A DNA stretch of 64,000 nt, taken from the NCBI GenBank assembly GCA_017446745.1, contig JAFSQF010000067.1, positions 15,010-79,009 on the forward strand, in the 5' to 3' direction. Made by a program: the position numbers and the translations under genes. The stretch's first letter is position 1. The number at the start of each line of letters is the position of its first letter. This document shows, one piece after another, positions 1 through 64,000 of this stretch. This DNA comes from Bacteroidales bacterium (GTDB taxonomy: Bacteria > Bacteroidota > Bacteroidia > Bacteroidales > P3). The notes under the pieces were generated by a model. The model was not told where the DNA came from. It saw nothing but the letters and a program-made list of their open reading frames with translations, and ran no database searches.

Positions 1-293
1 CTGCTCTCTGGCAGTATCGTCGCGCCAATAAGCTGGCCACCGTGGCATGGCAACGCACCAAGGAAGGCATGATGAAAGAAGTTATCAATCAGGAAGAAAA
101 AGCCATCAACGGCCTCGCAGAACTTGAGGCCTCCGTCAAAGCCCTCAAGGCCCGCGAAAACGAGGACTTCGACCCCTCAAAACAGATCGCCAACCTCTTG
201 AACGACTACACTTTCCGCATTTACGACAACACCACCTTCGCATGGCGTCAGCTCGAAGAAAAATACTGGCACCTTTTCGGCATGGGTTTCTAA
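1..293 (+). CDS. 3' end of a CDS that starts upstream of the window (function unknown)
   Basis: Frame 3 is open from base 3 to the TAA at 291-293. The listed 83-aa ORF is only the part after an internal GTG. No recognisable motif. Confidence 0.4.
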   Translation, partial: ALWQYRRANKLATVAWQRTKEGMMKEVINQEEKAINGLAELEASVKALKARENEDFDPSKQIANLLNDYTFRIYDNTTFAWRQLEEKYWHLFGMGF

Positions 294-355
294 AACCATA
301 GAATCTATAGATTTTATAGAATCTCTAGAACCTATAGAAAAAAGTAAATCAATCA

Positions 356-712
356 ATGACACAGAATCTTGACAACCTTATAATCATCGGCGACCGTGTG
401 CTAATACAGCCTGGCACCGCCGCGCATCGCACCAAAGGCGGCCTCTACCTCCCGGCAGGCTACCAGGAAAAGGAGGAAATCCAGTCGGGCTACATCCTCA
501 AATGCGGCCCAGGCTATGCCCTCCCCAATATGGAGGGCGATGAACCATGGAACCCCAAAGACAAAGAACCGCGCTACCTGCCCCTACAGGTAAAGCCCGG
601 CGACTTGGCTCTTTTCATGCAGAAAAATGCCGTGGAAATCAAGTACAACGGCGAGAAATACTTCATCGTCCCTCAAAATGCCATCCTCCTGGTGGAACGC
701 GACGAATTTTAG
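356..712 (+). CDS. GroES/Cpn10-like co-chaperonin family protein, stand-alone
   Basis: IIIGDRVLIQP...GGLYLP...GYILKCGPG...VKPGDLALF...ILLVERD matches the Cpn10 fold pattern. It is 118 aa, longer than canonical GroES, and no groEL is adjacent. Confidence 0.7.
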   Translation: MTQNLDNLIIIGDRVLIQPGTAAHRTKGGLYLPAGYQEKEEIQSGYILKCGPGYALPNMEGDEPWNPKDKEPRYLPLQVKPGDLALFMQKNAVEIKYNGEKYFIVPQNAILLVERDEF

Positions 713-777
713 ATGACATATAAACCATTACACATCTGAACAATTAAACTTTTAAACAAATAAACACTTCAACAATA

Positions 778-3420
778 ATGACTTCCCAAGAGATACGTAA
801 AAAATTCCTCGACTTTTTCCAGAGCAAGAACCACCATGTTGTACCTTCGGCCCCTATGGTGGTGAAAAACGACCCCACGCTGATGTTCACCAATGCCGGC
901 ATGAACCAGTTTAAGGATATCTTCCTCGGCAACAGTGCAGCGCAATACCCACGCGTGTGCGACAGCCAGAAGTGCCTCCGCGTCAGCGGCAAACATAACG
1001 ACCTTGAGGAGGTGGGGCACGACACCTACCACCACACCATGTTCGAAATGCTCGGCAACTGGTCGTTCGGCGACTACTTCAAGCGCGAGGCCATAGCCTA
1101 CGGGTGGGAGTTCCTCACCGAGGTGATGAAAATCGACAAGAACAACCTCTACGTCACCGTCTTCGGCGGCGACGAGAAGGAAGGCTTGGCCATGGATACC
1201 GAAGCCTACGACTTCTGGAAAGAGCATATCGCTGAGGAGCGTATCCTCAAAGGCTCGAAGAAAGACAACTTCTGGGAGATGGGCGACCAGGGCCCTTGCG
1301 GCCCATGCAGCGAAATACATGTCGACATCCGCGACGACGCCGAGAAAGCCAAAATCCCCGGCAAAGAGCTGGTCAACAAGGACAACCCTCAGGTTATAGA
1401 GATTTGGAACCTCGTCTTCATGCAATACAACCGCCTCGCCAACGGCACTCTCGAACCCCTTAAAGCCAAGCATATCGACACAGGTATGGGCTTCGAACGC
1501 CTCTGCATGGTCATGCAAGGCAAGAAGTCGAACTACGACACCGACGTCTTCCAGCCTCTGATCCAGGAGCTTGCCAAACTCTCCGGCAAGACCTATGGGG
1601 CCGATGCGGAGGCCGACGTGGCCATGCGCGTCTGTGCCGACCACCTGCGCGCCGTCAGCTTCTCCATCGCCGACGGCCAGCTGCCCAGCAACGCCAAGGC
1701 CGGCTACGTAATCCGCCGCATCCTGCGCCGCGCCGTGCGCTATGGCTACACCTTCCTCGGGCAGAAAGAGCCGTTCTTGCATACCCTCGTGCCCACCCTG
1801 GTGCAGCAGATGGGACATCAGTTCCCCGAGCTCGCCAAGCAGCAGGAGCTCATACGCCGCATTATCCTCGAAGAGGAGCAAGCCTTCCTTAAGACCCTTA
1901 TGGGCGGCATCGTGAAGTTCGAGAACTACATATCCAAAGCCATGGAGTGCGAGACCGGTTGCGAGGCTTGTGAACAGAAAGCCACGGTCGACAAAGTCAT
2001 CGACGGCGCTTTCGCCTTCGAACTTTTCGACACCTACGGCTTCCCCATCGACCTCACGCAGTTGATGGCCGCCGAAAAGGGCTGGACCGTGGATATGGAG
2101 GGTTTCAACAAAGGCCTTGCCGAGCAGAAAGACCGCTCGCGTGCCGCCGCCAAGACCGAGAGCGACGACTGGGTGGAACTCCAGCCCGGCGTGGAAGAGC
2201 AATTTGTGGGCTATGACGAGCTTTGCATCGAGGTACATATAGTGCGCTATCGTCAGGTGCGCACCAAGGAACGCTCGTTCTATCAGCTCGTTTTCGACCG
2301 CACCCCCTTCTACGGCGAAGGCGGCGGACAGGTGGGCGACACCGGCACGCTTGGAGCGGGCGACGAGGTGCTACCTATTGTCGACACAAAGAAAGAGAAT
2401 AACCTTATCGTTCATATAGTCACTAAGTTGCCGAAGGACTTGAATGCCACCTTCAAGGCCGAGGTGGACAAGTGCCGCCGCATAGCCATCGAGTGCAATC
2501 ACAGCTCCACCCACCTGCTACATAAAGCATTGCGTAATGTCCTCGGCACTCATGTGGAGCAGAAAGGGTCGAGTGTCGACGACCAGCGGCTGCGTTTCGA
2601 CTTCTCCCACTTTGCCAAGCTCACCAAGGAGGAGTACCGCGAGGTGGAGAAACAGGTGAACATCGACATCCGCATGTCGTTGCCCCTCGAGGAGCATCGC
2701 GCCATGCCCATTGCCGAGGCCCAGAAAATGGGTGCCATGGCCCTCTTTGGCGAGAAATATGGCGAGAAAGTACGTGTGGTGAAATTCGGCGAAAGCGTTG
2801 AGTTCTGCGGTGGTACGCATATCAGCAACACCGGTCATATAGGCTCTTTCCGCATCGTCAGCGAAGGAGCTATTGCTGCCGGCATGCGCCGCATCGAGGC
2901 CGTGACAGGTGCCGCTGCCGAGCGCTTTGTCAACGACCTTCAGGACCAGCTTGAGGCAGCCAAAGAGCAGCTGAAGAACCCCAAAGACCTTGCCGCGGCC
3001 ATCAGCAAGCTGCAGGACGACAATGCCGCGCTCCGCGCTCAAATCAGTGCTTTCCAGAAAGAGAAAGTGCAAAGCCTGTGCCGCTCTCTTGCTCAGGAAT
3101 TGAAAACCACCAATATCATCGCACGTCGTATGGACGACGACATCATGCAGCTGAAGGAAGGCGTCATGCAGCTCCGTGCAGACCATCCCGACATGGCTTT
3201 GGTTTTGGGCAGCGTGGTTGACGGCAAGCCCCAGCTGATGATTTGTCTTGGCCAGAACCGTGTGGATGCCGGCAAGAATGCCGGGACCATCATACGCCTC
3301 GCCGGTAAGGAAATCCAGGGTGGTGGTGGCGGTCAGCCTGCCTATGCCACAGCCGGTGGCAAGAACCCCGACGGCCTCGACAATGCTATTGCCGCAGCCC
3401 GCAACGAAATTGAGGGTTGA
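778..3420 (+). CDS. alaS: alanine--tRNA ligase
   Basis: 880 aa. Class II AlaRS N-terminal motifs (FTNAGMNQFKD, WNLVFMQYN, IDTGMGFERL), editing-domain HxxxH (HSSTHLLH) and a C-terminal DHHA1-like GGGGG tail. Confidence 0.97.
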   Translation: MTSQEIRKKFLDFFQSKNHHVVPSAPMVVKNDPTLMFTNAGMNQFKDIFLGNSAAQYPRVCDSQKCLRVSGKHNDLEEVGHDTYHHTMFEMLGNWSFGDYFKREAIAYGWEFLTEVMKIDKNNLYVTVFGGDEKEGLAMDTEAYDFWKEHIAEERILKGSKKDNFWEMGDQGPCGPCSEIHVDIRDDAEKAKIPGKELVNKDNPQVIEIWNLVFMQYNRLANGTLEPLKAKHIDTGMGFERLCMVMQGKKSNYDTDVFQPLIQELAKLSGKTYGADAEADVAMRVCADHLRAVSFSIADGQLPSNAKAGYVIRRILRRAVRYGYTFLGQKEPFLHTLVPTLVQQMGHQFPELAKQQELIRRIILEEEQAFLKTLMGGIVKFENYISKAMECETGCEACEQKATVDKVIDGAFAFELFDTYGFPIDLTQLMAAEKGWTVDMEGFNKGLAEQKDRSRAAAKTESDDWVELQPGVEEQFVGYDELCIEVHIVRYRQVRTKERSFYQLVFDRTPFYGEGGGQVGDTGTLGAGDEVLPIVDTKKENNLIVHIVTKLPKDLNATFKAEVDKCRRIAIECNHSSTHLLHKALRNVLGTHVEQKGSSVDDQRLRFDFSHFAKLTKEEYREVEKQVNIDIRMSLPLEEHRAMPIAEAQKMGAMALFGEKYGEKVRVVKFGESVEFCGGTHISNTGHIGSFRIVSEGAIAAGMRRIEAVTGAAAERFVNDLQDQLEAAKEQLKNPKDLAAAISKLQDDNAALRAQISAFQKEKVQSLCRSLAQELKTTNIIARRMDDDIMQLKEGVMQLRADHPDMALVLGSVVDGKPQLMICLGQNRVDAGKNAGTIIRLAGKEIQGGGGGQPAYATAGGKNPDGLDNAIAAARNEIEG

Positions 3421-3499
3421 CCTATTCAGTATGCCTGACGGGCTGCATACGTCCCCCGTGTGCAGCCCATTAGTAACATCATAAACAGATTCTTAATAC

Positions 3500-3889
3500 A
3501 TGCCTCCAGAAATAATTGCCGGAAACAAACATCGTTACCATATTGAATCGCTTGTAGGTACCAGCAGCACGGCCTACACCTATCGTGCCTTCGTCAGGCG
3601 TAGGAGTGGCAAGACCATACGTCGCCGCTACTACGCCTTGGTGTCGCCAAATGACGAACAGTCGCTCATTTCTTTCCTTTCCGACTTGAGACTGAGTATG
3701 ATGACCACCCCTTTCCCCGTCAGGATTGAGGAGGAAATCAAGAGCGATGATGGTCATTTTTATGTCATCGCCCGTGGTATGAAAGAAAAAAAGAGACACC
3801 CATTGCAAGCTTATACCAACAAAGGTTATCTGATGCTTTTCCTTTCTGCTGTTATACTTATTTTACTGGTAATTAAGTTTTTTAGTTAA
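3500..3889 (+). CDS. hypothetical protein with C-terminal transmembrane anchor
   Basis: 129-aa ORF in an otherwise empty gap, with a hydrophobic C-terminus (LMLFLSAVILILLVIKFF). No family recognised. Confidence 0.35.
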   Translation: MPPEIIAGNKHRYHIESLVGTSSTAYTYRAFVRRRSGKTIRRRYYALVSPNDEQSLISFLSDLRLSMMTTPFPVRIEEEIKSDDGHFYVIARGMKEKKRHPLQAYTNKGYLMLFLSAVILILLVIKFFS

Positions 3890-3907
3890 TTAGATAACAA
3901 TTCCTTT

Positions 3908-4414
3908 ATGGCTTTAATAAAATCTTTCAGAGGCCATTTGCCCCGTTGGGGCAAAGACTGTTATTTCAGCGAGAATGCCACCCTTGTGGGCGACGTTACC
4001 CTGGGCGACCAATGTTCGGTGTGGTTCAATGCCGTGGTGCGCGGCGACGTGGCACCCATTACCATTGGCGACCGCACCAATGTGCAGGATGGCTCGTGCA
4101 TCCACGTCACCCATGAGACTGGCCCCACGCATATAGGCAGTGATGTCACCATAGGCCATAATGTCACCGTTCATGCCTGCACAATATGTGACGGGGCCTT
4201 GATAGGCATGGGGACCACGCTTCTCGACGACTGTGAGGTAGGAGAGGGGTCCATAGTAGCTGCCGGTGCCCTCGTGCTGCAGGGCACCAAAATACCTCCA
4301 CACGAGATATGGGGTGGCGTTCCGGCGCGCTATATCAAGCCCACCCGTCCCGGTCAGACCGACAATGCCGCCCATTATGTAGAGTACGCTAAAGAATACC
4401 TCAAGCAGCAGTAA
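3908..4414 (+). CDS. gamma-carbonic-anhydrase-like / hexapeptide-repeat (LbH) family protein
   Basis: 168 aa with left-handed beta-helix hexapeptide repeats (VGDVTLGDQCSVWFNAVVRGD...IGDRTNVQDGSCIH...IGHNVTVHAC), the YrdA/PaaY-type layout. Confidence 0.85.
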   Translation: MALIKSFRGHLPRWGKDCYFSENATLVGDVTLGDQCSVWFNAVVRGDVAPITIGDRTNVQDGSCIHVTHETGPTHIGSDVTIGHNVTVHACTICDGALIGMGTTLLDDCEVGEGSIVAAGALVLQGTKIPPHEIWGGVPARYIKPTRPGQTDNAAHYVEYAKEYLKQQ

Positions 4415-4532
4415 TTTCACCTCGTCGTACTTCCCGCCGGCCAACTTCCCCTGCCGTTCAGCACACGTTCCAGCGCGCAACCCGTCAACCCACTGCCATA
4501 CCGACACGCGTCACTTACCATCAAAAAAACAT

Positions 4533-4572
4533 AAAAGCACTGTGGAAAATGAACTGCCACAGTGCTTTTTTT
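4533..4572. terminator. bidirectional rho-independent terminator between convergent genes
   Basis: 10-bp stem AGCACTGTGG / CCACAGTGCT (4536-4545, 4557-4566), with an A-run on the left and a T-run on the right. Confidence 0.6.
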
Positions 4573-4609
4573 GTTGAGTGCGGAAGCACAGCCTTCCCGA
4601 TAAGCTCTT

Positions 4610-7216
4610 TTATCCCGCCACCGGTTCGGCGAAACTCTCGTTTATGGCTTCGCTCAGTTGCTGGCTGGCCTCTCCTTTTTCTATGTCGAAAACAATCTTG
4701 TCAGCCTCTTTACCGTCGGCGGCGTCGGTGGTGATGTGGATGGTGTCGCCTGCCAATATGTCAGCCTTGATAATCTCCTCGGCCAGGTCGTCCTCTATGT
4801 AGCGTTGAATGGCGCGTTTCAGCGGTCGGGCCCCATACTGAGCATCCCATCCTTTCTTCACCAGGAAGTCCTTGGCACTCTCATCTATCGTTATGCCATA
4901 GCCCATGCCTTCTATACGTTTAAACAATCCCTTTAGTTCGATATCGATAATTTTATGGATGTCATCGCGTTGTAGGCTATTGAAGTAGATGATGTCATCT
5001 ATGCGGTTCAGAAATTCTGGAGCGAAGGATTTCTTGAGGGCTTTCTCAATCACGTCGCGTTCCATGTAAGCTTTCTCGGCTTCGCGGGCGGCGGTGTTGA
5101 AGCCTACGCCGGTGCCGAAGTCCTTCAGTTGGCGACTGCCGATGTTGGAGGTCATGATGATGGTGTTCTTGAAGTCCACCTTGCGGCCCAGGCCGTCGGT
5201 GAGCTGGCCGTCGTCGAGCACCTGTAGCAGCACGTTGAACACATCGGGATGAGCTTTCTCTATCTCGTCCAACAGGATGATGGAGTAAGGTTTGCGGCGC
5301 ACTTTCTCGGTCAGCTGGCCACCCTCTTCATAGCCCACGTAGCCCGGAGGTGCTCCGATGAGGCGCGACACCGCGAATTTCTCCATATATTCGCTCATGT
5401 CGATGCGTATCATCGACTGCTCGCTGTCGAACAGGTATTTTGCCAGCACCTTGGTGAGGTAAGTCTTGCCGACGCCCGTGGGGCCAAGGAAGATGAATGT
5501 ACCGATGGGCTTGTTGGGGTCTTTCAGTCCGGCGCGGTTGCGGCGTATGGCCTTACAAATCTTTTTGATGGCTTCCTCCTGACCTATCACGGTGCCGCTC
5601 AGCTCCTGCTCCATCTGTAGCAGACGGCTGCCTTCGTTCTGCGCTATGCGTTGCACAGGCACGCCGGTCATCATGGCCACCACTTCGGCAACGTCGTTCT
5701 CCGTCACCTGCACCCGGTTGTCGCGTTGCTCTTCTTCAAAGTGTTGCCGCATCTCTTCGAGCTGGGCAGTGAGCTGTCGCTCCTCGTCGCGCAGTGCCGC
5801 GGCCTCGTTGTAGCTGCGCTGCGCCAGCACCTCTTTCTTCTGCTTCACCACATCGGCTATACGGGCTTCCATATCAAGAATCTCCTGTGGCACCCGCACA
5901 TTGGCGATGCGGACGCGCGCTCCGGCCTCGTCGAGGGCGTCGATGGCCTTGTCGGGCAGCAGGCGGTCGGTGACGTAGCGTTCCGTGAGGCTTATGCATG
6001 CCTTCAGGGCTTCTTCGGTGTATTGCACGCCGTGATGGTCTTCATATTTGTCGCGTATGTTGTTGATTATCTCCAATGTCTCTTCGGGAGTGGCGGCCTC
6101 GACAAGCACCTTTTGGAATCGGCGTTCCAGGGCTCCGTCTTTCTCTATATATTGACGGTATTCATCGAGGGTGGTGGCTCCGATGCACTGTATCTCGCCA
6201 CGTGCCAAAGCCGGTTTGAACATGTTCGAGGCATCGAGCGAGCCGCTGGCGCTGCCGGCTCCCACTATGGTGTGTATCTCGTCGATGAATAGGATGATGT
6301 CGTGATTTTGCTCCAACTCGTTGAGGATGGCTTTCATACGTTCCTCGAATTGGCCACGGTATTTCGTGCCCGCCACCAGCGAGGCCAAGTCGAGCGAAAT
6401 AACCCTCTTGTGGTAGAGTGTCCGCGGCACACGCCCGTCGACAATACGTTGCGCAAGCCCTTCGGCTATGGCCGACTTGCCGACGCCGGGCTCGCCTATC
6501 AGCACCGGGTTGTTCTTCTTCCGGCGGCTCAGGATCTGGGCTATGCGTTCAAGCTCTTTGGCACGTCCCACGATGGGGTCCAGCCGCCCCTCTTCGGCAG
6601 CCTTCGTAAGGTCGCGTCCGAAGTTCTCCAATGCCGGTGTCTTGCCGCTCTTTGGCGCTTCGCTGCGCTGCTGCGCGTTGGGGTTGGCATACGGATAGTC
6701 GTCGTCATCCTCGTCGTCGCCCATGTCAAATTTGGGCTCGTAGTCGTCGGCCTTACGCCCCTCTTGTCCATCTTCTTTCAGTTTGTTCTTCAGCAAACCA
6801 TAGAATTTCTGATAGGTCATTCCCTCACGCTCCAACAGTCGCGAGGCTACGTTCTCGCCCTCCATAAGGATTGCCAGCACCAGATGCACGGTGTGTATCT
6901 CCGGGGCTTTAAGCTTGGTGGACTCCAGGTATGCGAGGCGCAGCACCTTCTCCGTCTGCTTCAGCATGGGCACGTGGCTGTCCTCCGCAAAAATGATGTC
7001 GCTCTGCTGCCGTCCTATGGCCGATTCGATGCGGCTCTTTAGGGTCTGCATATCAATGCCCTGTTGCGATAAGACCTTGTATGCCGAGCATTCCGGCTCC
7101 CTTATTATCCCTAAAAAAAGATGCTCCACACCCATATTGCCATTCTTCAGTCGTATGGCTTCGTCGTTGGCGTTGTTTATTGCTTTTCGGCTGTCTGAAC
7201 TGAATTTTGGTTCCAT
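4610..7216 (-). CDS. clpC: ClpC-type AAA+ ATP-dependent chaperone / Clp protease ATP-binding subunit
   Basis: 868 aa. Has a Clp_N repeat N-terminus, two Walker A boxes ([17 protein letters not shown]) and a short UVR-like middle segment rather than the long ClpB coiled coil. Confidence 0.9.
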
Positions 7217-7272
7217 GTATTCCTTTGTAAAAAAATGTATTGTATTATTGCTTACTTATTGTGTTCCGAGTT

Positions 7273-7280
7273 CAAAATTA
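7273..7280 (-). promoter_or_regulatory. candidate Bacteroidetes -7 box (TAATTTTG) for clpC
   Basis: The + strand reads CAAAATTA, about 57 nt upstream of the clpC start. Matches TAnnTTTG. Confidence 0.3.
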
Positions 7281-7432
7281 CTCTGTTTTTCTTTTCCAAC
7301 AATTCCTTTGCCAAAGTTGTTTTCAACATGCTTTTGTGGATTGCGTCTGACAATATGTCAGTATGTTTATTTATTGTTAATAATTAATCTTTTTTTTTGT
7401 TAAAATGCGGCTCAAAATTGGAAGATTTTTAC

Positions 7433-7440
7433 TACTTTTG
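7433..7440 (+). promoter_or_regulatory. candidate -7 box (TACTTTTG) for gyrA
   Basis: Exact TAnnTTTG match 68 nt upstream of the gyrA ATG. Confidence 0.4.
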
Positions 7441-7507
7441 CGTTCTGTCACGAAAGAGGCAACTATTCTCTTTCTTTCTAAACTACAATAGATTAAACTA
7501 ATTCTTA

Positions 7508-10108
7508 ATGGTATCTGATAACGAAAAAATCACTCAAGTTGATATAGAAACCGAGATGAAGTCGGCCTATATCGACTATGCCATGTCTGTCATCGTTTCG
7601 CGCGCCCTGCCGGATGTCCGCGATGGCCTAAAACCCGTCCAGCGTCGTATCCTCTATGCTATGAACGACATGGGCCTCACATATAACACCTCCTATAAGA
7701 AATCCGCCACCGTGGTCGGCGAAGTGCTGGGTAAATACCACCCCCACGGCGATTCGTCGGTCTACGGCGCCATGGTGCGTCTGGCTCAGCCTTGGGCTAT
7801 GCGCTACATGCTCGTCGACGGCCAGGGCAACTTCGGCTCTATCGACGGCGACGGCCCGGCAGCTATGCGTTACACCGAGGCACGTATGAAGCAGATCTCC
7901 AACGAAATGCTCGCCGATATCGAGGAAGAGACCGTCGACATGATGCCCACCTACGACAACGACCGTGAAGAACCCACCGTTCTTCCCTCTAAAATACCAA
8001 ACCTGCTGGTCAACGGCTCCAACGGTATCGCTGTGGGTATGGCAACCAACATGCCCACCCACAACCTCAAGGAGGTCATGAACGGCTGCATTGCCTTCAT
8101 CGACAACCCCGACATCACTATCGATGAGCTCATGAAGCATATCACTGCTCCCGATTTCCCCGGCGGCGGTATCATCTATGGCTACAAGGGGGTACGCGAA
8201 GCCTTCACCACCGGACGCGGCTCCATCATCATCAGGGCCGAGACCTCGTTCGAGACCGACAAGAAAGGTCGCGAGATGATTGTGGCACACTCTATCCCTT
8301 ACAATGTCAACAAGGCTGAGATGATTAAGAAACAGGCTCAGCTTGTGAAGGAGGGCAAAATCGTGGGCATCACCGATATCCGCGACGAATCGGACAAGGA
8401 TGGTATCCGTGTGGTCTACTATCTGCGTCACGATGTGGTACCCAATATCGTCCTCAACAAACTTTTCCAATTTTCCGACCTCCAGTCTTTCTTTGCTGTC
8501 AACAACATAGCCCTGGTTAAAGGCCGTCCTCAACTCCTTAACCTCAAAGACTTGATACGCTGCTTTGTGGAGCACCGTGAAGACGTGGTGACCCGCCGCA
8601 CCAAGTTCGAGATGGCCGAGGCCGAAAAACGCGCTCACATCCTCCAGGGTTTCCTCAAGATGATTGACATCCTCGACGAGGTCATCGCTCTCATACGCCG
8701 TTCCGAAACCCAGGACGACGCCCGTCAGGCCATGATGGACACTTGGGGCTTCTCCGACTTGCAGGCCCGTGCCATCATCGCCATGCGCCTTGGCCAACTC
8801 ACCAAACAGAACCGCCTGGAATTGCAGGCCGAATACGACGAGAAGATGCAGTTCATCGAACGCTGCAAGGACATCCTCGCCAACCACGACGTGCTCATGA
8901 GCGTTATCAAGGATGAAATGATCGAGATCCGCGACAAGTACGGCGACGAACGACGCACACGCATCGAGTTCGACGCCTCCAACTTCAGCGTAGAGGATAT
9001 GATTGCCGACGACAAGGTAGTCATCACCATCTCGCACATGGGCTACATCAAACGCACCCTCCTCAACGAATACCGGACCCAAAGCAGGGGAGGGGTGGGC
9101 TCCAAGGGCAGCTCTGTGCGCAACGAGGACTTCGTCGAGCACATCTTCATGGCCACCAACCACAACTACATCCTCTTCTTCACCGAGAAAGGACGCTGCT
9201 ACTGGAAACGGGCTTTCGAGATTCCCGAAGGCAGCAGGGACTCAAAAGGTCGCGCCATCCTCAACCTCATCAGCATCGAACCCGACGACAAGGTCAAGGC
9301 TTACGTCAACGTCTCTAACCTCAAAGACCCCGACTACCTCAACAACCATTTTATCGTCCTCTGCACCAAGAATGGCATCGTGAAGAAAACCAACCTCGAA
9401 GCTTATTCCCATCCTCGCTCCAAGGGCATCATCGCCGTTGGTATTCGCGAGGGCGACGAGCTGCTCACCGCGCGTCTCACCGACGGCAACAGCGAGCTCC
9501 TTATCGCTTCGAGCATGGGCCGTGTGGTTCGCTGCAGCGAGAACGAGTTCCGCGACATGGGACGCGGCGCCTCGGGCGTAAAAGCCATTTCGCTCGAGAA
9601 CGAGAACGACAAGGTCATCGGTATGCTCTGCACCAACAACGATGACGAGGATATCCTCGTCGTCAGCGAAAAGGGTATAGGCAAGAAATCTCAACTCCGA
9701 CATGATGTGGAGAAAAATCTTGGCTATCGCCCCACGCACCGTGGCGGCAAGGGCGTGATGACTATGAAAGTGACCGAAAAGACCGGCAACATCGTAGCCA
9801 TAGAAAATGTCACCGACGACAACGACCTGATGATTATCAACCGCTCGGGCATCACTATACGTATGCATGTGGCCGACCTCCGTGTCATGGGTCGCAATAC
9901 GCAGGGCGTCAAGCTGATAAACCTTCGTGGTAAGGATACCATAGCTTCCATCACCAAGGTGGATGCCGAACCGGACGAGGCAGTTCCAGAACAGCAGCCT
10001 GCTGACGCGACGAATACGTCTTCCGAAGCAGATACCACGCAACCCCAAAGCCTTGACACGCCAGAGCCGTCGGATTCATCAGATATGAAAGAAGACAACG
10101 AGAATTAA
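7508..10108 (+). CDS. gyrA: DNA gyrase subunit A
   Basis: 866 aa. Shows [23 protein letters not shown], the QRDR region [17 protein letters not shown], the active-site Tyr region AAMRYTEAR and beta-pinwheel CTD repeats. Confidence 0.97.
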
Positions 10109-10189
10109 CCCTTTTTAACCCTTACGGCACACAATAATACTTGTTGAAACAATACTAAAAGGAAAATAACTTAAAACCAATTAAAGAAA

Positions 10190-11440
10190 ATGAAAAAATT
10201 TGCATTGTTTACAGCGCTTCTCTCTTTGGGTTTTGCTGTCACTGCACAGACACTCAACGTTCAGAGTGCTATGACCGACCTTAAGCGAGGCTACTTAAAG
10301 AAAGCAAAGACTTCTATCGACAAGGCATGTGAACATCCCGACACTAAGGATGATGCCAAGACGTGGTACTATGCAGGCCTCATCTACAGCCGCATCGGCA
10401 ATGAAGCCGGCAACTCCAAATCCAAAAACAAGGACATCGACCCCGAGTGGGCCGAAAAGGCCTACAACGCCGCCCTCCGTTGCAAGGAACTCGACAAAAC
10501 CGGCGAGTACGACCTGAAGTATATCTTCGGTATGATAGGCACCGACTACTACAACAAGAGTATTCCGCTCTTCAACGAAGGCAAATATCAGGAAGCCCTC
10601 AACCTCAGCGACAAAGCCGTCATGGTCTTCAACAACTCTGGCGACAAGGACCAGGCCAACGAAGCTCTTTTCATCGCCGGCTACTGCTGCCAGATGCTGA
10701 AAGACAACGACGGCGTCAAGAAATACTACGGCCCGCTGGTGCGCAAAAGCACCTTTTCTAAAGAGTTCAAAGCCCGTATGCCTCACGTCTATCAGGTTAT
10801 GTACGGCGTTTATATCGAGGCTAAGGACACCGCCAATGTGGTTAAGACCGCCGAGCGTTACACCAAAGCTATGCCCGAAGATCCTCAGGCTAACATTATG
10901 CTCGCCAACGCCTACGTGTGGATGGGCAACACCAAGAAAGGCATGGAACTGGCCGACAAGGCTGTGGAAGAAAGCAAGAACGACCAGCCCAAATATGTAA
11001 AAATCCTTTGCGCTGCAGCAGGTATTCACGAGATGGCTGGCGATTATGCTACGGCAGAACAGATGTACAAAACTTCGTCTGAGCTCGAAGCCAACCAGTT
11101 CGAAGCCAATTATGGTATGGGCAGTATGATGAACAACCGCGCTGCCGACAAGAGCGACGCTATCAACAAAATGGTTGAAGCTGGCAGCTTCTCCGACGAA
11201 GACCAGGCCGTTATGGACAAGCTGACCGAGGAACGTAACGAATATCTCCGCAAGGCTATTCCTTATCTGACGTCTGCTATCGCTTACATCGATTCTCTTG
11301 ACCCGGAAGCTGCTGGACAGTACCGTCCGCAGCTGCATGGCTGCCTCAAGGCTCTCAACGCTTGCTATATAGCTCTTGAGATGTACGACCAGTCGAAACC
11401 CATCAAGGCCAGAATCGAGCAACTCGAAAAAGGCAATTAA
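10190..11440 (+). CDS. secreted TPR-repeat protein
   Basis: Signal peptide MKKFALFTALLSLGFAVTAQ. Repeated A/Y/L-rich helical-pair pattern throughout the 416 aa. Confidence 0.7.
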   Translation: MKKFALFTALLSLGFAVTAQTLNVQSAMTDLKRGYLKKAKTSIDKACEHPDTKDDAKTWYYAGLIYSRIGNEAGNSKSKNKDIDPEWAEKAYNAALRCKELDKTGEYDLKYIFGMIGTDYYNKSIPLFNEGKYQEALNLSDKAVMVFNNSGDKDQANEALFIAGYCCQMLKDNDGVKKYYGPLVRKSTFSKEFKARMPHVYQVMYGVYIEAKDTANVVKTAERYTKAMPEDPQANIMLANAYVWMGNTKKGMELADKAVEESKNDQPKYVKILCAAAGIHEMAGDYATAEQMYKTSSELEANQFEANYGMGSMMNNRAADKSDAINKMVEAGSFSDEDQAVMDKLTEERNEYLRKAIPYLTSAIAYIDSLDPEAAGQYRPQLHGCLKALNACYIALEMYDQSKPIKARIEQLEKGN

Positions 11441-11481
11441 TTATATCAAGTCCCTTAGGTCGACTTAAAAAAATACACATA

Positions 11482-11512
11482 AAAAAGCATCCTGCAACGG
11501 GATGCTTTTTTA
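11482..11512 (+). terminator. rho-independent terminator after the TPR gene
   Basis: AGCATCC-loop-GGATGCT hairpin followed by TTTTTT. Confidence 0.7.
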
Positions 11513-11660
11513 TGGTCTATATTGCAACACAATTTCCATTATGTTAAGTAGAGGGTAGGAAAAATGACTGCGCGTATCACTACACGCAGTCTACAAGATT
11601 ATTACCCATAGTTTCAAATTATCAAGTTTCAAATTATCAAAATGGAACAGACAAAAAGAA

Positions 11661-12395
11661 TTAGCCAATTCTCATGACGGCATTGACAGAAATACCGCCG
11701 GCGTTGGTAAGCTGGAAATATTTTTTTCCATTATTGTCTGTGTATAGCACGTCGACATTTCGGTCTGAGTATTTGGTCTCTTTCAGATAGTTGATTTCAA
11801 AATCTTTGATTTCTGGTCGTCCATTACTTCTTGGTTGGCACAATTCTGGAACACAGTCGCAAATCCATTTAATATATTCAGCGTTATTCACGTGTCGTGT
11901 ATGGTCCAACGACGAATACGGAACGTCTATATGTTTTATAACCTCCATACCTTCTGGCATCCTGATTTTTTCAAGTTTGATATGGTCTGTTGCGTGGCAA
12001 TCCTCTTTTTCGTATTTCTCAATGATGTCGCCCAGACGGCACACGCGTCGTTTGTCCATGTCAAGGATGACCCAGTTGGAGGCACTGGCGGCACAGATAT
12101 TACCGTCAGAATCAACCAACTGATAATCTCTTGGGGCTATAAGGCCATTATCGTGTTTCGCCCATGTTTTCAGGGTTAGCCTCTCCCCTGCCGTTGGCAT
12201 TTGTAAAATGTTGTAATATACATGAGTAAGCACCCATGCTTTATTCATTGGTTTAAGGCCTTCAAAACCCACACCAAACATATCGGATTGGTCGCCGGCC
12301 ACATCCTGAAACAAACGTGCCAATCCCCATAGGGTCAGCACGTCGTCCTCGTCGCATAACAATGTCGACAATGTAAAGTCTTCGGTGTATATCAT
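11661..12395 (-). CDS. acyl-ACP thioesterase family protein
   Basis: 244 aa double hot-dog layout (WGLARLFQDVAGDQS...AWVLTHVYY; SSLDHTRHVNNAEYIKW). Confidence 0.8.
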   Translation of the reverse strand: MIYTEDFTLSTLLCDEDDVLTLWGLARLFQDVAGDQSDMFGVGFEGLKPMNKAWVLTHVYYNILQMPTAGERLTLKTWAKHDNGLIAPRDYQLVDSDGNICAASASNWVILDMDKRRVCRLGDIIEKYEKEDCHATDHIKLEKIRMPEGMEVIKHIDVPYSSLDHTRHVNNAEYIKWICDCVPELCQPRSNGRPEIKDFEINYLKETKYSDRNVDVLYTDNNGKKYFQLTNAGGISVNAVMRIG

Positions 12396-12443
12396 CTATT
12401 AAGTAACAGTAAAACAATAAGGTGTAACGATATTCTGTCAGAG

Positions 12444-12566
12444 TGAGCCCCGTAGGTGTGAAGAAAGCTCCAGTGGAGCTTTCGATAGCGAAGCGGAGAA
12501 CTAAATATATTAGCCGTGGGCGCGAGCCCACGGGAATCGAAATACTCTATTAATCTGAGCCCCGTA
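12444..12566 (-). repeat. composite multi-hairpin intergenic repeat, copy A (inverted orientation)
   Basis: The reverse complement aligns to copies at 54458, 59507 and 61199. H1 hairpin CCGTGGGC-GCGA-GCCCACGG lies at 12514-12533. Confidence 0.85.
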
Positions 12567-12580
12567 ATAAAACAATCTAC

Positions 12581-14371
12581 TTACATCCGCTCCGGCACTT
12601 CAATGCCGAGGATTGACATCATGTTTTTCAGTCCGAAGGCCACAGAGTTGCAGAGGCGTACCAGGAAGCGCATCCTCTCGGGGTCGCTCTCGCGCAGTAT
12701 CGGCGTGTCCTGATAGAAGCTGTTGAACGCTTTGGCCAGTTCGTAGCTGTAGTTGGCAATCATGGCCGGGCTATAGGCCGCTGCGGCCTGTTCGACGGTC
12801 GACGGCATATCATGCAGCAGTTTTATAACTTCGCGTTCCTTGTCGTTCACTGTCACGGCCTTGCAGGGCTGCGCCAGCTCTATGCCCTTCTCTCCTATGG
12901 CTTTGCGCACTATGGAGCGGATGCGCGCGTGTGTATACTGTATGAAGGGGCCTGTATTGCCGTTGAAATCAATGCTTTCGGCAGGGTTGAAAAGCATGGT
13001 TTTTGTGGGATCGACTTTGAGGATGAAATATTTAAGAGCTCCGAGTGCCAGGGTATGATAGAGCTCTTTCTGTTCTTCTGCACTCAGTTCGTCGTTCTTG
13101 CCTCTGTCGCGGCACATCTCTTCGGCAGTGGCTTCCATTTCAGCGATGAGGTCGTCGGCATCAACCACGGTGCCCTCACGCGATTTCATCTTGCCGTTGG
13201 GCAGTTCAACCATGCCATACGAGAGGTGGTACACTTTGTCGGCCCAGTCGAACCCTAAACGACCCAGAACAATCTTCAGTACCTGGAAATGATAGTCTTG
13301 TTCGTTGCCTACAACGTAAATCAGCTGGTCTGCGCCGAATTCTTTCTGTCTGAGCAAGGCGGTCCCCAGGTCTTGGGTCATGTAGACTGAAGTGCCGTCT
13401 TTGCGGAGCAATAACTTTTGGTCCAGTCCGGCATCGGTAAGGTCGCACCATACCGAGCCATCCTCCTTACGGAAAAGAACTCCCATGTCGAGACCTTTCT
13501 GCACTAACTCTTTACCTAACAGGTAGGTATTTGATTCATAGTATATTTTATCGAACGAGACACCCATTTTGCGATAGGTCTCGTCAAAACCGGCGTAGAC
13601 CCAGCTGTTCATCTTCTCCCAGAGGTCGCGAACCTCTTTGTCGCCATCTTCCCAACGTTTCAGCATCTGCTGTGCCTCTACCATCAGCGGGGCCTCGCGT
13701 TTTGCCTGCTCCTCCTCTATCCCTTTGCTCATAAGGCCTTTGACCTCTTCCTTATAATGTTTGTCGAACTCTACGTAGTACTTGCCTACCAGGTGGTCGC
13801 CTTTCATGCCCGAGGTCTCGGGCGTCTCGCCGTTGCCATAGCGCATCCAGGCGAGCATAGATTTGCAGATGTGTATGCCGCGGTCGTTCACTAGATTGAC
13901 TTTCTTTACATTGCGGCCATTTGCTGCCAGCAGCTGCGACACCGACCACCCCAACAGGTTGTTGCGGATGTGGCCTAAATGTAGCGGTTTGTTGGTGTTG
14001 GGTGAAGAAAATTCTATAACCACAGGGGCTTCATCGTCTTTTGCTGTCTTGATGCCATAACGGTCGTCATCTGCCACCTGGTTGGCGAAGTCGAGCCAGT
14101 AGCTGTCGCTGACGCTGAAATTGAGGAATCCTTTGATGACATTGAAGTCCACAATCTGAGGTACAGCCTCTTTCACTGCTGCCCCCAGCTCGTTGGCTAC
14201 CGCCTCGGGCGATTTCCGCGCCTGTTTCACAAACGGGTATACCACGATGGTGAAGTCTCCGACGAACTCTTTTTTTGTTTTCTGAAGCACGATGCTCTCT
14301 GAAACGGCGTCGATACCGTATAGTTTTTTTAACGCGTTGGCTACTGCTGTTTGTAATATGCTATCTATCAT
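12581..14371 (-). CDS. argS: arginine--tRNA ligase
   Basis: 596 aa. Class I HIGH motif (PNTNKPLHLGHIRN), a KMSK-like MKSREG motif and the anticodon-binding C-terminus ending in M. Confidence 0.96.
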   Translation of the reverse strand: MIDSILQTAVANALKKLYGIDAVSESIVLQKTKKEFVGDFTIVVYPFVKQARKSPEAVANELGAAVKEAVPQIVDFNVIKGFLNFSVSDSYWLDFANQVADDDRYGIKTAKDDEAPVVIEFSSPNTNKPLHLGHIRNNLLGWSVSQLLAANGRNVKKVNLVNDRGIHICKSMLAWMRYGNGETPETSGMKGDHLVGKYYVEFDKHYKEEVKGLMSKGIEEEQAKREAPLMVEAQQMLKRWEDGDKEVRDLWEKMNSWVYAGFDETYRKMGVSFDKIYYESNTYLLGKELVQKGLDMGVLFRKEDGSVWCDLTDAGLDQKLLLRKDGTSVYMTQDLGTALLRQKEFGADQLIYVVGNEQDYHFQVLKIVLGRLGFDWADKVYHLSYGMVELPNGKMKSREGTVVDADDLIAEMEATAEEMCRDRGKNDELSAEEQKELYHTLALGALKYFILKVDPTKTMLFNPAESIDFNGNTGPFIQYTHARIRSIVRKAIGEKGIELAQPCKAVTVNDKEREVIKLLHDMPSTVEQAAAAYSPAMIANYSYELAKAFNSFYQDTPILRESDPERMRFLVRLCNSVAFGLKNMMSILGIEVPERM

Positions 14372-14429
14372 GATTGATGTTATTTTTTTCGATATTGTGT
14401 TATTGATATGTGTGATGTTGTTTTTATTG

Positions 14430-15854
14430 TTACTGTTTTTTGTTCCAGGGGCCGTTGGCGAGGAAACCGGTGCTTGGTGCTGGCGTGATGTCGTATTCTA
14501 TCTGACCGTCAGGATTTATCAGTACGAACCACGGGAAGGTGGTCACCTTGAAATGACGAAGAAGGTCGTAGTTGCCGTTGAAATGAAGCCATGTCCAGTC
14601 GAATTGCTTTCCTCGTCGCGTATTTTTTAGGAAATGGAACATTTTTTGAAATTCGCGGTCGCATGCTATGGTGACAAGCTCAACGTCGTCGCGCTGATTA
14701 AGGTATTTCTCTTTGAAATGAGCTATTGTCTCTATCTCTGAGATTGAGGCCGGCTCATTGACGCGAACGAACGAGAGGTATACCCATTTGCCTTGCAGAT
14801 CGCTTAGATTTTCCATCTTTTTGTCGACATTGGGCAATGCGAAAATGTTGTTTTCTGTTGCCGCCTCGGCACCATTTATCGCTTCGAGTATGTGTCGTGC
14901 TATTTGGCGATGTTCGGGGAATTTGGTCTGTTGCGACAGCTTTTCAATCATCTTCACCACCATCTCAGGGTCGTAATATTTGAAGTTGTAGTACGATTCG
15001 TAAAGGGCTTGAAGAGCTGCAAGTTCGCGCACCTGTTCGTGGCGCAACAGTGGGTCGGTGCCTAAAGAGTCTATATAAGTCTTCAGGTCAAGGTTGTTGA
15101 CCCAATGCGAAAGCCGGTATACGGAGATGTCTTTTGTGCCCTTGGATATGCTGTAGGCATACAGCGTGGCGAAGAGCGACATATAGTTCTCGTCCTGATA
15201 GAGGATAGGGTTGTTTCGTATGAATTTGTTGATTAAGTTTTTCCGAGTGTCGAATTTCATGGCGTATTTTATCTCGGCCAGCTGGTATGTCTTATAGCGG
15301 TTGATGAAATCACTTTGCGTATCTGGATAGAGTCTGTTTACTATATATTGCAGACTATCAAAGTAATATACAGATGGTTTAAAGCGTTGGTCGAAATAGA
15401 AATAATTCTCGGAGATGAAATCGTTTATCACCTTATCAATACTGTCGATCATCAGGTTGATATCGTCGGGAGGAATGTTCTGGAAGATAAGGGGCAGTGG
15501 CTCAGGGTCTAAAAAGACGTTGCGTTTTTCGTCAAGGTTCCAATCGAATGAGGGGATGAATACAGAGTATTCGCGGGCTGCCTCAACATAGAACGACTGC
15601 GAGTAGTTCTCTACCTGCATGGTCACCATCATGGGGTAGTTGGTGTAGCAACGTAGTTCAAAGCGTCCGTCCTCCCCCACCCTGAAGCTGTCGATAAGAA
15701 CCTCGGCTTTTGAAATTTGGTCACTGCTCCGGTAGAGCTCCACCTTGCGTCCGGCAGCATTCTCACTCGAACCATGGATGGCTATATTCTGTTGGGCGTT
15801 AACGAAATGTATGAAGCTACTTAAAGCAATGATTAAAGAAAAAAATCGCCTCAT
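14430..15854 (-). CDS. secreted protein with C-terminal thioredoxin-like fold lacking CXXC
   Basis: Signal peptide MRRFFSLIIALSSFIHFVNAQ. The C-terminal roughly 130 aa resembles TlpA/AhpC-like proteins (GKWVYLSF...VELVTIACD...TTFPWFVLINPDGQI), but NEPAS replaces the redox CXXC. Confidence 0.6.
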   Translation of the reverse strand: MRRFFSLIIALSSFIHFVNAQQNIAIHGSSENAAGRKVELYRSSDQISKAEVLIDSFRVGEDGRFELRCYTNYPMMVTMQVENYSQSFYVEAAREYSVFIPSFDWNLDEKRNVFLDPEPLPLIFQNIPPDDINLMIDSIDKVINDFISENYFYFDQRFKPSVYYFDSLQYIVNRLYPDTQSDFINRYKTYQLAEIKYAMKFDTRKNLINKFIRNNPILYQDENYMSLFATLYAYSISKGTKDISVYRLSHWVNNLDLKTYIDSLGTDPLLRHEQVRELAALQALYESYYNFKYYDPEMVVKMIEKLSQQTKFPEHRQIARHILEAINGAEAATENNIFALPNVDKKMENLSDLQGKWVYLSFVRVNEPASISEIETIAHFKEKYLNQRDDVELVTIACDREFQKMFHFLKNTRRGKQFDWTWLHFNGNYDLLRHFKVTTFPWFVLINPDGQIEYDITPAPSTGFLANGPWNKKQ

Positions 15855-15977
15855 ATTAGTGCATTATTATTTCAAACTTATTTTGCAAAATTACTAAAAT
15901 TATTGCATATGGAATGCAAAAATATATTATATATAGTACCAAATAAACAAAAAAACGGCTGTTTTGTAAAAAATGTG

Positions 15978-15985
15978 TAAATTTG
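15978..15985 (+). promoter_or_regulatory. candidate -7 box (TAAATTTG) for the S9 peptidase gene
   Basis: Exact TAnnTTTG match 50 nt upstream of the ATG at 16035. Confidence 0.4.
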
Positions 15986-16034
15986 CACTCTCAAAAACGA
16001 ATACACGAAATAATGAAAAACAATATATAACATT

Positions 16035-18116
16035 ATGAAAAAAGTCTTTATAGCAATTGCTTCTGTTGCGCTTTTAGCATCATGCGCCAAGAAGCAGGAA
16101 GATGTCAATTCCGAAAAAATAGTCGAAAAGACTAACATCGAAGTCAAGGATGGGCGCTTCACTCCCGAAGTGATGTGGGCTTTGGGCAAGATGGGCGAGG
16201 TCGCCGTGTCGCCCGATGGTAGCAAGCTGGCCTACACTCTCACCTACTACGATATGGATGAGAACAAGGGCAATGCCGAGATCTACGTCATGCCTACGGC
16301 TGGCGGCGACGCGCAACGCCTCACGGTCAGCGCCAAGAGCGAGTTCAACCCCGCGTGGCAGGACGACAACACCCTGCTCTTCTGCCGTGGCAATGAAATG
16401 CTTAGCATCGATGTGAACACTAATGCTGAGAAGCTCTTGGCCACTTTCGACAACGGCATTGAGGGTTTCAAACTCTCTAATGATAACAAATATGTGCTTT
16501 ACATCTCCCCTATGCCCGTGCAACGCGCCTCGGATGTCGCTCCGCTCTTCGACGGCCTCGACAAGACCACCGGGCGCATCAACGAGGACCTCATGTATCG
16601 CCATTGGGACCAGTGGGTCGACGAATATCCGCAGATTTTCCTTGCCGAGCTTGGCGAGACCCTTGATGTGGAGCACAGCACGGCGATCATCGACAGCACT
16701 TTCGAGTGCCCCATGCGCCCCTGGGGCGGCATCGAGCAGTTCAATTTCTCGCCCGACGGCAAGCGCATTGCCTACACCTGTCGCAAAAAGACGGGTATGG
16801 ACTATGCCCTCTCCACAAACAGCGATATCTACCTTTATGATATCGCTGAAAGGAAAACCGTCAACATCTCGGAAGGCATCATGGGCTACGACCAGAACCC
16901 CGTCTTCAGCCACGACGGCAGCAAGATAGCATGGGAAAGCATGGAACGCGACGGCTATGAGAGCGACAAACTGCGGCTTATGGTCTTCGACCTCACCTCC
17001 GGCGAACGCACCGACTATACCGAGGGCTTCGACTATGGCGTCACCGGCATCAGCTGGACCGACGACGACAGCGAGCTGCTTGCCGTGGTCATGTACCGCG
17101 GCATGGACGAGATTTTCGCTTTCAATGTGGCCGATAAGGGCATCCGCCAAATCAGCCACGGCTATCACAACGTCAACGCCTTCCAACTCGTGGGCAATAA
17201 GATTTATGCCACTCAGGTCTCTATGCAATATCCTGCCGCCGTCTACACCTACAACCTCAGCGACGACAAGCAGGAGGGTACTAAGCTGACCACCTTCAAC
17301 GATGACATCCTCTCGCAAGTACGTATGGGCAAAGTCGAGGAGAACTGGATTAAGACCCACGATGGCAAGGAGATGCTCACATGGCTTATCTATCCTTATA
17401 ACTACGACAGCACCAAGGTCTACCCTGCCCTGCTTTACTGCGAGGGTGGCCCTCAAAGCATGGTCAGCCAGTTCTGGAGCACCCGCTGGAATTTCATGGT
17501 CATGAGTGGCGCCGAGTATTTCATCATAGCCCCCAACCGCCGCGGATGCCCGGGCTTCGGCACCGCCTGGTGTGAGGAAATCAGCGGCGACTACGGTGGA
17601 CTCTGTATGAAAGACTATATGACGGCAGCAGACTATTTCGCCAACAAGCCCCAAATCGACAAGAACCGTATGGGAGCATGCGGCGCTTCGTTCGGTGGCT
17701 TCAGCATCTACTGGCTTGCCGGACATAACGAGAACCATCGCTTTAAAGCCTTCCTGGCACATAACGGCATGTTTAACTTTGAGCAGCAGAGCCTTGAGAC
17801 CGAGGAGCTCTGGTTCACCAACTGGGACCTCGGTGGCCCCTACTGGGCCAACACGCCTCAAACCAAGAAAAGCTACAGCAACTCCCCTCACCTCTTCGTC
17901 GACAAATGGAACACCCCCATCTGCGTGGTGCATAGCGAGTTCGACTTCCGCATAGTGGCTTCGCAGGGCATGGCGGCCTATAATGCCGCCAAACTTAAAG
18001 GCCTCGACGCTCGCTATCTCTACTTCCCCGATGAAACCCACTGGGTGTTGCAGCCCCAGAACAGCCTCCTCTGGCATCGCAATTTCATCGACTGGTTCGA
18101 CAGACATCTGAAATGA
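16035..18116 (+). CDS. S9 family serine peptidase (prolyl oligopeptidase / acylaminoacyl-peptidase type) lipoprotein
   Basis: Lipobox LLASC, an N-terminal beta-propeller region, the nucleophile elbow GASFGGFS and a C-terminal DETHW His region. Confidence 0.9.
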   Translation: MKKVFIAIASVALLASCAKKQEDVNSEKIVEKTNIEVKDGRFTPEVMWALGKMGEVAVSPDGSKLAYTLTYYDMDENKGNAEIYVMPTAGGDAQRLTVSAKSEFNPAWQDDNTLLFCRGNEMLSIDVNTNAEKLLATFDNGIEGFKLSNDNKYVLYISPMPVQRASDVAPLFDGLDKTTGRINEDLMYRHWDQWVDEYPQIFLAELGETLDVEHSTAIIDSTFECPMRPWGGIEQFNFSPDGKRIAYTCRKKTGMDYALSTNSDIYLYDIAERKTVNISEGIMGYDQNPVFSHDGSKIAWESMERDGYESDKLRLMVFDLTSGERTDYTEGFDYGVTGISWTDDDSELLAVVMYRGMDEIFAFNVADKGIRQISHGYHNVNAFQLVGNKIYATQVSMQYPAAVYTYNLSDDKQEGTKLTTFNDDILSQVRMGKVEENWIKTHDGKEMLTWLIYPYNYDSTKVYPALLYCEGGPQSMVSQFWSTRWNFMVMSGAEYFIIAPNRRGCPGFGTAWCEEISGDYGGLCMKDYMTAADYFANKPQIDKNRMGACGASFGGFSIYWLAGHNENHRFKAFLAHNGMFNFEQQSLETEELWFTNWDLGGPYWANTPQTKKSYSNSPHLFVDKWNTPICVVHSEFDFRIVASQGMAAYNAAKLKGLDARYLYFPDETHWVLQPQNSLLWHRNFIDWFDRHLK

Positions 18117-18196
18117 ACCTTTTGAGGAAGCTCGCGAATGGTGACCGTTCTCTCTTTTATTGTCAAATCCTTTTTAACATTAACCTGTAATCCGTT

Positions 18197-18760
18197 ATGA
18201 AACTTATAAAATGCAGCCACTGCGGAAGGCCATTCTATAATGAGGAAAAGGCATGCCCTTACTGTGGGCATGCCACCAACCTCTCCGCCACCAATTTCGT
18301 CACGCGTCCTATTAGTGACCATAAGGCTCACAAATTAATGGAGGACATGCTCTCTGGCAACCTCACTCCTGAGCCTCGCCCGGTTCATGCTGCTCCGCTT
18401 ATTCACGACGACGAGTCCTCCCCCACCCCTCTGGCTGAACCCGCTGAGGTAGAGGAGCAGCAGCCCCTCCCCAATGCTGGCCCGGAACCCGAGGCAACGG
18501 TCGACGAGGCCGCTGAACCTTCCAATGCTGTAAGGGAACGGGCCGACGGCATCGCTACAGCCTTACAACAAACAGAGGAGGTATCCCACGAGGAACATCC
18601 CATTGAAGAACCTAATGCCGCCGACATCGACCATCTGCCACGCAAACGCCGCGGATGGATTTGGATTGTTGTCGTCATCCTTGTCCTTGCCATCGCCGCT
18701 GCCGTATATTTGAAATGGGATTTCGTCTATAGCAAGATTTCCTCCCTTCTCGGCAAATAA
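18197..18760 (+). CDS. zinc-ribbon protein with acidic/Pro-rich linker and C-terminal TM helix
   Basis: CSHCGRPF...CPYCGH zinc ribbon at the N-terminus. WIWIVVVILVLAIAAAVYL transmembrane segment near the C-terminus. Confidence 0.6.
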   Translation: MKLIKCSHCGRPFYNEEKACPYCGHATNLSATNFVTRPISDHKAHKLMEDMLSGNLTPEPRPVHAAPLIHDDESSPTPLAEPAEVEEQQPLPNAGPEPEATVDEAAEPSNAVRERADGIATALQQTEEVSHEEHPIEEPNAADIDHLPRKRRGWIWIVVVILVLAIAAAVYLKWDFVYSKISSLLGK

Positions 18761-18801
18761 ACGTATCTGCCCGGATAACGTTTAATTTCTTACCCTCCCT
18801 C

Positions 18802-18838
18802 AAAAAAATGTGGCTCCACAAGCGAGCCACATTTTTTT
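18802..18838 (+). terminator. rho-independent terminator
   Basis: ATGTGGCTC-loop-GAGCCACAT stem flanked by A7 and T7 runs. Confidence 0.65.
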
Positions 18839-18932
18839 GTAGTTACGCGACCGCAGAATGCGGTCGCCTCCCAGATTACAACCCTGACCGGCACGGCCGC
18901 AGGCGGGGACGCCCGCGTACCACGTCGCATTG
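18833..18932 (+). repeat. GTAG-hairpin REP-like repeat, copy 1
   Basis: TTTTTTGTAGTTAC-GCGACCGC-AGAAT-GCGGTCGC-CTCCCAG, then ACCGGCACGGCCGCAGGCGGGGACGCCCGCGTACCACGTCGCATTG. Repeated at 19069-19174. Confidence 0.85.
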
Positions 18933-19068
18933 TCAAACTAAAAGCTTCGCTACATGTAGGAGGTCGGGCTTCCCAGCCCGACCAATGGCAACCACAGGCA
19001 AGGAGCCCTTCGCATTCGGCGAAGGTGTAACTTTATTTTTCGGGGTACAACATTGGCTCGACAAAATC

Positions 19069-19174
19069 TTTTTTGTAGTTACGCGACCGCAGAATGCGGT
19101 CGCCTCCCAGTTATCGCCTACAGCCCTTACCGGCACGGCCGCAGGCGGGGACGCCCGCGTACCACGTCGCATTG
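19069..19174 (+). repeat. GTAG-hairpin REP-like repeat, copy 2
   Basis: Both conserved blocks are identical to copy 1; only the 12-18 nt linker differs. Confidence 0.85.
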
Positions 19175-19213
19175 GCAAAGCTATCGTTTTGATAGCGCGA
19201 TAAAGATGATGGG

Positions 19214-19245
19214 AAATAAAAAAAAGAGGAAATTGCTTTCCTCTT
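19214..19245 (-). terminator. rho-independent terminator downstream of tRNA-Arg
   Basis: AAGAGGA / TCCTCTT stem (19224-19230, 19239-19245), followed on the minus strand by a T-run. Confidence 0.6.
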
Positions 19246-19252
19246 TTCTTAG

Positions 19253-19326
19253 TGACTCCTGCAGGATTCAAACCTGCAACCTTCTGATCCGTAGTCAGAT
19301 GCTCTATTCAGTTGAGCTAAGGAGCC
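19253..19326 (-). tRNA. tRNA-Arg (anticodon ACG)
   Basis: Hand-folded 74-nt cloverleaf: acceptor GGCTCCT/AGGAGTC, D arm GCTC/GAGC, anticodon stem TCTGA/TCAGA with loop CTACGGA, T arm GCAGG-TTTGAAT-CCTGC, discriminator A. CCA is not encoded. Confidence 0.93.
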
Positions 19327-19353
19327 ATCATTTGTTTCTCTCGAAATCGGTTG

Positions 19354-19361
19354 CAAAAGTA
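19354..19361 (-). promoter_or_regulatory. candidate -7 box (TACTTTTG) for tRNA-Arg
   Basis: The + strand reads CAAAAGTA, 28 nt upstream of the mature tRNA 5' end. The extended match TGCAAAARTACACACTTTT recurs at 41568-41586. Confidence 0.45.
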
Positions 19362-19450
19362 CACACTTTTTCAATACTGACCAAATTTTTTTTTCATTTT
19401 TTCGCGAGAGAGGACTTATCTATTTGAATTAATGGAATAAAAAAATTAAA

Positions 19451-19984
19451 TTATTTTGTTTTTTTGCCGCTATAGTGGTACACTTCCCGGTAAAGAATGT
19501 CGCGCATTTCGTCAAATTCGCCGTCGTCCAGCTCATATTTTGACATCACTATCATTTGTAGTGCTAATGATTTTTTCCCATGATAAGAGGGTTGCCAATA
19601 TTCTTGAGGGTTGCGTGTGAAGCCGAGGTCGGTGTAGAATTCCAAGCGGTGGTCGGCCTGTTCGGTGGATGGCAGTTCGGTTTCCAGCACCACTTGTCCT
19701 GGGTGTTGCGACAGGAAGCTGAGCATAGAGGCTTTCCCCAAGCCGCGGTTGCGGAAGTCGCGGTCGATGGCGAAATGTTCAATGTAGGCAAAATCCTCGA
19801 AGACCCAATAGGTCAATATTCCCAGAGGCTCATCGTCGAGGGTGGCCACAAGGAAATGGAAGCGCTCGTCGCGGTCTTCGAGGCTTCTAAACGGAGGCCG
19901 CTCCTCGTCGGGGAAGGCCGATTCGAAGAGCTCTTTGGCAAAATGATGGTGTCTGCTTTCAGACAGGGGTTCGAAATCTATCAT
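19451..19984 (-). CDS. GNAT family N-acetyltransferase
   Basis: 177 aa with acetyl-CoA binding motif A (FAIDRDFRNRGLGKASM). Confidence 0.85.
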   Translation of the reverse strand: MIDFEPLSESRHHHFAKELFESAFPDEERPPFRSLEDRDERFHFLVATLDDEPLGILTYWVFEDFAYIEHFAIDRDFRNRGLGKASMLSFLSQHPGQVVLETELPSTEQADHRLEFYTDLGFTRNPQEYWQPSYHGKKSLALQMIVMSKYELDDGEFDEMRDILYREVYHYSGKKTK

Positions 19985-20079
19985 ATTATTTGTTTGAATG
20001 TTTTAGCGTTTGAAGTGTTGTATTGTTTTGTAACGGTGTTTTGTGAAGCACTATTATTGGTCTGCTTGCAGGCCTCGGG

Positions 20080-20949
20080 TCATTTGAACGAAAATTTGTT
20101 GAGGATTACGCTGAGCTTGATGGCGTGGTGGAAGCCGAAGGTGTTGTAGCCCTGCAGGTTGGTGCGATTATAGTAGAGTGTGTAGCCCAGCCTCATGGCG
20201 GTGCCAATGGGGAGGGTGATGCCGGCGTCTAATGATGCGAAGCCGCCAAGACCAATGCCACCCTGGTTGATGTATTCGTAGCTGGCCACATACGAGGATG
20301 GTGTCTGACCCTGCCATACGTCAAGTATGCTGTAGGTCCGTCCGGCAATCATAACGTCGCTTTTCTCCACTTTGGTGTTGTTGACATTGCCGCCGAGGGA
20401 TAGCTCGATATCCCAGCCGTTGCCGAGTCTGAATTTATGCAGAATGCCCAGGTCGATATAAATGCGGCGTTCTTGTCCGAGGGCTGGGCAGTTGACGTAG
20501 GCATCCTTGTTGGTCAGCATCCCCGTTTGGCGACCGCTTTTGAGCTGGATAATGCCGTTGGCCTCGGCCTTGGCGAAGTCGAAGCGTACAAGCCATCCCC
20601 ATCGGCTGTTCTCGAAATCATAACGGAAGCCCATGCCCACTTGCATGGCGATGCGATAATAGAAATCCCTGCCGTAGTTGTCGACCTCGATTTCGCGGTA
20701 GTTTTGTACGGCGCTGCTTATGAGGTCCTGTTCGGTGAGGTCGTTCCAGATCTGCGGGCCGTAGGATTCGCTATGGAGGATACGCAGCAAAGTATTGGCG
20801 TTGCTGATGTCGCCGTTATAAAAAGAGGCTTGGGAATTGTCGAACCATGTGGGTCCGATATCTACGGTCAACGAGAGTCCGCGGAGCTGGGCGGAGAGAT
20901 GGGAAGGCATAAAAAAAACAGTCAGCAGCAATATAATGCTGCCCACCAT
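20080..20949 (-). CDS. hypothetical outer-membrane beta-barrel-like protein
   Basis: The start is moved to the internal Met giving signal peptide MVGSIILLLTVFFMPSHLSAQ. Alternating aromatic/Gly-rich strands and a C-terminal aromatic-rich ending (KFSFK). Confidence 0.5.
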   Translation of the reverse strand: MVGSIILLLTVFFMPSHLSAQLRGLSLTVDIGPTWFDNSQASFYNGDISNANTLLRILHSESYGPQIWNDLTEQDLISSAVQNYREIEVDNYGRDFYYRIAMQVGMGFRYDFENSRWGWLVRFDFAKAEANGIIQLKSGRQTGMLTNKDAYVNCPALGQERRIYIDLGILHKFRLGNGWDIELSLGGNVNNTKVEKSDVMIAGRTYSILDVWQGQTPSSYVASYEYINQGGIGLGGFASLDAGITLPIGTAMRLGYTLYYNRTNLQGYNTFGFHHAIKLSVILNKFSFK

Positions 20950-21160
20950 TTGTCTGCCAAAGCAGTTCCTGTATGGCAATGGCTGTCTACAGCCTTCTGT
21001 ACTTTCTGCGACGGGTCCTGCACCGTCGCCACTTCGGTCTCGTTCGTTATCGTTCATTTTTTAGGTTGACGTTCATTATTAAACCACACTAAGCTGTCTT
21101 ATTAATCTAAAGATTTACAAATATTAAAAAACAATTAAACAATTCTACATACCACTTTAT

Positions 21161-21772
21161 TTATATAGCTTCGCGTTTATCGCGCAGTATGTTTTGCAGC
21201 AGGTCGCGTGCGCGGAAAAGCTGTACCTTGACGGTGCCGAGAGGAAGCCCCAGTTCTTCGGCAATTTCCTCGTAAGAGCGCTCTTCAAAATAGCGTAGTT
21301 CTACCAGTCGGCGGTAGCGTGGCTTCAGTTGCTGCACCACTTGGCGGAGCATCTGCACTCGTTGTTGGTGGATGACGGTTTCTTCCGGGTTGTTGGCTTC
21401 CGATGGGATGGGGTATTCCCAAACCTCGTCGTCTGAAGTGGTTCTGATGTCGTCGAGGTAGATGGTCTGAAGTCTTTTTCTTCTGATGAAGTCCACGCAG
21501 TTGTTGGTGGCAATGGAGAACAGCCAGGTGCTGAAGGCGTGGGTGGGGGTGTAGAGATGGAGCGAGGCAAAAGCTTTGCCGAAGGCCTCGATGGTGAGGT
21601 CGTCGGCTTCGGTGGGATTGTTGGTCATTTTGAGCAACATCAGGTAGATTGGCTCGCGGTACATGTGCATCAGGTCGGCATAGGCTCTTTGGTCGCCTTC
21701 CTCGCGTGCCCGACATACGAGTTGGTAATCCCGTCGTGCTTTATCAGTTGTAAGTTGTGTGTTCAACTCCAT
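21161..21772 (-). CDS. sigma-70 family (ECF-like) RNA polymerase sigma factor
   Basis: Region 2 (DLTIEAFGKAF...FSTWLFSIATNNCVDFIRRK) and region 4 HTH (SYEEIAEELGLPLGTVKVQLFRAR). Confidence 0.9.
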   Translation of the reverse strand: MELNTQLTTDKARRDYQLVCRAREEGDQRAYADLMHMYREPIYLMLLKMTNNPTEADDLTIEAFGKAFASLHLYTPTHAFSTWLFSIATNNCVDFIRRKRLQTIYLDDIRTTSDDEVWEYPIPSEANNPEETVIHQQRVQMLRQVVQQLKPRYRRLVELRYFEERSYEEIAEELGLPLGTVKVQLFRARDLLQNILRDKREAI

Positions 21773-21776
21773 TCTG

Positions 21777-22922
21777 TTATTTTTTCCTTAATAACGCGAC
21801 AAGCCACAAAAAAGTATTTGAAATCAAAAAATAAAGTTCAAAAAATATTGCGAAATATGTTAGTTTTTTGATATTGAAATATTTAGACAGGAAATAAAAA
21901 CATATTAATTCCCATATTATTCTGATGGCCAGCACCGAGGCGAGTATTTGCCACATCATTGTGCCGCCTATCCAAAGCCAGAGGAGGGAGGCCAGGAAGA
22001 GCATCTGCATAAGGGGATAGAAAGCCAGGTTTATTTTTTGTGCCATGCTGTAATGCCGTCGAGCAGCCATGCGGTCCTGTCTTTCGAGCCGCCAGGAGTG
22101 CATCGTTGGATGGCTCTCGCGAATGGTTTCAGCGCCGTTGCGGAGCACCACGGCAGTGTTTTTCTTCGTGGCATTACGATTGATGAAGAGGTCGTCGGCG
22201 CCTTCCGGGAAGCTGTACTGGTTGATGAAGGCACCTTTAGCGAAGAAGAAGTCCCTGCCAAACGAGAGGTTGCGTCCCGAACCGGTGAAAGGGACGCTAT
22301 ACAGAGCCCTACCGAGGAAGCGTGCCGAGCCGGTGACGTTGTCGTAGCGTTCCAAAGCGTTCAGTAAGCTTTTCTGAGGCTTCACTTGGCTGTAGCCCAA
22401 AATAATGTCAGCGCCGTGCGCGTATCCCGTCATCATCTCCCGGATCCAATTGAAACCCGAGGGGAGGCAGTTCGGTTCGGTTAGGAGGATGACATCCTTG
22501 CTGGCCGACTTGATACCTATGGAGAGAGGATATTTCTTTCCCTGGAACATATTGACGTCGTGAGAGAAAATGACGGGTTTAAGGTTGGGATAATTCTCGC
22601 TGCACACACGAAGTACGAAGCGAGTGTCGTCGGTGGAGGTATAGTCCACCACGACGACCTCAAAGTTGGGGTAATCTTGCTCCAACAAGTATGGGAGGCT
22701 TTTTTTCAGGGCGTCAGCCTCGTTATGAGCCACGAGCACCACCGACACCGAGGGGAGGTCCTTGTCGGGGAAATCCTTGCCCTTGGGAAGACGGTTGTCT
22801 TTCCATAGTCCCATCCTTAACCATCCCAAGCCATACCACAAGCATAAAAAAAGAAATGATACTAATAGTATGATAAGCAAACACAGTGTAAGTGCGTCAT
22901 TTAAAAGGTATGAAAAGTCCAT
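21777..22922 (-). CDS. family 2 glycosyltransferase, membrane-bound
   Basis: VSVVLVAHNEADALKKSLPYLLEQDYPNFEVVVVDYTSTDDT GT-A signature, with N- and C-terminal TM helices. Confidence 0.85.
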   Translation of the reverse strand: MDFSYLLNDALTLCLLIILLVSFLFLCLWYGLGWLRMGLWKDNRLPKGKDFPDKDLPSVSVVLVAHNEADALKKSLPYLLEQDYPNFEVVVVDYTSTDDTRFVLRVCSENYPNLKPVIFSHDVNMFQGKKYPLSIGIKSASKDVILLTEPNCLPSGFNWIREMMTGYAHGADIILGYSQVKPQKSLLNALERYDNVTGSARFLGRALYSVPFTGSGRNLSFGRDFFFAKGAFINQYSFPEGADDLFINRNATKKNTAVVLRNGAETIRESHPTMHSWRLERQDRMAARRHYSMAQKINLAFYPLMQMLFLASLLWLWIGGTMMWQILASVLAIRIIWELICFYFLSKYFNIKKLTYFAIFFELYFLISNTFLWLVALLRKK

Positions 22923-22973
22923 TTTGTTATCCTTTAGCGTTTACAAAAGTAAAAATAATAAGCAAATTGTTGC

Positions 22974-22981
22974 TATCTTTG
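22974..22981 (+). promoter_or_regulatory. candidate -7 box (TATCTTTG) for tgt
   Basis: Exact TAnnTTTG match 91 nt upstream of the tgt ATG. Confidence 0.35.
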
Positions 22982-23071
22982 CATTCCGAAAAACAGATTA
23001 TTTTTCAACAGGATTCATTGAAAATATATGATTTTTAATTTGATATATAATAATAACTTGTTAATAGCTTT

Positions 23072-24196
23072 ATGCATTTTGATTTATTGGCCACCAGCGG
23101 CAAGGCAAGAGCCGGCCTGCTTCATACCGATCATGGCGACATACCGACGCCTATTTTTATGCCTGTAGGCACTGTAGGGTCTGTCAAGGCCGTGCATCAG
23201 CGGGAGCTGACCGACGACATCGACGCCAAAATCATCCTTGGCAACACCTACCATCTCTACCTCCGTCCCGGGACGCCCAGCCTGAAGGCTGCCGGCGGAT
23301 TGCACAGGTTTATGGGCTGGCAAAGGCCAATATTGACCGATAGCGGTGGCTTTCAGGTCTTCTCGCTGGCAGAGAACCGGAAGTTGAGCGAGGAGGGGTG
23401 CACCTTCAAGTCGCACATTGATGGCTCGCGTCATGTTTTCACTCCCGAAAAGGTCGTAGACCTACAGCGCGAGATAGGCAGCGACATAATGATGGCTTTC
23501 GACGAATGCCCACCGGGGGAGTCGCCTTACGATTATGCCAAGAAGTCGATGGCATTGACCCACCGTTGGATGGACCGCTGCATGAAACGATATCATGAGA
23601 CGCAACCCCTCTATGGTCATCAGCAGGCCCTCTTCCCTATTGTGCAGGGCTGCAAATATGCCGACCTCAGGCGCCAAAGTGCCGAGCATGCGGCAAGCCA
23701 CAACGCCATAGGCTATGCCATTGGCGGCCTTGCTGTGGGTGAGCCCACTGAGGTTATGTATCAGATGATTGAGGTGGTGAATGCCATACTTCCCACCGAC
23801 AAGCCCCGCTACCTGATGGGTGTAGGCACTCCGGCCAACATTCTCGAAGCCATCGAGCGTGGCGTGGACATGTTCGACTGCGTCATGCCCACTCGCAACG
23901 GACGCAACGGCATGCTTTTCACTTGGGAAGGCACCATCAATATAAAAAACAAGAAATGGGAGCATTGTTTTGATGCCATCGACCCCACATCGCATGCTTT
24001 AGCCGACCGATGCTACACGCTGGCCTACCTCCACCACTTGATTAAGTCGGAGGAGCTTCTGGGGCTGCAGATTGCATCAATTCACAACCTTACGTTCTAT
24101 CTTGAGCTGGTGCGCACAGCACGTGAGCATATTATTCAGGGCGACTATGCCGAATGGAAATCCAAGGTGGTTGACAAGCTCTCCGTAAGACGATAG
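23072..24196 (+). CDS. tgt: tRNA-guanine transglycosylase (queuine tRNA-ribosyltransferase)
   Basis: 374 aa. Shows TPIFMPVGTVGSVK, ILTDSGGFQVFSL, LMGVGTP and CVMPTRNGRNG. Confidence 0.96.
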   Translation: MHFDLLATSGKARAGLLHTDHGDIPTPIFMPVGTVGSVKAVHQRELTDDIDAKIILGNTYHLYLRPGTPSLKAAGGLHRFMGWQRPILTDSGGFQVFSLAENRKLSEEGCTFKSHIDGSRHVFTPEKVVDLQREIGSDIMMAFDECPPGESPYDYAKKSMALTHRWMDRCMKRYHETQPLYGHQQALFPIVQGCKYADLRRQSAEHAASHNAIGYAIGGLAVGEPTEVMYQMIEVVNAILPTDKPRYLMGVGTPANILEAIERGVDMFDCVMPTRNGRNGMLFTWEGTINIKNKKWEHCFDAIDPTSHALADRCYTLAYLHHLIKSEELLGLQIASIHNLTFYLELVRTAREHIIQGDYAEWKSKVVDKLSVRR

Positions 24197-24256
24197 TTGT
24201 ATTTGTTGAAGTATTGGATTGTATGGGTGTAATCTCCCCTGGAGCAATTGTGAAAT

Positions 24257-24279
24257 ATGCCGCCCCGTGGGGGCGGCAT
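24257..24279. terminator. hairpin between convergent tgt and threonine aldolase genes
   Basis: 10-bp GC-rich stem ATGCCGCCCC / GGGGCGGCAT with a 3-nt loop. Confidence 0.55.
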
Positions 24280-24284
24280 TCTAT

Positions 24285-25307
24285 TCACATAAGTCTCTTT
24301 AGAGCTGCAACAAATTGGTGTACATCGTCTTCTGTGGTGTCGAAAGAGCACATCCAGCGTACCACGTCCATCTCCTCGTCCCAATCGTAGAAGAAGTATT
24401 CTTTTTGCAAGGCCTGCCAAACCTGTCGTGGCAGCTGTGCGAAAACGCTGTTGACCTGAACGGGGTACATTATTTTAATGCCGTCGACATTGCGAAGTTC
24501 GTTGTACAGGAGCTGAGCCATGTGGTTTGAATGTGCGGCATTACGTTTCCAAACCCCAGAGGTGAGGTAGGCCTCGAATTGTGCGGCCATGAAACGCATT
24601 TTCGAGCAGAGCTGTCCCATTTGCTTGCGCCGGTATTTGATGTCGATATCCAGCTCCGGGTTGAGCAGCACTGCCGCTTCGCCCATGAGCATGCCGTTCT
24701 TGGTGCCGCCGAAAGAGAGGCAGTCGACGCCGGCGTCGGAGGTCATGGCTTTCATGGTGCATCCCAGCGCAACGGCGGCATTGGCCAGCCGGGCGCCGTC
24801 CATGTGTAGGTACATGTTATGGTGATGAGCCATGTCGGCCAGGGCTTTGATTTCATCTATGCTGTAGAGTGTCCCCAGTTCGGTGCTTTGCGTGATAGAG
24901 ATAGCTCGAGGTTGGGAATGATGCTCAAAGCCAAAGCCATGCATTTGCTTTTGTACCAGGCTGGGCGACAGTTTGCCATCGGGAGTGTCGACGGTGAGCA
25001 GTTTGCAGCCCACTATTCTCTGTGGGGCACCGCATTCGTCGACGTTTATATGAGCAGTCTCGGCACATATCACAGCATGGTGGGACCTGCACATGGCGTC
25101 GATATTCAGCACGTTGGCCCCGGTGCCGTTAAAAACCAGGTAAGGCCTGGCGTTTGGGCCGAAGGTGTCCTGAAACAGGTGGTTCAGGCGTTCGGTCCAT
25201 TCGTCGTCGCCATAGGCCAATGCATGGTCGTGGTTAGCGTTATTTATTGCTTCAATTATTTCGGGACTTACGCCCGAATGATTATCGCTTCCAAATCCTC
25301 TTTTCAA
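24285..25307 (-). CDS. ltaE: low-specificity L-threonine aldolase (PLP-dependent)
   Basis: 340 aa. FGSDNHSGVSPEIIEAI start, and SFGGTKNG containing the PLP lysine. Confidence 0.85.
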   Translation of the reverse strand: MKRGFGSDNHSGVSPEIIEAINNANHDHALAYGDDEWTERLNHLFQDTFGPNARPYLVFNGTGANVLNIDAMCRSHHAVICAETAHINVDECGAPQRIVGCKLLTVDTPDGKLSPSLVQKQMHGFGFEHHSQPRAISITQSTELGTLYSIDEIKALADMAHHHNMYLHMDGARLANAAVALGCTMKAMTSDAGVDCLSFGGTKNGMLMGEAAVLLNPELDIDIKYRRKQMGQLCSKMRFMAAQFEAYLTSGVWKRNAAHSNHMAQLLYNELRNVDGIKIMYPVQVNSVFAQLPRQVWQALQKEYFFYDWDEEMDVVRWMCSFDTTEDDVHQFVAALKRLM

Positions 25308-25358
25308 TGCGATGCGGTTTAAAATATTATACGTGTGTAGGTTGAATTGTTTGACAGC

Positions 25359-27515
25359 TTACTTGTCCATCGACATCAGGAATTCTTCGTTGTCGCGGGT
25401 GTTCTGCATATAGCGTTTCAGCATCTCCATAGCTTCCACGGGGTTGAGGTCGGTGAGGTGATTGCGGAGCACCTGCATACGAGCGAGTATGTGTTGCGGG
25501 ACGAGCATGTCGTCGCGGCGGGTTGAAGAGCTGACGATGTCGATAGCCGGCCAGAGGCGTTTGTTGGCGAGTCTGCGGTCGAGCTGAAGTTCCATATTAC
25601 CGGTGCCTTTGAACTCTTCGAAGATGACGTCATCCATTTTCGACCCTGTTTCTGTCAGGGCAGTGGCTATGATGGTCAGCGAGCCACCGTTCTCAATCTT
25701 GCGTGCGGCGCCGAAGAAGCGTTTAGGTTTCTGCAAAGCGTTGGCTTCTACGCCACCCGACAGCACCTTGCCGGAAGCCGGCTGAACGGTGTTGTAGGCG
25801 CGTGCCAATCGGGTTATGGAGTCGAGGACGATGACGACATCTTGTCCGCTTTCTGTCATGCGTTTAGCTTTCTCGAGCACGATGTTGGCGATACGCACAT
25901 GCCTTTCGGCGGGCTCGTCGAACGTTGATGCTATGACTTCGGCATTGACGCTGCGCTGCATGTCGGTGACCTCTTCCGGACGTTCGTCGATGAGCAGCAC
26001 CATAAGGTAGACTTCAGGGTGGTTGTATGCTATGGCGTTAGCAATTTCTTTCAGCAGAGTGGTCTTACCGGTCTTAGGCTGTGCCACGATAAGTCCGCGT
26101 TGTCCTTTACCGATGGGGGTAAACATATCGATTACCCTGGTCGAGAAAGATTCCTGTGGATGTCCTGTAAGTTTGAATTTCTCTTGAGGGAAGAGAGGCG
26201 TGAGGGCTTCAAAGGGCACCCGGTCGCGTATGCTCTCAGGGGATTGTCCGTTGATTTCCTTTATTTTCACCATCAGAAAATATTTCTCGGCATCGTGAGG
26301 AGGCCTTATAGAGCATCGCACCGTGTCGCCTGGCTTAAGGCCATAGGAGCGTATCTGTTGTTGGGCGACAAAGATATCGTCGGGCGAGGCAAGATAGTTG
26401 TAGTCGGACGAACGCAGGAAGCCAGAACCGTCGGGTTGCAGCTCCAGCACACCTTCGGCATCGACAAACCCTTCAACCTCAAATGGGAATTCAACTTTAC
26501 GGTTGTTTCTCTGTTTAAAATCTTTATTATCCTTGAAGTTCTTGTTGCCCTGTTTGCCATTCTGATCGGCAGGTTGCTGGTTGTTGTTGGTGGTGGTGTT
26601 GTTATTATTGTTGTTGCTGTTGTTGGTGGTGGTGTCGGAGTTGCTGTTGTCGTCAGTGACTTCCTTAGGTGCAATGGGTTCGGTGGTGCTTGGCGACGTC
26701 TGCTCTTGAATTGTAGTTTCCTTAGGCTCAGGTTGCTGTTCCTGTTTTTCTTCTTTTTGCTTGTTCTTCTTGCGTTTTGACTGCTTTGGTTTCTCCGGTT
26801 TAGTCTCTGTTGCTTCTGCTGGAGCCTCCGACGCATTAGAGGTCTCGGTCACCTCCGGCTGTTCTGTAGAGGTTGCGTCAGATTCATTTTTTTCCTCTAA
26901 TATTTTCGCCTTGCGTGGCGGGCGTCCGCGGCGAGGTTTCTTCTGGACTTCTTTGTTGTCGTTGTTGTCGCTGGCATCGGTTGTTGAAGCCGGGGCTTCG
27001 GCAGGTGGGTTTTCAGCAACGTTTTCCTGAGCGTTTTGGTTACGTTTCTGGATATAATCCTGCGGGCTTGCCACGTCGGGCACAGTAGGGACGACGGGGA
27101 TTTCCAGGTCGTTGATGTTGAGCGAAAGGGTGTGTTCGTCATCAAAAGAGTTCTCGCTGAAGAGCGTAGGAGTTTTTATTTTCTTGTCTTCTTTTTTCCG
27201 TTTGGGGACAACAATCAGGCCTTGGTCCTTATGGGCCTGATATTTTTTCACGTTCGATTCGGCGACAGGAATAGGTTTAAGACGAGCGCGTCGAGGGTGA
27301 GGCTGCTGCTGGTCGGAGGGTGTGACGGGTCCGGCCGAGGTTTCCTGCTTAGTTTTAGCGGTTGGCGCATTAGAAGGGTTAGCGGCTTGAGCATCAAGAA
27401 TTTTATAAATCAATTCTTGGGGATCTAAACGAGTGGCTCTTGATATTCCCAGTTCTTTGGCTATCTCAATAAGCTGGATATGAGCTTTCGTTGACAATTC
27501 GGAAATGTTATACAT
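25359..27515 (-). CDS. rho: transcription termination factor Rho with large N-terminal insertion
   Basis: Start set at [10 protein letters not shown] (Rho_N helix). CSD-like RNA-binding region ([15 protein letters not shown]), Walker [16 protein letters not shown] and the C-terminal RecA fold. About 291 aa of low complexity lie between Rho_N and the CSD. Confidence 0.95.
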
Positions 27516-27693
27516 TAAGGTAGTGTAAAAAATATTAATGGTAAGAACCTCAATGGCCGTGGGAACACAGGCTTCTTCGTGCCATTCAACCATTTTTTGC
27601 CTGTCGGCAAATAGTGGTGTAAAAAGGTCAAATAATTAATTCAGATGAGATTATGCGTATCTACGCCACATTCTACGTCTCCTTTTTCGCAGG

Positions 27694-27701
27694 CAAAAGT
27701 A
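27694..27701 (-). promoter_or_regulatory. candidate -7 box (TACTTTTG) for rho
   Basis: The + strand reads CAAAAGTA. This implies a leader of about 175 nt. Confidence 0.3.
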
Positions 27702-27752
27702 GTTATTTTTTTTTATTTACTAAAAAAATTTTGTCACTATTTTGAAAAATAG

Positions 27753-27760
27753 TATTTTTG
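27753..27760 (+). promoter_or_regulatory. candidate -7 box (TATTTTTG) for gcvH
   Basis: Exact TAnnTTTG match 103 nt upstream of the gcvH ATG. Confidence 0.35.
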
Positions 27761-27862
27761 AAATCTCAAAACAAGGTGTCTTTGAGGCCGAATGAGGTGT
27801 TTAAAATGCAGTAGATTAAATTAATAATTAATATTAAACAATACACTTAATAAAAATAAATT

Positions 27863-28240
27863 ATGAACATTCCTGAAAATTTGAAGTATACCCAGGACGA
27901 CGAATGGGTAAAAATGGATGGTGACATAGCCATTGTCGGTATTACAGACTATGCACAGCACGAGCTTGGCGACATAGTTTTCGTTGATGTTGATTGCGAG
28001 GGCGACACAATCGAGGCCGGCGAGGCTTTCGGTTCTATCGAGGCTGTGAAGACCGTTGCCGACCTTCTGATGCCCTGCACCGGTGAGGTCGTAGAGTTCA
28101 ACAGCGCCCTTGAGGATGCCTCCTCCATCAACAACGACCCCTATGGCGAAGGCTGGATCATCAAGTTCCGTCCCAACAACGCTGCCGACATCGACAACCT
28201 GCTTGATGCCGCTGCCTACAAAGCAAAAATCGGTGCCTAA
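27863..28240 (+). CDS. gcvH: glycine cleavage system protein H
   Basis: 125 aa. Lipoyl-lysine motif SIEAVKTVADL and the HEW-type N-terminus (YTQDDEWV). Confidence 0.93.
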   Translation: MNIPENLKYTQDDEWVKMDGDIAIVGITDYAQHELGDIVFVDVDCEGDTIEAGEAFGSIEAVKTVADLLMPCTGEVVEFNSALEDASSINNDPYGEGWIIKFRPNNAADIDNLLDAAAYKAKIGA

Positions 28241-28270
28241 GCATCCACATCTTAGAGTTTCGATTCATAC

Positions 28271-28306
28271 AAAAGAGAGAGGACTCCGAAAAAGTCCTCT
28301 TTTTAT
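28271..28306 (+). terminator. rho-independent terminator after gcvH
   Basis: AGAGGACT / AGTCCTCT stem followed by TTTTTATTT. Confidence 0.7.
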
Positions 28307-28383
28307 TTATATGTATACATATATTAAATAATCGTGCAAAAATAGTTTACATATTGGGATGCTATTTGGAACATTATTTATAA

Positions 28384-28471
28384 TATGTCGCCCCTACGGG
28401 GCTCAATGTAACTGCCTGGTTTGTACCGTGGGCTTTCGCCCACGGCTAATATATGTCGCCCCTACGGGGCT
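28384..28471 (+). repeat. composite hairpin repeat, copy B (short form without module 2)
   Basis: ATGTCGCCCCTACGGGGCT flanks both sides of the H1 hairpin CCGTGGGC-TTTC-GCCCACGG-CTAATAT (28426-28445). Confidence 0.8.
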
Positions 28472-28964
28472 ACGACAAGAGGTTATTTAATTTTGAACAG
28501 TTACTTATGAGGCTGTCTGATGTTATGTCATGAGCAATGAATTAGATTTCATAATGCCTGTTATCTATTGTTTTAAACAGCCATATTGATACTTATACTT
28601 TTGACATAAGTAATTATTTTTCAGTGTATCATAATTCGTAATAACATTATTTTCAACAGTGATGACGTTCAAAAAAAAATGATAAAAAAAATGATATTTT
28701 AATTTGTTTTGAGAAAAAAAGTGTATATTTATAGGCCGTTTTTTGGTTAATGTGGCAATAATTTATTGTCATTAAAGAAATTTTATTTTTGTTACAATCT
28801 GCGGGCTAATGGAGGGCGTTTTCGGTTTACTGTTTTTTTATGAAACATGCAAATTTTTTTCACGAAAATTATCAAGAAAAATTGTTGGAAATTTGCAAAA
28901 CAATTTTGGTTCATAGAAGAACATTATAACGCATATATAATCATATTGAAACAACAAATACGCG

Positions 28965-30407
28965 ATGCAGAACTATAAAACTGTTTGGGCAAACTGCTTA
29001 AAGATTATCAAGGATAACCTTGGTCCCGAGAACATACAGGTTTTTCGGACCTGGTTTGAGCCTATTGTTCCTATCCAGTTGGAAAACAATGTGCTCACGA
29101 TACGCGTCCCTAGTCAGTTTTTTTACGAGTGGCTTGAAGAGCATTTCATAGACCTGCTAAAACGTACCATCAGGCTACAGCTGGGCCCCAACGGTATGTT
29201 GAAATACAGTATTCTTATGGACACCAGTATAGACGAGACCCCCATCACCACCGACCTGCCCTCGTCGGGGCGTCAAGCCACTGTTAACCGCCCTAAGAGT
29301 GTGCCCTTGAGAATGGCTCCGGAGGATGGACGAGAGATAGCCAATCCCTTCATCATCCCCGGCATACAGAAACTAAAAATCAACTCACAGCTCAATGGCA
29401 ACTATACGCTTGAGAATTTTGTTGAGGGCAGTTGTAACAGCCTGGCCCGTTCGGCCGGCTATGCTGTAGCGAAAAATCCGGGACGCACAAGCTTCAACCC
29501 GCTCTTGCTGCATGGCGGCGTGGGCTTGGGAAAGACCCATCTGGCACATGCCATAGGCATCAAAACAAAAGAGCTGCATCCCGACATGACGGTGCTTTAC
29601 GTCACCTCCGAGCAATTCTTACAGCAGTATGTGGAAGCTGTGAAAAATAAGAACACCAACGATTTCATTCATTTCTATCAGATTATAGATTTTCTGATTC
29701 TCGACGACATCCAGTTTTGGGCCAATAAAGGCATACATACCCAAGAGGCCTTCTTCCATATTTTCAACCATCTGCACCAGAACAACTGCCAGATAATAAT
29801 CACCAGCGACAAGGCACCTGCCGAGCTGGGCACCCTTGAGCCCCGTCTGCTTTCGCGCCTGAAATGGGGGCTTGCCGCTGACCTTGGCACCCCCGATGTG
29901 GAGACACGCAAAGCCATCCTGCATCAGAAATTGGCCAACGACGGCATAGAGATGCCTGAGGATGTGATAGATTATATAGCCTACAACATCAACACCAACG
30001 TGCGCGAACTGGAGGGAGCCCTGGTGTCGCTCATAGCGCAGTCGTCGCTCAACCATAGGCAGATAACCATAGACCTTGCCAAGCAGATGATTGACAAGTT
30101 TGTGAAAAGCAACACCAGGGAGATAACCATCGACTACATACAAAAGGTGGTGTGCGACTACTTCAACCTGCCAGTAGAGAGCATACAGTCGTCTACACGC
30201 AAACGCGAGATTGTGCAGGCGCGCCAGCTAACCATGTATTTCGCCAAGAAGCTGACCACCTCGTCGCTGGCCATCATCGGTCTGCACTGTGGCAACAAAG
30301 ACCATGCCACGGTGCTGCATGCCTGCAAAACGGTGGCGAACCTCAACGAGACCGACAAGCAGTTCCACAGCTGGGTTGACGACATAGAGAAGAAACTACG
30401 CGATTGA
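28965..30407 (+). CDS. dnaA: chromosomal replication initiator protein DnaA
   Basis: 480 aa. Walker A GGVGLGKTHL, box VII/sensor regions and the C-terminal DNA-binding helix (ARQLTMYFAKKLT...IGLHCGNKDHATVLHA). Confidence 0.96.
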   Translation: MQNYKTVWANCLKIIKDNLGPENIQVFRTWFEPIVPIQLENNVLTIRVPSQFFYEWLEEHFIDLLKRTIRLQLGPNGMLKYSILMDTSIDETPITTDLPSSGRQATVNRPKSVPLRMAPEDGREIANPFIIPGIQKLKINSQLNGNYTLENFVEGSCNSLARSAGYAVAKNPGRTSFNPLLLHGGVGLGKTHLAHAIGIKTKELHPDMTVLYVTSEQFLQQYVEAVKNKNTNDFIHFYQIIDFLILDDIQFWANKGIHTQEAFFHIFNHLHQNNCQIIITSDKAPAELGTLEPRLLSRLKWGLAADLGTPDVETRKAILHQKLANDGIEMPEDVIDYIAYNINTNVRELEGALVSLIAQSSLNHRQITIDLAKQMIDKFVKSNTREITIDYIQKVVCDYFNLPVESIQSSTRKREIVQARQLTMYFAKKLTTSSLAIIGLHCGNKDHATVLHACKTVANLNETDKQFHSWVDDIEKKLRD

Positions 30408-30412
30408 GAACC

Positions 30413-30982
30413 ATGGGAAAAGTAGCTTTCAAACCAGGGAATATGCTATATCCGCTTCCTGCCGTGATGGTGAGTTGCGGTGATGAGCCAAGCAATTACA
30501 ATATACTGACCATAGCATGGACGGGCACTGTATGCAGTGACCCGCCCATGTGCTATATATCAGTGCGAAAACAGCGCCATTCCTACGACATTATCCGTCG
30601 TTGCGGCGAGTTTGTGATAAATCTCACCACTGAGGAGTTGGTGCGTGCCACCGATTGGTGTGGCGTGAAAAGCGGAAGGGAGTGCAACAAATTCAAAGAG
30701 ATGCATTTGACGCCACAGGCTGCTCAGTGCGTAAAGGCACCCCTCATAGCTGAATCGCCTCTCAATATAGAATGCAAGGTGGTGGATATCCGCGAGTTGG
30801 GTACTCACGACATGTTCTTGGCCAACGTTGTGGCCATAGATGCCGAGGAGGGATTGATAGACCGTTCGACAGGCACGTTCCAGCTCAACCACGCCCACCC
30901 CTTAGCCTATTCGCACGGCAAATATTACGCACTGGGTGCAAAACTCGGCAGTTTCGGCTTCTCTGTCAAGAAGAGGAGATGA
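30413..30982 (+). CDS. flavin reductase family (FMN-binding split-barrel) protein
   Basis: LYPLPAVMVSCG...NILTIAWTGTVCSDPPM...FVINL pattern. The ATG at 30413 is preferred over the TTG at 30404. Confidence 0.85.
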   Translation: MGKVAFKPGNMLYPLPAVMVSCGDEPSNYNILTIAWTGTVCSDPPMCYISVRKQRHSYDIIRRCGEFVINLTTEELVRATDWCGVKSGRECNKFKEMHLTPQAAQCVKAPLIAESPLNIECKVVDIRELGTHDMFLANVVAIDAEEGLIDRSTGTFQLNHAHPLAYSHGKYYALGAKLGSFGFSVKKRR

Positions 30983-31044
30983 ATGCTGTGTGGTTTTAAA
31001 CGAATAGTAAATCACATAAAGTATAAACAACAAATATTTATTAT

Positions 31045-31977
31045 ATGAAAATCACTTGTGTAGAACCCTTAGGGATGTCGGAAGAGACCCTGAAGCAACA
31101 TAAGGCATTTTTTGCCTCCAAAGGACATGTATTTGCCTATTTCCTCGACCGCAGAGAGGATGATGCCACATTGACAGAAAGGATGCAAGACTCGGATATC
31201 GTTATCATTTCCAACATTAAACTCACGTCGTCAGTTATGGAGCGCTGCAAGAGCCTGAAGATGCTGTCTGTTGCTTTCACAGGCCTTGACCATATCGACA
31301 TGGGCTATTGCCGCAGCCACAACATCCAAGTGAGCAATGCCGCCGGCTATTCCACAACGGCAGTCAGCGAACTGGCCATAGGGCTTATGCTTGATGTCTA
31401 TCGTCGTATCACGGCTCTTGACACTGCCACGCGCGGCAGCGGAAGCCGTGGCACTTTCCTCGGCCGAGAGCTGCGTGGCAAGACAGTCGGTGTGGTAGGT
31501 ACAGGAGCCATAGGCCTTGCAACAATGCGTCTTGCCCAAGCCTTCGGGTGCCGTTTGTTGGCATATAGCCGCAGCGAACGTCCGGAAGCCATGTCACTTG
31601 GTGCGCGTTATTGCACTCTCGACGAGCTCATGACGTTAAGCGATATCGTCACATTGCATGTGCCACTGAACAGCGACACCTACCACCTCGTAGGAGAGCA
31701 CGAGTTGTCGCTGATGAAACCCACAGCAATACTCATCAATACCGCGCGTGGTAATGTGGTTGATATCGACGTGCTTGCCAAAGCATTGACAGAACGCCGT
31801 ATTGCCGGAGCCGGCATCGACGTCTACGAGAAAGAACCACCCCTCGCTGCCGACCATGCCCTGCTGTCGGCACCAAATTGTATTGTTGTACCTCATATTG
31901 GCTACGCCACACGAGAGGCTTTCGACATCCGTGCTGATATTGTTATAGACAACGTAAAACGCTATCTGAAAATATGA
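31045..31977 (+). CDS. D-isomer-specific 2-hydroxyacid dehydrogenase (NAD-binding)
   Basis: GKTVGVVGTGAIGLATMRLAQAFG Rossmann motif. Catalytic R/E/H context (INTARGNVVD...VVPHIGYAT). Confidence 0.88.
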   Translation: MKITCVEPLGMSEETLKQHKAFFASKGHVFAYFLDRREDDATLTERMQDSDIVIISNIKLTSSVMERCKSLKMLSVAFTGLDHIDMGYCRSHNIQVSNAAGYSTTAVSELAIGLMLDVYRRITALDTATRGSGSRGTFLGRELRGKTVGVVGTGAIGLATMRLAQAFGCRLLAYSRSERPEAMSLGARYCTLDELMTLSDIVTLHVPLNSDTYHLVGEHELSLMKPTAILINTARGNVVDIDVLAKALTERRIAGAGIDVYEKEPPLAADHALLSAPNCIVVPHIGYATREAFDIRADIVIDNVKRYLKI

Positions 31978-34364
31978 AACGTTTTTTGCCGATACTCCTT
32001 GCAGTATTGTTGTCCAACCAGGTCGCTTCCCAAGCCATCAGTATTGACGAAGCACGCGAAGCTACGTTGTTTTTCATGGCATGCAATGAACAGCGAAGTC
32101 AGATAGACAGTATGCCCCATCGCGCCACGCTGCGTACAGATGAGGGCTTGAGTGTGGCTTATGTGTTCGACCTCAGCAACTATGGCTTTGTCATCGCCGG
32201 TGCCCTTGACGATTTTGCACCAGTGATAGGCTATTCTTTCAAAGGCGTCTGGGACGAGGGCAGCAGAGTGGAAAACCTGACGAGCTGGCTTCAGGGCTAC
32301 GTGGATGATGTTGATGCAGTGATGCATAGCTACAGTCTCCCCGCGACCATAGAGAAGGAGCAGAAAGAGTGGCGCAGAGAATGGGAGGCCTTGAAGGGCA
32401 GGGACGGCAGCTTTTACGGAGCCAAAAGGGGCAAGTCGGTGGAAGCATTGTTAGAGACGGAGTGGGACCAGACGGCAGGCTACAACAACTACTGTCCCCT
32501 ATACAGCGGAGGCAGCTATTCGTGCCACGGCAGAGCACTGACGGGCTGTGTGGCGACGGCCATGGCTCAAATTATTCGTTATCATCGCTATCCCAATACC
32601 GGCTTCGGGCAAAGAAGCTACTTTCATAGTGTTTATGGCAGCCTCAGTGCGCAGTTCGATTCGGCATACTACAATTACGACCTCATGCCCGCCTACGTCA
32701 ACTATTATTCCCCCAGTCAGGAGCAAGCGGCCGTATCGCTGCTATGCTACCACTGTGGCGTTGCCGTCAAGATGAATTATGAGAATGTCAATCATACCAG
32801 TGGCAGTGGTGCGCATAGCAACGACGTTCCCGCGGCGCTAAAATATTTTGGCTATTTCAATGCATACTACCATGGCAAAAACGCCCATAACGACATCTGG
32901 GATTCGTTGTTGAAAGACAACCTTAACCAGTTGTTGCCGGTCTATTATAGCGGAGAAAGCAGTGCTGGAGGACATGCCTTCGTGTGCGATGGCTATCGTA
33001 ATAGCGGATACTACCATTTCAATTTTGGATGGAGTGGCAGTGGCAACGGCTGGTACACCCTGTCGAGTGTCAACGGTTACTCCACCCGTCAGGATGCGGT
33101 GTTCGACATCAAGCCGTCGGGTATAGGGCCTTTTCACGGACATTACCATGTGTCGCCCGACGGCACAGGCGACGGCACCTCATGGGGCAATGCAACCAGC
33201 AAGTGGTCAGAGGTGATGTCGGCGCTTGACATCTATGGCGGAGGAGAGGTATGGCTGAAGAACGGCGTCTATTATGGAGACACTGCTGCGGAGGTGGCTT
33301 TCACAATTGCGAGAGGAACCACATTGCTTGGTGGCTTCGACGGAACGGAGGAGAGCCCCGACGGGCGGATGTTCTCAGATGGCAACACGGTGCTAAGCGG
33401 CATGGGGCAGCGTCGCATACTTGACGTCCCGAGCAACATAGGCGGATGCAGCCTTAATGGCATTAGCTTTACTGACGGCTATGCCGCGTCGGGTGCAGCA
33501 GTGACATTGGAGGGGGGCGTGAAAGTGGAACGCTGCATTTTCGCCAACAATCGTTGCGACAGTCCTGATGGTGCTGCGCTCTCTACCAGCTCCTCGATGG
33601 TGCTCACCAGCAAGTTCTACAACAACCGCTGCGGAGCCGTCATTTTGAACGGGGTGCCAATGAAGAATAGCTTGGTGGCACACAACGACGGTTTCGGTGT
33701 TGCAGCGAACGGAGGCACCGTTGAAGGTTGCGACATAGTGTGCAACAAAGGTGTCGGACTGTTATGCTCTGGCAATTCAAAGATAAGGAACACAGTGTTG
33801 TGGCATAACGACAGCTCCATGGCCATTGCTGGCACGCTGACGATGACCTTCTGTGCTGCCGAGGGCTTTGGCGAGCGCGACAGCAACAGCAATTTCGGGC
33901 TGACCCACGAGAACCGGCCTGCCGAAGGCCTCGGCCCCTATTTTATCATGCCCGACACCACGGTGGGTGTTTCCGAAGAGTTGGGCGACTGGCATCTTAG
34001 CAGCCTCTCGCCCCTGGTGGATGCCGGCGACACACTGCGTGGTGCCATTTATTCCTACGACCTCGACTATAGCGGTCGGCAGCGTGGAGGACGCACCGAC
34101 ATAGGCTGTCTTGAATGGATTCCAGGCAATGCAATAGAGGCCACCGATGCAGACTGCCGAATGCGAGTGTTCCCTAATCCCTGCGGAGGCATGTTCACCT
34201 TGGATGTCGCCGAGGGTGGTCTGGTCAGCATTTATGACATGATGGGGCGTCTTGTGAAGACCCTGCAATGTCAGGGACGCACAGAGATAGACATAAGCCA
34301 CCTGCCCGACGGCATTTATCTGCTTCGCATGGGCATGACGACAAAAACGCTTATAAAGAGATAA
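31974..34364 (+). CDS. C10 (streptopain-like) cysteine peptidase with beta-helix region and T9SS C-terminal sorting domain
   Basis: N-terminal inhibitor-like prodomain, catalytic Cys context ALTGCVATAMAQIIRYH, His context GGHAFVCDGY, and a parallel beta-helix-like Gly/Asn-rich middle. The C-terminal roughly 80 aa (VFPNPCGGMFTLDV...GIYLLRM) is typical of T9SS CTDs. Confidence 0.85.
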   Translation: MKRFLPILLAVLLSNQVASQAISIDEAREATLFFMACNEQRSQIDSMPHRATLRTDEGLSVAYVFDLSNYGFVIAGALDDFAPVIGYSFKGVWDEGSRVENLTSWLQGYVDDVDAVMHSYSLPATIEKEQKEWRREWEALKGRDGSFYGAKRGKSVEALLETEWDQTAGYNNYCPLYSGGSYSCHGRALTGCVATAMAQIIRYHRYPNTGFGQRSYFHSVYGSLSAQFDSAYYNYDLMPAYVNYYSPSQEQAAVSLLCYHCGVAVKMNYENVNHTSGSGAHSNDVPAALKYFGYFNAYYHGKNAHNDIWDSLLKDNLNQLLPVYYSGESSAGGHAFVCDGYRNSGYYHFNFGWSGSGNGWYTLSSVNGYSTRQDAVFDIKPSGIGPFHGHYHVSPDGTGDGTSWGNATSKWSEVMSALDIYGGGEVWLKNGVYYGDTAAEVAFTIARGTTLLGGFDGTEESPDGRMFSDGNTVLSGMGQRRILDVPSNIGGCSLNGISFTDGYAASGAAVTLEGGVKVERCIFANNRCDSPDGAALSTSSSMVLTSKFYNNRCGAVILNGVPMKNSLVAHNDGFGVAANGGTVEGCDIVCNKGVGLLCSGNSKIRNTVLWHNDSSMAIAGTLTMTFCAAEGFGERDSNSNFGLTHENRPAEGLGPYFIMPDTTVGVSEELGDWHLSSLSPLVDAGDTLRGAIYSYDLDYSGRQRGGRTDIGCLEWIPGNAIEATDADCRMRVFPNPCGGMFTLDVAEGGLVSIYDMMGRLVKTLQCQGRTEIDISHLPDGIYLLRMGMTTKTLIKR

Positions 34365-34400
34365 AACGAACAGGCCAGTTATTGCTGGCCTGTTCGTTTT
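34364..34400. terminator. bidirectional terminator between convergent genes
   Basis: Perfect 16-bp stem AAAACGAACAGGCCAG / CTGGCCTGTTCGTTTT with a 5-nt loop. Confidence 0.75.
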
Positions 34401-34417
34401 ATTGGGTGGAGGGATAT

Positions 34418-35734
34418 TTATTTCACGGGGTGGTCGGCGTGGAATTTCTCCAGACGGGCTTTAAGGTCGGGGAATTGGTCGCGTTGCACCAGAGCCACGC
34501 AGGCGCGTATGCCTTGCTTGTGGCTTCCCGTGATGTCGAGGGCGATGGCGCTGATGCCATACCGGATAAGCTCGTTGAGGAGGTCGACGCCGCCGAAGCC
34601 GGGGTAGCAGAAGGTGAAGTAGAAACCGTCGCCGATATCTTCGCCCATATCCTTGTCGTACACAATAAAGAAGCCGTTGTCGGTGAAGAGTTTCTTCATG
34701 ATAGCGGCCTTTGCGCCGTATTCCTTGATGTCGTTGACGAAGTTGAAGGTGCCGTCGTTGGCGCCCTTAAGCATGGCGGCCATGGCGTACTGCACGCTGT
34801 GGGCGGTGCCCGACGAGAGGCAGTAGAGGGTGCCGAAGATGAGAGCGCGACCCAACTGGGTTTGGCTGTAGTAGCGAGCCAAGTCGGGGCATTCCATGTT
34901 GAAGAGCTTGGGGCTGCACACCATCATGGCTATGCGTTCGCCGGCGTAGCTGAAGCTCTTGGAGCCGGAGATCATGATGACGTAGCGGTCGGTGTATTTA
35001 GCCACGGTGGGTTGGAAAGGAGGTTGCCCGGGCACGCTGTAGTCCTTACGGAAGTCCATGAGGAAATAGGCGGAGTCTTCCATCACTACCACGCCATACT
35101 TGTTGGCCATCTCGCCGATGATCTGAAGCTCATGTTCGGTGAAGCAGAACCATGCGGGGTTGTTGGGGCTGCTGTAGATAAGGCATGCCACATCGCCGTC
35201 GCGGAGCTCCTCTTCCAGTTTGTCGCGCAGCTTGTCGCCACGGTATTCATAAACGTCGAAGCTCTTCATGGGGATGCCCAGCACGCGGCACTGCTGTTTC
35301 TGCACGGGGAAGCCGGGGTCGATGAAGAGCACCTTGGTTTTCTTGGCGTCGTAGCGCGTAAGGGTAAGGAAGCTGGCGAAGCCGGCCTGCATAGAGCCCA
35401 CGGTGGGCACGCAGCAGTCGGGCGTGACGTCGATGTCGAGGAAGTTCTTCACGAAGCGTGCGGCCTCTTTCTTGAAGTCGGCAGTGCCATAGATCTCGGG
35501 ATAGATAGAGGCGACGCCGTTCTTCAGGGCCTCGATCTGAGCGTCGACGCCGATCTTGGGAGCGGGCAGGCCGGGGATGCCCATCTCCATCTTTACGAAG
35601 CGGATGCCCGTCTCGGCCTCGACATCCTGGATCATCTTGCGCATCTCGCGGATGCTGGCTTTGCCGGGATTCTGAATCTTGTTGTTGCCCGCAATGCGGT
35701 CTATCGTTTCTTTCTGTATGGGTATTTGAGTCAT
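34418..35734 (-). CDS. class I/II PLP-dependent aminotransferase
   Basis: 438 aa. SGSKSFSYAGERIA contains the PLP-binding Lys. NNPAW is an Asn-Pro motif. Confidence 0.88.
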   Translation of the reverse strand: MTQIPIQKETIDRIAGNNKIQNPGKASIREMRKMIQDVEAETGIRFVKMEMGIPGLPAPKIGVDAQIEALKNGVASIYPEIYGTADFKKEAARFVKNFLDIDVTPDCCVPTVGSMQAGFASFLTLTRYDAKKTKVLFIDPGFPVQKQQCRVLGIPMKSFDVYEYRGDKLRDKLEEELRDGDVACLIYSSPNNPAWFCFTEHELQIIGEMANKYGVVVMEDSAYFLMDFRKDYSVPGQPPFQPTVAKYTDRYVIMISGSKSFSYAGERIAMMVCSPKLFNMECPDLARYYSQTQLGRALIFGTLYCLSSGTAHSVQYAMAAMLKGANDGTFNFVNDIKEYGAKAAIMKKLFTDNGFFIVYDKDMGEDIGDGFYFTFCYPGFGGVDLLNELIRYGISAIALDITGSHKQGIRACVALVQRDQFPDLKARLEKFHADHPVK

Positions 35735-35784
35735 GATATTATATTTTGGGTTTTAGATTAGTGTCGTTATTTCGATGATTATTT

Positions 35785-35920
35785 TTCGATATCTCGATGT
35801 TTCGTGGTTTCGATGTTTCGTGGTTTCTATGTTTCGTGGTTTCGATGCTTCGATATTTCGATATTTCGATGCTTCGATATTTCGATGTTTCGAAGTTCCT
35901 ATGTTTCGAAGTCTCGAAGG
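35785..35920. repeat. 17 consecutive in-phase 8-bp units (consensus TTCGATGT)
   Basis: Hand-parsed units: TTCGATAT CTCGATGT TTCGTGGT TTCGATGT TTCGTGGT TTCTATGT TTCGTGGT TTCGATGC TTCGATAT TTCGATAT TTCGATGC TTCGATAT TTCGATGT TTCGAAGT TCCTATGT TTCGAAGT CTCGAAGG. No indels. Confidence 0.9.
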
Positions 35921-35927
35921 GAAAAAG

Positions 35928-36875
35928 TCATTTTACATTCCAGTCTTTCAGTTTGGTGACATTTATGGGGCTTATTTCTTTTATTATGGTGTATATCTCT
36001 TTCTGTTCTTCGGCGGGAGCCGGGGTGAAAATGGAAACGATCTCGTCGATTTTCATATCTAAAAATTGGGTGACGGAGAGCAGGTTGCTGCGTTTTTTAT
36101 GCACCTGTTGCAGGTATTTAAGGGCCTGCATGATGTTGGCGCGTGCTTGAGGCTGGTCTTTGGTCATCATGTCAAGGCCAAGGCGATAGTAATAATAATA
36201 GACGCTGTGCAAGGCTTCGTAGGCCGAGTTGGTGTGGTTTTCCATAAACCAGTAGCGTGCTTTTTGGCTGTCGCCGGAGCGCCATCCTTTATACTGGCTT
36301 CCTGCCATGCTGCTGACAGTTTGTTGGATGTTTTGTGCCATGTCGAAGAAAGGGGCGCCGCCGTTGGGGCCATAAGAGTCGAAATAGAGGCCCAGCATGA
36401 TGTAGCAGTAGTATGCCAGGGTCGATGAGAGGTTGTCGTAGAAACTGTTGGGGTCAAATTCCAGAGGCTGGCTTTCGTTGAACGAGAAGAGGAGGTCGTT
36501 GCTTCCCTCCATATAGTTGAAAAGGCCGGTGGTGTAGTTGGAGTTATACACCGGACGGCGTAGCTGGACAGAGATCTGGCCGCCGAAGTCGGTGGCCGTT
36601 GTTCGTTGTGAGAGAACGATAGTGATAGAGCAGTCGATGCGTTCCACCTGTTCAAACTCCAGGTTGGTCCAGTGACGGTTGTTGACGAAATCCTCCACGT
36701 CGCGTTTCATGGTCTCGAAGATCTTGATGTCGCCGGTCTCGTACTGTTGGGTAGTGCTTTGTAGTTTCTGATAATTAATGTTCACTCCGCAACGGAACTC
36801 CTGAGCCCGGGCAGAGATGAGGAAAAGGTTTAATATCAACAGCCACAATAATTTCTTCACAATCAATGACAGCAA
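35928..36875 (-). CDS. DUF4835-like (PorD-like) secreted protein
   Basis: Signal peptide, then AQEFRCGVNINYQKLQ...FVNNRHWTNLEF...ERIDCSITIVL. I recall this as the DUF4835 pattern. This is from memory only, not a search. Confidence 0.5.
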   Translation of the reverse strand: MLSLIVKKLLWLLILNLFLISARAQEFRCGVNINYQKLQSTTQQYETGDIKIFETMKRDVEDFVNNRHWTNLEFEQVERIDCSITIVLSQRTTATDFGGQISVQLRRPVYNSNYTTGLFNYMEGSNDLLFSFNESQPLEFDPNSFYDNLSSTLAYYCYIMLGLYFDSYGPNGGAPFFDMAQNIQQTVSSMAGSQYKGWRSGDSQKARYWFMENHTNSAYEALHSVYYYYYRLGLDMMTKDQPQARANIMQALKYLQQVHKKRSNLLSVTQFLDMKIDEIVSIFTPAPAEEQKEIYTIIKEISPINVTKLKDWNVK

Positions 36876-37064
36876 TTTCGAGTTTGCAAAGATAACAAAA
36901 TAATAATGATAATATTGTACACATATAAGATATTGTTCATTAAAAAAACGATGAATAATGTATTATAACTTGATATACAACACAATGAGTTGTCAAAAAA
37001 TTTATTCACATTTTGTTGATAATTCTTGCACGTAAAAAGCTGTTAATAATTTAGAAAAAATTAG

Positions 37065-37072
37065 TATTTTTG
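37065..37072 (+). promoter_or_regulatory. candidate -7 box (TATTTTTG) for gyrB
   Basis: Exact TAnnTTTG match 30 nt upstream of the gyrB ATG. Confidence 0.45.
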
Positions 37073-37101
37073 CAAATTCAAAAAGAAAAAAGAAAAGATA
37101 G

Positions 37102-39060
<1,959 letters not shown>

Positions 39061-39174
39061 AATTCTCCTTAGAAGCCAGAGGATATAGAGAGGCTATAAC
39101 CCCCACAAAATCCGGAAAATCCAGAATGTCTATGGCTTCCAGAAAATCTATAAAGAACAATAAAATAATCAACT

Positions 39175-39924
39175 ATGGATAAACGAAATCTTCTTCTCAT
39201 CAGCAACAGCACCATGCGAGGCGAGGCCTATCTGGGCTGGTGCAAGGACATGATTGCCGACTTTTGCAAACGCCACAACGTCAAGCGAGTGCTTTTCATT
39301 CCTTATGCAGGCGTATCGCTGGCCCCAAATGGTTTGACAAAGAGCTATGATGCCTACGAAGCCAAGGTGGCCGCCGTATATAAGGAGTTTGGCGTGAAGC
39401 TGACATCGGTGCATCATAAAGCATTGCCCGTGAATGCTGTATACGACACCGACTGCGTAGCTGTGGGAGGAGGCAACACATTCCATCTGGTGCGCGAGTT
39501 GCAGCGCACCGGCTTGATGCAGGCTATCCGCCAGCGTGCCTTCGACGGCATGCCCTACATGGGCTGGAGTGCCGGCAGCAATGTGGCAGGTCCGACGCTC
39601 TGCACCACCAACGATATGCCCATCGTCATGCCGGCATCGTTCGACTGTATGGGGCTGGTGCCTTTCCAGATCAACCCTCACTACACCGACTTCTTCGACC
39701 CCAAGCATGGCGGCGAGACGCGCGACGACCGCCTGAAGGAGTATATCATGGTGAACCCCAAGGCCACCGTGGCTGCCATACGCGAGGCAACGGCCCTGCT
39801 GCTCGAAGAGGGCAAGCTCTCCCTTATCGGGAAACCCAACAAGATGAAAGTCTTCAAAACCAAGATGGAGAACACCATGGAGTACAGTCTTACAGACGAC
39901 CTCAACTTCCTGCTGAAAGCATAA
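39175..39924 (+). CDS. pepE: dipeptidase E (S51 peptidase)
   Basis: LLLISNST...VGGGNTFHL...GWSAGSNV nucleophile-Ser context. Confidence 0.85.
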   Translation: MDKRNLLLISNSTMRGEAYLGWCKDMIADFCKRHNVKRVLFIPYAGVSLAPNGLTKSYDAYEAKVAAVYKEFGVKLTSVHHKALPVNAVYDTDCVAVGGGNTFHLVRELQRTGLMQAIRQRAFDGMPYMGWSAGSNVAGPTLCTTNDMPIVMPASFDCMGLVPFQINPHYTDFFDPKHGGETRDDRLKEYIMVNPKATVAAIREATALLLEEGKLSLIGKPNKMKVFKTKMENTMEYSLTDDLNFLLKA

Positions 39925-39936
39925 TAGTAAAGACCT

Positions 39937-40224
39937 ATGCCGACGACCTTAGAGTCCAATACCAGAGACACATTGGCAAACGTATTGATGATTAACAGCC
40001 AAGGATTACTGTTGTCTGTTTGCGGGCATGACTATTTTCTTTCGTTCAATCGAGTGCCGTGGATGCGTGATGCCTCCATCAATGATGTACTCGATGTTCG
40101 CATGAGTGGACGCAATGCCATCGAGTGGCCGTCACTAGACGTTGACCTGGAAATCGACAGCCTTCGCCACCCGGAGCGCTATCCACTGCTCATCCGCCGC
40201 AATGAATTTGACAGCGTGGTATAG
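39937..40224 (+). CDS. DUF2442-like small protein
   Basis: FNRVPWMRDASINDVLDV...IEWPSLDVDLEIDSLRHPERYPL matches the DUF2442 pattern as I remember it. The true start may be the internal MINSQ. Confidence 0.55.
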   Translation: MPTTLESNTRDTLANVLMINSQGLLLSVCGHDYFLSFNRVPWMRDASINDVLDVRMSGRNAIEWPSLDVDLEIDSLRHPERYPLLIRRNEFDSVV

Positions 40225-40353
40225 GCACAACCATCAAACCTTATCCTACACCGTGTCAGTGTGGGGTTTACTGCGGTGTGTGGAATGTTTTCGAAATACT
40301 TAGTCTTTTGATATTAAGTATTTACTTGAATCAGCATATAATCATGACTAAAA

Positions 40354-40390
40354 ATAGGGGCGGCAGAATACTATTCTTTGCCGCCCCTAT
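40354..40390. terminator. long hairpin between convergent genes
   Basis: ATAGGGGCGGCA / TGCCGCCCCTAT outer stem, extended by AGAATA / TATTCT. Confidence 0.7.
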
Positions 40391-40423
40391 GGGTTATAAA
40401 ATCAATTATAAACAGGTTTCTTT

Positions 40424-41338
40424 TTAGTTTTCATAAGTATAATAAAATAAGGGATATTTATTGTCATCAACCACTATATACATCGTGGTAGGATACATTC
40501 CTGACGCATCATAGTCATAGCTGAATGTTCTCGTCTCATGATGCTTGCCACCCATCATTGTTATGTTGTTCTTATTTACCAATAAATTACCAAAGAAACA
40601 ATTATAGCCTTTTATATCAAAGATATATTTTGAGTACCCTATACACAACTTATCAAAATGTAACGGGTAAGACAACGATTCAATTACACCTACTGGGAAA
40701 GATAGAGGGTTGGGATGATTATCATAAGTAAAAACTGCATCAGAATAATCAAAGAATGAAGCATTTGTAACATTACCATTTGAATATGAATAAATTTTTT
40801 CTCCCACATTACGTAATACTAACGCATCTTCCGCATCTTCGTTATGCGTATTGTACCAATAGTACGTGTTGATTTTCGACACATTACCTTCATTATCATA
40901 CTCTACAGTTACGTAAGGCAGATGCTCTTCGTCTAATCCCTGAAGGTACCAGTCCTCAGGATCCAAAGGAATATGGATAATAGCTTTGTTGATTTTTCCA
41001 TTGGAATAAAGATATTCGAAATCAACTCCGCCCTTTCGACCTGAGATATGAGTGTTGACAACCCTATCGTCCTTATAGGTAAAGGAATAACTTAAAGTGT
41101 CATAAATATCTGTATACGCGATTTCAGATATTTTATTATTATTCCAAGAGAAATGGCATTTCATTGACCTTGGTGTAACAGAATCGTTAGTTGTAATACT
41201 GCTAATTCTGCGTTCAGGCCATGCCATCCCACCCCCGGAAGGGGCGGTTCCGGATTCGGATAGTGATTCTTTTCCGCAGCCAGTAAAGAGGACTGCTGCC
41301 GATGCTAACATTAGCATCAATAATCTGTGTTTTTTCAT
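40424..41338 (-). CDS. hypothetical lipoprotein
   Basis: Start set at MKKHRLLMLMLASAAVLFTGC (lipobox). Tyr/Asn-rich body, with no family recognised. Confidence 0.55.
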   Translation of the reverse strand: MKKHRLLMLMLASAAVLFTGCGKESLSESGTAPSGGGMAWPERRISSITTNDSVTPRSMKCHFSWNNNKISEIAYTDIYDTLSYSFTYKDDRVVNTHISGRKGGVDFEYLYSNGKINKAIIHIPLDPEDWYLQGLDEEHLPYVTVEYDNEGNVSKINTYYWYNTHNEDAEDALVLRNVGEKIYSYSNGNVTNASFFDYSDAVFTYDNHPNPLSFPVGVIESLSYPLHFDKLCIGYSKYIFDIKGYNCFFGNLLVNKNNITMMGGKHHETRTFSYDYDASGMYPTTMYIVVDDNKYPLFYYTYEN

Positions 41339-41628
41339 TGTGTGGTGTATTTGTAAGTTTTGTGCATAATTGCCAAATAAAAAAGGTACAAGCCTTTCCA
41401 TCTGCCTTACTGGTTCACCACAACCATCTACAATCATGGACAACTTGCACCTATAAAAAGCGCAAAAAACCAATATTGCAGATGATACTCGAATCAACTT
41501 CAAGGTGGTGATTTGTAAGGCAATTGAGTTCTTCTACCGTCAGTGTCATTTCTCTCGACAAAGACGGTGCAAAAATACACACTTTTCCCGACATGACAAA
41601 ATATTTTTGCCATTTCATTGAAAAGTTG

Positions 41629-41636
41629 TATTTTTG
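41629..41636 (+). promoter_or_regulatory. candidate -7 box (TATTTTTG) for nfo
   Basis: Exact match 65 nt upstream of the ATG. A second match lies at 41602-41609. Confidence 0.4.
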
Positions 41637-41700
41637 CATGGATTATAGTTCCTAACAATTAATGGATAATTAATGGCTATTAACATAAAATAAAGATACC

Positions 41701-42540
41701 ATGACGAAATATATTGGGGCGCATGTCAGCGCAAGCGGGGGCGTGGGGAACGCCATATTGAATGCTGAAGCCATAGGGGCCAACGCTTTTGCTTTATTCA
41801 CGCGGAATCAACGCAGCTGGGTCAGCAAGCCATTGGCCCAAGCGGAGATTGAGGGCTTCAAGACACTACTTGTCGAGAGGGGCTTCGAACCCCGTTACGT
41901 GCTTCCTCACGACAGCTATCTTATCAACCTTGGATCGCCCGACGAGGAGACACTTCAGAAAAGCCGTGCGGCATTCCTCGACGAGATGCGCCGCGCCCAA
42001 CAGCTGGGTCTGACAATGCTCAACTTCCACCCAGGCAGTCATTTGAACAAGATTGGCGAAGAAGAATGCCTGGACCAGATAGCAAGAGAGATAAATCTGG
42101 CGCTGAGCATGACCGAGGGAGTCACGGCCGTGATAGAGAACACCGCAGGGCAGGGCACCAACCTGGGATGGAAATTTGAACATATAGCCCGCATTATCCA
42201 GGGTGTTGACGACAAGAGCCGCGTGGGGGTGTGCATCGACACCTGCCATACCATAGCTGCCGGCTACGACATTTCCACCGAGATGGGATACCAGTTCACT
42301 ATGGACGAGTTCGAGCGTGTGGTGGGCTTCAAATATCTGCGAGCCATGCACCTCAACGACAGCAAGAAAGGTGCCGGCAGCCATGTGGACCGCCACGAAG
42401 TGCTGGGCGAAGGCACCGTAGGCAAGGACTTCTTTGTCCGCATGATGCACGACGAGCGTTTCGACAATATTCCCATTATCTTGGAGACCCCCGACCCAAG
42501 CCGATGGGCCGACGAGATAAAATGGCTGCGAAGCCTTTGA
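41701..42540 (+). CDS. nfo: endonuclease IV (deoxyribonuclease IV)
   Basis: 279 aa. [30 protein letters not shown] and HLNDSK metal-ligand motifs. Confidence 0.93.
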
Positions 42541-42577
42541 GGAACATACCATCGTTCAATTATTACGTAATTGTTAA

Positions 42578-42826
42578 ATGATTATCCGCAAAAGGCCCAA
42601 ATTTGAGATCGCGTCTCTTATTCGCTGTATTTGATTTTATTCAGCGGTGCTCATCACCCTTTCAGGGGTCGAGACGCGGGGACTGGCTTGATTTACAGAT
42701 CCCCAGACTGCACCCTGTTTGTCTGGGGTTATTAAGATAATATGCCACGCGCAGAGCTTCTTTGCGCACTCCACTGGAGTTTGCACCCATCTCCGAGGCT
42801 TCTTTGTGGAAAATGCGGATAATCAT
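42578..42826. mobile_element. MITE-like non-autonomous element (13-bp TIRs, 8-bp direct duplication)
   Basis: ATGATTATCCGCA at 42578-42590 and its exact complement TGCGGATAATCAT at 42814-42826. ATTGTTAA lies immediately outside both ends (42570-42577, 42827-42834). No credible ORF inside. Confidence 0.55.
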
Positions 42827-42853
42827 ATTGTTAAAAGTAAAATAAACGTATTT

Positions 42854-43690
42854 ATGTATCATTATTATGTTGTTGATGCCTTTACGGAACGTGCTTTCGG
42901 AGGCAATACGGCAGGGGTAGTACTGCTGGAAGAGAAAGAATTCCCATATGAGACCTGGATGCTGAAGGTGGCAGACGAACTGAGGTATTCGGAGACGGCT
43001 TTCGTGCGGCGGCAGGATGACGGAGTGTGGCACCTGCGCTATTTCACGCCCCGCGCCGAAGTGGAGCTCTGCGGTCATGCTACCATAGCCACTTTTGCAC
43101 TGTTGCATTCCTTGGGTCTGGCTTCGGGGCCATGCCGCGCCCTTACGCTGGCAGGCGAGCTGGAGGTGATAGCAGCACCCAAGGTGATGATGCAGATGGC
43201 AAAGCCTCGGATCATAAGTACCATAGAGGCGACGGCAAGCGTCTATGATGCCGTCGGCATACACGGATATGAACCGGAGCTGCCTGTGCAGGTGGTAAGC
43301 ACCGGCCTGCCCGATATCATGCTGCCGGTGCCATCGGTGGAGGTGTTAAATACCCTCCAACCCAATATGGAGGCTATAGCAGCCTTGACGGCTCATTATG
43401 AAGCTATAAGCATCCATCCTTTTGCTTTGTCGGACGACGGATATACGGCTCATGTGCGCGACTTCGCCCCGAGGTGCGGCGTGCCGGAAGAGAGCGCCAC
43501 GGGGACAGCCAATGCTGCCCTTACCCATTTCCTCGCCGCTCATGCCGTTATAGCGGAGGGGGAGCACAGTTTCCTGCAAGGCGAAGCCATGGGGCGGCCC
43601 TCCACAGTGGCCACACGCCTTGATGCCGACGGCACGGTATGGGTGGGGGGCTCCGCAGCCATCGTGGCAGAAGGGGCATTGTTGGCATAG
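42854..43690 (+). CDS. PhzF family isomerase
   Basis: Start set at MYHYYVVDAFTERAFGGNTAGVVL. Also ELCGHATIA and ESATGTANAAL active-site contexts. Confidence 0.88.
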   Translation: MYHYYVVDAFTERAFGGNTAGVVLLEEKEFPYETWMLKVADELRYSETAFVRRQDDGVWHLRYFTPRAEVELCGHATIATFALLHSLGLASGPCRALTLAGELEVIAAPKVMMQMAKPRIISTIEATASVYDAVGIHGYEPELPVQVVSTGLPDIMLPVPSVEVLNTLQPNMEAIAALTAHYEAISIHPFALSDDGYTAHVRDFAPRCGVPEESATGTANAALTHFLAAHAVIAEGEHSFLQGEAMGRPSTVATRLDADGTVWVGGSAAIVAEGALLA

Positions 43691-43703
43691 ACAATGGCTT
43701 GGC

Positions 43704-43735
43704 GGGTTGCAACAGTGTTGCAACATACGGAACGG
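43704..43735 (+). repeat. GTTGCAAC-type REP hairpin, upstream copy
   Basis: GGGTTGCAAC-AGT-GTTGCAAC-ATACGGAACGG. Confidence 0.85.
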
Positions 43736-43909
43736 AGGAAACAGCAAAAAAACAGAGCAAAAAAAACAGAGCAAAAAAAGCAAAAAAAAACAAAAACAGC
43801 AAAAAAACAGAGCAAACAGCAAAAAAAAGCTTAAAAAAAATCAAAAAGCTTAAAAAAAAATCAAAAAGCTTAAAAAAAATCAAAAAAAACTTAAAAAAAC
43901 AGCAGAAAG
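43736..43909 (+). repeat. A-rich low-complexity tract with internal 19-20-bp units
   Basis: Almost no T or G-runs on the + strand. AAAAAAACAGAGC occurs 3 times, and GCTTAAAAAAAATCAAAAA twice plus a degenerate third. Confidence 0.85.
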
Positions 43910-44959
43910 ATGGATTTGGAAACCTTCAAACGGCAAGAGGCCTTTGCCGGAGAGCTAAAGCCTTCAATGAAGCGCCGATGCGTGGCCCACGACTACAGCC
44001 AGCGAGGGATGTATATGGTGACGCTTGCCACAGAAGGGCGAAAGAAACTGTTTGGAATACTGACAGGGCGCAGCGAAGGCGTTCCCGGAGCTCCTGATGC
44101 ACCAGGGATAGCATTGACGGAACTGGGGAAAGAGGTGGAACGCTGTTGGAATGCAATACCTCATTACTATCCGGAGGTTAAGGTGATAGCACTTCAGATA
44201 ATGCCCGACCACATTCATGGCATAATTTTCGTAACACGCCGGATGGAGGGGAAAGACCTCGGGGATGTGATAAAAGGGTTTAAGGTGGGTTGCAACAAAG
44301 CCATGCGCAGGCTGGAGGGCGATGAATATGAGGTTGCATCAATGATGCAACATACGGAACGGCAAAAACATACGGGGCATGAGAGAGGGCTTGTTTTTGA
44401 GAGGGGCTACAACGATAGGCTCCTGCTTAGAGAGGGACAGCTGCAGCGATGGAAAGATTATCTGGCGGACAATCCACGCCGATTGTTGGCTAAACAAGAG
44501 CATCCGGATCTTTTCCGTGTGATTTTTGGCATTCACGTTGCCGAACAAAGTTTTGCGGCGATAGGGAACCGTTTTTTGCTCGACAGGCCCTATAAGCTGC
44601 AGGTGCAATGTTCGCGCAGCTTGACAGTTGCGGAAGTGGAACAAGAGAAGGAACGTTACCTGGCAGAGGCTCGGCAGGGGGCCGTGCTGGTGTCTCCGGC
44701 CATAAGTGAGGGGGAGAAAGCGGTGATGCGTGCGGCCCTCGAAGCCAGGATGCCATTGATATTCCTCTCGCCCAACAGCTTCACGCCATTCACAAAACCC
44801 GGAGGGGAGTACATAGAAGCCTGCTCACGAGGAGATTTTCTGATTCTTGCGCCATGGCCGGAGAGGAGGAACACGAAGGCCATAACGAGAGAAGAATGCC
44901 TGATGCTGAATAGGATGGCGAAGGAGATATGTGGTTGCAACGGTGTTGCAACATACTGA
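43910..44959 (+). CDS. REP-associated tyrosine transposase (RAYT)-like HUH/Y1 protein with about 150-aa C-terminal extension
   Basis: HDYSQRGMYMVTLAT..KLFG, HUH motif MPDHIHGIIF and Tyr motif WKDYLADNPRR, in canonical order. Flanked by cognate-looking hairpins. Confidence 0.75.
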   Translation: MDLETFKRQEAFAGELKPSMKRRCVAHDYSQRGMYMVTLATEGRKKLFGILTGRSEGVPGAPDAPGIALTELGKEVERCWNAIPHYYPEVKVIALQIMPDHIHGIIFVTRRMEGKDLGDVIKGFKVGCNKAMRRLEGDEYEVASMMQHTERQKHTGHERGLVFERGYNDRLLLREGQLQRWKDYLADNPRRLLAKQEHPDLFRVIFGIHVAEQSFAAIGNRFLLDRPYKLQVQCSRSLTVAEVEQEKERYLAEARQGAVLVSPAISEGEKAVMRAALEARMPLIFLSPNSFTPFTKPGGEYIEACSRGDFLILAPWPERRNTKAITREECLMLNRMAKEICGCNGVATY

Positions 44960-45032
44960 ACGGGGAGGGTTGCAACGGTGTTGCAACATACTGAACGAGG
45001 AGGGTTGCAACGGTGTTGCAACATACTGAACG
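44933..45032 (+). repeat. three head-to-tail GTTGCAAC-type REP hairpins, 35-bp period
   Basis: GGTTGCAAC-GGT-GTTGCAAC-ATACTGAACG at 44933, 44967 and 45002. The first copy contains the last 8 codons and the TGA of the RAYT-like ORF. Confidence 0.9.
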
Positions 45033-45325
45033 AAAAAGAGGGGCGGCGAAACAATAAAAAAAACAGAAGGACGTTAAATAGAAAAAAAACTAAAAAAGAG
45101 AAATAACGCAGGGAGGGGGGGGCACAGGAAAAAGAGAGAAAACGCAGGAAAAAGAAAAAAATGCTGGAAGAGAAAATAGACGCAGGAAAGAAAAAAAAAC
45201 ACTGAAAAAGAGAAAAAAAAACACAGAGAAGAGGGAAAAACGCTGAGAGAAAAAACACAGAAAAACAAACAGAAAAAAAACAGAGAAAACAAACAGTGAA
45301 AACAAAACAGAAAAAAGATAAAGAA
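45033..45325 (+). repeat. purine-rich (A/G) low-complexity tract
   Basis: 293 bp of AAAAAGAGA / AACGCAGGAAA / AAACACAGA-type words, with almost no T on the + strand. Ends at the LolA-like start codon. Confidence 0.85.
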
Positions 45326-45982
45326 ATGAAGAGAATTTTTGTGATGCTTATGATGCTTGTGGCGGGGATGACAACGGCTATGGCTCAGATAACGCATACC
45401 GCCAAAGGGCATGTGGACCAGAATGCCGAAAGGATATTGAAGAAAGCAGAGCAAGCCATAGCTTCGGATGCAGTATCGTTCACTGTGACAATGGTCAGCA
45501 AGGATGCCAATAAAAAAGAGACGGCACGTATGAAGGCTGATGTGCTTTATAAAAAAGGCAAATATAGGGTGAGTTTTGAAGGAAATATCATCTATTGTGA
45601 CGGAGAGGCGACGTGGCATTGGAATAAGGAGAACGATGAGGTGGTGGTCAACAAGATGAGTGATGGTGCCGACGACCTCATGAATCCGGCCTCTATATTG
45701 GCTAATTATAGCAAGAATTTCAATGCCAAATATATACGTCAGGAGGAGAATGGCACAGCTGTGATAGACCTTACGCCCAAGAAGACAAAGAGCTACTACA
45801 AAATCAGGCTTTTCGTCAATGCCAACAACGGGCAGCTACAGCGTATGGAGATGCACAACTACGATTCGACCAGTGGAGAATATCAGATTAGCAACTACAA
45901 GAAAGGCATGAAAACGGCTGATAGCGACTTCATGTTCCCCAAGGCGCAGAATCCCAAAGTGGAGATAATAGATATGAGATGA
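45326..45982 (+). CDS. LolA-like outer-membrane lipoprotein carrier family protein
   Basis: Signal peptide MKRIFVMLMMLVAGMTTAMAQ, with a half-barrel pattern (FTVTMVS...YKKGKYRVSF...VIDLTPKK...KIRLFVN). Confidence 0.7.
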   Translation: MKRIFVMLMMLVAGMTTAMAQITHTAKGHVDQNAERILKKAEQAIASDAVSFTVTMVSKDANKKETARMKADVLYKKGKYRVSFEGNIIYCDGEATWHWNKENDEVVVNKMSDGADDLMNPASILANYSKNFNAKYIRQEENGTAVIDLTPKKTKSYYKIRLFVNANNGQLQRMEMHNYDSTSGEYQISNYKKGMKTADSDFMFPKAQNPKVEIIDMR

Positions 45983-45983
45983 T

Positions 45984-46844
45984 ATGAGACGAAGACTGCC
46001 CATACTTTTTATGGCCTGTTTGATGTTAATGGCCTGTCCACACTATGATAAAGAGGAGGATATTGTTTCGGAGTATCATTGTTATTATGAGGACCCTTTT
46101 TTGGACAATAGCGATACAACAGGCATATATATAAGTGTAACAATAGATTTACCAGTATGCAACAGCAACGACACAACGGTGCTGATGCGGAGGGACGAGA
46201 TATCCACGGTGTTAATCAGGCGATTTTTCGATGCCGACTATCAGTCCGGAGACGATATAGAAGAAATAGTGACCAGATATGGGAAGCAGGCGCGGAAGAG
46301 ATACGACGAGTATGCTGCCGCACATCCTGACGAACCCGGGACGAAGCGTTGGGAGTATGTGAAAGGGCTTAGCATTGAATATTTAGGATCGTATGATGAG
46401 GTCTACAGTTTCTCGTATGTCCATACCGACAACCGAGGTGGGATGTTTGAGGCAGACGACGTTACCTTCATGGTGTATGATGCCGATAACGGGAAGGAAA
46501 TAAAGGAGAAAGACATATTCGTTGACTACGAGAACATCACAAAGCGAAAGCTCACAGAGCTGATGAGAGAGAGCCTGGAAAAGACCATCCGTCAGACTTC
46601 ATACCTAAGCATTAATGATTATTATATTGACCGACTAAGCCCCAATGGCAATTTCCATATAACCGACGAAGGGATTGAGTATTATTATCGAGCCGGTGAG
46701 ATAGCGCCACGAATCATGGGGCCACAATGGATAGCCATAGACAGCAGAGACATCAAAGATATTTTAGATCCCGAATCAAGTGTCTATCAATACTTTTTTG
46801 ACGACAGGCCAAAAGCGGGTGGAGAAGAAGAAACAGAACAATAA
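45984..46844 (+). CDS. lipoprotein, possibly DUF3298/DUF4163-like
   Basis: Lipobox LMLMAC. C-terminal GIEYYYRAGEIAPRIMGPQWIAIDSRDIKDIL resembles the DUF3298 motif from memory. Confidence 0.5.
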   Translation: MRRRLPILFMACLMLMACPHYDKEEDIVSEYHCYYEDPFLDNSDTTGIYISVTIDLPVCNSNDTTVLMRRDEISTVLIRRFFDADYQSGDDIEEIVTRYGKQARKRYDEYAAAHPDEPGTKRWEYVKGLSIEYLGSYDEVYSFSYVHTDNRGGMFEADDVTFMVYDADNGKEIKEKDIFVDYENITKRKLTELMRESLEKTIRQTSYLSINDYYIDRLSPNGNFHITDEGIEYYYRAGEIAPRIMGPQWIAIDSRDIKDILDPESSVYQYFFDDRPKAGGEEETEQ

Positions 46845-47542
46845 TGAGCAACATATTACTATTAGAAACAGCCACGCAGGTGTGCAGCGTGGCGTTGGTG
46901 CGCGACGGGGAGAAATTGGCGGAGCGCAATAGCGACGAGCCGAATGCCCATTCTTCGCGTCTTGCAGTGTATATCAATGAGATATTCGAAGAGGTTGGTG
47001 GCAAGGCAGGGATGCTGGATGCCGTATGCGTGTCGTCGGGTCCAGGGTCGTACACTGGACTTCGCATTGGGGTGAGCAGTGCCAAGGGGCTGAGCTATGC
47101 CCTAGGCATACCGTTGTTGGCGGTGCCCACCTTAGAGAGCATGGCGATGCACTACTATGCGCAGCATCCGGGCTATCGAGGAATGGTGTGCCCGATGATA
47201 GACGCACGACGCATGGAGTGCTATACAGCATTTTACAGTCAAGAAAAGGAACTCCGAGAAACGCGAGCCGAAGTGATAGAACAAGGATGTTATGACGAGT
47301 GGCTTGACAAGGGGCCGGTGGCATTCATCGGCAATGGAGCCGAGAAGACCCGCCCGATGCTTTCGATGCATCCCAATGCGGTGTACGACAGTGAGTTTGT
47401 TGTTTCTGCCATGGGGATGGCGGCGATAGCAGAGCGTAAATTGCGATCGGGAGAGCATGAAGATGTGGCCTATTTTGAACCTTTTTACCTAAAAGACTTC
47501 GTGGCGAAGAAGTCGGTAGTACATGGATTGCGAGGGAACTGA
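46844..47542 (+). CDS. tsaB: tRNA t6A37 biosynthesis protein TsaB
   Basis: ILLLETATQVCSVAL...VCVSSGPGSYTGLRIGVSSAKGL. Confidence 0.9.
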   Translation: MSNILLLETATQVCSVALVRDGEKLAERNSDEPNAHSSRLAVYINEIFEEVGGKAGMLDAVCVSSGPGSYTGLRIGVSSAKGLSYALGIPLLAVPTLESMAMHYYAQHPGYRGMVCPMIDARRMECYTAFYSQEKELRETRAEVIEQGCYDEWLDKGPVAFIGNGAEKTRPMLSMHPNAVYDSEFVVSAMGMAAIAERKLRSGEHEDVAYFEPFYLKDFVAKKSVVHGLRGN

Positions 47543-47578
47543 CGAAAAGAAACAGACTAACAATCAACGATATAAACG

Positions 47579-48658
47579 ATGGTTCGATATATAGGGAAGC
47601 GGATGCTGTATGGCCTGCTGGTCGTATTCGGGGTAGTGACGTTGGTGTTTTTCCTTTTCAATGTGCTGCCTGGCGACCCGGCGCGCATGATGCTCGGCCA
47701 GCGTGCCGATGCTGAGAGCATAGAAATGATAAACCGTGATTTGGGGCGCGACAAGCCATTGGGCCTACAGTATCTCTCATATCTCAACGACCTATCCCCC
47801 CTTTCGCTACACAACAATACAGACCCTACGAGCCACTGGTATCTGGCAACAGAGAAATACGCACCCTACGCCACATTGTTTTCCATAGGCAGCACGACGC
47901 TCGTGGTGAAAGCGCCCTATTTGCGCCGCTCGTATCAGTCGAAGCGCAAGGTGACAGAAATCATAGCCACCGCATTCCCACAGACAGCGGTATTGGCATT
48001 GACGGCCATGACCTTTGCTTTAGTGGTAGGCATACTTTTAGGCATCCTGTCGGCCTTGAAGCAAGGCTCATGGATAGACCGGTTGACGTTGTTCCTTTCC
48101 ACCATAGGCATGTCGCTGCCATCCTTTTTTGCAGCAATACTTATAGCCTGGTTTTTCGCTTATGTGCTGGCCGACTGGACGCACCTTAACATGTTTGGCA
48201 ATCTGATTAGTGTTGACGACTATGGCAGCGGAGAATACATAGACCTAAAAAACCTGATATTGCCGGCATTGACATTGGGTATACGACCGCTTTCCGTACT
48301 TGTGCAGCTCACAAAGAGCTCGATGCTTGAAGCCCTGTCGCAGGACTATATTCGCACGGCCCGCGCCAAGGGAATGAAGCGAGGCAGGATCATATTCCGT
48401 CATGCCTTGCGCAATGCCATGAATCCCATAGTGACCTCAGCCTCGGGATGGTTGGCCGGACTGCTGGCCGGAGCAGTGTTTGTGGAGTACGTGTTCGACT
48501 GGAAAGGCATGGGCGTAGTGATAGTCGACGGTTTGGAGAAATACGACTTTCCTGTGGTTATGGGCGCAATACTCTTCGTTTGTTTATTGCTGGTAATCAT
48601 CAATATCCTCGTCGACATAATCTATGGTTTCCTCGACCCGAGAGTGCGTTTGAAATAA
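47579..48658 (+). CDS. ABC transporter permease (OppB/DppB-type)
   Basis: N-terminal RYIGKRMLYGLLVVFGVVTLVFFLF..LPGDPA and an EAA-loop region (EALSQDYIRTARAKGM). Confidence 0.88.
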   Translation: MVRYIGKRMLYGLLVVFGVVTLVFFLFNVLPGDPARMMLGQRADAESIEMINRDLGRDKPLGLQYLSYLNDLSPLSLHNNTDPTSHWYLATEKYAPYATLFSIGSTTLVVKAPYLRRSYQSKRKVTEIIATAFPQTAVLALTAMTFALVVGILLGILSALKQGSWIDRLTLFLSTIGMSLPSFFAAILIAWFFAYVLADWTHLNMFGNLISVDDYGSGEYIDLKNLILPALTLGIRPLSVLVQLTKSSMLEALSQDYIRTARAKGMKRGRIIFRHALRNAMNPIVTSASGWLAGLLAGAVFVEYVFDWKGMGVVIVDGLEKYDFPVVMGAILFVCLLLVIINILVDIIYGFLDPRVRLK

Positions 48659-48694
48659 AAAAGAGACATAACGTGTTAATTCCCGAAAAATCAT

Positions 48695-48702
48695 TATTTT
48701 TG
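48695..48702 (+). promoter_or_regulatory. candidate -7 box (TATTTTTG) for the DHH phosphoesterase gene
   Basis: Exact match 25 nt upstream of the ATG at 48727. Confidence 0.4.
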
Positions 48703-48726
48703 CAAAATGCTTTTTAAGTAGACGGT

Positions 48727-49788
48727 ATGCCTTTAACATTTGACAACGAAACTGTTGAGCGTTTTGCCAAGCATTTGGGCAAAGCCAAAAATATAGCATT
48801 GATAGCTCACAAGAACCCAGATGGCGATGCCGTGGGTTCGATGTTGGGTTTCTATCATTGGCTTTACGAGTCCTTTTTTGTAGGAGAAGAGGAGCCGCGG
48901 ATAACCATGGTCCTCCCCCACCCCATTCCGGAGGATGCCTCATATCTGCCCGATAGCGACAAGATTATCAACGCTGTAGCAGAGCCAGCCCGATGCAAAA
49001 AGGCGTTGCTCGATGCCGATTTGATAATGGGAGTAGACTTCAACAATGCCAGCAGGGTGGAGCCCCTGGATGAAGCCCTTGAGCAAAGCCAAGCTGTCAA
49101 ACTTCTATGCGACCATCATCATAATCCCGACCGAGAGTTGTTCGATGAAGTGATATCCGTAGCGGACCTTTCGTCGACCTGTGAGCTGATTTTTTGGCTT
49201 TTTGTGCAGATAATAGGAGAAAGCTCCATAACGCTCAACACGGCGCGGTGTCTCTATCACGGCATAAATACCGACACGGGCTGTTTTTCGTATTCCAATG
49301 AAGACCCCAGCCTTTACGAGGCAGTAGCCGTGATGATGCGTCATCCCCTGCATGCCGCCGAGGTACACAACAGGCTTTTCAACAACTACAGTTGTAGGAA
49401 GATGAATATACTTCGTTTTCTTTTGGGCCAGAGGATGAAGATATTTGCCGACGAGGGCTTTGCATATCTCTATATCAATGCAGCCGACCTTGCCAAGTTG
49501 GAGGGAACGGCAGAGGATTTGGAGGGGCTGGTGAATTACAGTCTGATGATGAGGGATGTTGATGTCGGGGTCATGGTGAAAGAGACCGACGGGCAGGTAC
49601 GGATGTCGTTCCGTTCCAAGAGCGACTTCGACGTAAACCGTTTTGCCAACAAATATTTCGGAGGAGGGGGCCACACCAAAGCCAGCGGAGCCACATCGCA
49701 ATACGACTTCGACACCACGCTGAAAATATTGGAAGAAAGGATGTTGGAAGAACTTCGGGAGAATAGAGAGAAGAAATTAGAGGAATAA
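48727..49788 (+). CDS. nrnA: DHH/DHHA1 family phosphoesterase (NrnA-like)
   Basis: IAHKNPDGDAVGS, DHHHNP and GGGHTKASGA motifs. Confidence 0.85.
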   Translation: MPLTFDNETVERFAKHLGKAKNIALIAHKNPDGDAVGSMLGFYHWLYESFFVGEEEPRITMVLPHPIPEDASYLPDSDKIINAVAEPARCKKALLDADLIMGVDFNNASRVEPLDEALEQSQAVKLLCDHHHNPDRELFDEVISVADLSSTCELIFWLFVQIIGESSITLNTARCLYHGINTDTGCFSYSNEDPSLYEAVAVMMRHPLHAAEVHNRLFNNYSCRKMNILRFLLGQRMKIFADEGFAYLYINAADLAKLEGTAEDLEGLVNYSLMMRDVDVGVMVKETDGQVRMSFRSKSDFDVNRFANKYFGGGGHTKASGATSQYDFDTTLKILEERMLEELRENREKKLEE

Positions 49789-49790
49789 AA

Positions 49791-50300
49791 ATGTTTATGA
49801 AGCGATTATATTGGTTGTTGTCAGTGATGTTCCTGGCGGGTTGCCATGGCGATCCGCCAATGGTAGGCCGTCCCGTTACACAAGGGCCGGATATAAAGGA
49901 GCACATGATTAACGCCAATCGCACTATAGCGCAATCGGAGGAGACAGTCATAGATGAGTATATAGCGCGGCGAGGGTGGCCGATGGAGAAGAAGGGCGAC
50001 GGCGTAAGGCTGTGGGTCTACCATGAAGGCAAAGGCCACACGATAGAGATGGAAGACACGGTGGAAGTGCGCTACAATATCGAAGCCATAAACGGGAAAA
50101 AGATATATGACTATGCAGAAGAGAGTTATGTGGCCGGTCATCGTCGTGACATTATAGGGCTTGACATGGCAGTGATGGGATTGCCACGAGGCAGCAAAGC
50201 GAAAGTGATAGTGCCATCGAACCTGGGCTACGGAATAGGAGGCGACGGCAACCGCATACCACAGAGTGCCATACTCGTAATGGATATAGAAGTGCGCTAA
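49791..50300 (+). CDS. FKBP-type peptidyl-prolyl isomerase lipoprotein
   Basis: Lipobox LAGC. C-terminal FKBP core (VEVRYNIEAINGKKIYD...GLPRGSKAKVIVPSNLGYG). Confidence 0.85.
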   Translation: MFMKRLYWLLSVMFLAGCHGDPPMVGRPVTQGPDIKEHMINANRTIAQSEETVIDEYIARRGWPMEKKGDGVRLWVYHEGKGHTIEMEDTVEVRYNIEAINGKKIYDYAEESYVAGHRRDIIGLDMAVMGLPRGSKAKVIVPSNLGYGIGGDGNRIPQSAILVMDIEVR

Positions 50301-50391
50301 ATGGAGACACCACGGTTTAACAATGAAGTTATATAGCTTTATTATAAATAAATAAAAGCAAATATTTAAAGTAAAACATCAAATAAAAATC

Positions 50392-51288
50392 ATGAAAAAA
50401 GTACTTAAAATGTTTTTTGCCACATTTGTGGGTGCCACGCTGTTGGCATCGTGTGGCGATGGTTTCAAAACAACCCCTAATGGACTGAAATATAAATTTT
50501 TAGAGGTTAATCCCGAGGCGCAGCAGGTGCAGGACAATGACGTACTGGTTGGTACGTGTACGCTGAAGCTTAACGACAGCGTGCTGGGCGAAGTGAAAAC
50601 TCCCGACCGCATACTGCAGGCCACAGCGCCGGCTTTCAAAGGCGACCTTCCTGAAGGGCTGAAGATGATGCATATAGGCGACAAAGCCATCTTCGTTATC
50701 GAGGCCGATTCGGTGCATGCCCGTGGTGTCAACTTCCCAGACTACTATAAAGAAGGTACGGGAATGAAGCTCTATTACGAGATTAACCTCACCGACATAG
50801 TAACCCTTGAGGAGCTCAACCAGGAACGTGCCAACTATCTTGAGAATATGGAGCAGGCACAGGAAGCCGAGAAGGAGCTGATAGCCAATTATGTGGCTGA
50901 ACACAAGATTAAAGCCACACCCGACGAGGATGGGCTGTACATCATTGTCAACAAAAAAGGCAATGGTCAGAAAGTGGAGATCGGACGTGAGGTTTCGGTC
51001 AACTACACAGGCCGTCTGCTTGACGGAAAGGTGTTCGACACCAGTGTGGAGAGCGTTGCCAAGGATAACGACATGTATGATGCGCGTCGCGGATACAGTC
51101 CGATGACCTATGTGGTGGGGCAGCAGAGCATGATTCCGGGATGGGAGAAAGGCATACTGAACCAGCCTGCCGGCAGCAAACTCACCCTCATCGTGCCATC
51201 CTCGCAGGCCTATGGTCCTCAGGCTGTTGGTTCCATACCTGCCAATAGCACTTTGGTGTTCGACATAGAGATTTTGTCGGTGAAATGA
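50392..51288 (+). CDS. FKBP-type peptidyl-prolyl isomerase lipoprotein (two-domain)
   Basis: Lipobox LLASC. FKBP core VSVNYTGRLLDGKVFDTS...MIPGWEKGI...LIVPSSQAYG. Confidence 0.88.
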   Translation: MKKVLKMFFATFVGATLLASCGDGFKTTPNGLKYKFLEVNPEAQQVQDNDVLVGTCTLKLNDSVLGEVKTPDRILQATAPAFKGDLPEGLKMMHIGDKAIFVIEADSVHARGVNFPDYYKEGTGMKLYYEINLTDIVTLEELNQERANYLENMEQAQEAEKELIANYVAEHKIKATPDEDGLYIIVNKKGNGQKVEIGREVSVNYTGRLLDGKVFDTSVESVAKDNDMYDARRGYSPMTYVVGQQSMIPGWEKGILNQPAGSKLTLIVPSSQAYGPQAVGSIPANSTLVFDIEILSVK

Positions 51289-51370
51289 TTATTTTAATTT
51301 CAATATTCTGAGGCATTGAGCTTTAGAGTTATCGAAGTATCGAAGCTTTGAAATAATAAAAAAAGAGAAG

Positions 51371-51940
51371 ATGTTAAATATAGTCATATTTGGAGCTCCG
51401 GGTGCCGGCAAAGGCACCCAGAGCGACCTTATAGTGGAGCGTTACCACTTGAACCATATTTCTACTGGCGAGTTGCTTCGCAAAGAGATAGCCGACCAGA
51501 CCGAGCTTGGCAAGCGCATCAAAGGCATCATGGATTCTGGCAGCTTGGTGAGCGACGATATCGTAGTGGAAATGATAGACAAAGCCATAGCCAACGACAC
51601 GCAAGGGATACTGTTTGACGGCTTTCCACGTAACGTGGCACAGGCCGAGATATTGGACCGACTGCTTGAGAAGCATGGGCGCCGGTTGACCTGTATGGTG
51701 AGCCTTGATGTGCCGCGCGAAGAGTTGGTGCGTCGAATGCTTGAGCGAGCCAAAATATCCGGTCGCAGCGACGACAACGAAGAGACCATCAAAAACCGTC
51801 TGAAAGAGTATGAGGCGAAGACGCTTCCCGTGGCCGACTACTACGAGAGCAAGGGGCTACATGCCAAGGTGAATGGCTTCGGCAAGGTTGAGGATATATT
51901 CGAGGCCATAGCAAAAGAGATAGATTCGAGAAGGGAATAA
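51371..51940 (+). CDS. adk: adenylate kinase
   Basis: P-loop GAPGAGKGTQ and short LID form (GRSDDNEETI). Confidence 0.95.
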   Translation: MLNIVIFGAPGAGKGTQSDLIVERYHLNHISTGELLRKEIADQTELGKRIKGIMDSGSLVSDDIVVEMIDKAIANDTQGILFDGFPRNVAQAEILDRLLEKHGRRLTCMVSLDVPREELVRRMLERAKISGRSDDNEETIKNRLKEYEAKTLPVADYYESKGLHAKVNGFGKVEDIFEAIAKEIDSRRE

Positions 51941-51961
51941 CACTGCAAATCATTAACAAAA

Positions 51962-52957
51962 GTGACATCCAATTTTGTTGATTATGTGAAGATTTTAGTC
52001 CGTTCCGGCAAAGGCGGAGCAGGGTCGGCGCACCTGCTGAGGGTGAAATACAATGCCAAGGCGGGTCCTGACGGCGGTGACGGCGGTCGTGGTGGCCATG
52101 TGATACTGCGTGGCAGCACTAACCGCTGGACGCTGCTGCACCTGAAATACACCAAGCATGTCTTTGCCGAGAACGGACAGAACGGAGGCCAGAACCTATG
52201 CACGGGACGAGAGGGGGCCGACCAGGTGCTTGACGTGCCGCTGGGGTGCGTGTGCCGTGATGCTGATACTGGCGAGCAGCTGTGCGAGATAACAGAGAAC
52301 GGGCAGACAGCCATCATAGCGCGAGGCGGACGAGGAGGCTTAGGCAACGACCATTTCAAGTCGCCCACCAACCAGACGCCCCGCTACGCGCAGCCTGGCG
52401 AGCCTGCCGAAGAGCGGTGGGTGATAATAGAGTTGAAAGTGTTGGCCAACGTAGGTCTTGTGGGTTTCCCCAATGCGGGGAAGTCCACCCTGCTTTCTGT
52501 TGTTTCCGCCGCCAAACCGGAGATAGCCGACTACCCTTTCACGACCTTGGTACCGAATTTAGGGATAGTGAAGTATCGCGACGACCAGTCGTTTTGCATA
52601 GCCGATATCCCCGGAATCATCGAGGGGGCTGCAGAAGGCAAAGGACTGGGGTTGCGTTTTTTGCGACATATAGAGCGCAATTCGATACTGCTCTTTATGG
52701 TGTCGTGCGAGAGCTTAGACATCAAACACGAGTACCAGGTGCTTTTGAAAGAGTTGGAGAAATACAACCCGGAGTTGCTTGACAAGGAGCGGATATTGGC
52801 CGTAACAAAATGCGACATAATGGACGAGACCATGATGAAGCAGTTGAAGCGTACCCTGCCGCGCACATTGCCTACGATAATGATTAGTGCGGTGACGGGC
52901 TACAATATACAGCAACTAAAAGACATGATTTTTGAGAAATTGAATGGAAGCAATTGA
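51962..52957 (+). CDS. obg: GTPase Obg
   Basis: [18 protein letters not shown] Obg fold, Gly-rich GGDGGRGG, G1 GFPNAGKST and G3 DIPG. GTG start. Confidence 0.95.
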
Positions 52958-53531
52958 CCGAAGCCTATTTTGGTGGATAAACAGCCACAGCAACACCTTT
53001 TTAGACTGGACCTTATGGACCTTCAGCCAGCATTGGAGCTGGCTGATAGTCATTTTGTTGGTATATGTGTTCACCACGTTGCGCCACGACCGTGGCAACT
53101 GGCTGTGGGTGCTGGTCGGCGTGGCTCTATGTTTTCTGTTGGCCGACCAGATCAGCAACAACGCCATAAAAGAGGGAGTGCAGCGCTTGCGCCCCTGTCA
53201 TGCCATGGAGGGGGTGCGCATGTTCCATACCGGCAAAGGGGGGCTGTATGGTTTTGTGTCGTCGCATGCCGCCAACAGCTTTGCCATAGCCATGTTTTTC
53301 AGCCTGTTGTATGGTGGTGGCAAAAAAGAGGGAGCGAGGTGGCGAGGAGAGTGGGTGCCGTGGGTGATGTTTGTGTGGGCCGCGGTGGTGTGCTACAGCA
53401 GGGCCTATCTTGGCAAGCATTATCCGGGCGATTTGGTATGCGGGGCCTTGTTGGGCCTCGGCGTAGGAGCCCTGGTTTATTTCGCCATGTCGAGGATTAA
53501 GTTGTGGATATCGTCGAGGCGAGAGGCGTGA
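52944..53531 (+). CDS. PAP2 superfamily phosphatase, membrane-bound
   Basis: KX6RP (KEGVQRLRP), SSH (VSSHAANS) and SRX5HX3D ([12 protein letters not shown]) motifs. Confidence 0.85.
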
Positions 53532-54430
53532 AGCACCTTACGCTTGTTCAATTCCGTACCGGGCAATTCTTTCGAGAGTAGGCACCAGTATTCTTTCATT
53601 TTACGGCATTTGGCTTCGTCGCTGATTTCCAGGGCGCGAATATCGTCCATCAAAGAGGATATAAAAGCAGCGGCGGAGGCCACAGGGCGAGGCGCGTTTG
53701 GCGAAGGGAAGTCGGACGCGCATTCTTCTTTTATCTGCGACGGCAGCAGAGGGTTGTACAAAGCGCCGCGGCCAATCATGATGTCTTTTACCGAGGGGAA
53801 GCGGGAGCGAATGCGTTTGTAGTCATAAACTGTGTTGATATCGCCGTTGTAGACGACATGATGCTTAATGCAGGGCAGTATTTCTTCGAATTTTTCCAGA
53901 TTGGGGGAGCCGGAGTAGAGCTGTTTGCCGATGCGGGGATGGACGGTGACGCTCGAGAGGGGAAAGTCGTTGAGGATGGGGATAATGCAGTCTATCTCGT
54001 TGTCGGAGCGGTAGCCGAGGCGCACCTTGACGCTAAGGGATGGTTTGATGCGAGGCGCCACGAAGTCGAGGATGCTGCGCACCTCGTCGGGGAAAGGGAG
54101 GATGCCGGAGCCGCGGTGTTTTGCGGCGACGCGACGCATGGGGCATCCCATGTTCCAGTTCACCTCGGTATAACCCAGGTCGAAGAGGCGGTTGGCCAGT
54201 TCGACGAAGCCGTTGGCTTCATGCCCCAGCAGCTGAGGCACCACGGGCATAGAGCCATAGTTGGCTTCAGGCAGCACATCCTCCACTTTTTTTCCGGCGT
54301 CGCGCAGGTTGCCATGAGTGATGGAGAGGAAAGGACTTATGGCATAGTCGAAAGCGCCGGGGAAGGAACGGTTAAAAGCCTTTCGGAAAAGCACTTCGGT
54401 AAGACCTTGCATAGGAGCGAGAATGAGCAT
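53477..54430 (-). CDS. tRNA-dihydrouridine synthase family protein
   Basis: LAPMQGLTE..FR and VNWNMGCP catalytic Cys context. Overlaps the convergent PAP2 gene by 55 nt. Confidence 0.88.
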   Translation of the reverse strand: MLILAPMQGLTEVLFRKAFNRSFPGAFDYAISPFLSITHGNLRDAGKKVEDVLPEANYGSMPVVPQLLGHEANGFVELANRLFDLGYTEVNWNMGCPMRRVAAKHRGSGILPFPDEVRSILDFVAPRIKPSLSVKVRLGYRSDNEIDCIIPILNDFPLSSVTVHPRIGKQLYSGSPNLEKFEEILPCIKHHVVYNGDINTVYDYKRIRSRFPSVKDIMIGRGALYNPLLPSQIKEECASDFPSPNAPRPVASAAAFISSLMDDIRALEISDEAKCRKMKEYWCLLSKELPGTELNKRKVLHASRLDDIHNLILDMAK

Positions 54431-54457
54431 GGAGATAAGTGTTGAATTGTTGCGTTA

Positions 54458-54594
54458 TATGCCGCCCCTACGGGGCTCAGATAGGATAGGATATTTTCGA
54501 TTCCCGTGGGCTTGCGCCCACGGCTAATATATTTTGTTCTCCGCTTCGCTGTCGAAAGCTCCACTGGAGCTTTCTTCACCCCTACGGGGCTCAG
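54458..54594 (+). repeat. composite multi-hairpin repeat, copy C (full form)
   Basis: H0 GCCCC-TAC-GGGGC, H1 CCGTGGGC-TTGC-GCCCACGG (54504-54523), CTAATATA, module 2 with H2 GAAAGCTCCA-C-TGGAGCTTTC (54554-54574), and terminal CCTACGGGGCTCA. Confidence 0.9.
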
Positions 54595-54607
54595 ATAGAT
54601 TTGTTTG

Positions 54608-55150
54608 TCAAGGCTCATCGTCCATGTGAGCCTTACGGTTTTTGATATAAAGCTCCATGTGGCCTACCAGGTGTTTTCCGGCACGTTGGACGGGAGAGTA
54701 AAGCATAGAGGCCTGCTTGGTTTCTTTGGTTAGTATGCGTTCTTTCAAGTCGATAAAAGTGATGAAATAAAGTAATACTCCAATGATGCAAACACCTTTT
54801 GCGAGCCCCGAGATAGCGCCGGCGATGTTGTTGGCGAAGCCCATGTGGACGAGTTTTACTGAGCGCTCTACCAGTTTGCCTACCAGCATAGAGAGGAACA
54901 CCACAGCGATGAAAAGGAGGAAGAAAGCGATGAGATAGGCGTTGTCGCCCTTGAGGCCAACGGAAGAGGCGAACCAATGAGCGAAGCGGACAGCCACAAT
55001 AGAGCCCACGATAAGGCCGGCCAGAGAAGCCAGCTCGAAAATCAGGCCGCGGCGGTAGCCCTTAAAGATGAGATAGCCGAGTGGCAGAGCAATGATGAGG
55101 TCAAGAAAATTCACGTCAAAGAGTATTTTTTTCGGGGTGCAAAAGTACAT
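54608..55150 (-). CDS. cvpA: CvpA family membrane protein
   Basis: 180 aa, four TM helices, with an N-terminal DLIIALPLGYLIFKGYRRG motif. Confidence 0.8.
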   Translation of the reverse strand: MYFCTPKKILFDVNFLDLIIALPLGYLIFKGYRRGLIFELASLAGLIVGSIVAVRFAHWFASSVGLKGDNAYLIAFFLLFIAVVFLSMLVGKLVERSVKLVHMGFANNIAGAISGLAKGVCIIGVLLYFITFIDLKERILTKETKQASMLYSPVQRAGKHLVGHMELYIKNRKAHMDDEP

Positions 55151-55429
55151 CTTTTTTCGCTAATTAAGAAAAAATCATTATCTTTGTGAGATGAAAAAAT
55201 AGTGGCGATAATGTATAAATGTCAATCTTTCTGTTTTTTATGTATGTAATTAATATATAATGCATCGTTGAAAACGGGGAAAAAAGAGACATAAAAGAAC
55301 ATTATGAGCCCACAAAAGACATAAAAATACTAATGTTTCGGCAAAAAAAGAGTGTCGGGATGGTGCGTTTCCAGATGGGAGTGACCGTGCGATAGTATTG
55401 TCCAAAACTTCACGGAACTATTAATTTGT

Positions 55430-56161
55430 ATGCAGCAATATTACAATTATAGGCTAAGCGAGAGCCTTGACAAGGTGGTGATGGTCGGTGAAGGGCGAGT
55501 CACAGTGGTTGCGTGTCTGAATCCCCATTCGTTCGTCACGGCGCTTGACGACAGCGAATTCCGTCAAGCCTTGGAGAGTTGCGACGTCCTCCTGCCCGAC
55601 GGCGAGGGGGTATGCCTGACCATGCGATGGTATGGCAAGCGTAATATTGTCAAGATAGCTGGCGACGACTTGCACAGCCACTTGTTGCGTCGGCTTGCAG
55701 ACCGAGGAGGGCGAGTGTACTATATGGGGAGTCGGCGTGAGGTTTTGACGCTCATAAAGAGGCGAGTGGAGCGAGAGCATGCGGGCATAGAGGTGCGGTG
55801 CTGGTCGCCGTCGTGGGGTCGTGAGATTCCGGAGGAAGAGAGCCGAGAGATATTGTCCGACATCAAAAGCTTTGCACCCGACGTGTTGTTTGTAGGGATG
55901 ACAGCGCCGAAGCAAGAGAAATGGGTGGCGCGCCACCGCGACGAGCTTAGCGGGGTTGGCGTGGTGGCGTCGATAGGTGCGGTGTTTGAGTTTTATGCCG
56001 GCACCGTGAAGAGGGCGCCGGGATGGATAGTGCGGCTGAAGATGGAATGGTTGGTGCGCCTGCTGAAGGAACCGCGCCGGATGTGGCGACGCAATTTCGT
56101 GTCGACCCCCCGATTCCTGCTGTGGACCTGGAAGCACAGGAAAGAGATAAAGAAAACATAA
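55430..56161 (+). CDS. WecB/TagA/CpsF family glycosyltransferase
   Basis: 243 aa. VLLPDGEGV and GMTAPKQEKW motifs. Confidence 0.85.
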   Translation: MQQYYNYRLSESLDKVVMVGEGRVTVVACLNPHSFVTALDDSEFRQALESCDVLLPDGEGVCLTMRWYGKRNIVKIAGDDLHSHLLRRLADRGGRVYYMGSRREVLTLIKRRVEREHAGIEVRCWSPSWGREIPEEESREILSDIKSFAPDVLFVGMTAPKQEKWVARHRDELSGVGVVASIGAVFEFYAGTVKRAPGWIVRLKMEWLVRLLKEPRRMWRRNFVSTPRFLLWTWKHRKEIKKT

Positions 56162-56166
56162 TACTT

Positions 56167-56970
56167 ATGAAACGCATAATCAATAAATTGTTTTTATTCT
56201 TAGGCATGGCGTTGTTGGCCACGTCGTGCGGCACAGTGGAGGAGTATGTGCTGTTGAACGATTTGGACGTCAACACCTACTACAAGATGCCCCCGATGGA
56301 GGAGTTGCATATAAAGCGAGGCGACGAGCTTCGTATAGTGGTGACGCACAAGCTGCCACAGATATCCGAGCTGTTCAACAACAAGCTCAACACTCTGGAA
56401 GAAGGGCAGTCGCTGACCACCTACAGTGTGAATGGCGACGGGTATATCAACTTCCCGTTGTTGGACACCATAAAGGTGGAGGGTCTTAGCTGCACGGAGC
56501 TGGAGCAGTTGCTATCGAAGAAGATAGCCGATGCGGGGCTTGCCACGGGGACCACGGTGAACGTGAAGATTACCAACTTCAAGGTCACCGTGATTGGCGA
56601 GAGTGCCACGGGGATATATGAATTTGACAACGAACGAGCCACGATCTTCGACCTGATAGCCAAGGCCAACTTGGCCCAGGGAAACAACAGCGGCAATGGA
56701 GGGATAAGCATACGCAGGGACAAGATACTGGTGATGCGCGAAGTGAACGGAGTGCTTAATTCCGACTATATCAGCCTATTGTCGAAAGATATCATCTATT
56801 CGCCCTACTACTACCTGCAGCAGAACGACGTGGTGTATGTGTGGCCGTCGCAGACCTCCATACGCGGCAGCAACCGCATTGTCGACTTCTGGCTGGGCCG
56901 CGTGTCGATAATAACCACGGCGGTAAGCCTCGTAACCCTTTTCGTGACGTTATTCCAGAAGAAGCAATAG
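56167..56970 (+). CDS. polysaccharide export outer-membrane protein (Wza/BexD-like) lipoprotein
   Basis: Start set at MKRIINKLFLFLGMALLATSC. Poly_export-like core (YKMPPMEELHIKRGDELRIVV...DGYINFPLLDTIKVEGLS). Confidence 0.82.
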   Translation: MKRIINKLFLFLGMALLATSCGTVEEYVLLNDLDVNTYYKMPPMEELHIKRGDELRIVVTHKLPQISELFNNKLNTLEEGQSLTTYSVNGDGYINFPLLDTIKVEGLSCTELEQLLSKKIADAGLATGTTVNVKITNFKVTVIGESATGIYEFDNERATIFDLIAKANLAQGNNSGNGGISIRRDKILVMREVNGVLNSDYISLLSKDIIYSPYYYLQQNDVVYVWPSQTSIRGSNRIVDFWLGRVSIITTAVSLVTLFVTLFQKKQ

Positions 56971-57065
56971 GAAAAGCAATCATATTGAACAGTTTAATAA
57001 GTTGATTATAAAAGCTCCGGCGAGACCGGAGGAGCAGGCGAACACAGAAAAAAAACAGAAGAACA

Positions 57066-59480
57066 ATGATAGACCAAGCAAACAACACCAATAGTGGAGC
57101 CCCGACGGTGCGGAAAAACACCAACCGTTTCATCATACACAACATCATAGAGCTGTTCATGTCGGCATGGTATTGGATAATAGTGTCGTTGGTGGTGTGC
57201 CTGCTGGCGGCATGGCTGTATTTGAAGATGAGTCCCGACGTGTATTCAGTGGCGGCGACCATACAGATCAACTCGCCCAATCAGCAGGTGAACCAAGACG
57301 TGATGAAAGCCTTCCGCACGCCGAGCAGTGCGGAGAAGGAGATCCACTTCTTCATGTCGCGTCAGGTGATAGACGACGTGGTGCGCGACCTGAACCTCAC
57401 GGTGACGTACATCCAGAGCCACCTATTCCGCGACGAGGACCTATACGACAAGTCGCCGATCGAGGCCTTTTTTGTCGACAACAACTATCCGGCCTGCAAT
57501 TTCATAGCCGAATGTCATACAGGGGGCTACACGCTGACCACCATCGAGACCGAGCGAGGTGTCAGCCCATTGAGCTGGAAGGCCAACTACGGCGACACCT
57601 TGGTGACTCCCAAAGGCGTGATAGTCATCAATAAGCGTCCGGGATACAGCAATCTTGACAAAGAGGAGGTGAAGATACAGTTCCGTCCGTTGAGCGAAGC
57701 CACGTCGATGTACATGGGGAAGATGAGTGCCTATATAGTGGACGAGGATGCCGGCAACATACGTCTGACAATGAACGAGGAGAACCTGAAGCGCGGCATC
57801 GACATCATCAACCTGTGGATAGAGTCGTACAACCGCCATACGGTGGACTACAAGAACCGTGTGGCGCAGAACACAGCCCAGTTTATAGAGGAGCGCCTTC
57901 AGGTTATCAGCCTTGAGCTCTCCGATGTTGAGGACGATTTGGAGAACTATATGCGACAGCACAATATCAGCGACATGAACACCGAGACGGGGAGCAACAT
58001 CACCAGCCGCAACCAGTACGCCCAGTCGCTGGTCGACGAGGAGGTAGCGGTGCGCATAGCCCGCGACCTTCAGAACCGCATCCTCGACGCGCGCCCCTTC
58101 ACCATCCTGCCCAATATATCGATCAACAACGGCAGCGTCAACCAGCTTATCAACGAATATAACCAATCGGTGCGCGAGCGTCAGGAGCTCATAGCCAACT
58201 CGAGTACCGGCAGCCCGCTGGTGGCGGAGAAGGAGTCGCAGATGGACGTGATGCGCACCACCATATTGCGCACGATAGACAACTACATCGAATCGTTGCA
58301 GATACGCATCCGCGAATACCGAAACCAGGAGATTCGCACCACCACGGCCATCAACATGGTACCCACACAGCGTCGCGAGATGCAGTCGTTCACGCGTCAG
58401 CAGTCAATCAAAGAGCAGCTGTACCTTTATCTGCTCAACAAGCGTGAAGAGAACGCGCTGAAGATGACCATCACCGAGGCCGACACCCGCGTGGTGGACT
58501 ATGCAGCCGGCGGCAAGATAGCGCCGGTTCCGTCGCGCACCTATTCCATAGCCTTCATCATAGGGTTGCTGATACCCATAGGCGTGGTGATGCTCATCAA
58601 ATGGCTCGACGTGCGCATCCGCAGCAAGAAAGATGTGGAGGCCTACTGCTCCATACCGGTGGCCGGCATCATCCCCATGGTTGAAGAGGGAGGCAGCCGC
58701 GTCATCACCAAGAGCGGCAAAGACCGTTTCAACGAGACTTTCCGCATCTTGCGCAACAACATACAGTTCATGTGCGGCCAGGTGGAGGGTGGCAAGGTGC
58801 TGATGATGACCTCCACGATGTCGGGCGATGGCAAGAGCCTGCTGGCCTACAACATAGCCCTGTCGTTCGCCTATGCCGGCGAGAAAGTGCTGCTGATAAA
58901 CAGCGACGTGCGTAAGCGCGAGACGTGGCATGGCACCAAGGAGAAATACCGTCACGGCTTGTCGACCTATCTTGCCAAACGCGACAACGACATCAACGAA
59001 CTCATTATGGACGACGAGATTTGCCCCGACCTGAAGGTGATACATAATGGTCCCATACCGCCTAACCCTGCCGAGATATTGATGAGCCACCGTTTCGACG
59101 AACTCGTGGCATGGGCACGGACACAGTACGACTACATAGTCATCGACAGCGTTCCTATCGACATCGTGGCCGATGCCACCATAGTGAACCGCCTGGTCGA
59201 CGCCACCTTCTTCGTCATTAAGGAGAAGACCTCCGACCGCCGCATACTGATGGAGCTGGAGGAATTCTACAAGACAGGTAAGCTCAAGAACATGAGCATT
59301 ATCCTCAACAGCTATAAGATACGCAAGCACAGCTATGGCTATGGCGGTTATGGCTACGGCTACGGTTACGGCTACGGCTATGGTTATGGCTACGGTTATG
59401 GGTATGGCTATGGTTACGGCGACGGCTATGGCGACAGCAAGACCGACGAGAGCGAGGTGCTGAAACCAGCCGACAAATGA
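57066..59480 (+). CDS. Wzc/GumC-type polysaccharide co-polymerase and BY-kinase with (GY)n tail
   Basis: Wzz-like N-terminus with TM helices. Walker A MSGDGKS, A' LLINSDVRKR and B YDYIVIDSVP. C-terminal tract with 15 Tyr. Confidence 0.9.
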   Translation: MIDQANNTNSGAPTVRKNTNRFIIHNIIELFMSAWYWIIVSLVVCLLAAWLYLKMSPDVYSVAATIQINSPNQQVNQDVMKAFRTPSSAEKEIHFFMSRQVIDDVVRDLNLTVTYIQSHLFRDEDLYDKSPIEAFFVDNNYPACNFIAECHTGGYTLTTIETERGVSPLSWKANYGDTLVTPKGVIVINKRPGYSNLDKEEVKIQFRPLSEATSMYMGKMSAYIVDEDAGNIRLTMNEENLKRGIDIINLWIESYNRHTVDYKNRVAQNTAQFIEERLQVISLELSDVEDDLENYMRQHNISDMNTETGSNITSRNQYAQSLVDEEVAVRIARDLQNRILDARPFTILPNISINNGSVNQLINEYNQSVRERQELIANSSTGSPLVAEKESQMDVMRTTILRTIDNYIESLQIRIREYRNQEIRTTTAINMVPTQRREMQSFTRQQSIKEQLYLYLLNKREENALKMTITEADTRVVDYAAGGKIAPVPSRTYSIAFIIGLLIPIGVVMLIKWLDVRIRSKKDVEAYCSIPVAGIIPMVEEGGSRVITKSGKDRFNETFRILRNNIQFMCGQVEGGKVLMMTSTMSGDGKSLLAYNIALSFAYAGEKVLLINSDVRKRETWHGTKEKYRHGLSTYLAKRDNDINELIMDDEICPDLKVIHNGPIPPNPAEILMSHRFDELVAWARTQYDYIVIDSVPIDIVADATIVNRLVDATFFVIKEKTSDRRILMELEEFYKTGKLKNMSIILNSYKIRKHSYGYGGYGYGYGYGYGYGYGYGYGYGYGYGDGYGDSKTDESEVLKPADK

Positions 59481-59506
59481 TGAAAATAGGCGCGACCGGT
59501 TAGGTA

Positions 59507-59644
59507 TGTGCCGCCCCTACGGGGCTCGAAATAAAGGGGTGGGGACGTTGTTTCCGTGGGTTTGCACCCACGGCTAATATATTTTTGTTCTACGCTTCGC
59601 TATCGAAAGAGCCACTGGCTCTTTCTTCACCCCTACGGGGCTCA
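59507..59644 (+). repeat. composite multi-hairpin repeat, copy D (full form, compensated stems)
   Basis: H1 CCGTGGGT-TTGC-ACCCACGG (59554-59573). H2 GAAAGAGCCA-C-TGGCTCTTTC (59605-59625). Confidence 0.9.
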
Positions 59645-59703
59645 GCGAGGAGCTGAAACCGGCAAACGAATGATGACTGACAGAAAAAAATAACTTAGGA
59701 TAG

Positions 59704-61188
59704 ATGACAATCAGAAAGATAATAGTTTTTTTTGCCCTTGCAGGAATGATAAGCCTGGCAGAGGGGCAGGAGGACAAAAGCACCTACGTGGCGCATGAGA
59801 GAGCCTATCATGCCGACGACACTGCCGTGGTCAACGGTCGGCGCGGTGTGGGTTGGGTGCGTTCGCACCTTTTCGACGACTGGTTTGTGGAGGTGCAGGG
59901 CGGCGGCCAGCTCTATTATGGCACCGACGACCGTCTGGGCCGTTTTGGCGACCGCCTGACGGGCAACGGGGAGGTTCACTTCGGACGTCGCATCTTCCCC
60001 ATGTTCGGCTTCCGCATCGGCCTTGGCGGCGGCTATGCCCATGGCTTCATCACCAAAGAGCACCATGCCGGGCTGCTTGAACATGGCGGCAACGGACAAT
60101 GCGGCACCGATGCGCTGGGCAATTCGCTGGGCGGATACTACTGGGCCTATGACGGCGATGACAACCTATACATACAGAAATGGAAATACATCTATTTCGG
60201 AGCCGACATTTTCTTGGATCTCGCACTGTTTCGCGGTGCCTCCAACTATAATCCCTACAAAAAATATAATCACTTCATTTATGGAGGTGCTCACACCAAG
60301 TGGGGCCTTTCGGAGACCGACGCCACCAACCACCGCAGCGAAGCCCATCTGGGGTATATCCTGAAACGCAACATCACCCCCAATCTGGGTCTTTTGGTTG
60401 ATGTGCGAGGTTCGTGGATGGAGCGCCGTTTTGACCGCGAATGGGTACCGTCGGTAGAGAGAGCCCAATGGGGAGTGGATTTCGTGCTCAACGCACAGGT
60501 AGGCGTGATTTATAAATTCCACATGCGCGACGAAGAGGAACGCAACAAATTCGCCTACGTAGACCATAAGCGAGTAGAGACTCGCAAGACGTTGACCTAT
60601 TACACCTTCATCAATCGCGAGGAGCGTGTGGAGGAGACGCTGATCGACAGCCTGTTGCACTACGAGATGGAGCTGGTGCCCACGCCCGAGACGCAGCAGG
60701 CCATCGACTCGCTGAATCATGTGCTCGACAGTTTGCTCAACGCCCGCAAGCATCGTGCCGACGGGCAGCCGCTCGACAGCATCCTCCTCAACGACCTGCT
60801 GCCCTACGAGATGGTCTTCTTCGAGCTCGACAAATGGGACATCCTGGCCAGCGAAGAAATGAAGATCGACAAGATGGCGCGCATCATGAAGGCCTACCCC
60901 AACGAGACCTTCATCCTTACCGGCTCGGCCGACTCGAAGACCGGCACGCCGCACCGCAACGACTTCCTGAGCCACAACCGTGCCGACATAGTCTACAACG
61001 AGTTGACAACGCGCTACGGTATCCCGGCCTCGCAGCTGCGCCGCGAGTATCTTGGCGGTATACTCGACTACCAGCCATTCCAGCTGAACCGCTGCACGGT
61101 GATCATCATGAACCACCCCGCCGTGGTTAAAGCCTTCAACGAGATGAAGCAACAAGGACGTGCCGGCGGCGGCGAAGTGAGGCAATGA
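59704..61188 (+). CDS. OmpA-family outer-membrane protein (beta-barrel plus OmpA_C-like domain), paralog 1
   Basis: Signal peptide, Gly/aromatic-rich N-terminal half, and C-terminal VFFELDKWDI...LTGSADSKTG...NDFLSHNRADIVYNEL matching the OmpA C-terminal pattern. Confidence 0.75.
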   Translation: MTIRKIIVFFALAGMISLAEGQEDKSTYVAHERAYHADDTAVVNGRRGVGWVRSHLFDDWFVEVQGGGQLYYGTDDRLGRFGDRLTGNGEVHFGRRIFPMFGFRIGLGGGYAHGFITKEHHAGLLEHGGNGQCGTDALGNSLGGYYWAYDGDDNLYIQKWKYIYFGADIFLDLALFRGASNYNPYKKYNHFIYGGAHTKWGLSETDATNHRSEAHLGYILKRNITPNLGLLVDVRGSWMERRFDREWVPSVERAQWGVDFVLNAQVGVIYKFHMRDEEERNKFAYVDHKRVETRKTLTYYTFINREERVEETLIDSLLHYEMELVPTPETQQAIDSLNHVLDSLLNARKHRADGQPLDSILLNDLLPYEMVFFELDKWDILASEEMKIDKMARIMKAYPNETFILTGSADSKTGTPHRNDFLSHNRADIVYNELTTRYGIPASQLRREYLGGILDYQPFQLNRCTVIIMNHPAVVKAFNEMKQQGRAGGGEVRQ

Positions 61189-61198
61189 ATATTTTTTA

Positions 61199-61415
61199 AT
61201 GTGCCGCCCCTACGGGGCTCTTGATTGAATAAAAAAAACGATAATGGTTCCGTGGGTTTACACCCACGGCTAATATATGCCGCCCCTACGGGGCTCTGAT
61301 TGAATAAAAAAAAGACGATAATGGTTCCGTGGGTTTACACCCACGGCTAATATGTTTTGTTCTCCGCTTCGCTATCGAAAGCTCCACAGGAGCTTTCTTC
61401 ACACCTACGGGGCTA
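61199..61415 (+). repeat. composite repeat, copy E: two tandem 76-77-bp H0-linker-H1 units plus module 2
   Basis: H1 CCGTGGGT-TTAC-ACCCACGG at 61250-61269 and 61327-61346. The linkers TGATTGAATAAAAAAAA(G)ACGATAATGGTT are near-identical. Confidence 0.9.
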
Positions 61416-61479
61416 AGAAGGGAAAACATTTGATTATGAATGGTCTCAGAATTAATTCTTTAAATATTACAACAAAATC

Positions 61480-62979
61480 GTGAAACGAAAAAGCATCGTA
61501 TTGTTTATCATACTGACAGTTGGAGCCGTTGCGCTTAGGGCGCAGCGAGAAGATGTGCGTTCGTGGACCGACACCAACGTCAGCAATGCCGAGCACAGTG
61601 TGGGATGGCTTAGGTCGCACATCCTCGACAACTGGTTTATAGGCTTGAAGGGCGGCGGCCAGCTCTACTATGGCTACGAAGACCGTATGGGGCCGATGGC
61701 CGACCGTCTGACGTGGAAAATGGACGGCCATCTGGGACATTGGATATTCCCGCAGGTGGGCATACGCGGCAACCTGGGCATAGCCAGTTCGCGAGGCTTC
61801 ATAAGTCTGGACAACTACATGACCTACCGAGACTCGCTGACGCGCGATATGGGCAGCTGCTGGGGTACCACGACGAGCGACACCACGATAGGAGGCTATC
61901 ACATACAGGGCGTCATGGGCGGCTACTACCACCCCTACAGCGACGAGCTGCTGAAGCAGGACTGGCGCTATCTGTATGGCGGTTTCGACCTGATGCTCAA
62001 CCTCACGTTCATGAAGCCGCACCAGAAAATCAACGTCAACCGCCGCTGGCAGAATATAGTGTATGCCGGTTTCAATATCCGCTTTGGCATCAGTGAATAT
62101 CATCCTCAGCGCACAAACAACACCAATGCCGCCAACGAAGGCCATATAGGCTACATTGCCAACTGGAACATCTGGAAAGGGCTGAATCTGAGTGCCGACG
62201 TGCGCCTGTCGATAATTGAGGGCGACTTTGACCGCGAGCGCATAGAGGGCGTGGAGAAGATGCGTCCCGACCTGGAGCTCAGCGTGATGGGCGGGCTGAC
62301 CTACGATTTCAATCTGCGCAGCAACGCCACACGGCGCCGATACTACCAGGAGCGCGGACAGCTGAGCTATAGCGTCGTGGAGGTGCCAAAGTGGGTGAAC
62401 CTTATCCAGATAGAGGAGGTGGAGCATATCAATATTGTCGACACCATACTGGTTTATCAGCGCTACGAAGCCGACAGTCCGGCCATACAGCACTACCTTG
62501 ACTCGCTGCGCGGCGTGCTCGACAGCCTGGTGCATGGCATTCCCGACGACACCCCCCTCGACAGCATACTGCTGAAGCGCATGCTGCCCTACGAGATGGT
62601 CTTCTTCGACCTCGACAAATGGGACATCCGCCCCACCGAGGAGATGAAGATAGCCCGTATGGCACGGGTCATGAAAGCCTATCCCAACGCCATCTTCCAC
62701 CTCTACGGTTCGGCCGATGCCAAGACGGGTACGGTGAAGCGCAACAACTTCCTGAGCCACAACCGGGCCGACATGGTCTACAACCGACTGATATTGGAAT
62801 ACGGCATCAAGGCGTCGCAGCTGCGTCGTGACTATCTTGGCGGCATCATGGACTATGACCCCTTCATCCTAAACCGCACCACCGTGATCATCATGGAGCA
62901 TCCGGCCGTACAGAAAGCCTTTGAAGCCATGAAAGCGCAGCGCCGTGCCGGAGGCGGAGTGACGGAAGTGGAGAATTAA
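61480..62979 (+). CDS. OmpA-family outer-membrane protein, paralog 2
   Basis: GTG start. Collinear with paralog 1. By eye, roughly 45 percent identity in the barrel half and roughly 70 percent in the OmpA_C-like half. Confidence 0.75.
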   Translation: MKRKSIVLFIILTVGAVALRAQREDVRSWTDTNVSNAEHSVGWLRSHILDNWFIGLKGGGQLYYGYEDRMGPMADRLTWKMDGHLGHWIFPQVGIRGNLGIASSRGFISLDNYMTYRDSLTRDMGSCWGTTTSDTTIGGYHIQGVMGGYYHPYSDELLKQDWRYLYGGFDLMLNLTFMKPHQKINVNRRWQNIVYAGFNIRFGISEYHPQRTNNTNAANEGHIGYIANWNIWKGLNLSADVRLSIIEGDFDRERIEGVEKMRPDLELSVMGGLTYDFNLRSNATRRRYYQERGQLSYSVVEVPKWVNLIQIEEVEHINIVDTILVYQRYEADSPAIQHYLDSLRGVLDSLVHGIPDDTPLDSILLKRMLPYEMVFFDLDKWDIRPTEEMKIARMARVMKAYPNAIFHLYGSADAKTGTVKRNNFLSHNRADMVYNRLILEYGIKASQLRRDYLGGIMDYDPFILNRTTVIIMEHPAVQKAFEAMKAQRRAGGGVTEVEN

Positions 62980-62982
62980 GCG

Positions 62983-64000
62983 TTGAGAATCCTTGTAGTA
63001 CATAACGACTATGGCCGCTACAGCGGCGAAGAGGCCGTGGTGGACCGCATGATTGGCGAGCTGCGCCAGGCCGGGCATACCGTCGACACGTTGCGGCGCA
63101 GCTCGGAGGGCTCGCGCGACAGCCTGTGGGGCAACATCCATGGCTTTCTGGCGGGATTGTGGAGCATCTCGGGTCGGCGGCAGATGCGGCGCAAATTGCG
63201 TACCTTCCGTCCCGACCTGGTGCACATACACAACCTCTACCCTTTCATCTCGCCGGCGGTGTTGCCCTTGTGCCGCCGTGCCGGCGTCAGGGTGGAGATG
63301 ACGGTGCACAACTACCGGCTGATATGCCCCACCGGCCTGTTCCTGCGCGACAACCGCCCCTGCGAGAACTGCCTTCGCAACGGCAACGAGCGCGACTGCA
63401 TACGCTACAACTGCGAGCAAAGCCTTCTCCGGTCGCTGGGCTACGCTTTGCGCAACATGATGGCACGCCGCACGCGCGCCTATATAGACAATGTAGACTA
63501 CTACCGTTGCCTTACTCAATTTCAGCGGCGGAAACTGATAGAGGCCGGTTTCGACGGAGAGAAGATCGGGGTGTTCCCCAACCGGGTGGACTATGTGGAG
63601 CCGTCGGCTGAGCCACTGCCCCACTGCGAGCCTGGCTACGTGGGCTATGTGGGCCGGCTCAGTCCCGAGAAGGGCTACGACCTGCTGCTCGAGGTGGCCC
63701 GCCGGCACCCCGAGATGGAGTTCCGTTTTGCCGGTTTCCTGCGCGAGGGCGAAGCCATGCCGCAGCTGCCCAACGTGAGGCTCTGCGGTCAGTTAGGCCC
63801 CTGGCAGCTGGCGCGCTTCTATGCCGATGCACGTTTCATAGTGGTGCCCAGCCGATGCTATGAGGGGTTCCCAATGGTATTGCTCGAGGCGGCGTCGCAC
63901 GGCAAGCCCTGCGTGGCACCAAGCCATGGGGCTTTCCCAGAGCTTATGAGCCTCGACGGTGAGGTCACGGGACGGCTGTTCCGCCCATTGGATGTCGACG
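62983..64000 (+). CDS. GT4 (GT-B fold) glycosyltransferase, 3' end beyond the window
   Basis: Own translation from the TTG at 62983: RILVVHNDYGRYSGEE...VHIHNLYPFISP...GYVGRLSPEKG...VVPSRCYEGFPMVLLEAASHGKPCV. Open to the window end and not in the supplied ORF track. Confidence 0.8.
   Translation, partial: MRILVVHNDYGRYSGEEAVVDRMIGELRQAGHTVDTLRRSSEGSRDSLWGNIHGFLAGLWSISGRRQMRRKLRTFRPDLVHIHNLYPFISPAVLPLCRRAGVRVEMTVHNYRLICPTGLFLRDNRPCENCLRNGNERDCIRYNCEQSLLRSLGYALRNMMARRTRAYIDNVDYYRCLTQFQRRKLIEAGFDGEKIGVFPNRVDYVEPSAEPLPHCEPGYVGYVGRLSPEKGYDLLLEVARRHPEMEFRFAGFLREGEAMPQLPNVRLCGQLGPWQLARFYADARFIVVPSRCYEGFPMVLLEAASHGKPCVAPSHGAFPELMSLDGEVTGRLFRPLDVD

Follow-up and report, generated by a model that had tools for sequence, protein, structure and literature searches.

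Long simple-sequence repeats with units of 5-11 nt were surveyed by Mrazek, Guo and Shah (2007, as summarised in PMC4679880). Individual words of this kind have been described since. Rehm et al. (2015) treated the heptamer repeats GGGNATC and GGGGA(C/T)T of Xanthomonas and Nostoc, and the part of their paper considered here reports that most of them are transcribed and argues against phase variation (PMC4692102). MacGregor (2015) described TAACTGA direct repeats in marine Beggiatoaceae, cyanobacteria and five Bacteroidetes, for which an RNA-binding regulator was proposed (PMC4679880).

In this study we analyse a stretch of DNA of 64,000 nucleotides, which we call the window. It corresponds to C113:15010-79009 of a rumen Bacteroidales MAG of 2.79 Mb (G000; 117 contigs, 52% GC), whose closest database relatives are uncultured rumen Bacteroidales MAGs. 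A sequence-only reading of the window had singled out an array of octamers at 35785-35920, upstream of an aminotransferase gene, and had likened it to an iteron or oligomerising-binder array or to a slippage-prone contingency tract. Our results show that the array is one copy of a species-specific tandem-repeat family and do not support a reading as an aminotransferase-specific switch. It is a new word in a new lineage of the known, functionally unexplained class of 5-11-nt long simple-sequence repeats.

Three further kinds of repeat are useful for comparison. Iterons are repeats of about 17-22 bp that lie beside a rep or dnaA gene or an AT-rich origin and are bound by an initiator. Interrupted microsatellites, or VNTRs, ordinarily arise locus by locus. 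The STRR heptamers of heterocystous cyanobacteria were reportedly described by Mazel and co-workers in 1990.

Results

The array and its units

The array at 35785-35920 consists of 17 consecutive in-phase 8-bp units, which differ by substitutions only (0 indels), far beyond what is expected by chance. This agrees with the earlier count, and so does Tandem Repeats Finder (35784-35917, period 8, 16.8 copies, 73% matches, 0% indels, score 135). On the + strand, units 1-9 read TTCGATAT CTCGATGT TTCGTGGT TTCGATGT TTCGTGGT TTCTATGT TTCGTGGT TTCGATGC TTCGATAT, and units 10-17 read TTCGATAT TTCGATGC TTCGATAT TTCGATGT TTCGAAGT TCCTATGT TTCGAAGT CTCGAAGG. As this order shows, the unit variants are indeed interleaved and not grouped. 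A two-unit pattern of the word matches the window 10 times where 0.53 matches are expected, a number that 0 of 100 shuffles reached.

The sense strand at the array is the minus strand, as it is for both flanking genes. Read in this direction the unit is RYATCGAA (ACATCGAA, ATATCGAA, GCATCGAA), to which the array adds the private variants ACCACGAA and ACTTCGAA; the repeat is written (ACAUCGAA)n or (TTCGATGT)n. Reading the sequence, we find neither a start nor a stop codon in the sense unit ACATCGAA; the opposite strand contains ATG for two of the main three variants. An Rfam 15 scan of 35300-36300 returned mir-232 as its sole match, at 19.6 bits against a gathering score of 67, which amounts to chance.

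One more unit had been reported 6 nt away from the array. It is present on the minus strand at 35771-35778, reading TTCGATGA in + strand letters, then TTATTT, and it is a decayed edge of the array. Degraded edge units are seen at other octamer loci too. Among the long octamer arrays of the genome the one at 35785-35920 is the most degenerate, and the + strand variants TTCGTGGT and TTCGAAGT are private to it. High degeneracy together with private variants suggests that the array is relatively old.

The porD-aminotransferase spacer

The gene downstream of the array encodes a class I/II PLP aminotransferase of 438 aa (34418-35734, minus strand; Pfam PF00155, E 4.6e-22), which attained no equivalog cutoff in NCBIfam. 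The gene upstream of it, also on the minus strand, encodes a DUF4835 protein of 315 aa (35928-36875; Pfam PF16119, E 1.2e-84). It is the T9SS gene porD (NCBIfam NF052317 T9SS_PorD, 297.6 bits, cutoff 170). The array lies 7 nt from the porD stop codon and 51 nt from the aminotransferase ATG at 35734. Both distances confirm the sequence-only reading, which had put the array about 50 bp from the start codon and close to the stop codon of a DUF4835-like gene. A leader of 50 nt, A-rich and G-poor, separates the array from the aminotransferase ATG (35735-35784, minus strand). The neighbours of the array are porD, the aminotransferase gene and gyrB; no rep, par or dnaA gene adjoins it. Elsewhere in the window, 31974-34364 encodes a T9SS-sorted C10 peptidase.

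For the promoter search we used the Bacteroidetes-type -7 box TAnnTTTG in place of a sigma-70 model, which is the wrong promoter type for Bacteroidia. A scan for sigma-70 promoters and terminators gave counts that were not above those of shuffles. On the sense strand from 37101 to 35700 there is a single TAnnTTTG box, TATCTTTG (36887-36894, minus strand), a motif match about 12 nt upstream of the porD ATG. We infer that this box is the putative promoter of a porD-aminotransferase transcript. Since the same scan found no box in the spacer between the two genes, the array would most likely be intercistronic RNA of that transcript.

The gene order porD-aminotransferase is conserved in 79 related species, in which the aminotransferase proteins are 91-95% identical. 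At the DNA level the closest of the available relatives is about 83% identical at this locus. In these 79 species the spacer has a median length of 25 bp (IQR 12-49), as opposed to 193 bp here, and in most of them it contains no array. About 10 species hold arrays of other 7-8-nt words at this site, for example CAAGCAAT in L065 (>250 bp), CTAACGCA in L015, GCAGTTA in L067 and ATCAACNT in L068.

In many relatives the divergent spacer between gyrB and porD (its equivalent in the window is about 36876-37101) includes a stretch of 40-110 bp with an 11-bp period (L019:2896-2943, L044:2842-2881, L053:2851-2893, L056:2808-2852 and about 10 other relatives). This may be a helical-phase (curvature) signal rather than a set of slippage arrays.

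One word at many loci

A lag-based detector run over the whole genome found 171 short-period arrays with periods chiefly of 7-10, 136 of them intergenic. Among the genic arrays, periods of 9 or 12 predominate. The sequence-only reading had considered that arrays of arbitrary short words might simply be common in the intergenic DNA of this genome, with neither positional preference nor length variation. Common they are, as the 136 intergenic arrays show, but positional and strand preferences and some length variation are present. Whole-genome Tandem Repeats Finder reports dozens of octamer arrays next to a 9-mer family (AACCCCATC), a 7-mer family (AATCACT) and others, and at least four different word families share the same positional behaviour.

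The octamer word in its + strand form is TTCGAT[AT/GT/GC]. A finder of core-based runs located 37 arrays of at least five TTCGAT-core units (22 in the longest; 3.8 kb taken together) and another 24 runs of 2-4 units. The genome search for further arrays that the sequence-only reading had proposed was thus rewarded with about 37 loci. Unit number ranges from 2 to 22 without a favoured size.

The units of these arrays are remarkably uniform in their build. Over 438 octamer units, six positions are conserved at 89-97%, and the two remaining positions are dimorphic, with transitions only. Across the octamer arrays TTCGATAT (AT) occurs 102 times, TTCGATGT (GT) 93 times and TTCGATGC (GC) 68 times. 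The fourth combination, TTCGATAC (sense GTATCGAA), is almost missing, with 2 units where about 27 are expected if the two sites were independent. Nearly every array mixes the three variants, and the heterogeneity of their proportions between arrays is not significant (p = 0.054). Neighbouring units are slightly more alike than chance predicts at lag 1 (p = 0.02), and at lag 2 there is no association. A comparison of unit-strings between arrays gave no sign of recent block copying: the longest common strings are about those of within-array shuffles (maximum 6 vs 5.3, mean 2.18 vs 2.01).

The smallest runs include a copy that the sequence-only reading had noticed upstream of adk and had called inverted. 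This two-unit mini-array (TATCGAAG twice, 51329-51344, + strand) does exist. It is inverted only with respect to the + strand of the window: relative to its own gene it runs in sense, as the main array does, and the sense strand reads ATCGAA. It is followed by an A-rich tract, and 26 nt separate it from the start codon of the ORF of 189 aa that lies downstream. The ORF is likely adk, judging from its N-terminus MLNIVIFGAP.

Other repeats occur in the window and in the genome. Tandem Repeats Finder reports further window arrays at 298-339, 43739-43899, 45125-45326 and 59332-59432, namely a 9-bp repeat of CTATAGAAT, long A-rich 11-25-bp arrays around a RAYT-like gene and 16 copies of GCTATG. A dispersed element carries about five AACAGCAATT decamers as its 5' part. 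It has a fixed length of about 115-136 bp, often lies at contig ends and is present in at least 40 copies of 81-100% identity, most of them 94-100% (e.g., C65:26025-26160, C84:15472-15607, C39:49695-49833, C102:10508-10643). It looks like a MITE- or REP-like mobile repeat that is distinct from the variable-length arrays. At least 21 AACAGCAATT decamer arrays were rejected as instances of the same phenomenon, and because they are part of this fixed-length element we excluded them from the orientation statistics below.

Placement and linked genes

Genes were called with a simple iterative codon-score caller (1,873 genes, 77% coverage), so that some starts and orientations are approximate. Most arrays occupy spacers between co-directional genes, where they often begin a few nucleotides after the stop codon and end a few nucleotides before the next start codon. 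For the core families, 73 arrays lie between co-directional, 4 between convergent and 6 between divergent genes, compared with 63.7, 9.9 and 9.5 expected (p = 0.047). Arrays are found in the spacers ftsI-murE and murE-mraY, after lysS, before dapA and before a DPP-IV peptidase gene. Since the flanking genes are ordinary housekeeping genes, the arrays have no tie to surface variation or to any single pathway.

Because the sense word contains no stop codon, ORFs can run into arrays. The sense word does run into some ORF ends, at C80:37802-37995 (ORF C80:37846-39615, minus strand), C12:38477-38531 and C58:51598-51705. ORFs that end in arrays have C-terminal tails such as (TSKHRNIE)n, (PINPIK)n and (NGQNGMNGF)n. 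Such tails may be array-derived protein extensions or mis-called gene ends.

Orientation, composition and folding

Orientation was analysed for the families of 7-9 nt between co-directional genes. Of 73 such arrays, 52 have the A/C-rich, G-poor strand as sense (p = 4e-4). For arrays that end within 35 nt of the downstream start codon the proportion rises to 35 of 39 (p = 3e-7). Where two-unit runs lie between genes of the same strand, all of them point in the sense direction throughout the genome (11:0). Within 12 contigs the orientation flips with gene strand, and 36 of 49 arrays follow the genes. These flips inside single contigs tie the bias to genes and rule out replication direction as its cause.

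Arrays of the opposite orientation behave differently. They lie close to the upstream stop codon and farther from the next ATG (p = 7e-4), and the gap between array and ATG is typically a poly-A tract. The -30 to -1 zone that follows these arrays contains 58% A, against 41% genome-wide (p = 1.6e-4). The full genome-wide composition of this zone is A 41%, C 19%, G 13% and T 27%, and sense arrays exaggerate it (A 50%, G 7%).

Predicted RNA folding differs between the strands. Over 87 arrays the sense strand folds with -0.087 and the opposite strand with -0.171 kcal/mol per nt. For the 193-nt porD-aminotransferase spacer the sense RNA reaches a weak -26 kcal/mol (z = -2.1), against -48 for the opposite strand. 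The weak sense fold of the spacer and the variable length of the arrays, which ranges from 40 to 330 bp, speak against a REP/MITE-type element.

Length change between strains

To find the word outside the genome, we scanned metagenome contigs for four-unit TTCGATRY runs, which returned 120 contigs from many habitats. Only one of these, L163, is conspecific; the others mostly carry short, homogeneous arrays in unrelated organisms, so the octamer word itself is not unique in nature. L163 is 95% identical to contig C80, gaps included. We treat it as a conspecific strain because its flanks differ by scattered substitutions only. Its copy of a sister array, C80:24453-24530, is longer by exactly two TTCGATAT units (16 bp, in phase).

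The locus at 35785-35920 itself is identical in three assemblies, with 0-1 differences in 5,317 bp. Contigs from other samples with identical flanking proteins are identical to G000 or one base off, and their arrays are identical. All comparable contigs come from the same strain, so that this agreement speaks for reproducible assembly and holds little information on mutability. In some cases a contig breaks off within an array.

Species-specific vocabularies

A three-unit TTCGATRY pattern finds 159 matches in G000 and no more than one in any of 60 congeneric species. Other species have words of their own. CAARCAYT is the word of G101, the genome holding L065, with 172 three-unit matches at no fewer than 20 loci. 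It has 33 matches in G102, the genome of L071, and at most one in eight other genomes. The aminotransferase genes of L065 and L071 are 88% identical, and the two share an orthologous CAARCAYT array with the same junction to the ATG. That an orthologous array has been kept across species at this distance suggests constraint or concerted evolution. The nonamer AAMCCCATY is distributed patchily: it is found in 13 of the 60 congeners, with 31 matches in G012 and 120 in G000. RYATCGAA, CAARCAYT and AAMCCCATY have a common build, that is, a constant core and two dimorphic positions whose variants are interleaved almost randomly.

A different arrangement is seen in the spacer L071:3860-3976, and similarly in L017 and L004, where two inverted arrays of one word stand in the same spacer, a G/T-rich one after the stop codon and an A/C-rich one before the ATG. 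These inverted pairs could form a long imperfect hairpin.

Discussion

A probably tolerated repeat in an intercistronic spacer

We consider it probable that the array at 35785-35920 is an intercistronic repeat driven by slippage, and that its orientation is filtered by the constraints which Shine-Dalgarno (SD)-independent translation initiation places on the mRNA. The array would have expanded within an intercistronic spacer that in the conserved pair of porD and the aminotransferase gene is normally about 25 bp long. Whole units would be gained and lost by slipped-strand replication or unequal recombination, a change that is seen directly at the sister array and that we extend to this locus by analogy. 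Transcription from the porD promoter would probably yield a bicistronic mRNA that includes the array. Selection would then act on orientation and not on the 35785-35920 locus itself: near a start codon only an A/C-rich, G-poor, AUG-free and weakly structured RNA orientation would survive.

In Bacteroidia, initiation is tuned by mRNA structure and proceeds without Shine-Dalgarno sequences, according to the part of PMC6847099 considered here. Our observations on orientation fit this mode of initiation. The composition of the array would be an exaggerated version of the normal translation-initiation region of Bacteroidia. Hence, the array would be tolerated, and it may even help mildly as an unstructured landing pad for the ribosome.

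Slippage explains how arrays change in length, but not how about 37 spacers of one species were filled with a single polymorphic word. Nor does it account for the fixed six-base core with two dimorphic sites, for the near-random interleaving or for the uniform proportions of the variants. One possibility is a dispersal burst from one polymorphic founder, of which the interrupted and stabler arrays survived; another is that a word-specific factor selects the word. It is quite unlikely, in our estimation, that a word-specific system exists, either as dedicated copy-and-paste or templated synthesis that seeds spacers or as a co-evolving nucleic-acid-binding protein that selects the word. If it did exist, it would account for about 37 filled spacers here against at most one three-unit match per congener, and also for the different words of the same plan in congeners and for the orthologous array at 88% identity.

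Alternative explanations

The main rival to the slippage reading is that the arrays are cis-sites of a sequence-specific trans-acting factor and make up a species-specific post-transcriptional regulon. The factor would most likely be RNA-binding (S1-, Csp- or CsrA-like), would recognise the AUCGAA core at 8-nt spacing and would coordinate translation or stability of the downstream cistrons. The same idea was put forward for the TAACTGA repeats (PMC4679880). A regulon of this kind would be in keeping with a six-base core conserved at 89-97% over 438 units with two variable positions that show transitions only, although a young family derived from one polymorphic founder array would show such conservation as well. 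It would also suit a word that sits at about 37 loci and, within the compared congeners, is confined to this species. The words of other species share its layout, a constant core with two dimorphic sites, but at least four word families behave alike in position within this one genome. Strict orientation relative to the start codon, with the two-unit runs at 11:0 in sense, and an orthologous array whose word is conserved across species with an 88%-identical flanking gene speak for a factor too. On the other hand, the linked genes have housekeeping roles that are unrelated to one another, and unit number varies from 2 to 22 without a favoured size. Most of the 79 related species lack an array at this site, so that there is no conserved regulatory need. 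On balance we regard a trans-acting factor as unlikely. It is very unlikely that the arrays are rut-like tracts, meaning long, unstructured, untranslated RNA with more C than G through which Rho would cause polarity or attenuation of the gene that follows. Arrays do occur within the conserved essential operon ftsI-murE-mraY, where a strong polar effect would do harm, and arrays often lie just 0-10 nt from the next start codon. It is true that the sense strand is G-poor, that predicted structure is low and that arrays begin a few nucleotides after the upstream stop codon. C is about twice as frequent as G in the octamer, and the nonamer AACCCCATC has no G and about 55% C; the octamer, however, is A-rich and not C-rich.

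Two explanations act at the level of DNA, and both were raised by the sequence-only reading. A contingency (phase-variation) tract, in which unit number would switch or tune the aminotransferase via promoter geometry, seems highly improbable to us. What survives of that proposal is slippage in general, as the whole-unit length polymorphism at the sister array (two units, 16 bp) demonstrates; what finds no support is a switch for the aminotransferase. The array is upstream of a gene, and assemblies break inside some arrays, as one might expect of a contingency tract. But no Bacteroidetes -7 box is present in the array or downstream of it, the array stands between the two cistrons of a conserved gene pair, and the independent assemblies that could be compared have the identical sequence at the locus. 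The array-linked genes serve housekeeping rather than surface or adaptation functions. For the GGGNATC repeats, the part of PMC4692102 considered here comes to the same view.

The other explanation, a double-stranded DNA element such as replicon iterons or an array bound by a nucleoid or partition protein, is extremely improbable. Regular in-phase units that each contain a TCGA palindrome and that exist in many copies per genome might seem to invite it. Symmetric binding, however, predicts neither an orientation that tracks transcription nor poly-A buffers for one orientation only. The units of 8 bp are far shorter than iterons, rep, par and dnaA are not adjacent and nothing else related to replication is nearby, and the roughly 37 arrays are scattered over operon spacers beside unrelated genes. 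The iteron or oligomerising-binder proposal is thus not supported. In sum, we do not regard the array as an iteron, as a promoter element or as a switch for phase variation of the aminotransferase.

Implications

For annotation, the locus calls for caution: the array gives no ground to suppose that the aminotransferase is specially regulated, and spurious ORFs that cross it should be left out of gene sets. In uncultured Bacteroidales of gut and rumen there are species-specific intergenic vocabularies of 7-9 nt, and their orientation obeys the needs of SD-independent initiation. Two testable questions follow from this: whether long A/C-rich, G-poor leaders serve as landing pads in Bacteroidia, and which process spreads one word through dozens of operon spacers while a species exists. 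In practice, the arrays break short-read assemblies, and as VNTR markers they could be of use for strain typing. Taken alone, the locus is ordinary. It is the genome-wide rules and the spread of one word that merit the attention of specialists, even though the kind is already on record.

Comparison with known systems

The octamer arrays share their defining traits with the prokaryotic class of long simple-sequence repeats that includes the STRR, TAACTGA and GGGNATC families: units are repeated head to tail beyond chance, occur at many loci, lie mainly in intergenic DNA between co-directional genes and show a strand bias with respect to the start codon. As far as the summary in PMC4679880 goes, the repeats surveyed by Mrazek, Guo and Shah are likewise head-to-tail 5-11-nt units beyond chance, abundant in sporadic genomes and mostly intergenic. 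The survey defined a statistical class without a mechanism and predates the rumen Bacteroidales MAGs. Neither TTCGATRY nor restriction to a single species is described in it, to the extent that PMC4679880 reflects its content.

Ordinary VNTRs share with our arrays whole-unit length change, decayed edges and interleaved variants, which are expected to dampen slippage. The difference is that in G000 one word with the same three variants occupies about 37 loci. The STRR heptamers are said to be short tandem words dispersed through intergenic DNA with lineage-specific vocabularies, as are the octamers; they reportedly belong to another phylum, have a 7-nt unit and other words and have no link to SD-less initiation.

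The TAACTGA repeats resemble the octamers in that one word stands just upstream of the start codons of many unrelated genes, is oriented forward and differs by whole-unit indels between strains (PMC4679880). They contain forward stop codons and mostly have 2-6 copies (PMC4679880), whereas the octamer has neither stop nor start in sense and reaches 22 units.

The GGGNATC repeats, as presented in the part of PMC4692102 considered here, are likewise a single word that is found at many loci in varying numbers of units; they are enriched between aligned ORFs and have no tie to surface or mobile genes. Their G-rich strand is non-coding when they lie less than 50 bp upstream of an ORF and is coding only farther away, a rule that parallels the orientation of our arrays. 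They are 7-nt, G-quadruplex-forming repeats with a preference for four units (PMC4692102), unlike the octamer, which has no G-tracts and runs from 2 to 22 units. A poly-A buffer before the ATG accompanies arrays of the opposite orientation in G000, and none is mentioned for the GGGNATC repeats in that part of the paper.

What the first reader, a model, noticed from the sequence alone, without database searches (positions are those of the whole stretch)
42578..42826. 249-bp MITE-like insertion with perfect 13-bp TIRs and 8-bp target duplication
ATGATTATCCGCA (42578-42590) and its exact reverse complement (42814-42826) delimit a 249-bp non-coding segment. The octamer ATTGTTAA is directly repeated immediately outside both ends, as expected for a target-site duplication. 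Inside is a strong hairpin (CCCCAGAC...GTCTGGGG, 42701-42728). The element sits in the promoter region of the PhzF-family gene. No matching transposase is in the window. Each TIR contains a one-mismatch DnaA-box-like 9-mer (TTATCCgCA), which is probably coincidental. Alternatively the 13-bp complementarity could be the closing helix of an unknown structured RNA of about 250 nt. I could not match it to tmRNA, RNase P, SRP or 6S features.
Basis: seen in the sequence. Interest (0 to 1): 0.6.

Follow-up and report, generated by a model that had tools for sequence, protein, structure and literature searches.

The report
Small hitch-hiking transposon, IS1595 type
The 249-bp segment is a real miniature non-coding transposon (MITE) whose 13-bp ends are the same as those of a large group of IS1595-family insertion sequences in gut and rumen Bacteroidales, so it is an ordinary member of a familiar kind of mobile DNA.

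Summary
ATGATTATCCGCA (42578-42590) and its exact reverse complement (42814-42826) bound a 249-bp non-coding segment flanked by ATTGTTAA on both sides.

In eight ruminant-gut metagenome runs, contig depth rises 10-50-fold exactly at 42577/8-42826/7, and the flanks beyond those points differ between contigs. A metagenome scan found 117 stretches with the same two 13-mers 231-261 bp apart, with more than 20 unrelated interiors. Of 108 distinct insertions, 59 carry an 8-10 bp flanking direct repeat, against 3.8 expected by chance.

A 1046-bp element with the same ends and a 10-bp flanking repeat encodes an IS1595-family transposase. Four further transposase lineages (58-87% identical) have the same 13-mer upstream of the gene. 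A 154-bp member of the window's own subfamily is present in some near-identical strains and absent in others.

Rfam gives nothing. No inversion joints were seen. The RNA-gene and DnaA-box readings are not supported. The copy at this site was present in all eight runs, and a relative has nfo next to phzF without it.

Verdict: a new member of a known kind, of low interest. The tools for the window's own genome were closed, so copy number and a resident transposase could not be checked.

The parts
41701..42540 (+). Upstream neighbour: endonuclease IV-like gene (AP_endonuc_2, 279 aa). It is not part of the element.
   Evidence: ORF. The identical gene in L253/L254 carries PF01261.
42570..42577 (.). 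Left copy of the 8-bp target-site duplication, ATTGTTAA.
42578..42826 (.). 249-bp non-autonomous element (MITE) with IS1595-type ends.
   Evidence: Depth steps and heterogeneous loose ends fall exactly at these borders in 8 runs. The family was recovered in 117 metagenome stretches.
42578..42590 (+). Left terminal inverted repeat, ATGATTATCCGCA. It matches 15 nt of the transposase-distal end of the L145 IS.
42610..42678 (.). Hairpin with an 8-bp stem (CGCGTCTC/GAGACGCG). Its loop holds an optional ~50-bp module (42619-42668) that many sister copies lack.
   Evidence: I12. Joints 42618>42669 were seen in all 8 runs. The short form L001 lacks the module.
42701..42728 (.). Hairpin CCCCAGAC-N12-GTCTGGGG, conserved in the short form L001.
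   Evidence: I14.
42739..42789 (.). Second optional ~51-bp internal module, absent from the 154-bp form.
   Evidence: Joint 42738>42790 in runs X13 and X18. Alignment to L001.
42814..42826 (-). Right terminal inverted repeat. 16 nt are exact, and 20 of 22 match, against the transposase-proximal end of the L145 IS.
42827..42834 (.). Right copy of the 8-bp target-site duplication, ATTGTTAA.
42854..43690 (+). Downstream neighbour: PhzF-family gene (278 aa). Its start codon is 27 bp from the element. It is not part of the element.
   Evidence: PF02567; sequence.

Best explanation
The segment is a non-autonomous DNA transposon (MITE) that uses the ends of an IS1595-family insertion sequence. A transposase of that family, with an N-terminal zinc ribbon and a DDE domain, is encoded elsewhere. 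It would bind the 13-bp ends ATGATTATCCGCA, cut the element out and paste it into A/T-rich intergenic DNA with a staggered cut of about 8 bp. Repair of that cut gives the flanking ATTGTTAA repeat. What is shown: the ends, the duplications, the multicopy spread, the identity of the ends with those of transposase-bearing elements, and presence/absence of a sister copy in near-identical strains. What is inferred: that this transposase is what moves the MITE, and the cut-and-paste chemistry, which is taken from what is known of the IS1595/Merlin family. The copy at this site appears fixed in its species. It separates nfo from phzF by 257 extra bases of hairpin-rich DNA, and any effect on phzF expression is untested.
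For: 1. Borders. Contig depth rises from about 4-24 to 55-2000 exactly between 42574 and 42845 in 8 DNA runs. Loose ends at 42577/8 and 42826/7 have low-agreement consensus, which means many different flanks.
2. Family. 117 metagenome stretches hold the two exact 13-mers 231-261 bp apart. They give 111 distinct sequences that fall into more than 20 groups with unrelated interiors.
3. Target duplication. 59 of 108 distinct insertions have a flanking direct repeat, mostly 8-9 bp. Shuffled flank pairs give 3.8 on average, with a maximum of 9 in 200 shuffles. The base just outside each end is almost always A or T, and the 30+30 nt flanks are 29% G+C against 47% for the loci.
4. Partner. L145 1309-2354 is a 1046-bp element with the same exact ends and the flanking repeat AAAAATAATA. 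Its 316-aa ORF matches PF12762 (3.6e-23), PF12760 (4.3e-7) and NCBIfam NF033547 'IS1595 family transposase' (2.8e-63).
5. Clade. Transposases 87, 71, 62 and 58% identical to it (P0007, P0014, P0019, P0091) all have the 13-mer 51-116 bp upstream of the start codon. It is exact in three lineages and has one mismatch in the fourth. Where the locus reaches the far end, the 13-mer is there too.
6. End polarity. The window's right end matches the transposase-proximal end of L145 at 20 of 22 nt, and its left end matches the other end over 15 nt.
7. Mobility of this subfamily. The 154-bp L001 copy is missing from contigs of 4 runs from 4 studies whose flanks differ from L001 at only 0-3 positions.
8. 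A relative with phzF 70% identical keeps nfo next to phzF with a 73-bp spacer and no element.
9. According to PMC8101967, the IS1595 family is usually flanked by 8-bp duplications and has these two domains.
Against: No transposase of this kind is in the 64-kb window or in 828 kb of MITE-bearing loci. The window's genome could not be searched, so a resident partner is unproven. The L145 IS itself is not in the four sheep/goat runs tested at 80% or higher identity; only a short conserved transposase stretch is. No strict empty site (a single ATTGTTAA) was found for this copy: all 8 runs carry it, and the relative's spacer does not align with the window's. About 45% of insertions show no clear duplication, and the border is fuzzy by one base. 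For L001 the filled allele gains 154+3 bases over the empty one, inside a T run, rather than 154+8. Beyond 13-22 nt at the ends, the window element shares nothing with the IS, so it is not a simple deletion derivative of any IS seen here.
Confidence: 0.9

Rival explanations
1. The segment is a structured non-coding RNA gene of about 250 nt whose closing helix is the 13-bp complementarity.
For: The sequence folds well on paper (-90.8 kcal/mol). Sequences next to the 13-mer differ between subfamilies yet stay complementary. A few low-depth RNA contigs run from nfo into the element.
Against: There is no Rfam match even at E<=10. Interiors of elements with the same ends are unrelated in sequence. 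The same 13-mers bound a transposase gene and cargo genes. Flanking duplications and an empty site show insertion of DNA. The two ends of a transposon co-vary anyway, because one protein binds both. No covariation test was run.
Confidence: 0.02
2. The segment is an invertible DNA switch (inverton) flanked by inverted repeats, which flips a promoter in front of phzF.
For: It has inverted repeats of the right size class, lies just upstream of a gene, and comes from Bacteroidales, where such switches are common (general knowledge).
Against: No strand-changing joints were listed in 8 DNA runs. Direct repeats flank the ends, which inversion does not produce. There are hundreds of copies at unrelated sites. 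No sigma-70-type promoter match was found, and I saw no Bacteroidetes-type TAnnTTTG box by eye.
Confidence: 0.02
3. The segment is a MITE by origin, but this copy is a fixed, immobile relic kept because it now serves the host, for example as a transcription stop or insulator between nfo and phzF, or as a new phzF leader.
For: The copy is present in all 8 runs that hold this species. It carries private substitutions relative to nearly all sister copies (42714, 42755, 42789). The element is hairpin-rich, and terminator-like hairpins are about 5 times commoner at family ends than in shuffles (37 of 222 against 7.35).
Against: Both ends and the duplication are still perfect. The hairpin enrichment has no preferred direction (37 outward against 30 inward). 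RNA data are too thin to show a stop or a start. Fixation is also expected for a neutral old insertion.
Confidence: 0.06

Closest known systems
IS1595-family insertion sequences (Pfam DDE_Tnp_IS1595 + Zn_ribbon_IS1595; relatives of eukaryotic Merlin), including their passenger-carrying forms
   Same: The ends are identical to those of five sampled transposase lineages of this family. The flanking duplications of about 8 bp are those reported for the family (PMC8101967). Relatives with the same ends carry passenger genes.
   Different: The window element has no transposase and no coding capacity that is conserved. It shares only 13-22 nt with the IS at each end. I did not assign the ISfinder subgroup. 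From memory, the end TGATTAT resembles the end consensus of the IS1595 and ISNwi1 groups, but I did not check this.
Bacterial MITEs of Bacteroidales, for example MITE239, MITE464/PgRS, MITE700 and BrickBuilt of Porphyromonas gingivalis (PMC4596501)
   Same: These are also short, non-coding, intergenic and multicopy, with ends shared with full-length IS of the same bacteria.
   Different: Those elements have IS5-family ends (GAGACC..., ACGTCA...) and short or irregular duplications. This one has ATGATTATCCGCA ends and 8-10 bp duplications, and it belongs with IS1595.
Bulk catalogue of prokaryotic MITEs (PMC11602168), which lists 81,380 different MITEs in Bacteroidota
   Same: The same class of element in the same phylum, also found in phage contigs.
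   Different: The catalogue's sequences could not be read here, so I cannot say whether this family is already listed. Neither 13-mer occurs in the text of any searchable paper.

Membership tests
[quoted passage not shown] | Short (about 50-1000 bp) and without a transposase gene | tested here: met
   The element is 249 bp. Its only ORF, 54 codons on the minus strand, starts in the end repeat and is not shared by other subfamilies. tblastn with the transposase was negative.
[quoted passage not shown] | Terminal inverted repeats | tested here: met
   13 of 13 nt are complementary. The 13-mer occurs only at these two places in the window, against 0.12 expected.
[quoted passage not shown] | Target-site duplication of a characteristic length | tested here: met
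   It is 8 bp here. Across the family, 59 of 108 distinct insertions have 8-10 bp repeats, against 3.8 expected.
[quoted passage not shown] | Many copies at unrelated sites | tested here: met
   Shown in metagenomes: depth steps and varied flanks and 117 stretches.
[quoted passage not shown] | Presence/absence polymorphism (an empty site) | tested here: inconclusive
   This copy is filled in all 8 runs. A distant relative lacks it, but its spacer does not align. For the sister copy L001 the feature is met: an empty allele is seen in 4 runs.
IS1595-family derived element | Ends identical to those of elements that encode an IS1595-family transposase | tested here: met
   L145, L237, L240, L241-246 and L247-252.
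IS1595-family derived element | Duplication of about 8 bp | tested here: met
   Lengths cluster at 8 (28 cases) and 9 (20 cases). The family norm is 8 bp (PMC8101967).
IS1595-family derived element | A matching transposase in the same genome | not testable with these tools
There is none in the window.
IS1595-family derived element | The transposase binds and moves the element | not testable with these tools
   This needs a bench assay.
Known structured RNA family (Rfam) | Match to a covariance model | tested here: not met
   The only hits were two chance snoRNA matches at E 3.2 and 7, far below their gathering scores.
Invertible promoter segment (inverton) | Both orientations present in a population | tested here: not met
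   No strand-change joints were listed in 8 DNA runs.

The most novel reading that the evidence does not exclude
The invariant 13-mer may mark one very broad, currently active IS1595 clade of gut and rumen Bacteroidales and their phages. Its transposase would move three kinds of passenger: plain 1-kb IS; transposase-less or transposase-linked cassettes with defence or counter-defence genes (a SAM-lyase-like ORF, an N6 methyltransferase, a SocA/Panacea gene); and hairpin-rich MITEs. In this reading the interchangeable hairpin modules of the MITEs are kept because they act on transcription, and the copy here would uncouple phzF from nfo.
Probability: 0.15. Interest if true: 0.45.

Novelty: new member of a known kind. 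Interest (0 to 1): 0.22.

Why it matters
It matters mainly for annotation. The 54-codon ORF that gene callers place inside the element (as in L253) is spurious. The 13-mer ATGATTATCCGCA is a simple marker for a very common family of mobile elements in ruminant, human and termite gut Bacteroidales. Linking the MITE to IS1595-type transposases gives a testable partner. The same ends also carry cargo genes, so the clade may help spread small defence or anti-defence genes. The insertion itself is a candidate modifier of phzF expression, but nothing here shows an effect.

Tried and rejected
There is therefore no copy count and no transposase search in the window's own genome.
- Rfam at E<=10 gave nothing relevant.
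- My one genome-contig scan went on a 34-nt end probe and gave only L001.
- Searching papers for either 13-mer gave 0 papers.
- Searching earlier findings by sequence gave nothing, and a 13-mer cannot be searched as a word.
- blastn of the window element and of a 258-bp subfamily member against plasmids gave no match.
- I looked for IS-sized pairs of ends among the 118 MITE loci. The pairs enclosed only ordinary genes, not transposases.
- The apparent uniform length of 235-260 bp is an artefact of my search pattern (gap 205-235). Forms of 154, 285, 305, about 380 and 464 bp exist.
- I tested the idea of outward-facing terminators at both ends. Hairpins followed by T runs are enriched over shuffles, but equally in both directions, and the window copy has none.
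- RNA runs gave only a handful of low-depth contigs, with no discrete transcript.
On L145, only a short conserved transposase stretch matched.
- The viral scan with a 14-mer gave mostly chance single hits. Only L144 and L145 were informative.

Full report
**The observation.** The window has ATGATTATCCGCA at 42578-42590 and its exact reverse complement at 42814-42826. ATTGTTAA lies directly outside both ends. With up to one mismatch, the 13-mer occurs nowhere else in the 64 kb, against 0.12 chance matches expected. Two internal hairpins with 8-bp stems are present (I12 and I14). The segment lies between an AP_endonuc_2 (nfo-like) gene that ends at 42540 and a PhzF-family gene that starts at 42854. 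The one nuance is that the repeat can be read as 9 nt if the A at 42578 is shared.

**It is a repeat with sharp borders.** I laid the contigs of eight gut metagenome runs (sheep, goat and unlabelled) on 42200-43200. Summed contig depth was about 4-24 in the flanks next to the element and 55-2000 inside 42574-42845. Many contigs broke off at 42577/8 and 42826/7 into sequences that disagree with each other. That is the signature of a dispersed repeat. In every run, the single-copy flank contigs ran on into the element, so this particular insertion is present in all sampled populations of the species. Sister copies differ from the window copy at 42714, 42755 and 42789. Many of them lack one or both of two internal modules of about 50 bp (42619-42668 and 42739-42789). 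A 154-bp form lacking both modules was found in a sheep-rectum Bacteroidales MAG (L001).

**It belongs to a large family with target duplications.**
- A scan of the metagenome collection for the two exact 13-mers 205-235 nt apart returned 117 stretches. They come from rumen, human gut, termite gut and other samples.
- The 111 distinct sequences fall into more than 20 groups whose interiors do not resemble one another.
- Many are long imperfect palindromes.
- The similar lengths are a consequence of my pattern, not a property of the family. Forms from 154 to about 460 bp were seen.
- Of 108 distinct insertions with enough flank, 59 have a direct repeat abutting the ends, or one base away: 28 of 8 bp, 20 of 9 bp and 6 of 10 bp. 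Randomly re-paired flanks gave 3.8 on average and never more than 9.
- The bases next to the ends are almost always A or T. The flanks are 29% G+C in loci that average 47%.

These are the marks of a DDE-type transposon that makes a staggered cut of about 8 bp in A/T-rich DNA.

**The partner.**
- Pairs of ends at IS-like distances within the MITE loci enclosed only ordinary genes.
- From memory of the ISfinder family table, an 8-bp duplication and an end containing TGATTAT suggested the IS1595 family. Earlier notes of this scan also report IS1595 elements with 8-bp duplications in gut Bacteroidales. I treated both as leads.
- A scan of viral contigs for the 13-mer plus one base gave mostly chance hits but two informative loci.
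- L145 1309-2354 is a 1046-bp element with both 13-mers exact, flanked by AAAAATAATA on both sides. Its 316-aa ORF matches DDE_Tnp_IS1595 (3.6e-23), Zn_ribbon_IS1595 (4.3e-7) and NCBIfam 'IS1595 family transposase' (2.8e-63, cutoff 75 bits, score 213.7).
- This protein has 4100 relatives at E<=1e-20 in the protein collection. The few that carry names are annotated as IS1595 family transposases of Paludibacter and Seramator.
- I fetched the DNA for four lineages at 87, 71, 62 and 58% identity. Each has the 13-mer upstream of the start codon, exact in three lineages and with one mismatch in the fourth. The two simple IS (1010 and 1048 bp) also have it at the far end.
- The 62% and 58% lineages carry passenger genes (an N6 methyltransferase; small ORFs plus a SocA/Panacea gene) and sit at several different left flanks.
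- The window's right end matches the transposase-proximal end of L145 at 20 of 22 positions, and its left end matches the other end over 15. The large 258-bp MITE subfamily matches the end of the 58% lineage at 30 of 32. Different MITE subfamilies therefore pair with different IS lineages of one clade.
- PMC8101967 states that IS1595-family members are usually flanked by 8-bp duplications and carry these two domains.

**Direct evidence of movement.** For the window's own site I found no strict empty allele. A relative with a PhzF protein 70% identical keeps nfo next to phzF, with a 73-bp spacer of short tandem repeats and no element. In silico excision of the window element leaves a 56-bp spacer. 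The two spacers do not align, so this is supportive only. For the 154-bp sister copy in L001 the evidence is direct. In four runs from four studies, a contig with only 0-3 differences over about 540 bp of flank joins position 2242 to 2400 and skips the element. The site is a run of T: nine in the empty allele, six on each side in the filled one. The net gain is therefore 154+3 bases rather than 154+8. I cannot tell whether that reflects a short duplication or later slippage in the homopolymer.

**Rivals.**
- Structured RNA gene: unsupported. Rfam has nothing, the interiors are unrelated, and the same ends bound protein-coding transposons.
- Invertible switch: unsupported. No strand-change joints were seen in eight runs, and direct repeats flank the ends.
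- DnaA box: unnecessary. The 9-mer is part of a transposon end conserved in every element and lineage sampled.
- Domesticated regulatory spacer: cannot be excluded, but has no positive support. The window copy has no terminator-like or sigma-70-like site. The family's excess of hairpins followed by T runs has no preferred direction. RNA contigs are too few to read.

**Limits.** Copy number per genome and a resident transposase are therefore unknown. The L145 IS itself is not in the four sheep/goat runs tested; only a short conserved transposase stretch is. That the IS1595 transposase moves the MITE is an inference from shared ends and duplication length.

**Novelty.** MITEs are well known. Those described in Bacteroidales have IS5-type ends (PMC4596501), and a bulk census lists tens of thousands in the phylum (PMC11602168). 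No searchable paper contains this 13-mer. I rate this a new member of a known kind, of low interest. Its practical value is for annotation, and it points to a widespread IS1595 clade that also carries cargo genes.

Noticed in passing
L144 7877-8853: A 977-bp cassette with the same ends (23-nt inverted repeats) but no transposase. It carries a 286-aa ORF with a borderline match to the S-adenosylmethionine lyase family (PF23780, 27 bits against a cutoff of 28; phrog_30877 2.6e-8). It sits on a 367-kb contig also listed as a viral contig. It may be an anti-restriction passenger.
   Followed up: partly
L144 12723-13473: A second transposase-less cassette (751 bp) with the same left end, a one-mismatch right end and a 200-aa ORF of unknown kind.
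   Followed up: no
L241-L246 and L247-L252: Two lineages of the same IS1595 clade carry passengers directly after the transposase gene: a 746-aa N6_Mtase gene in one, and small ORFs plus a SocA_Panacea gene in the other. Each lineage was found at several different left flanks. The right ends lie beyond the fetched DNA.
   Followed up: partly
window 42565-43498: Contigs in two bovine-gut RNA-labelled runs (X25 and X27) join 42564 to 43499. This is a strain variant lacking 934 bp, namely the MITE plus the first 645 bp of phzF. The left break is 13 bp outside the element, so it is not an obvious transposase-made deletion.
   Followed up: no
L001 2241-2406: The empty allele of the 154-bp sister copy has T9, whereas the filled allele has T6 + element + T6. 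The net gain is 154+3, not 154+8.
   Followed up: partly
L256 1428-1500: The nfo-phzF spacer of a related species is built from a short tandem repeat (GGTTTAAAGTTTAA-like units).
   Followed up: no
L098 597-1549; L044 712-1248: Two or three copies of the element abut one another, head to tail or a few bases apart. This suggests repeated insertion next to existing copies.
   Followed up: no
window 42662-42826 (- strand); L253 1309-1473: A 54-codon ORF starts at the ATG of the right end repeat and is called as a gene in a public assembly. It is not conserved in other subfamilies and is most likely spurious.
   Followed up: partly

Follow-up and report, generated by a model that had tools for sequence, protein, structure and literature searches.

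Transposases can be maintained by vertical inheritance along with non-autonomous repeats, and this is best exemplified by the REP/RAYT systems, which are mostly known from Proteobacteria and whose classical REPs amount to hundreds of extragenic copies. The TnpA transposases of the IS200/IS605 group act on single-stranded DNA (ssDNA) by a "peel and paste" chemistry carried out through their HUH and Tyr motifs. A third point of reference is given by the Rickettsia palindromic elements (RPEs), of about 100-150 nt, which are vertically inherited and lie in frame within coding genes.

RAYT classes have also been described in Bacteroidetes, including the TnpA_REP subclass 2.4, or Bertels group 4 (Quentin et al. 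2018, PMC6006769). These authors reported in-frame REPs within tnpA_REP, after the HUH and before the Tyr motif, as well as in unrelated genes, and characterized subclass 2.4 by NH[IFV]H, WQ and YIxNNP motifs, a median length of 194 aa and "double-foot" REPs with symmetric feet of the form 5' GT[AG]G ... C[TC]AC 3' (PMC6006769). The statement, made in a sequence-only reading of the locus considered here, that it could be matched to no described Bacteroidota system was too strong, because that work covers Bacteroidetes RAYT classes. What does stand is that the long form of the protein, fused to a DprA-like domain, is absent from the literature searched, in which neither the hairpin motif nor a Y1-DprA fusion was found to be described.

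The locus lies within a 64-kb stretch of DNA from a gut or rumen Bacteroidales, which was analysed as a whole and is denoted here as the window. The interpretation that we favour, with a probability of about 0.68, is that it represents a REP/RAYT-type system, made of a vertically inherited, single-copy Y1 HUH-DprA-like protein and its cognate hairpins of about 35-41 nt. The features on which this proposal is based are collected in Table 1.

Table 1. Position of the gene, its predicted domains and the repeats around it (numbering of the window).
Feature	Position	Strand	Evidence and remarks
ORF, 349 aa	43910..44959	+	predicted Y1 HUH nuclease with fused DprA-like domain; GenBank MBQ9587605.1, "hypothetical protein" (Bacteroidales MAG)
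N-terminal Y1 HUH domain (IS200/IS605 TnpA / RAYT fold), predicted	43910..44509	+	about residues 1-200; AlphaFold2, Foldseek, profile vs PDB
C-terminal DprA-like Rossmann domain, predicted	44510..44959	+	about residues 201-349; Foldseek, profile vs PDB
Upstream hairpin unit, GGTTGCAAC-AGT-GTTGCAAC-ATACGGAACGGAGGA	43705..43739	+	covariance model R1, 55.1 bits; DNA fold -7.5 kcal/mol
A-rich low-complexity tandem-repeat tract, periods 9-19 nt	43739..43909	+	spans upstream hairpin to start codon
Internal in-frame hairpin, GTTGCATC-AAT-GATGCAAC-ATACGGAACGG	44323..44363	+	R1, 27.2 bits, E 9e-7; encodes VASMMQHTER
Downstream array, 3 head-to-tail hairpin units, exact 35-nt period	44933..45037	+	Tandem Repeats Finder, covariance model R1
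Purine/A-rich low-complexity tandem-repeat tract, periods 10-25 nt	45040..45325	+	from hairpin array to lolA-like gene

The protein, its predicted domains and its gene neighbourhood

The signatures by which the ORF had been recognized, namely HDYSQRGMYMVTLAT, MPDHIHGIIF and WKDYLADNPRR, are all present in it. The HUH motif, D100-H101-I102-H103, is encoded by nucleotides 44207-44218 (H101 by 44210-44212 and H103 by 44216-44218), and the codon of the catalytic Tyr184, inside YLADNP, corresponds to 44459-44461. In an alignment of 54 sequences with identities down to 34%, H101, H103, Y184 and N188 are invariant. A search of the PDB with the single protein sequence gave no relevant match and, therefore, profile and fold searches were necessary. 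The AlphaFold2 model of the 349-aa protein (pLDDT 90.9, pTM 0.84) places Y184 in helix 177-197, and this predicted model, used as a Foldseek query against the PDB, matched with its N-terminal domain the TnpA proteins of ISDra2, IS608 and IS200 as well as TnpA_REP (2xm3, 2vjv, 4er8_A), with E-values from 2e-5 to 1e-3, a probability of 1.00 and target-normalised TM-scores of 0.6-0.69. The best structural match was 2xm3 (E 2e-5), from the IS200/IS605 TnpA group, and the profile search against the PDB found ISDra2 TnpA (E 3.5e-4), aligned on the MPDHxH/HUH motif.

Among the family models, NCBIfam NF047646 (REP_Tyr_transpos) matched model positions 47-133 at E 8.9e-10, with 38.6 bits, below its 80-bit equivalog cut-off, and the protein missed the gathering threshold of Pfam PF01797, Y1_Tnp (12.8 bits vs 23, E 0.14). 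None of the homologs found carries a precomputed Pfam domain, and PHROGs yielded only a weak transposase match (E 0.34). The Y1/HUH profile relationship anticipated from the sequence alone was thus recovered as significant homology to NF047646, while the cut-offs of this model and of PF01797 were both missed. The proposed identity itself was borne out by the Foldseek matches, the NF047646 match and the invariant H101, H103 and Y184: as judged from the predicted model, the N-terminal domain is a Y1 HUH enzyme of the IS200/RAYT fold. By its profile match, the 349-aa protein is homologous to the RAYT family, yet it is no equivalog of NF047646. Moreover, at E ≤ 0.001 it is matched by 7,662 clusters (formed at 50% identity), of which 459 fall below 1e-30, and this sequence evidence places it in a very large Bacteroidales family beyond the reach of the Pfam Y1_Tnp model. 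The members, from gut and rumen Bacteroidales, are annotated as "hypothetical".

The C-terminal domain had gone unnoticed in the sequence-only reading. Foldseek matched it to the DprA proteins of H. pylori (4ljk, E 6e-5, rmsd of 4.5 Å over 150 columns) and S. pneumoniae (3uqz), and also to ShosA (8zva, E 1.3e-6), and in the profile search against the PDB the C-terminal part matched DprA at E 0.07 (profile positions 202-301). Pfam gave no DNA_processg_A match to this domain at E ≤ 1. PADLOC returned no match, and no sign of a transformation or defence role was found for the DprA-like fusion. A reading of the hairpins as DNA-uptake sequences was rejected, despite the DprA-like domain, because their copies are far too few.

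The gene is present once in the window, with a phzF-like gene upstream and a lolA-like gene downstream and, as had been pointed out, no tnpB beside it. The order gyrB-S51 peptidase-(nfo)-(phzF)-gene is kept across relatives of 53-72% identity, and gyrB-S51-(nfo)-gene is common to L001, L004, L005, L119, L121 and L122. This combination of a single copy in the window and conserved synteny argues, as did the sequence-only reading, that the gene is not an ordinary insertion sequence (IS), and identifies it as vertically inherited. The locus is close to gyrB, and a turn of the GC skew is observed around 16-20 kb of the window. A replication-origin reading was rejected, given that the hairpins follow the gene even where the neighbourhood differs and are not recognisable as DnaA boxes.

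The hairpins at the locus, in orthologs and elsewhere

Hairpins of the form GTTGCAAC-N3-GTTGCAAC-ATAC bracket the ORF as originally described, with one unit upstream, 15 nt past the phzF stop and 171 nt ahead of the ATG, and three downstream, whose 35-nt period was confirmed by Tandem Repeats Finder (44933-45033, period 35, 2.9 copies, 98% matches and 0 indels). The first downstream unit does encode GCNGVATY, the last eight codons of the ORF, and its TGA. A fifth copy, within the ORF, had been overlooked; its 8-bp stem is kept intact, as an A>T change is compensated by T>A, and it codes for the loop between helix C and strand 4, which is predicted to be disordered (pLDDT <50 at residues 144-158 of the AlphaFold2 model). 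Folded as single-stranded DNA, each unit forms an 8-bp stem with a 3-nt loop, at -7.3 to -7.5 kcal/mol (z = -2.4 to -5.1). When up to two mismatches were allowed, GTTGCAACNNNGTTGCAAC matched five times in the window, every time at the gene locus, while shuffled sequence gave a mean of 0.01 matches and none of 100 shuffles reached five; likewise, all nine GTTGCAAC octamers of the window are confined to 43706-45022. The clustering of hairpins at the ORF is, therefore, far beyond chance. Covariance model R1, with filters off, detected no copies in the remaining ~62 kb of the window, and Rfam gave no match in 42500-46500 at E ≤ 1.

The element can be summarized by the near-palindromic consensus 5'-(GTYC-N-GTRT)-GTTGCAAC-NNN-GTTGCAAC-ATAC-N-GRAC-3', of about 35-41 nt. 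Its outer "foot" helix, GTYC/GRAC, is paired in only about 50-75% of cases, with register shifts among stem classes, and is taken as no more than suggestive. Tandem and partial duplications of the units were also seen. All flanking hairpins are direct and none is inverted; in this they do resemble IS200/IS605 ends, contrary to the earlier claim that such ends are missing.

Of 83 orthologous loci compared, 76 have a perfect hairpin where the internal copy lies in the ORF, in at least eight stem classes, with the four apical pairs 100% paired and with 9, 29, 29 and 20 double changes, respectively, at these pairs. The covariation score was 0.295 vs 0.147 for shuffles, none of 500 shuffles reaching the observed value, and it fell to 0.09 or less when the partners were slid. 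The stem classes of the family include GTTGCAAC, GTTGCGAC/GTCGCAAC, GTTGCTGT/ACAGCAAC and GTTGTGGC/GCCACAAC. Flanking copies with a stem class equal to that of the internal copy were found at 24 of 68 orthologous loci, covering seven classes and always co-oriented with the gene, and about two thirds of the orthologous loci have no flanking hairpins. It is, hence, the in-ORF hairpin, unlike the flanking copies, that constitutes the near-universal feature of the family. Where flanking copies exist, the upstream hairpin of orthologs is located at -42 to -79, and ortholog L174 likewise has three tandem units, of 32 nt each, at the stop codon. Purine-rich tandem-repeat tails occur 3' of the hairpins in the relatives L175, L012, L065 and L102, and the one that follows the downstream hairpin of L175 parallels the purine-rich tract at our locus. 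That the internal copy and the flanking ones carry an identical stem variant at a given locus indicates, from sequence comparison, that these copies evolve in concert, and the hairpins can be regarded as cognate to the gene because such compensatory stem variants are common to both kinds of copy, locus by locus. A cognate hairpin family thus appears to co-evolve with the gene. Only in the metagenome-assembled genomes (MAGs) JAZNSV01 and JAFVWV01 were dispersed copies paired with the gene of their own genome, and there they belong, by ascertainment, to the GTTGCAAC class.

As to the number of hairpins beyond the locus, a point raised by the sequence-only reading, there are none in the rest of the window, and copies are present elsewhere in the genomes of relatives. 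A scan for the exact pattern found at least nine in JAZNSV01 and copies on at least six contigs in JAFVWV01; this requirement makes the figure of at least ~6-9 copies in each of these two related MAGs a lower bound. Many of the copies are intragenic, among the matches listed, and in-frame copies were found in the relatives' alaS, coaBC, ribD and purL genes and in those for an M20 peptidase and a GH2 enzyme. With a full-length query, the alaS copy was found to be confined to 13 of 120 close relatives, and decayed variants were present; a 133-aa AlaRS fragment used as query returned only short fragments, none with the insert. Being clade-restricted and decayed, the alaS hairpin is as expected of an insertion free of selection and would, on these sequences, behave selfishly. 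Many dispersed copies occupy orthologous sites common to several species and, consequently, they do not demonstrate recent mobility. Their orientation is ill-defined because the full element is a nearly perfect palindrome, and at the same coaBC site L013 and L101 differ in orientation from L082. Other GTTGCAAC-N3-GTTGCAAC matches, in Aquificales, Proteobacteria and other Bacteroidia ("TTTTATTTTAGATG...ATTT"), were discarded as unrelated, for they have neither the ATAC-NGRAC foot nor the gene.

Possible functions of the gene and its hairpins

If the locus is indeed a REP/RAYT-type system, the Y1 HUH-DprA-like protein would bind the hairpin in single-stranded DNA, for instance at the replication fork, with its DprA-like domain assisting in the retention of the ssDNA. 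With a metal bound by H101 and H103, the enzyme would nick beside the conserved foot ATAC / GRAC, and Y184 would form a 5'-phosphotyrosine link. Rejoining of the strands would then allow units to be occasionally copied or moved to new sites, tandemly duplicated and homogenised within the genome. The in-ORF hairpin, whose disordered loop is tolerant, may be retained as a protected master or template; alternatively, it may give the protein a site for sensing or regulating its own gene. Cleavage, binding and the active strand are all inferred. The label "domesticated REP/RAYT pair", proposed at the outset, fits a single-copy, syntenic gene with cognate hairpins but not the hundreds of extragenic copies that the term evokes, which were not seen.

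Such a locus expands the architectures of HUH nucleases by an added DprA-like domain, and an in-ORF hairpin kept by compensatory change represents an unusually clean comparative signal. It offers a tractable system for the recognition of hairpins by HUH enzymes, for self-regulation and for the origin of in-frame palindromes in alaS, coaBC, ribD and purL. Metagenome assemblies are probably interrupted at the hairpin repeats, through which housekeeping proteins of abundant gut bacteria also acquire odd peptides. A bolder and rather doubtful proposal is that the family forms a distinct, unclassified HUH branch, in which the in-ORF hairpin would serve permanently as a protected master, the source of near-palindromic cassettes of ~27-41 nt inserted in frame into the surface loops of essential genes and homogenised genome-wide. 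If true, the HUH-DprA-like family would be more than a diverged RAYT with relic repeats: it would be either a replicator that templates itself, "gene plus element in one", or a system for processing ssDNA that the host has domesticated and that uses these sites.

Alternatively, the protein could be a domesticated regulator that no longer moves DNA, its hairpins being cis-regulatory sites, in mRNA or ssDNA, for its own expression (for example, through binding of the protein to its own transcript, attenuation or termination) and the other copies being relics. This possibility, which we consider unlikely, would accommodate the co-orientation of the locus copies with transcription at every locus examined, the near-universality and compensatory conservation of the internal copy alone, the decay of the alaS copies and the small number of copies elsewhere, many at orthologous sites. 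It would also suit the upstream copy of L191, located just 3' of a -7 box that resembles the promoter consensus TAnnTTTG, so that it would belong to the 5' UTR. However, neither of the HUH histidines nor the catalytic Tyr varies, even among the most distant sequences aligned, which favours retained catalysis over mere binding. In addition, the identity of internal and flanking stem variants, together with the tandem and partial duplications, points to a copying process at the DNA level; clade-specific gains in several unrelated genes could not have arisen had the units never been mobile; and a match to an Rfam family is absent. Regulation is, in any case, not exclusive with the REP/RAYT explanation, as autoregulation and mobilisation could coexist.

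Much less probable is that the gene as a whole is mobile, as in an ordinary autonomous IS200-type element whose left and right subterminal ends would be the co-oriented hairpins. The Y1 HUH fold and the likeness of the flanking hairpins to IS200/IS605 ends would agree with this notion, as would the many homologs found on short contigs, possibly broken at repeats. It conflicts with the single gene copy in the window and the gyrB-S51-(nfo)-(phzF)-gene neighbourhood conserved among the relatives mentioned above, with the orthologous loci, about two thirds, that lack flanking hairpins, with a downstream "end" that is a variable tandem array overlapping the stop codon, and with the fact that most protein clusters are found on just 1-3 contigs each. 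Finally, the idea that the repeats are a by-product of coding constraint or local slippage and no recognised nucleic-acid element, which could invoke the translation of the internal copy (VASMMQHT), the conserved GCNK motif also encoded by GGTTGCAAC at 44289 and the richness of nearby DNA in short tandem repeats, was effectively refuted by covariation and non-coding copies, since peptides differ between stem classes (YVATLSQH, SVAVLQQQ, YVVAMPQQ, FVAVAQQH) while base pairing stays, the hairpin-encoded segment is predicted to be disordered, like units occur in non-coding DNA and unrelated genes, and five copies were observed vs 0.01 expected by chance.

Comparison with known systems

Among the closest known systems is TnpA_REP subclass 2.4, with which the locus family shares its occurrence in Bacteroidetes, the class-2 "Y-x-x-x-N-P" signature and the organization of a Y1 HUH gene, present in few copies, with cognate hairpins on its flanks. 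In both cases a peripheral loop that follows the HUH motif and precedes the Tyr motif carries an in-frame hairpin, and the feet are symmetric, those of the locus family being 5' GTRT ... ATAC 3', with the outer GTYC/GRAC. However, the internal hairpin is nearly universal in the locus family (76/83) and only occasional in subclass 2.4, and the published motifs set both groups apart, as the locus family has DH[IL]H, F-E/A (LFERGYND) and YLxDNP. Indeed, the combination of DH[IL]H, F-E/A (instead of W-Q/E) and YLxDNP matches no published RAYT subclass. The proteins of the locus family, below the Pfam Y1_Tnp threshold, are also longer, about 340-390 aa (349 aa in this case), because the DprA-like C-terminal domain adds some 150 aa.

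With E. coli TnpA_REP (PDB 4ER8) the predicted fold is alike (Foldseek 4er8_A, E 7e-4, target-normalised TM-score 0.62), and this enzyme, the Pseudomonas REPIN-RAYT system and our locus have in common an HUH motif with one catalytic Tyr in a single-copy, vertically inherited gene. The hairpins, in contrast to those of E. coli REP-BIME or REPIN, are not GC-rich and lack the 5' GTAG or CGTC tag, and the flanking copies are direct, whereas REPIN pairs are inverted. Unlike in the classical REP systems, tens of copies at most were seen for the locus family, many of them intragenic, and the protein has the extra DprA-like domain. The Rossmann-type fold of this domain is common to DprA and to the DprA-like domain of ShosA; with respect to DprA itself, it shows no significant sequence-family match and is fused to an HUH nuclease.

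The closest structures are those of IS200/IS605 TnpA (IS608, ISDra2), and co-oriented subterminal hairpins flank the gene in both cases, but the gene at our locus is not multi-copy, keeps a conserved chromosomal context, has no tnpB and its ends are undefined; moreover, it contains an in-ORF hairpin and a C-terminal fusion domain. Lastly, as is the case for RPEs, units of the locus family are vertically inherited and occupy loops or linkers of housekeeping proteins with the reading frame preserved, although they are far shorter (~27-41 nt) and, unlike RPEs, are tied to an identifiable cognate HUH gene.

The protein and its neighbourhood

The sequence-only reading had described a RAYT-like ORF, and its description of the sequence was borne out: the forward-strand gene encodes 349 residues and contains HDYSQRGMYMVTLAT, MPDHIHGIIF and WKDYLADNPRR. 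The exact protein is found in GenBank as MBQ9587605.1, a 'hypothetical protein' from a Bacteroidales MAG. Pfam Y1_Tnp gave E 0.14 and 12.8 bits, under its 23-bit threshold, and NCBIfam REP_Tyr_transpos gave E 8.9e-10, yet with 38.6 bits against a cut-off of 80. A single-sequence search of the PDB with the protein returned no match, PADLOC reported nothing for it, and PHROGs yielded a weak transposase match only. An AlphaFold2 model was built from a 54-sequence alignment (pLDDT 90.9, pTM 0.84, disorder limited to residues 144-158). In Foldseek comparisons with the PDB, the modelled N-terminal domain resembled IS200/IS605 transposases (ISDra2, 2xm3, E 2e-5; IS608; IS200) and a REP-associated transposase (4er8_A, E 7e-4, target-normalised TM-score 0.62), and the predicted C-terminal domain (approximately residues 200-345) resembled the DprA Rossmann domains of H. 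pylori (4ljk, E 6e-5) and S. pneumoniae (3uqz), as well as ShosA (8zva, E 1.3e-6). Concordant with the fold search, a family profile run against PDB sequences recovered ISDra2 TnpA (E 3.5e-4, with MPDHxH aligned); the C-terminal part of the profile matched DprA at E 0.07. H101, H103, Y184 and N188 do not vary in the 54-sequence alignment, which reaches down to 34% identity; in a closer 30-sequence set one sequence has Q at position 101. The family motifs read DH[IL]H, LF(E/A)xGYND and YLxDNP.

A word-indexed search returned 3,347 homologs, all of about 340-390 aa and none with a precomputed Pfam domain. An exhaustive search gave 7,662 clusters (50% identity) at E <= 0.001, 459 of them below 1e-30, and the two-domain architecture holds to about 35% identity. 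Parts of the gyrB-S51-nfo-phzF-gene order were seen again in six related loci (L001, L004, L005, L119, L121, L122; 53-72% identity), where the S51 peptidase (86-95%) and nfo (81-89%) are far better conserved than the gene itself (53-70%), which argues for a vertically inherited, fast-evolving resident gene and not an insertion sequence. That the gene is no ordinary IS had been proposed from sequence, and the single copy in the window together with the conserved neighbourhood upholds it. Cumulative GC skew falls to about 16-20 kb and rises steadily to about 60 kb of the window (1-64000), a turn that could reflect a gene-strand switch or a replication origin nearby.

Features of the gene locus and its neighbourhood in the window
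Feature	Position	Details
gyrB	37135-39054	
S51 peptidase	39175-39921	
nfo	41701-42540	followed by phzF, then the gene
Upstream hairpin unit	43705-43739	one unit
Repeat tail	43739-43909	A-/purine-rich short-period tandem repeats, 3' of hairpin block, same strand
RAYT-like gene	43910-44959 (+)	
Internal hairpin copy	44323-44363	GTTGCATC-AAT-GATGCAAC-ATACGGAACGG; covariance model 27.2 bits, E 9e-7
Downstream array	44933-45037	three units, exact 35-nt period, 98% matches, no indels
Repeat tail	45040-45325	A-/purine-rich short-period tandem repeats, 3' of hairpin block, same strand

Hairpin units at the locus and in orthologs

A search with GTTGCAACNNNGTTGCAAC, allowing up to two mismatches, gave five matches in the 64-kb window, all at the gene locus (shuffle mean 0.01), and all nine GTTGCAAC octamers of the window, the arms of the hairpin unit, lie within 43706-45022. 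The ORF ends within the first unit of the downstream array, which supplies its last eight codons and its TGA. Folded as ssDNA, each unit forms an 8-bp stem with a 3-nt loop (-7.3 to -7.5 kcal/mol, z = -2.4 to -5.1). The flanking copies had been correctly listed from sequence, but a fifth copy, inside the ORF, had been overlooked. A>T on one arm is compensated by T>A on the other, and all eight of its stem pairs are retained; the four flanking units belong to the GTTGCAAC class and the internal copy to GTTGCATC/GATGCAAC. A lone half-site, GGTTGCAAC, at 44289-44296, 35 nt upstream of the internal hairpin, encodes the conserved protein motif F-K-x-G-C-N-K and may be a coincidence or a remnant.

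This internal hairpin is the conserved core. Among 83 loci (80 orthologous loci from metagenomes, the window and two others), 76 have a perfect hairpin at ORF nucleotides 400-450, closed by a 3-nt loop and with a stem of 6 bp or more, as a rule 9-12 bp; chance would place one there in about 5% of loci. The outer part of the stem is constant, (GTR)TGTTG...CAACA(YAC), and the apical four pairs fall into classes that include CAAC/GTTG, CGAC/GTCG, CTGT/ACAG, TGGC/GCCA, CGTT/AACG and TGAC/GTCA. In a 63-sequence alignment these four pairs show 9, 29, 29 and 20 double changes and are 100% paired, a percentage partly built in because hairpins were chosen by pairing; that choice does not account for their recurrence at one position or for the variety of stem classes. 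The covariation score was 0.295, against 0.147 ± 0.010 in shuffles (none of 500 reached it) and at most 0.09 with slid partners. The encoded peptide varies with the stem (VATLLQHT, SVAVLQQQT, YVVAMPQQT, FVAVAQQHA) and sits in the disordered loop of the model; it is thus the nucleic acid, not the protein, that is under selection.

Extra copies of the identical stem class were present in 24 of the 68 loci whose internal hairpin has at least 7 bp. These copies represent seven stem classes and all run in the same direction as the gene. They are found upstream of the ATG, at a distance of 42-79 nt (293 nt in one case), across the stop codon at +1015 to +1098, or in both places; in L174, three tandem 32-nt units at the stop reproduce the architecture of the window. 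Stem classes are equal within a locus and different between loci, which implies that some process linked to the gene copies or homogenises the units at the DNA level. The window departs from this pattern, its internal copy having drifted, with compensation, from the flanking class.

On the 3' side of every hairpin block, purine-rich or low-complexity short-period tandem repeats were observed (window; L175:2240-2440, 3730-3900; L012, L024, L065, L077, L102, L110), with a sequence that varies by genome: A-rich in the window, (CCTCATAA)n in Alloprevotella, (TTCTGAA)n in L065 and 22-nt GGGCAACAGCTAAAGGGGCACT units in L175. Partial duplication of the right arm and foot is also common (L005, L014, L071, L191 and the M20 gene in L033), and L175 and L191 combine purine-rich tails with partial right-arm duplications. 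Such tails and duplications suggest slippage or re-initiation at the hairpin. After the internal hairpin, many orthologs continue with a low-complexity peptide that is rich in Q and T and differs in length, the same hairpin plus repeat tail as outside the gene. Homologs in the match list are mostly on very short contigs (1-4 kb), and short-read assemblies may break at the gene locus because of its hairpin arrays and repeat tails. Other tandem repeats of the window (35784-35917, 59332-59432, 61202-61353, 289-339), none akin to the hairpin family, include an 8-nt unit TTTCGATG x16.8 and a GCTATG-type array with a 6-nt or 18-nt unit; in addition, a 77-nt unit x2 holds the GC-rich inverted repeat GCCCCTACGGGGC.

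Copies elsewhere in genomes

In the window, a covariance model run with filters off found no hairpin copy outside the gene locus. A scan of a genome collection with GTTGCAACNNNGTTGCAACAT returned at least 110 stretches, of which at least about 45, from rumen and gut Bacteroidales, carry the full consensus GTGT-GTTGCAAC-NNT-GTTGCAAC-ATAC-NGRAC; the majority of the full-consensus matches listed are distant from any homolog of the gene. Over its full length of about 41 nt the unit is nearly palindromic, and its feet, GTYC-N-GTRT ... ATAC-N-GRAC, are symmetric. The related MAG JAZNSV01 holds at least nine copies on eight contigs, and JAFVWV01 holds copies on at least six, largely in the same genes. 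Many copies are in-frame insertions in housekeeping genes and occur within alaS, the coaBC linker, ribD, the purL linker, an M20 peptidase and a GH2 enzyme, with Pfam domains on both sides, and by eye in an ABC ATPase and a lipoprotein signal peptide; other copies lie in leaders or directly past stop codons. The signal-peptide copy (L023, about 2090-2170, opposite strand) seems by eye to code part of the hydrophobic core (MTVKRTTITKAVMYVATLLQLMAC...), in which case the element would supply functional coding sequence.

The hairpin peptide was found in 13 of 120 close AlaRS relatives, decayed in several of the 13, and relatives lacking it have an ordinary 13-residue beta-hairpin of equal length, a pattern that has the look of a clade-specific insertion followed by neutral decay. 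In AlaRS of related Bacteroidales (L020, L059, L070, L071; proteins P0415-P0534) the 13 residues past FYGESGGQxGDxG are hypervariable (for instance ELRVESGKWRIKN, KLRVKDYELRVNN, VLKAENGEWRVVN), and the hairpin-coded version, SVCCNNVATKITN, equals the others exactly in length; judged from these sequences, the element seems to have replaced sequence at the alaS site without adding to its length. In L071 the alaS version is longer and includes partial copies in tandem.

A separate GTTGCAAC-N3-GTTGCAAC family was noted in other Bacteroidia, namely Rikenellaceae, Lentimicrobium, Ancylomarina and Marinifilum (L015, L016, L017, L022, L027, L029, L043, L046, L047, L055, L060, L062, L067, L072, L093, L113), with a T-rich flank, GTTGCAACATGGTTGCAAC, ATTT and often ...TAAAGATACTTTT after it, lacking both the ATAC-NGRAC foot and an HUH gene; it resembles an operator or a site associated with promoters. 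In Aquificales (Aquificota; L008, L031, L044, L045, L058, L074, L087, L090), GTTGCAAC-AYT-GTTGCAAC-ATGCAAC(A) occurs at several sites per genome and may be an independent repeat family.

Interpretation and comparison with known systems

The anatomy fits a REP/RAYT-type system. By analogy with the chemistry established from the structures of IS608, ISDra2 and TnpA_REP (PMC3479197, PMC3333891), from which the steps are inferred, a resident Y1 HUH ssDNA nuclease would recognise its cognate hairpin and nick beside the conserved foot through Y184 and a metal held by H101 and H103, and units would occasionally be copied, moved, duplicated or homogenised. The modelled DprA-like domain plausibly adds ssDNA binding, and the internal copy, which is near-universal, could serve as a protected master, in autoregulation, or in both roles.

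The main rival, a system that is now purely regulatory, seems to us unlikely: the mRNA would indeed carry all copies of the gene locus, the upstream copy of L191 comes after a -7-like box, and dispersed copies are few and decaying, but the catalytic residues are invariant and the stems show concerted evolution. Regulatory and mobilising readings can coexist. That the REP/RAYT-type system amounts to a self-templating gene-plus-element replicator, or to a host-domesticated ssDNA-processing system, is a tentative idea of low probability. An ordinary IS is very improbable, since there is one copy in the window, synteny is kept and the ends are inconsistent. Covariation and the non-coding copies exclude coding constraint or chance as the explanation.

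The sequence-only reading could match neither the hairpin family nor the long protein form to a described Bacteroidota system. Taken to mean that no such system is on record, this is too strong, as Quentin et al. 2018 (PMC6006769) report Bacteroidetes TnpA_Y1 subclasses 1.2, 2.4 and 2.6. For subclass 2.4 their study records REPs inserted in frame between the HUH and Tyr motifs, and it also notes REPs lying within unrelated genes, so that systems of this kind were known before. The symmetric feet resemble the 'double-foot' REPs of subclass 2.4, and the class-2 'Y...NP' signature is present, yet no subclass tabulated in that study was matched. Against the accessible literature, in which no description of them was found, four aspects appear new: the long HUH-DprA-like architecture, the divergent motifs that Pfam misses, an internal hairpin that is near-universal, covaries and has matching flanking copies, and how large the family is among Bacteroidales of gut and rumen.

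Follow-up and report, generated by a model that had tools for sequence, protein, structure and literature searches.

Some genes for HUH endonucleases hold within their coding sequence the hairpin that their own product recognises and cleaves. In phiX174 gene A and pT181 repC these sites are the origins of rolling-circle replicons, and the enzymes act preferentially in cis. In IS200, hairpins limit expression of the transposase. For RAYT genes, in-frame REPs have been described in the tnpAREP genes of subclass 2.4, corresponding to Bertels group 4 (Quentin, Siguier, Chandler and Fichant 2018, BMC Genomics 19:475, PMC6006769); in its passages on this subclass that paper treats the insertions, which occupy the loop between beta3 and alphaC, as tolerated. 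REPs have also been found in ordinary genes, where in-frame translation of the repeat is possible and where it may provide a stop codon (Di Nocera et al. 2013, PMC3733652).

The window analysed here is a stretch of 64,000 nt from a Bacteroidales genome (assembly GCA_017446745.1, contig JAFSQF010000067.1). An earlier note, made from its letters alone, had pointed to a REP-like hairpin with an exact REP tail inside a RAYT-like coding sequence. We confirm this element, in frame at 44333-44362, and describe its conservation, its inheritance and its relation to the repeats outside the gene. In-frame REPs in RAYT genes are already known; new, relative to the passages on subclass 2.4, are the different loop, the fusion of the enzyme family to a DprA-like domain, the covariation, and the persistence of the internal hairpin where a REP family is lacking.

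Results

The gene encodes a divergent RAYT-like protein with a DprA-like domain

The gene product of 349 aa matched the NCBIfam profile REP_Tyr_transpos (NF047646) with an E value of 9e-10 and 38.6 bits, under the cut-off of 80, and the Pfam profile Y1_Tnp (PF01797) below threshold (E 0.14, 12.8 versus a cut-off of 23). A PDB sequence search with the family profile gave no match, and only fold comparison worked. In the AlphaFold2 model (mean pLDDT 82.8) the N-terminal domain was matched by Foldseek with probability 1.0 to the TnpA proteins of ISDra2 and IS608 and to 4ER8, the E. coli RAYT-REP complex (rmsd 3.6 A over 166 columns for the latter), while residues ~200-349 (window 44507-44959) adopt a DprA/ShosA-like fold (Foldseek E 9e-7 to 1e-3). 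H101, H103, Y184, N188 and P189 are invariant among the 29 homologs of alignment A1, and the Y-x3-N-P form of the Tyr motif is the form given for RAYTs in the motif description of Quentin et al. (PMC6006769). Since the curated profile thresholds were missed, the protein is, judging from its sequence, a divergent relative of the RAYTs. A database search returned >3,300 homologs of the 349-aa protein, and the enzyme family is known mostly from gut and rumen Bacteroidales. Our literature search found no papers linking RAYT or HUH Y1 proteins with a DprA-like domain.

Residues 140-155 form the only internal stretch of low confidence in the model and are probably disordered. This loop follows the helix 117-135 (alphaC) and precedes the strand 163-173 (beta4), and it coincides exactly with the peptide encoded by hairpin and tail. 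The element lies, as placed earlier, in the variable linker that separates the HUH motif from the Tyr motif (Table 1).

Table 1. Positions of the RAYT-like gene, its internal hairpin and the neighbouring repeats, in window coordinates.
Feature	Position	Strand	Basis
RAYT-like Y1 HUH gene, 349 aa, C-terminal DprA-like domain	43910..44959	+	ORF, profile match, fold
HUH motif codons, H101-I-H103	44210..44218	+	sequence; invariant His in alignment A1
Codons of Y184-L-A-D-N188-P189, presumed catalytic Tyr motif	44459..44476	+	invariance in A1
Codons of the hairpin-holding loop, residues 140-155	44327..44374	+	AlphaFold2 pLDDT < 50
Internal hairpin GTTGCATC-AAT-GATGCAAC	44333..44351	+	sequence reading, repeat search, folding
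REP tail ATACGGAACGG	44352..44362	+	same letters as upstream REP tail
GGTTGCAAC, described earlier as a half-site	44288..44296	+	chance coding, conserved Gly-Cys-Asn
Upstream canonical REP, GTTGCAAC-AGT-GTTGCAAC with tail ATACGGAACGG	43706..43736	+	sequence, repeat search
Three tandem canonical REPs, 35-bp period, starts 44934, 44969 and 45004	44934..45034	+	sequence, repeat search

The internal hairpin differs from the flanking REPs by one compensated pair

The octamer arms of the internal hairpin, GTTGCATC (44333-44340) and GATGCAAC (44344-44351), are exact reverse complements separated by AAT (44341-44343) and form a stem of 8 bp with a 3-nt loop, or alternatively of 9 bp with a 1-nt loop. 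Together with the tail ATACGGAACGG, which fits the REP tails of the same genome (roughly A[TC]AC-N-[GA]-[GAT]-AC), they are read in frame within the ORF 43910-44959(+), the product being V142 A S M M Q H T E R Q152. Folding as ssDNA gave -7.3 kcal/mol for the internal hairpin versus -7.5 for the flanking copies. A search of the window with the pattern GTTGCAACNNNGTTGCAACATAC, allowing up to 3 mismatches, returned 8 matches, which reduce to 5 sites as some were counted on both strands; in 100 shuffles the expected number was zero.

Outside the gene the repeat has the canonical form GTTGCAAC-NNN-GTTGCAAC-ATAC(G/T)GAACG. One such copy lies upstream of the gene and three in tandem at its 3' end, the one at 44934 supplying the last codons and the stop codon. 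The genome (2.79 Mb in 117 contigs) holds 22 canonical doublets, so that cognate REPs both flank the gene and recur elsewhere in the genome, which is the criterion for a REPtron. All 22 dispersed copies have the core GCAACA, and the internal core GCATCA is unique in this genome. The paired A-to-T and T-to-A change described earlier, which leaves the stem fully paired, is best read as derived and compensated because the closest relatives (L047, L048, L059, L076 and L077) all carry the canonical core, with GTTGCAAC on both arms. A locus from another sample with 97% nucleotide identity (L156) has the same variant internal hairpin and the same canonical flanks; therefore, the variant is not an assembly error. 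The window represents the single clear locus at which canonical REPs flank the gene while the internal core differs, by one compensated pair, with pairing and the full tail kept.

The letters of a further half-site, reported in the earlier note at 44288-44296, are present but reflect chance. They encode a conserved Gly-Cys-Asn, for which most orthologs use GGC TGC AAC, and the codons of GGTTGCAAC occur in 5 of 71 orthologs versus 4.6 expected from codon usage. As observation and expectation agree, we regard the half-site as a chance product of coding and reject it.

On the + strand, A-rich low-complexity tracts lie on both sides of the module of RAYT-like gene and REPs (43737-43909 and 45035-45300). 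The upstream tract differs from that of L156 by two indels (~36 and ~22 bp) and therefore changes quickly.

The linker hairpin is conserved at the level of nucleic acid

In an alignment of 120 of the >3,300 homologs the linker shows a recurrent peptide V-A-T-x-L-Q-H-T, the codons of which (GTT GCA ACn nnG TTG CAA CAT ACn) are the canonical repeat read in frame. DNA was collected for 155 loci from species genomes, from the same taxonomic family and from rumen metagenomes, giving 96 distinct genes. Of these, 82 carry a perfect hairpin in the linker, with loop position and codon phase identical throughout, and the density of perfect hairpins is 6.3/kb in the linker, compared to 0.15/kb in the rest of the ORF and 0.19/kb in the flanks. 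Hairpin and adjoining sequence can be summarised as GT-n-TGTTGC-[4 variable]-n-[4 complementary]-GCAACA-n-AC-RGRAC.

Covariation was assessed for 83 distinct sequences in an anchored alignment, with shuffle tests that ignore kinship. In these tests 96.5% of the stem cells are paired versus 75.5% in shuffles, and the covariation score of 0.581, versus 0.174, was reached by none of 500 shuffles. Nine of the ten stem pairs have changes on both sides, pairing collapses when the partner is slid by any offset, and the stem continues outwards for two more pairs (8-34 and 9-33). Compensated switches are found even between close relatives, as in GCGACC/GGTCGC versus GCAACC/GGTTGC, and in GCGACT versus GTGACT, which has arisen twice. 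Sequence itself is conserved in the outer stem GTTGC/GCAAC and in the tail, and this in genes whose proteins share only 55 to 70% identity, whereas in the inner stem pairing alone is conserved.

The encoded peptide follows the stem. Its variants include VAT-x-LQ, VAT-Q-SQ, VAV-L-QQ, VAL-x-TQ, VVA-x-PQ and VAS-M-MQ, so that the third residue may be T, V, L, A or S and the fifth L, S, Q, T, P or M, replacements that are non-conservative and accompany changes in the stem. Moreover, the stem Val is encoded by GTT in 70 of 71 genes, versus 11% elsewhere in the same genes, where it is the rarest Val codon; for the stem Gln, 68 of 74 genes use CAA, versus 35% elsewhere in the same genes, and 77 of 83 genes have G at one third-codon position despite the many different amino acids encoded there. 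Compensated stems, non-conservative changes of the peptide and forced codons together indicate that the constraint acts on the nucleic acid and not on the peptide. This is the opposite of the pattern by which a chance resemblance was to be recognised, namely orthologs that conserve the peptide but lose hairpin or tail: here the hairpin is kept by compensatory changes and the peptide shifts.

Some family members (L118, L148, L133, L089 and the protein P0038) carry in-frame arrays of 3 to 6 copies of hairpin or tail, with periods that appear to be 21 to 27 nt as inferred from the repeated peptides. Tandem periods inside genes are multiples of three only, and beside the gene they are 35 and 77 bp. 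In a branch with ~33% identity, designated 'YHER' (L008, L010, L012, L014, L015, L019 and L022), the linker hairpin has a 4-nt loop and matches the flanking repeats of that branch; L008 has six such flanking copies. The same branch shows another hairpin with covariation, which falls within the codons of its conserved peptide HF(A/S)RIF.

The hairpin is an old insertion inherited with the gene

Distant homologs from Verrucomicrobia, Kiritimatiellae and some Bacteroidaceae, as well as L005 and L024, have a short linker without any hairpin. An alignment of orthologs had been proposed to reveal whether the segment is an indel, and since these outgroup homologs lack it, the segment is an old in-frame insertion. 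Comparison across the family shows that the hairpin entered the loop once or a few times in an ancestor of a large Bacteroidales clade and that it was then passed on vertically together with the gene. Vertical inheritance is supported because the class of the stem core clusters on the protein tree (~28 changes compared to 65 with shuffled labels), because trees of the N-terminal and C-terminal halves agree, and because the synteny with nfo is kept. Between the half-trees there were 2 strong conflicts in 31 splits, and 1 in 22 in a control that compared two halves of the C-terminal part; the hairpin as a point of recombination or domain swap was rejected, as the half-trees conflict no more than this control. 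The gene nfo, encoding endonuclease IV, is a neighbour of the RAYT-like gene across the genus. In the window it occupies 41701-42540, and it is likewise found at the related loci L048, L052, L056, L060 and L078; a PhzF-like gene separates the two in the subclade to which the window belongs.

The earlier note had offered an in-frame insertion and a cis site for the gene's own product as alternatives. Each proved partly right: an old insertion was followed by vertical inheritance during which the nucleotides were constrained, as would fit a cis site on which the gene's own product acts.

Internal hairpin and flanking copies often share their variable core

A flank copy that matches the internal hairpin occurs in about a third of the relatives. 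Among the 50 loci with any perfect flank hairpin, flank and internal hairpin share the variable core in 23 (exact inner 6 nt) to 29 (same class), whereas permutation gave means of 3.7 to 7.9 and maxima of 11 to 15. These matches occur in at least 8 core classes and at differing flank positions. The shared repeat unit is ~38 nt long, the copies are mostly in direct orientation, and REP copy number is low, ranging from 1 to ~25 per genome.

The internal hairpin is also found where matching repeats are lacking. In G119, a genome that is 100% complete, there is no other hairpin with the outer stem of the family among the matches listed, and in G067 the single other one among the matches listed has a different core. 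Taking the matches listed, at least two genomes and the paralog C37 thus keep an internal hairpin without a matching dispersed copy. This paralog (C37:18054-19217(-)) and another one in the window's own genome (C98:18989-20227(+)) are ~54% identical and have much longer, Pro/Gln-rich linkers with other perfect hairpins. Those of C37 are unique in the genome; the C98 hairpin GGCGAGGC-GGT-GCCTCGCC has dispersed copies at C4:44702 and C6:14073, with a TACGGA tail. Related genomes contain scattered single copies as well, in which the usual tail follows a core that is compensated in another way. One of them, L157 (G047:C186:14675-14693), reads GTTGCATC-GGT-GATGCAAC-ATACTGAGC and thus has the same compensated core as the window's internal hairpin, whereas the RAYT gene of that genome has the canonical core.

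The cumulative GC skew of the window has its minimum at ~16000-20000 and then turns positive, which suggests a replication origin region there. In the window's own genome the strand that reads from REP hairpin to tail is locally G-rich in 16 of 20 oriented hits, a small sample in which some were counted repeatedly; in the same 20 hits, with the same repeated counting, there was no bias relative to the coding strand (0.54). In 20 other genomes the orientation of the RAYT gene relative to local GC skew was positive in 5, negative in 9 and near zero in 6. As no consistent relation emerges across these genomes, a strictly lagging-strand-template mechanism is unsupported for the internal copy.

Discussion

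A proposed resident recognition site in the enzyme gene

We give an even chance to the reading that the REP-like hairpin belonging to the gene's own product has in this segment a resident copy, kept in frame, a home copy from which local ones were seeded. The product would act as a RAYT-type Y1 HUH ssDNA endonuclease to which a DprA-like domain is fused. It would recognise the hairpin when the DNA of the gene is single-stranded, bind it, and possibly nick and rejoin it, and the gene would therefore never be without a copy of its site. The home copy would be the persistent member of the repeat family, and the copies beside the gene and elsewhere would most likely have been seeded by a cis-preferring enzyme from it or from its contemporaries. 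In the window, the home copy would since have drifted by one compensated pair while pairing and tail were kept. The direction of copying, from the internal hairpin to the flank or the reverse, is a matter of parsimony only.

The resident-site reading is supported by the density of hairpins in the linker, their covariation and codons, the context of the loop, the inheritance of the element and the core matches with the flanks. It is further supported by the persistence of the hairpin without a family, by local amplification (three tandem copies downstream in the window, five upstream in L008, arrays in L118, L148 and L089), and by the fold match to Y1 transposases that bind hairpins, including 4ER8. 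Against it stands that the GCATCA variant has no seeded copy in its own genome. A bolder version, which we put forward tentatively and consider unlikely, holds that the internal hairpin would be the primary, obligatory substrate of a domesticated HUH-DprA-like enzyme and the gene a self-contained unit: the enzyme would load on and nick its own coding sequence at an origin-like cis site, by analogy with phiX174 gene A, and the flanking and dispersed REPs would be by-products seeded from the gene. If this were true, REP families in these bacteria would originate within the transposase gene and would not have invaded it from outside.

Nucleotide-level constraint and cognate identity would equally be expected of an autoregulatory cis site, at which the enzyme binds the hairpin of its own gene, as extruded ssDNA or as mRNA, and thereby limits full-length transcript or protein of a potentially harmful nuclease. 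The persistence of the hairpin without other copies fits such a function tied to the gene itself, and the control of the IS200 transposase by hairpins offers a parallel. However, no terminator-like or promoter-like feature was found at the hairpin site, and autoregulation alone leaves unexplained both the variable core shared with the flank copies and the tandem arrays beside the gene; we hold it to be rather unlikely as the explanation. A structure acting in the mRNA on translation or stability, through ribosome pausing between the halves of the catalytic domain or protection from RNase and unrelated to DNA recognition, is very unlikely in our estimation. The hairpin does lie on the transcribed sense strand in every gene, and G.T is somewhat commoner there than A.C (26 versus 9, 12 of the 26 G.T coming from one clade), but Watson-Crick pairing accounts for 652 of the 664 cells in the eight core pairs. 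Such strictness would be unusual in an RNA helix, and this near-exclusive pairing leans towards DNA over RNA. Moreover, the same element with its tail is found outside genes and beside the gene, and no Rfam covariance model matched within 43500-45400 at E <= 1.

Short palindromes do arise randomly, yet the probability of a chance resemblance between codons and REP is negligible: zero matches were expected in shuffles, and the family-wide conservation, with its covariation and the retention in 82 of 96 genes, refutes it. A functionless REP might instead be tolerated in a permissive loop, its palindrome maintained by a mutational bias, in which template switching between the arms of the quasi-palindrome transfers a change in one arm to the other, and its frame by selection on the protein, as would agree with the low-impact insertions that Quentin et al. 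(PMC6006769) see in their passages on the in-frame REPs of subclass 2.4 and with the REPs inside other genes (PMC3733652). Homologs without the linker exist, and the segment is therefore dispensable for the fold; compensated singletons at dispersed sites indicate that compensation also occurs outside the gene and could be partly mutational, by template switching. But template switching keeps pairing, not sequence, and the sequence conservation of outer stem and tail against a strong codon preference argues against a purely mutational explanation. The hairpin is, in addition, retained in most genes of the family, whereas flanking copies are sporadic. Mere tolerance appears unlikely to us.

The case bears on the host function of RAYTs and on the birth and persistence of REP families. 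The copy of the repeat that is nearly always present in this enzyme family is the one inside the enzyme gene, and it stays paired and conserved in sequence against codon preference even where the genome has no matching repeat elsewhere. The hypothesis that the enzyme recognises its own gene comes with a compact test object, an oligonucleotide of 30 nt and a protein of 349 aa. Furthermore, the locus is a clean case of nucleic-acid structure overriding coding in a loop of low model confidence that is probably disordered, and annotation and dN/dS analyses would misread the nucleic-acid constraint in this loop.

Comparison with described systems

The N-terminal domain of the window protein has its best structural matches in the TnpA proteins of IS200/IS605 elements (IS608, ISDra2), which recognise ssDNA hairpins, and the repeats of the window family, mostly direct and on one strand, resemble the LE and RE of those elements. 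Unlike these multi-copy insertion sequences, the window gene resides stably in the chromosome, where its synteny is conserved, and one hairpin lies inside the gene rather than at element ends. The placement of a putative recognition hairpin in an HUH endonuclease gene likens it to phiX174 gene A and pT181 repC, which differ in being origins of rolling-circle replicons, the window gene being chromosomal. With the E. coli REPtron (TnpA-REP, 4ER8) the locus shares the Y1 HUH fold and a gene flanked by cognate hairpin repeats. At the foot of the hairpin, the conserved short sequence is GTAG in E. coli and GT-n-T / A-n-AC in the window family, which also differs in its low number of REP copies, the extra DprA-like domain, the profile scores below cut-off and the cognate hairpin within the coding sequence.

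The closest likeness in gene organisation described for subclass 2.4 in the passages of Quentin et al. (PMC6006769) consists of in-frame internal REPs, a length-variable region with short repeats, and REPs that also flank the gene. We nevertheless reject membership of this subclass, as characterised there, on motifs, length and loop position: its motifs are NH[IFV]H, WQ and YIxNNP versus DH[IL]H, F-E/A and Y[LI]xDNP in the window family, its proteins have ~194 aa versus ~350 aa with the DprA-like C-terminal domain, and its insertions lie in the beta3/alphaC loop versus alphaC/beta4 here. Relative to the same passages, the window family adds compensatory covariation, forced codons, persistence without a REP family and the co-variation of the internal hairpin with flanking copies. 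Finally, the first downstream REP, which gives the window gene its stop codon, recalls the REPs described by Di Nocera et al. (PMC3733652); those are sporadic in unrelated genes, whereas in the window family the element is fixed at one position in the gene of the cognate enzyme.
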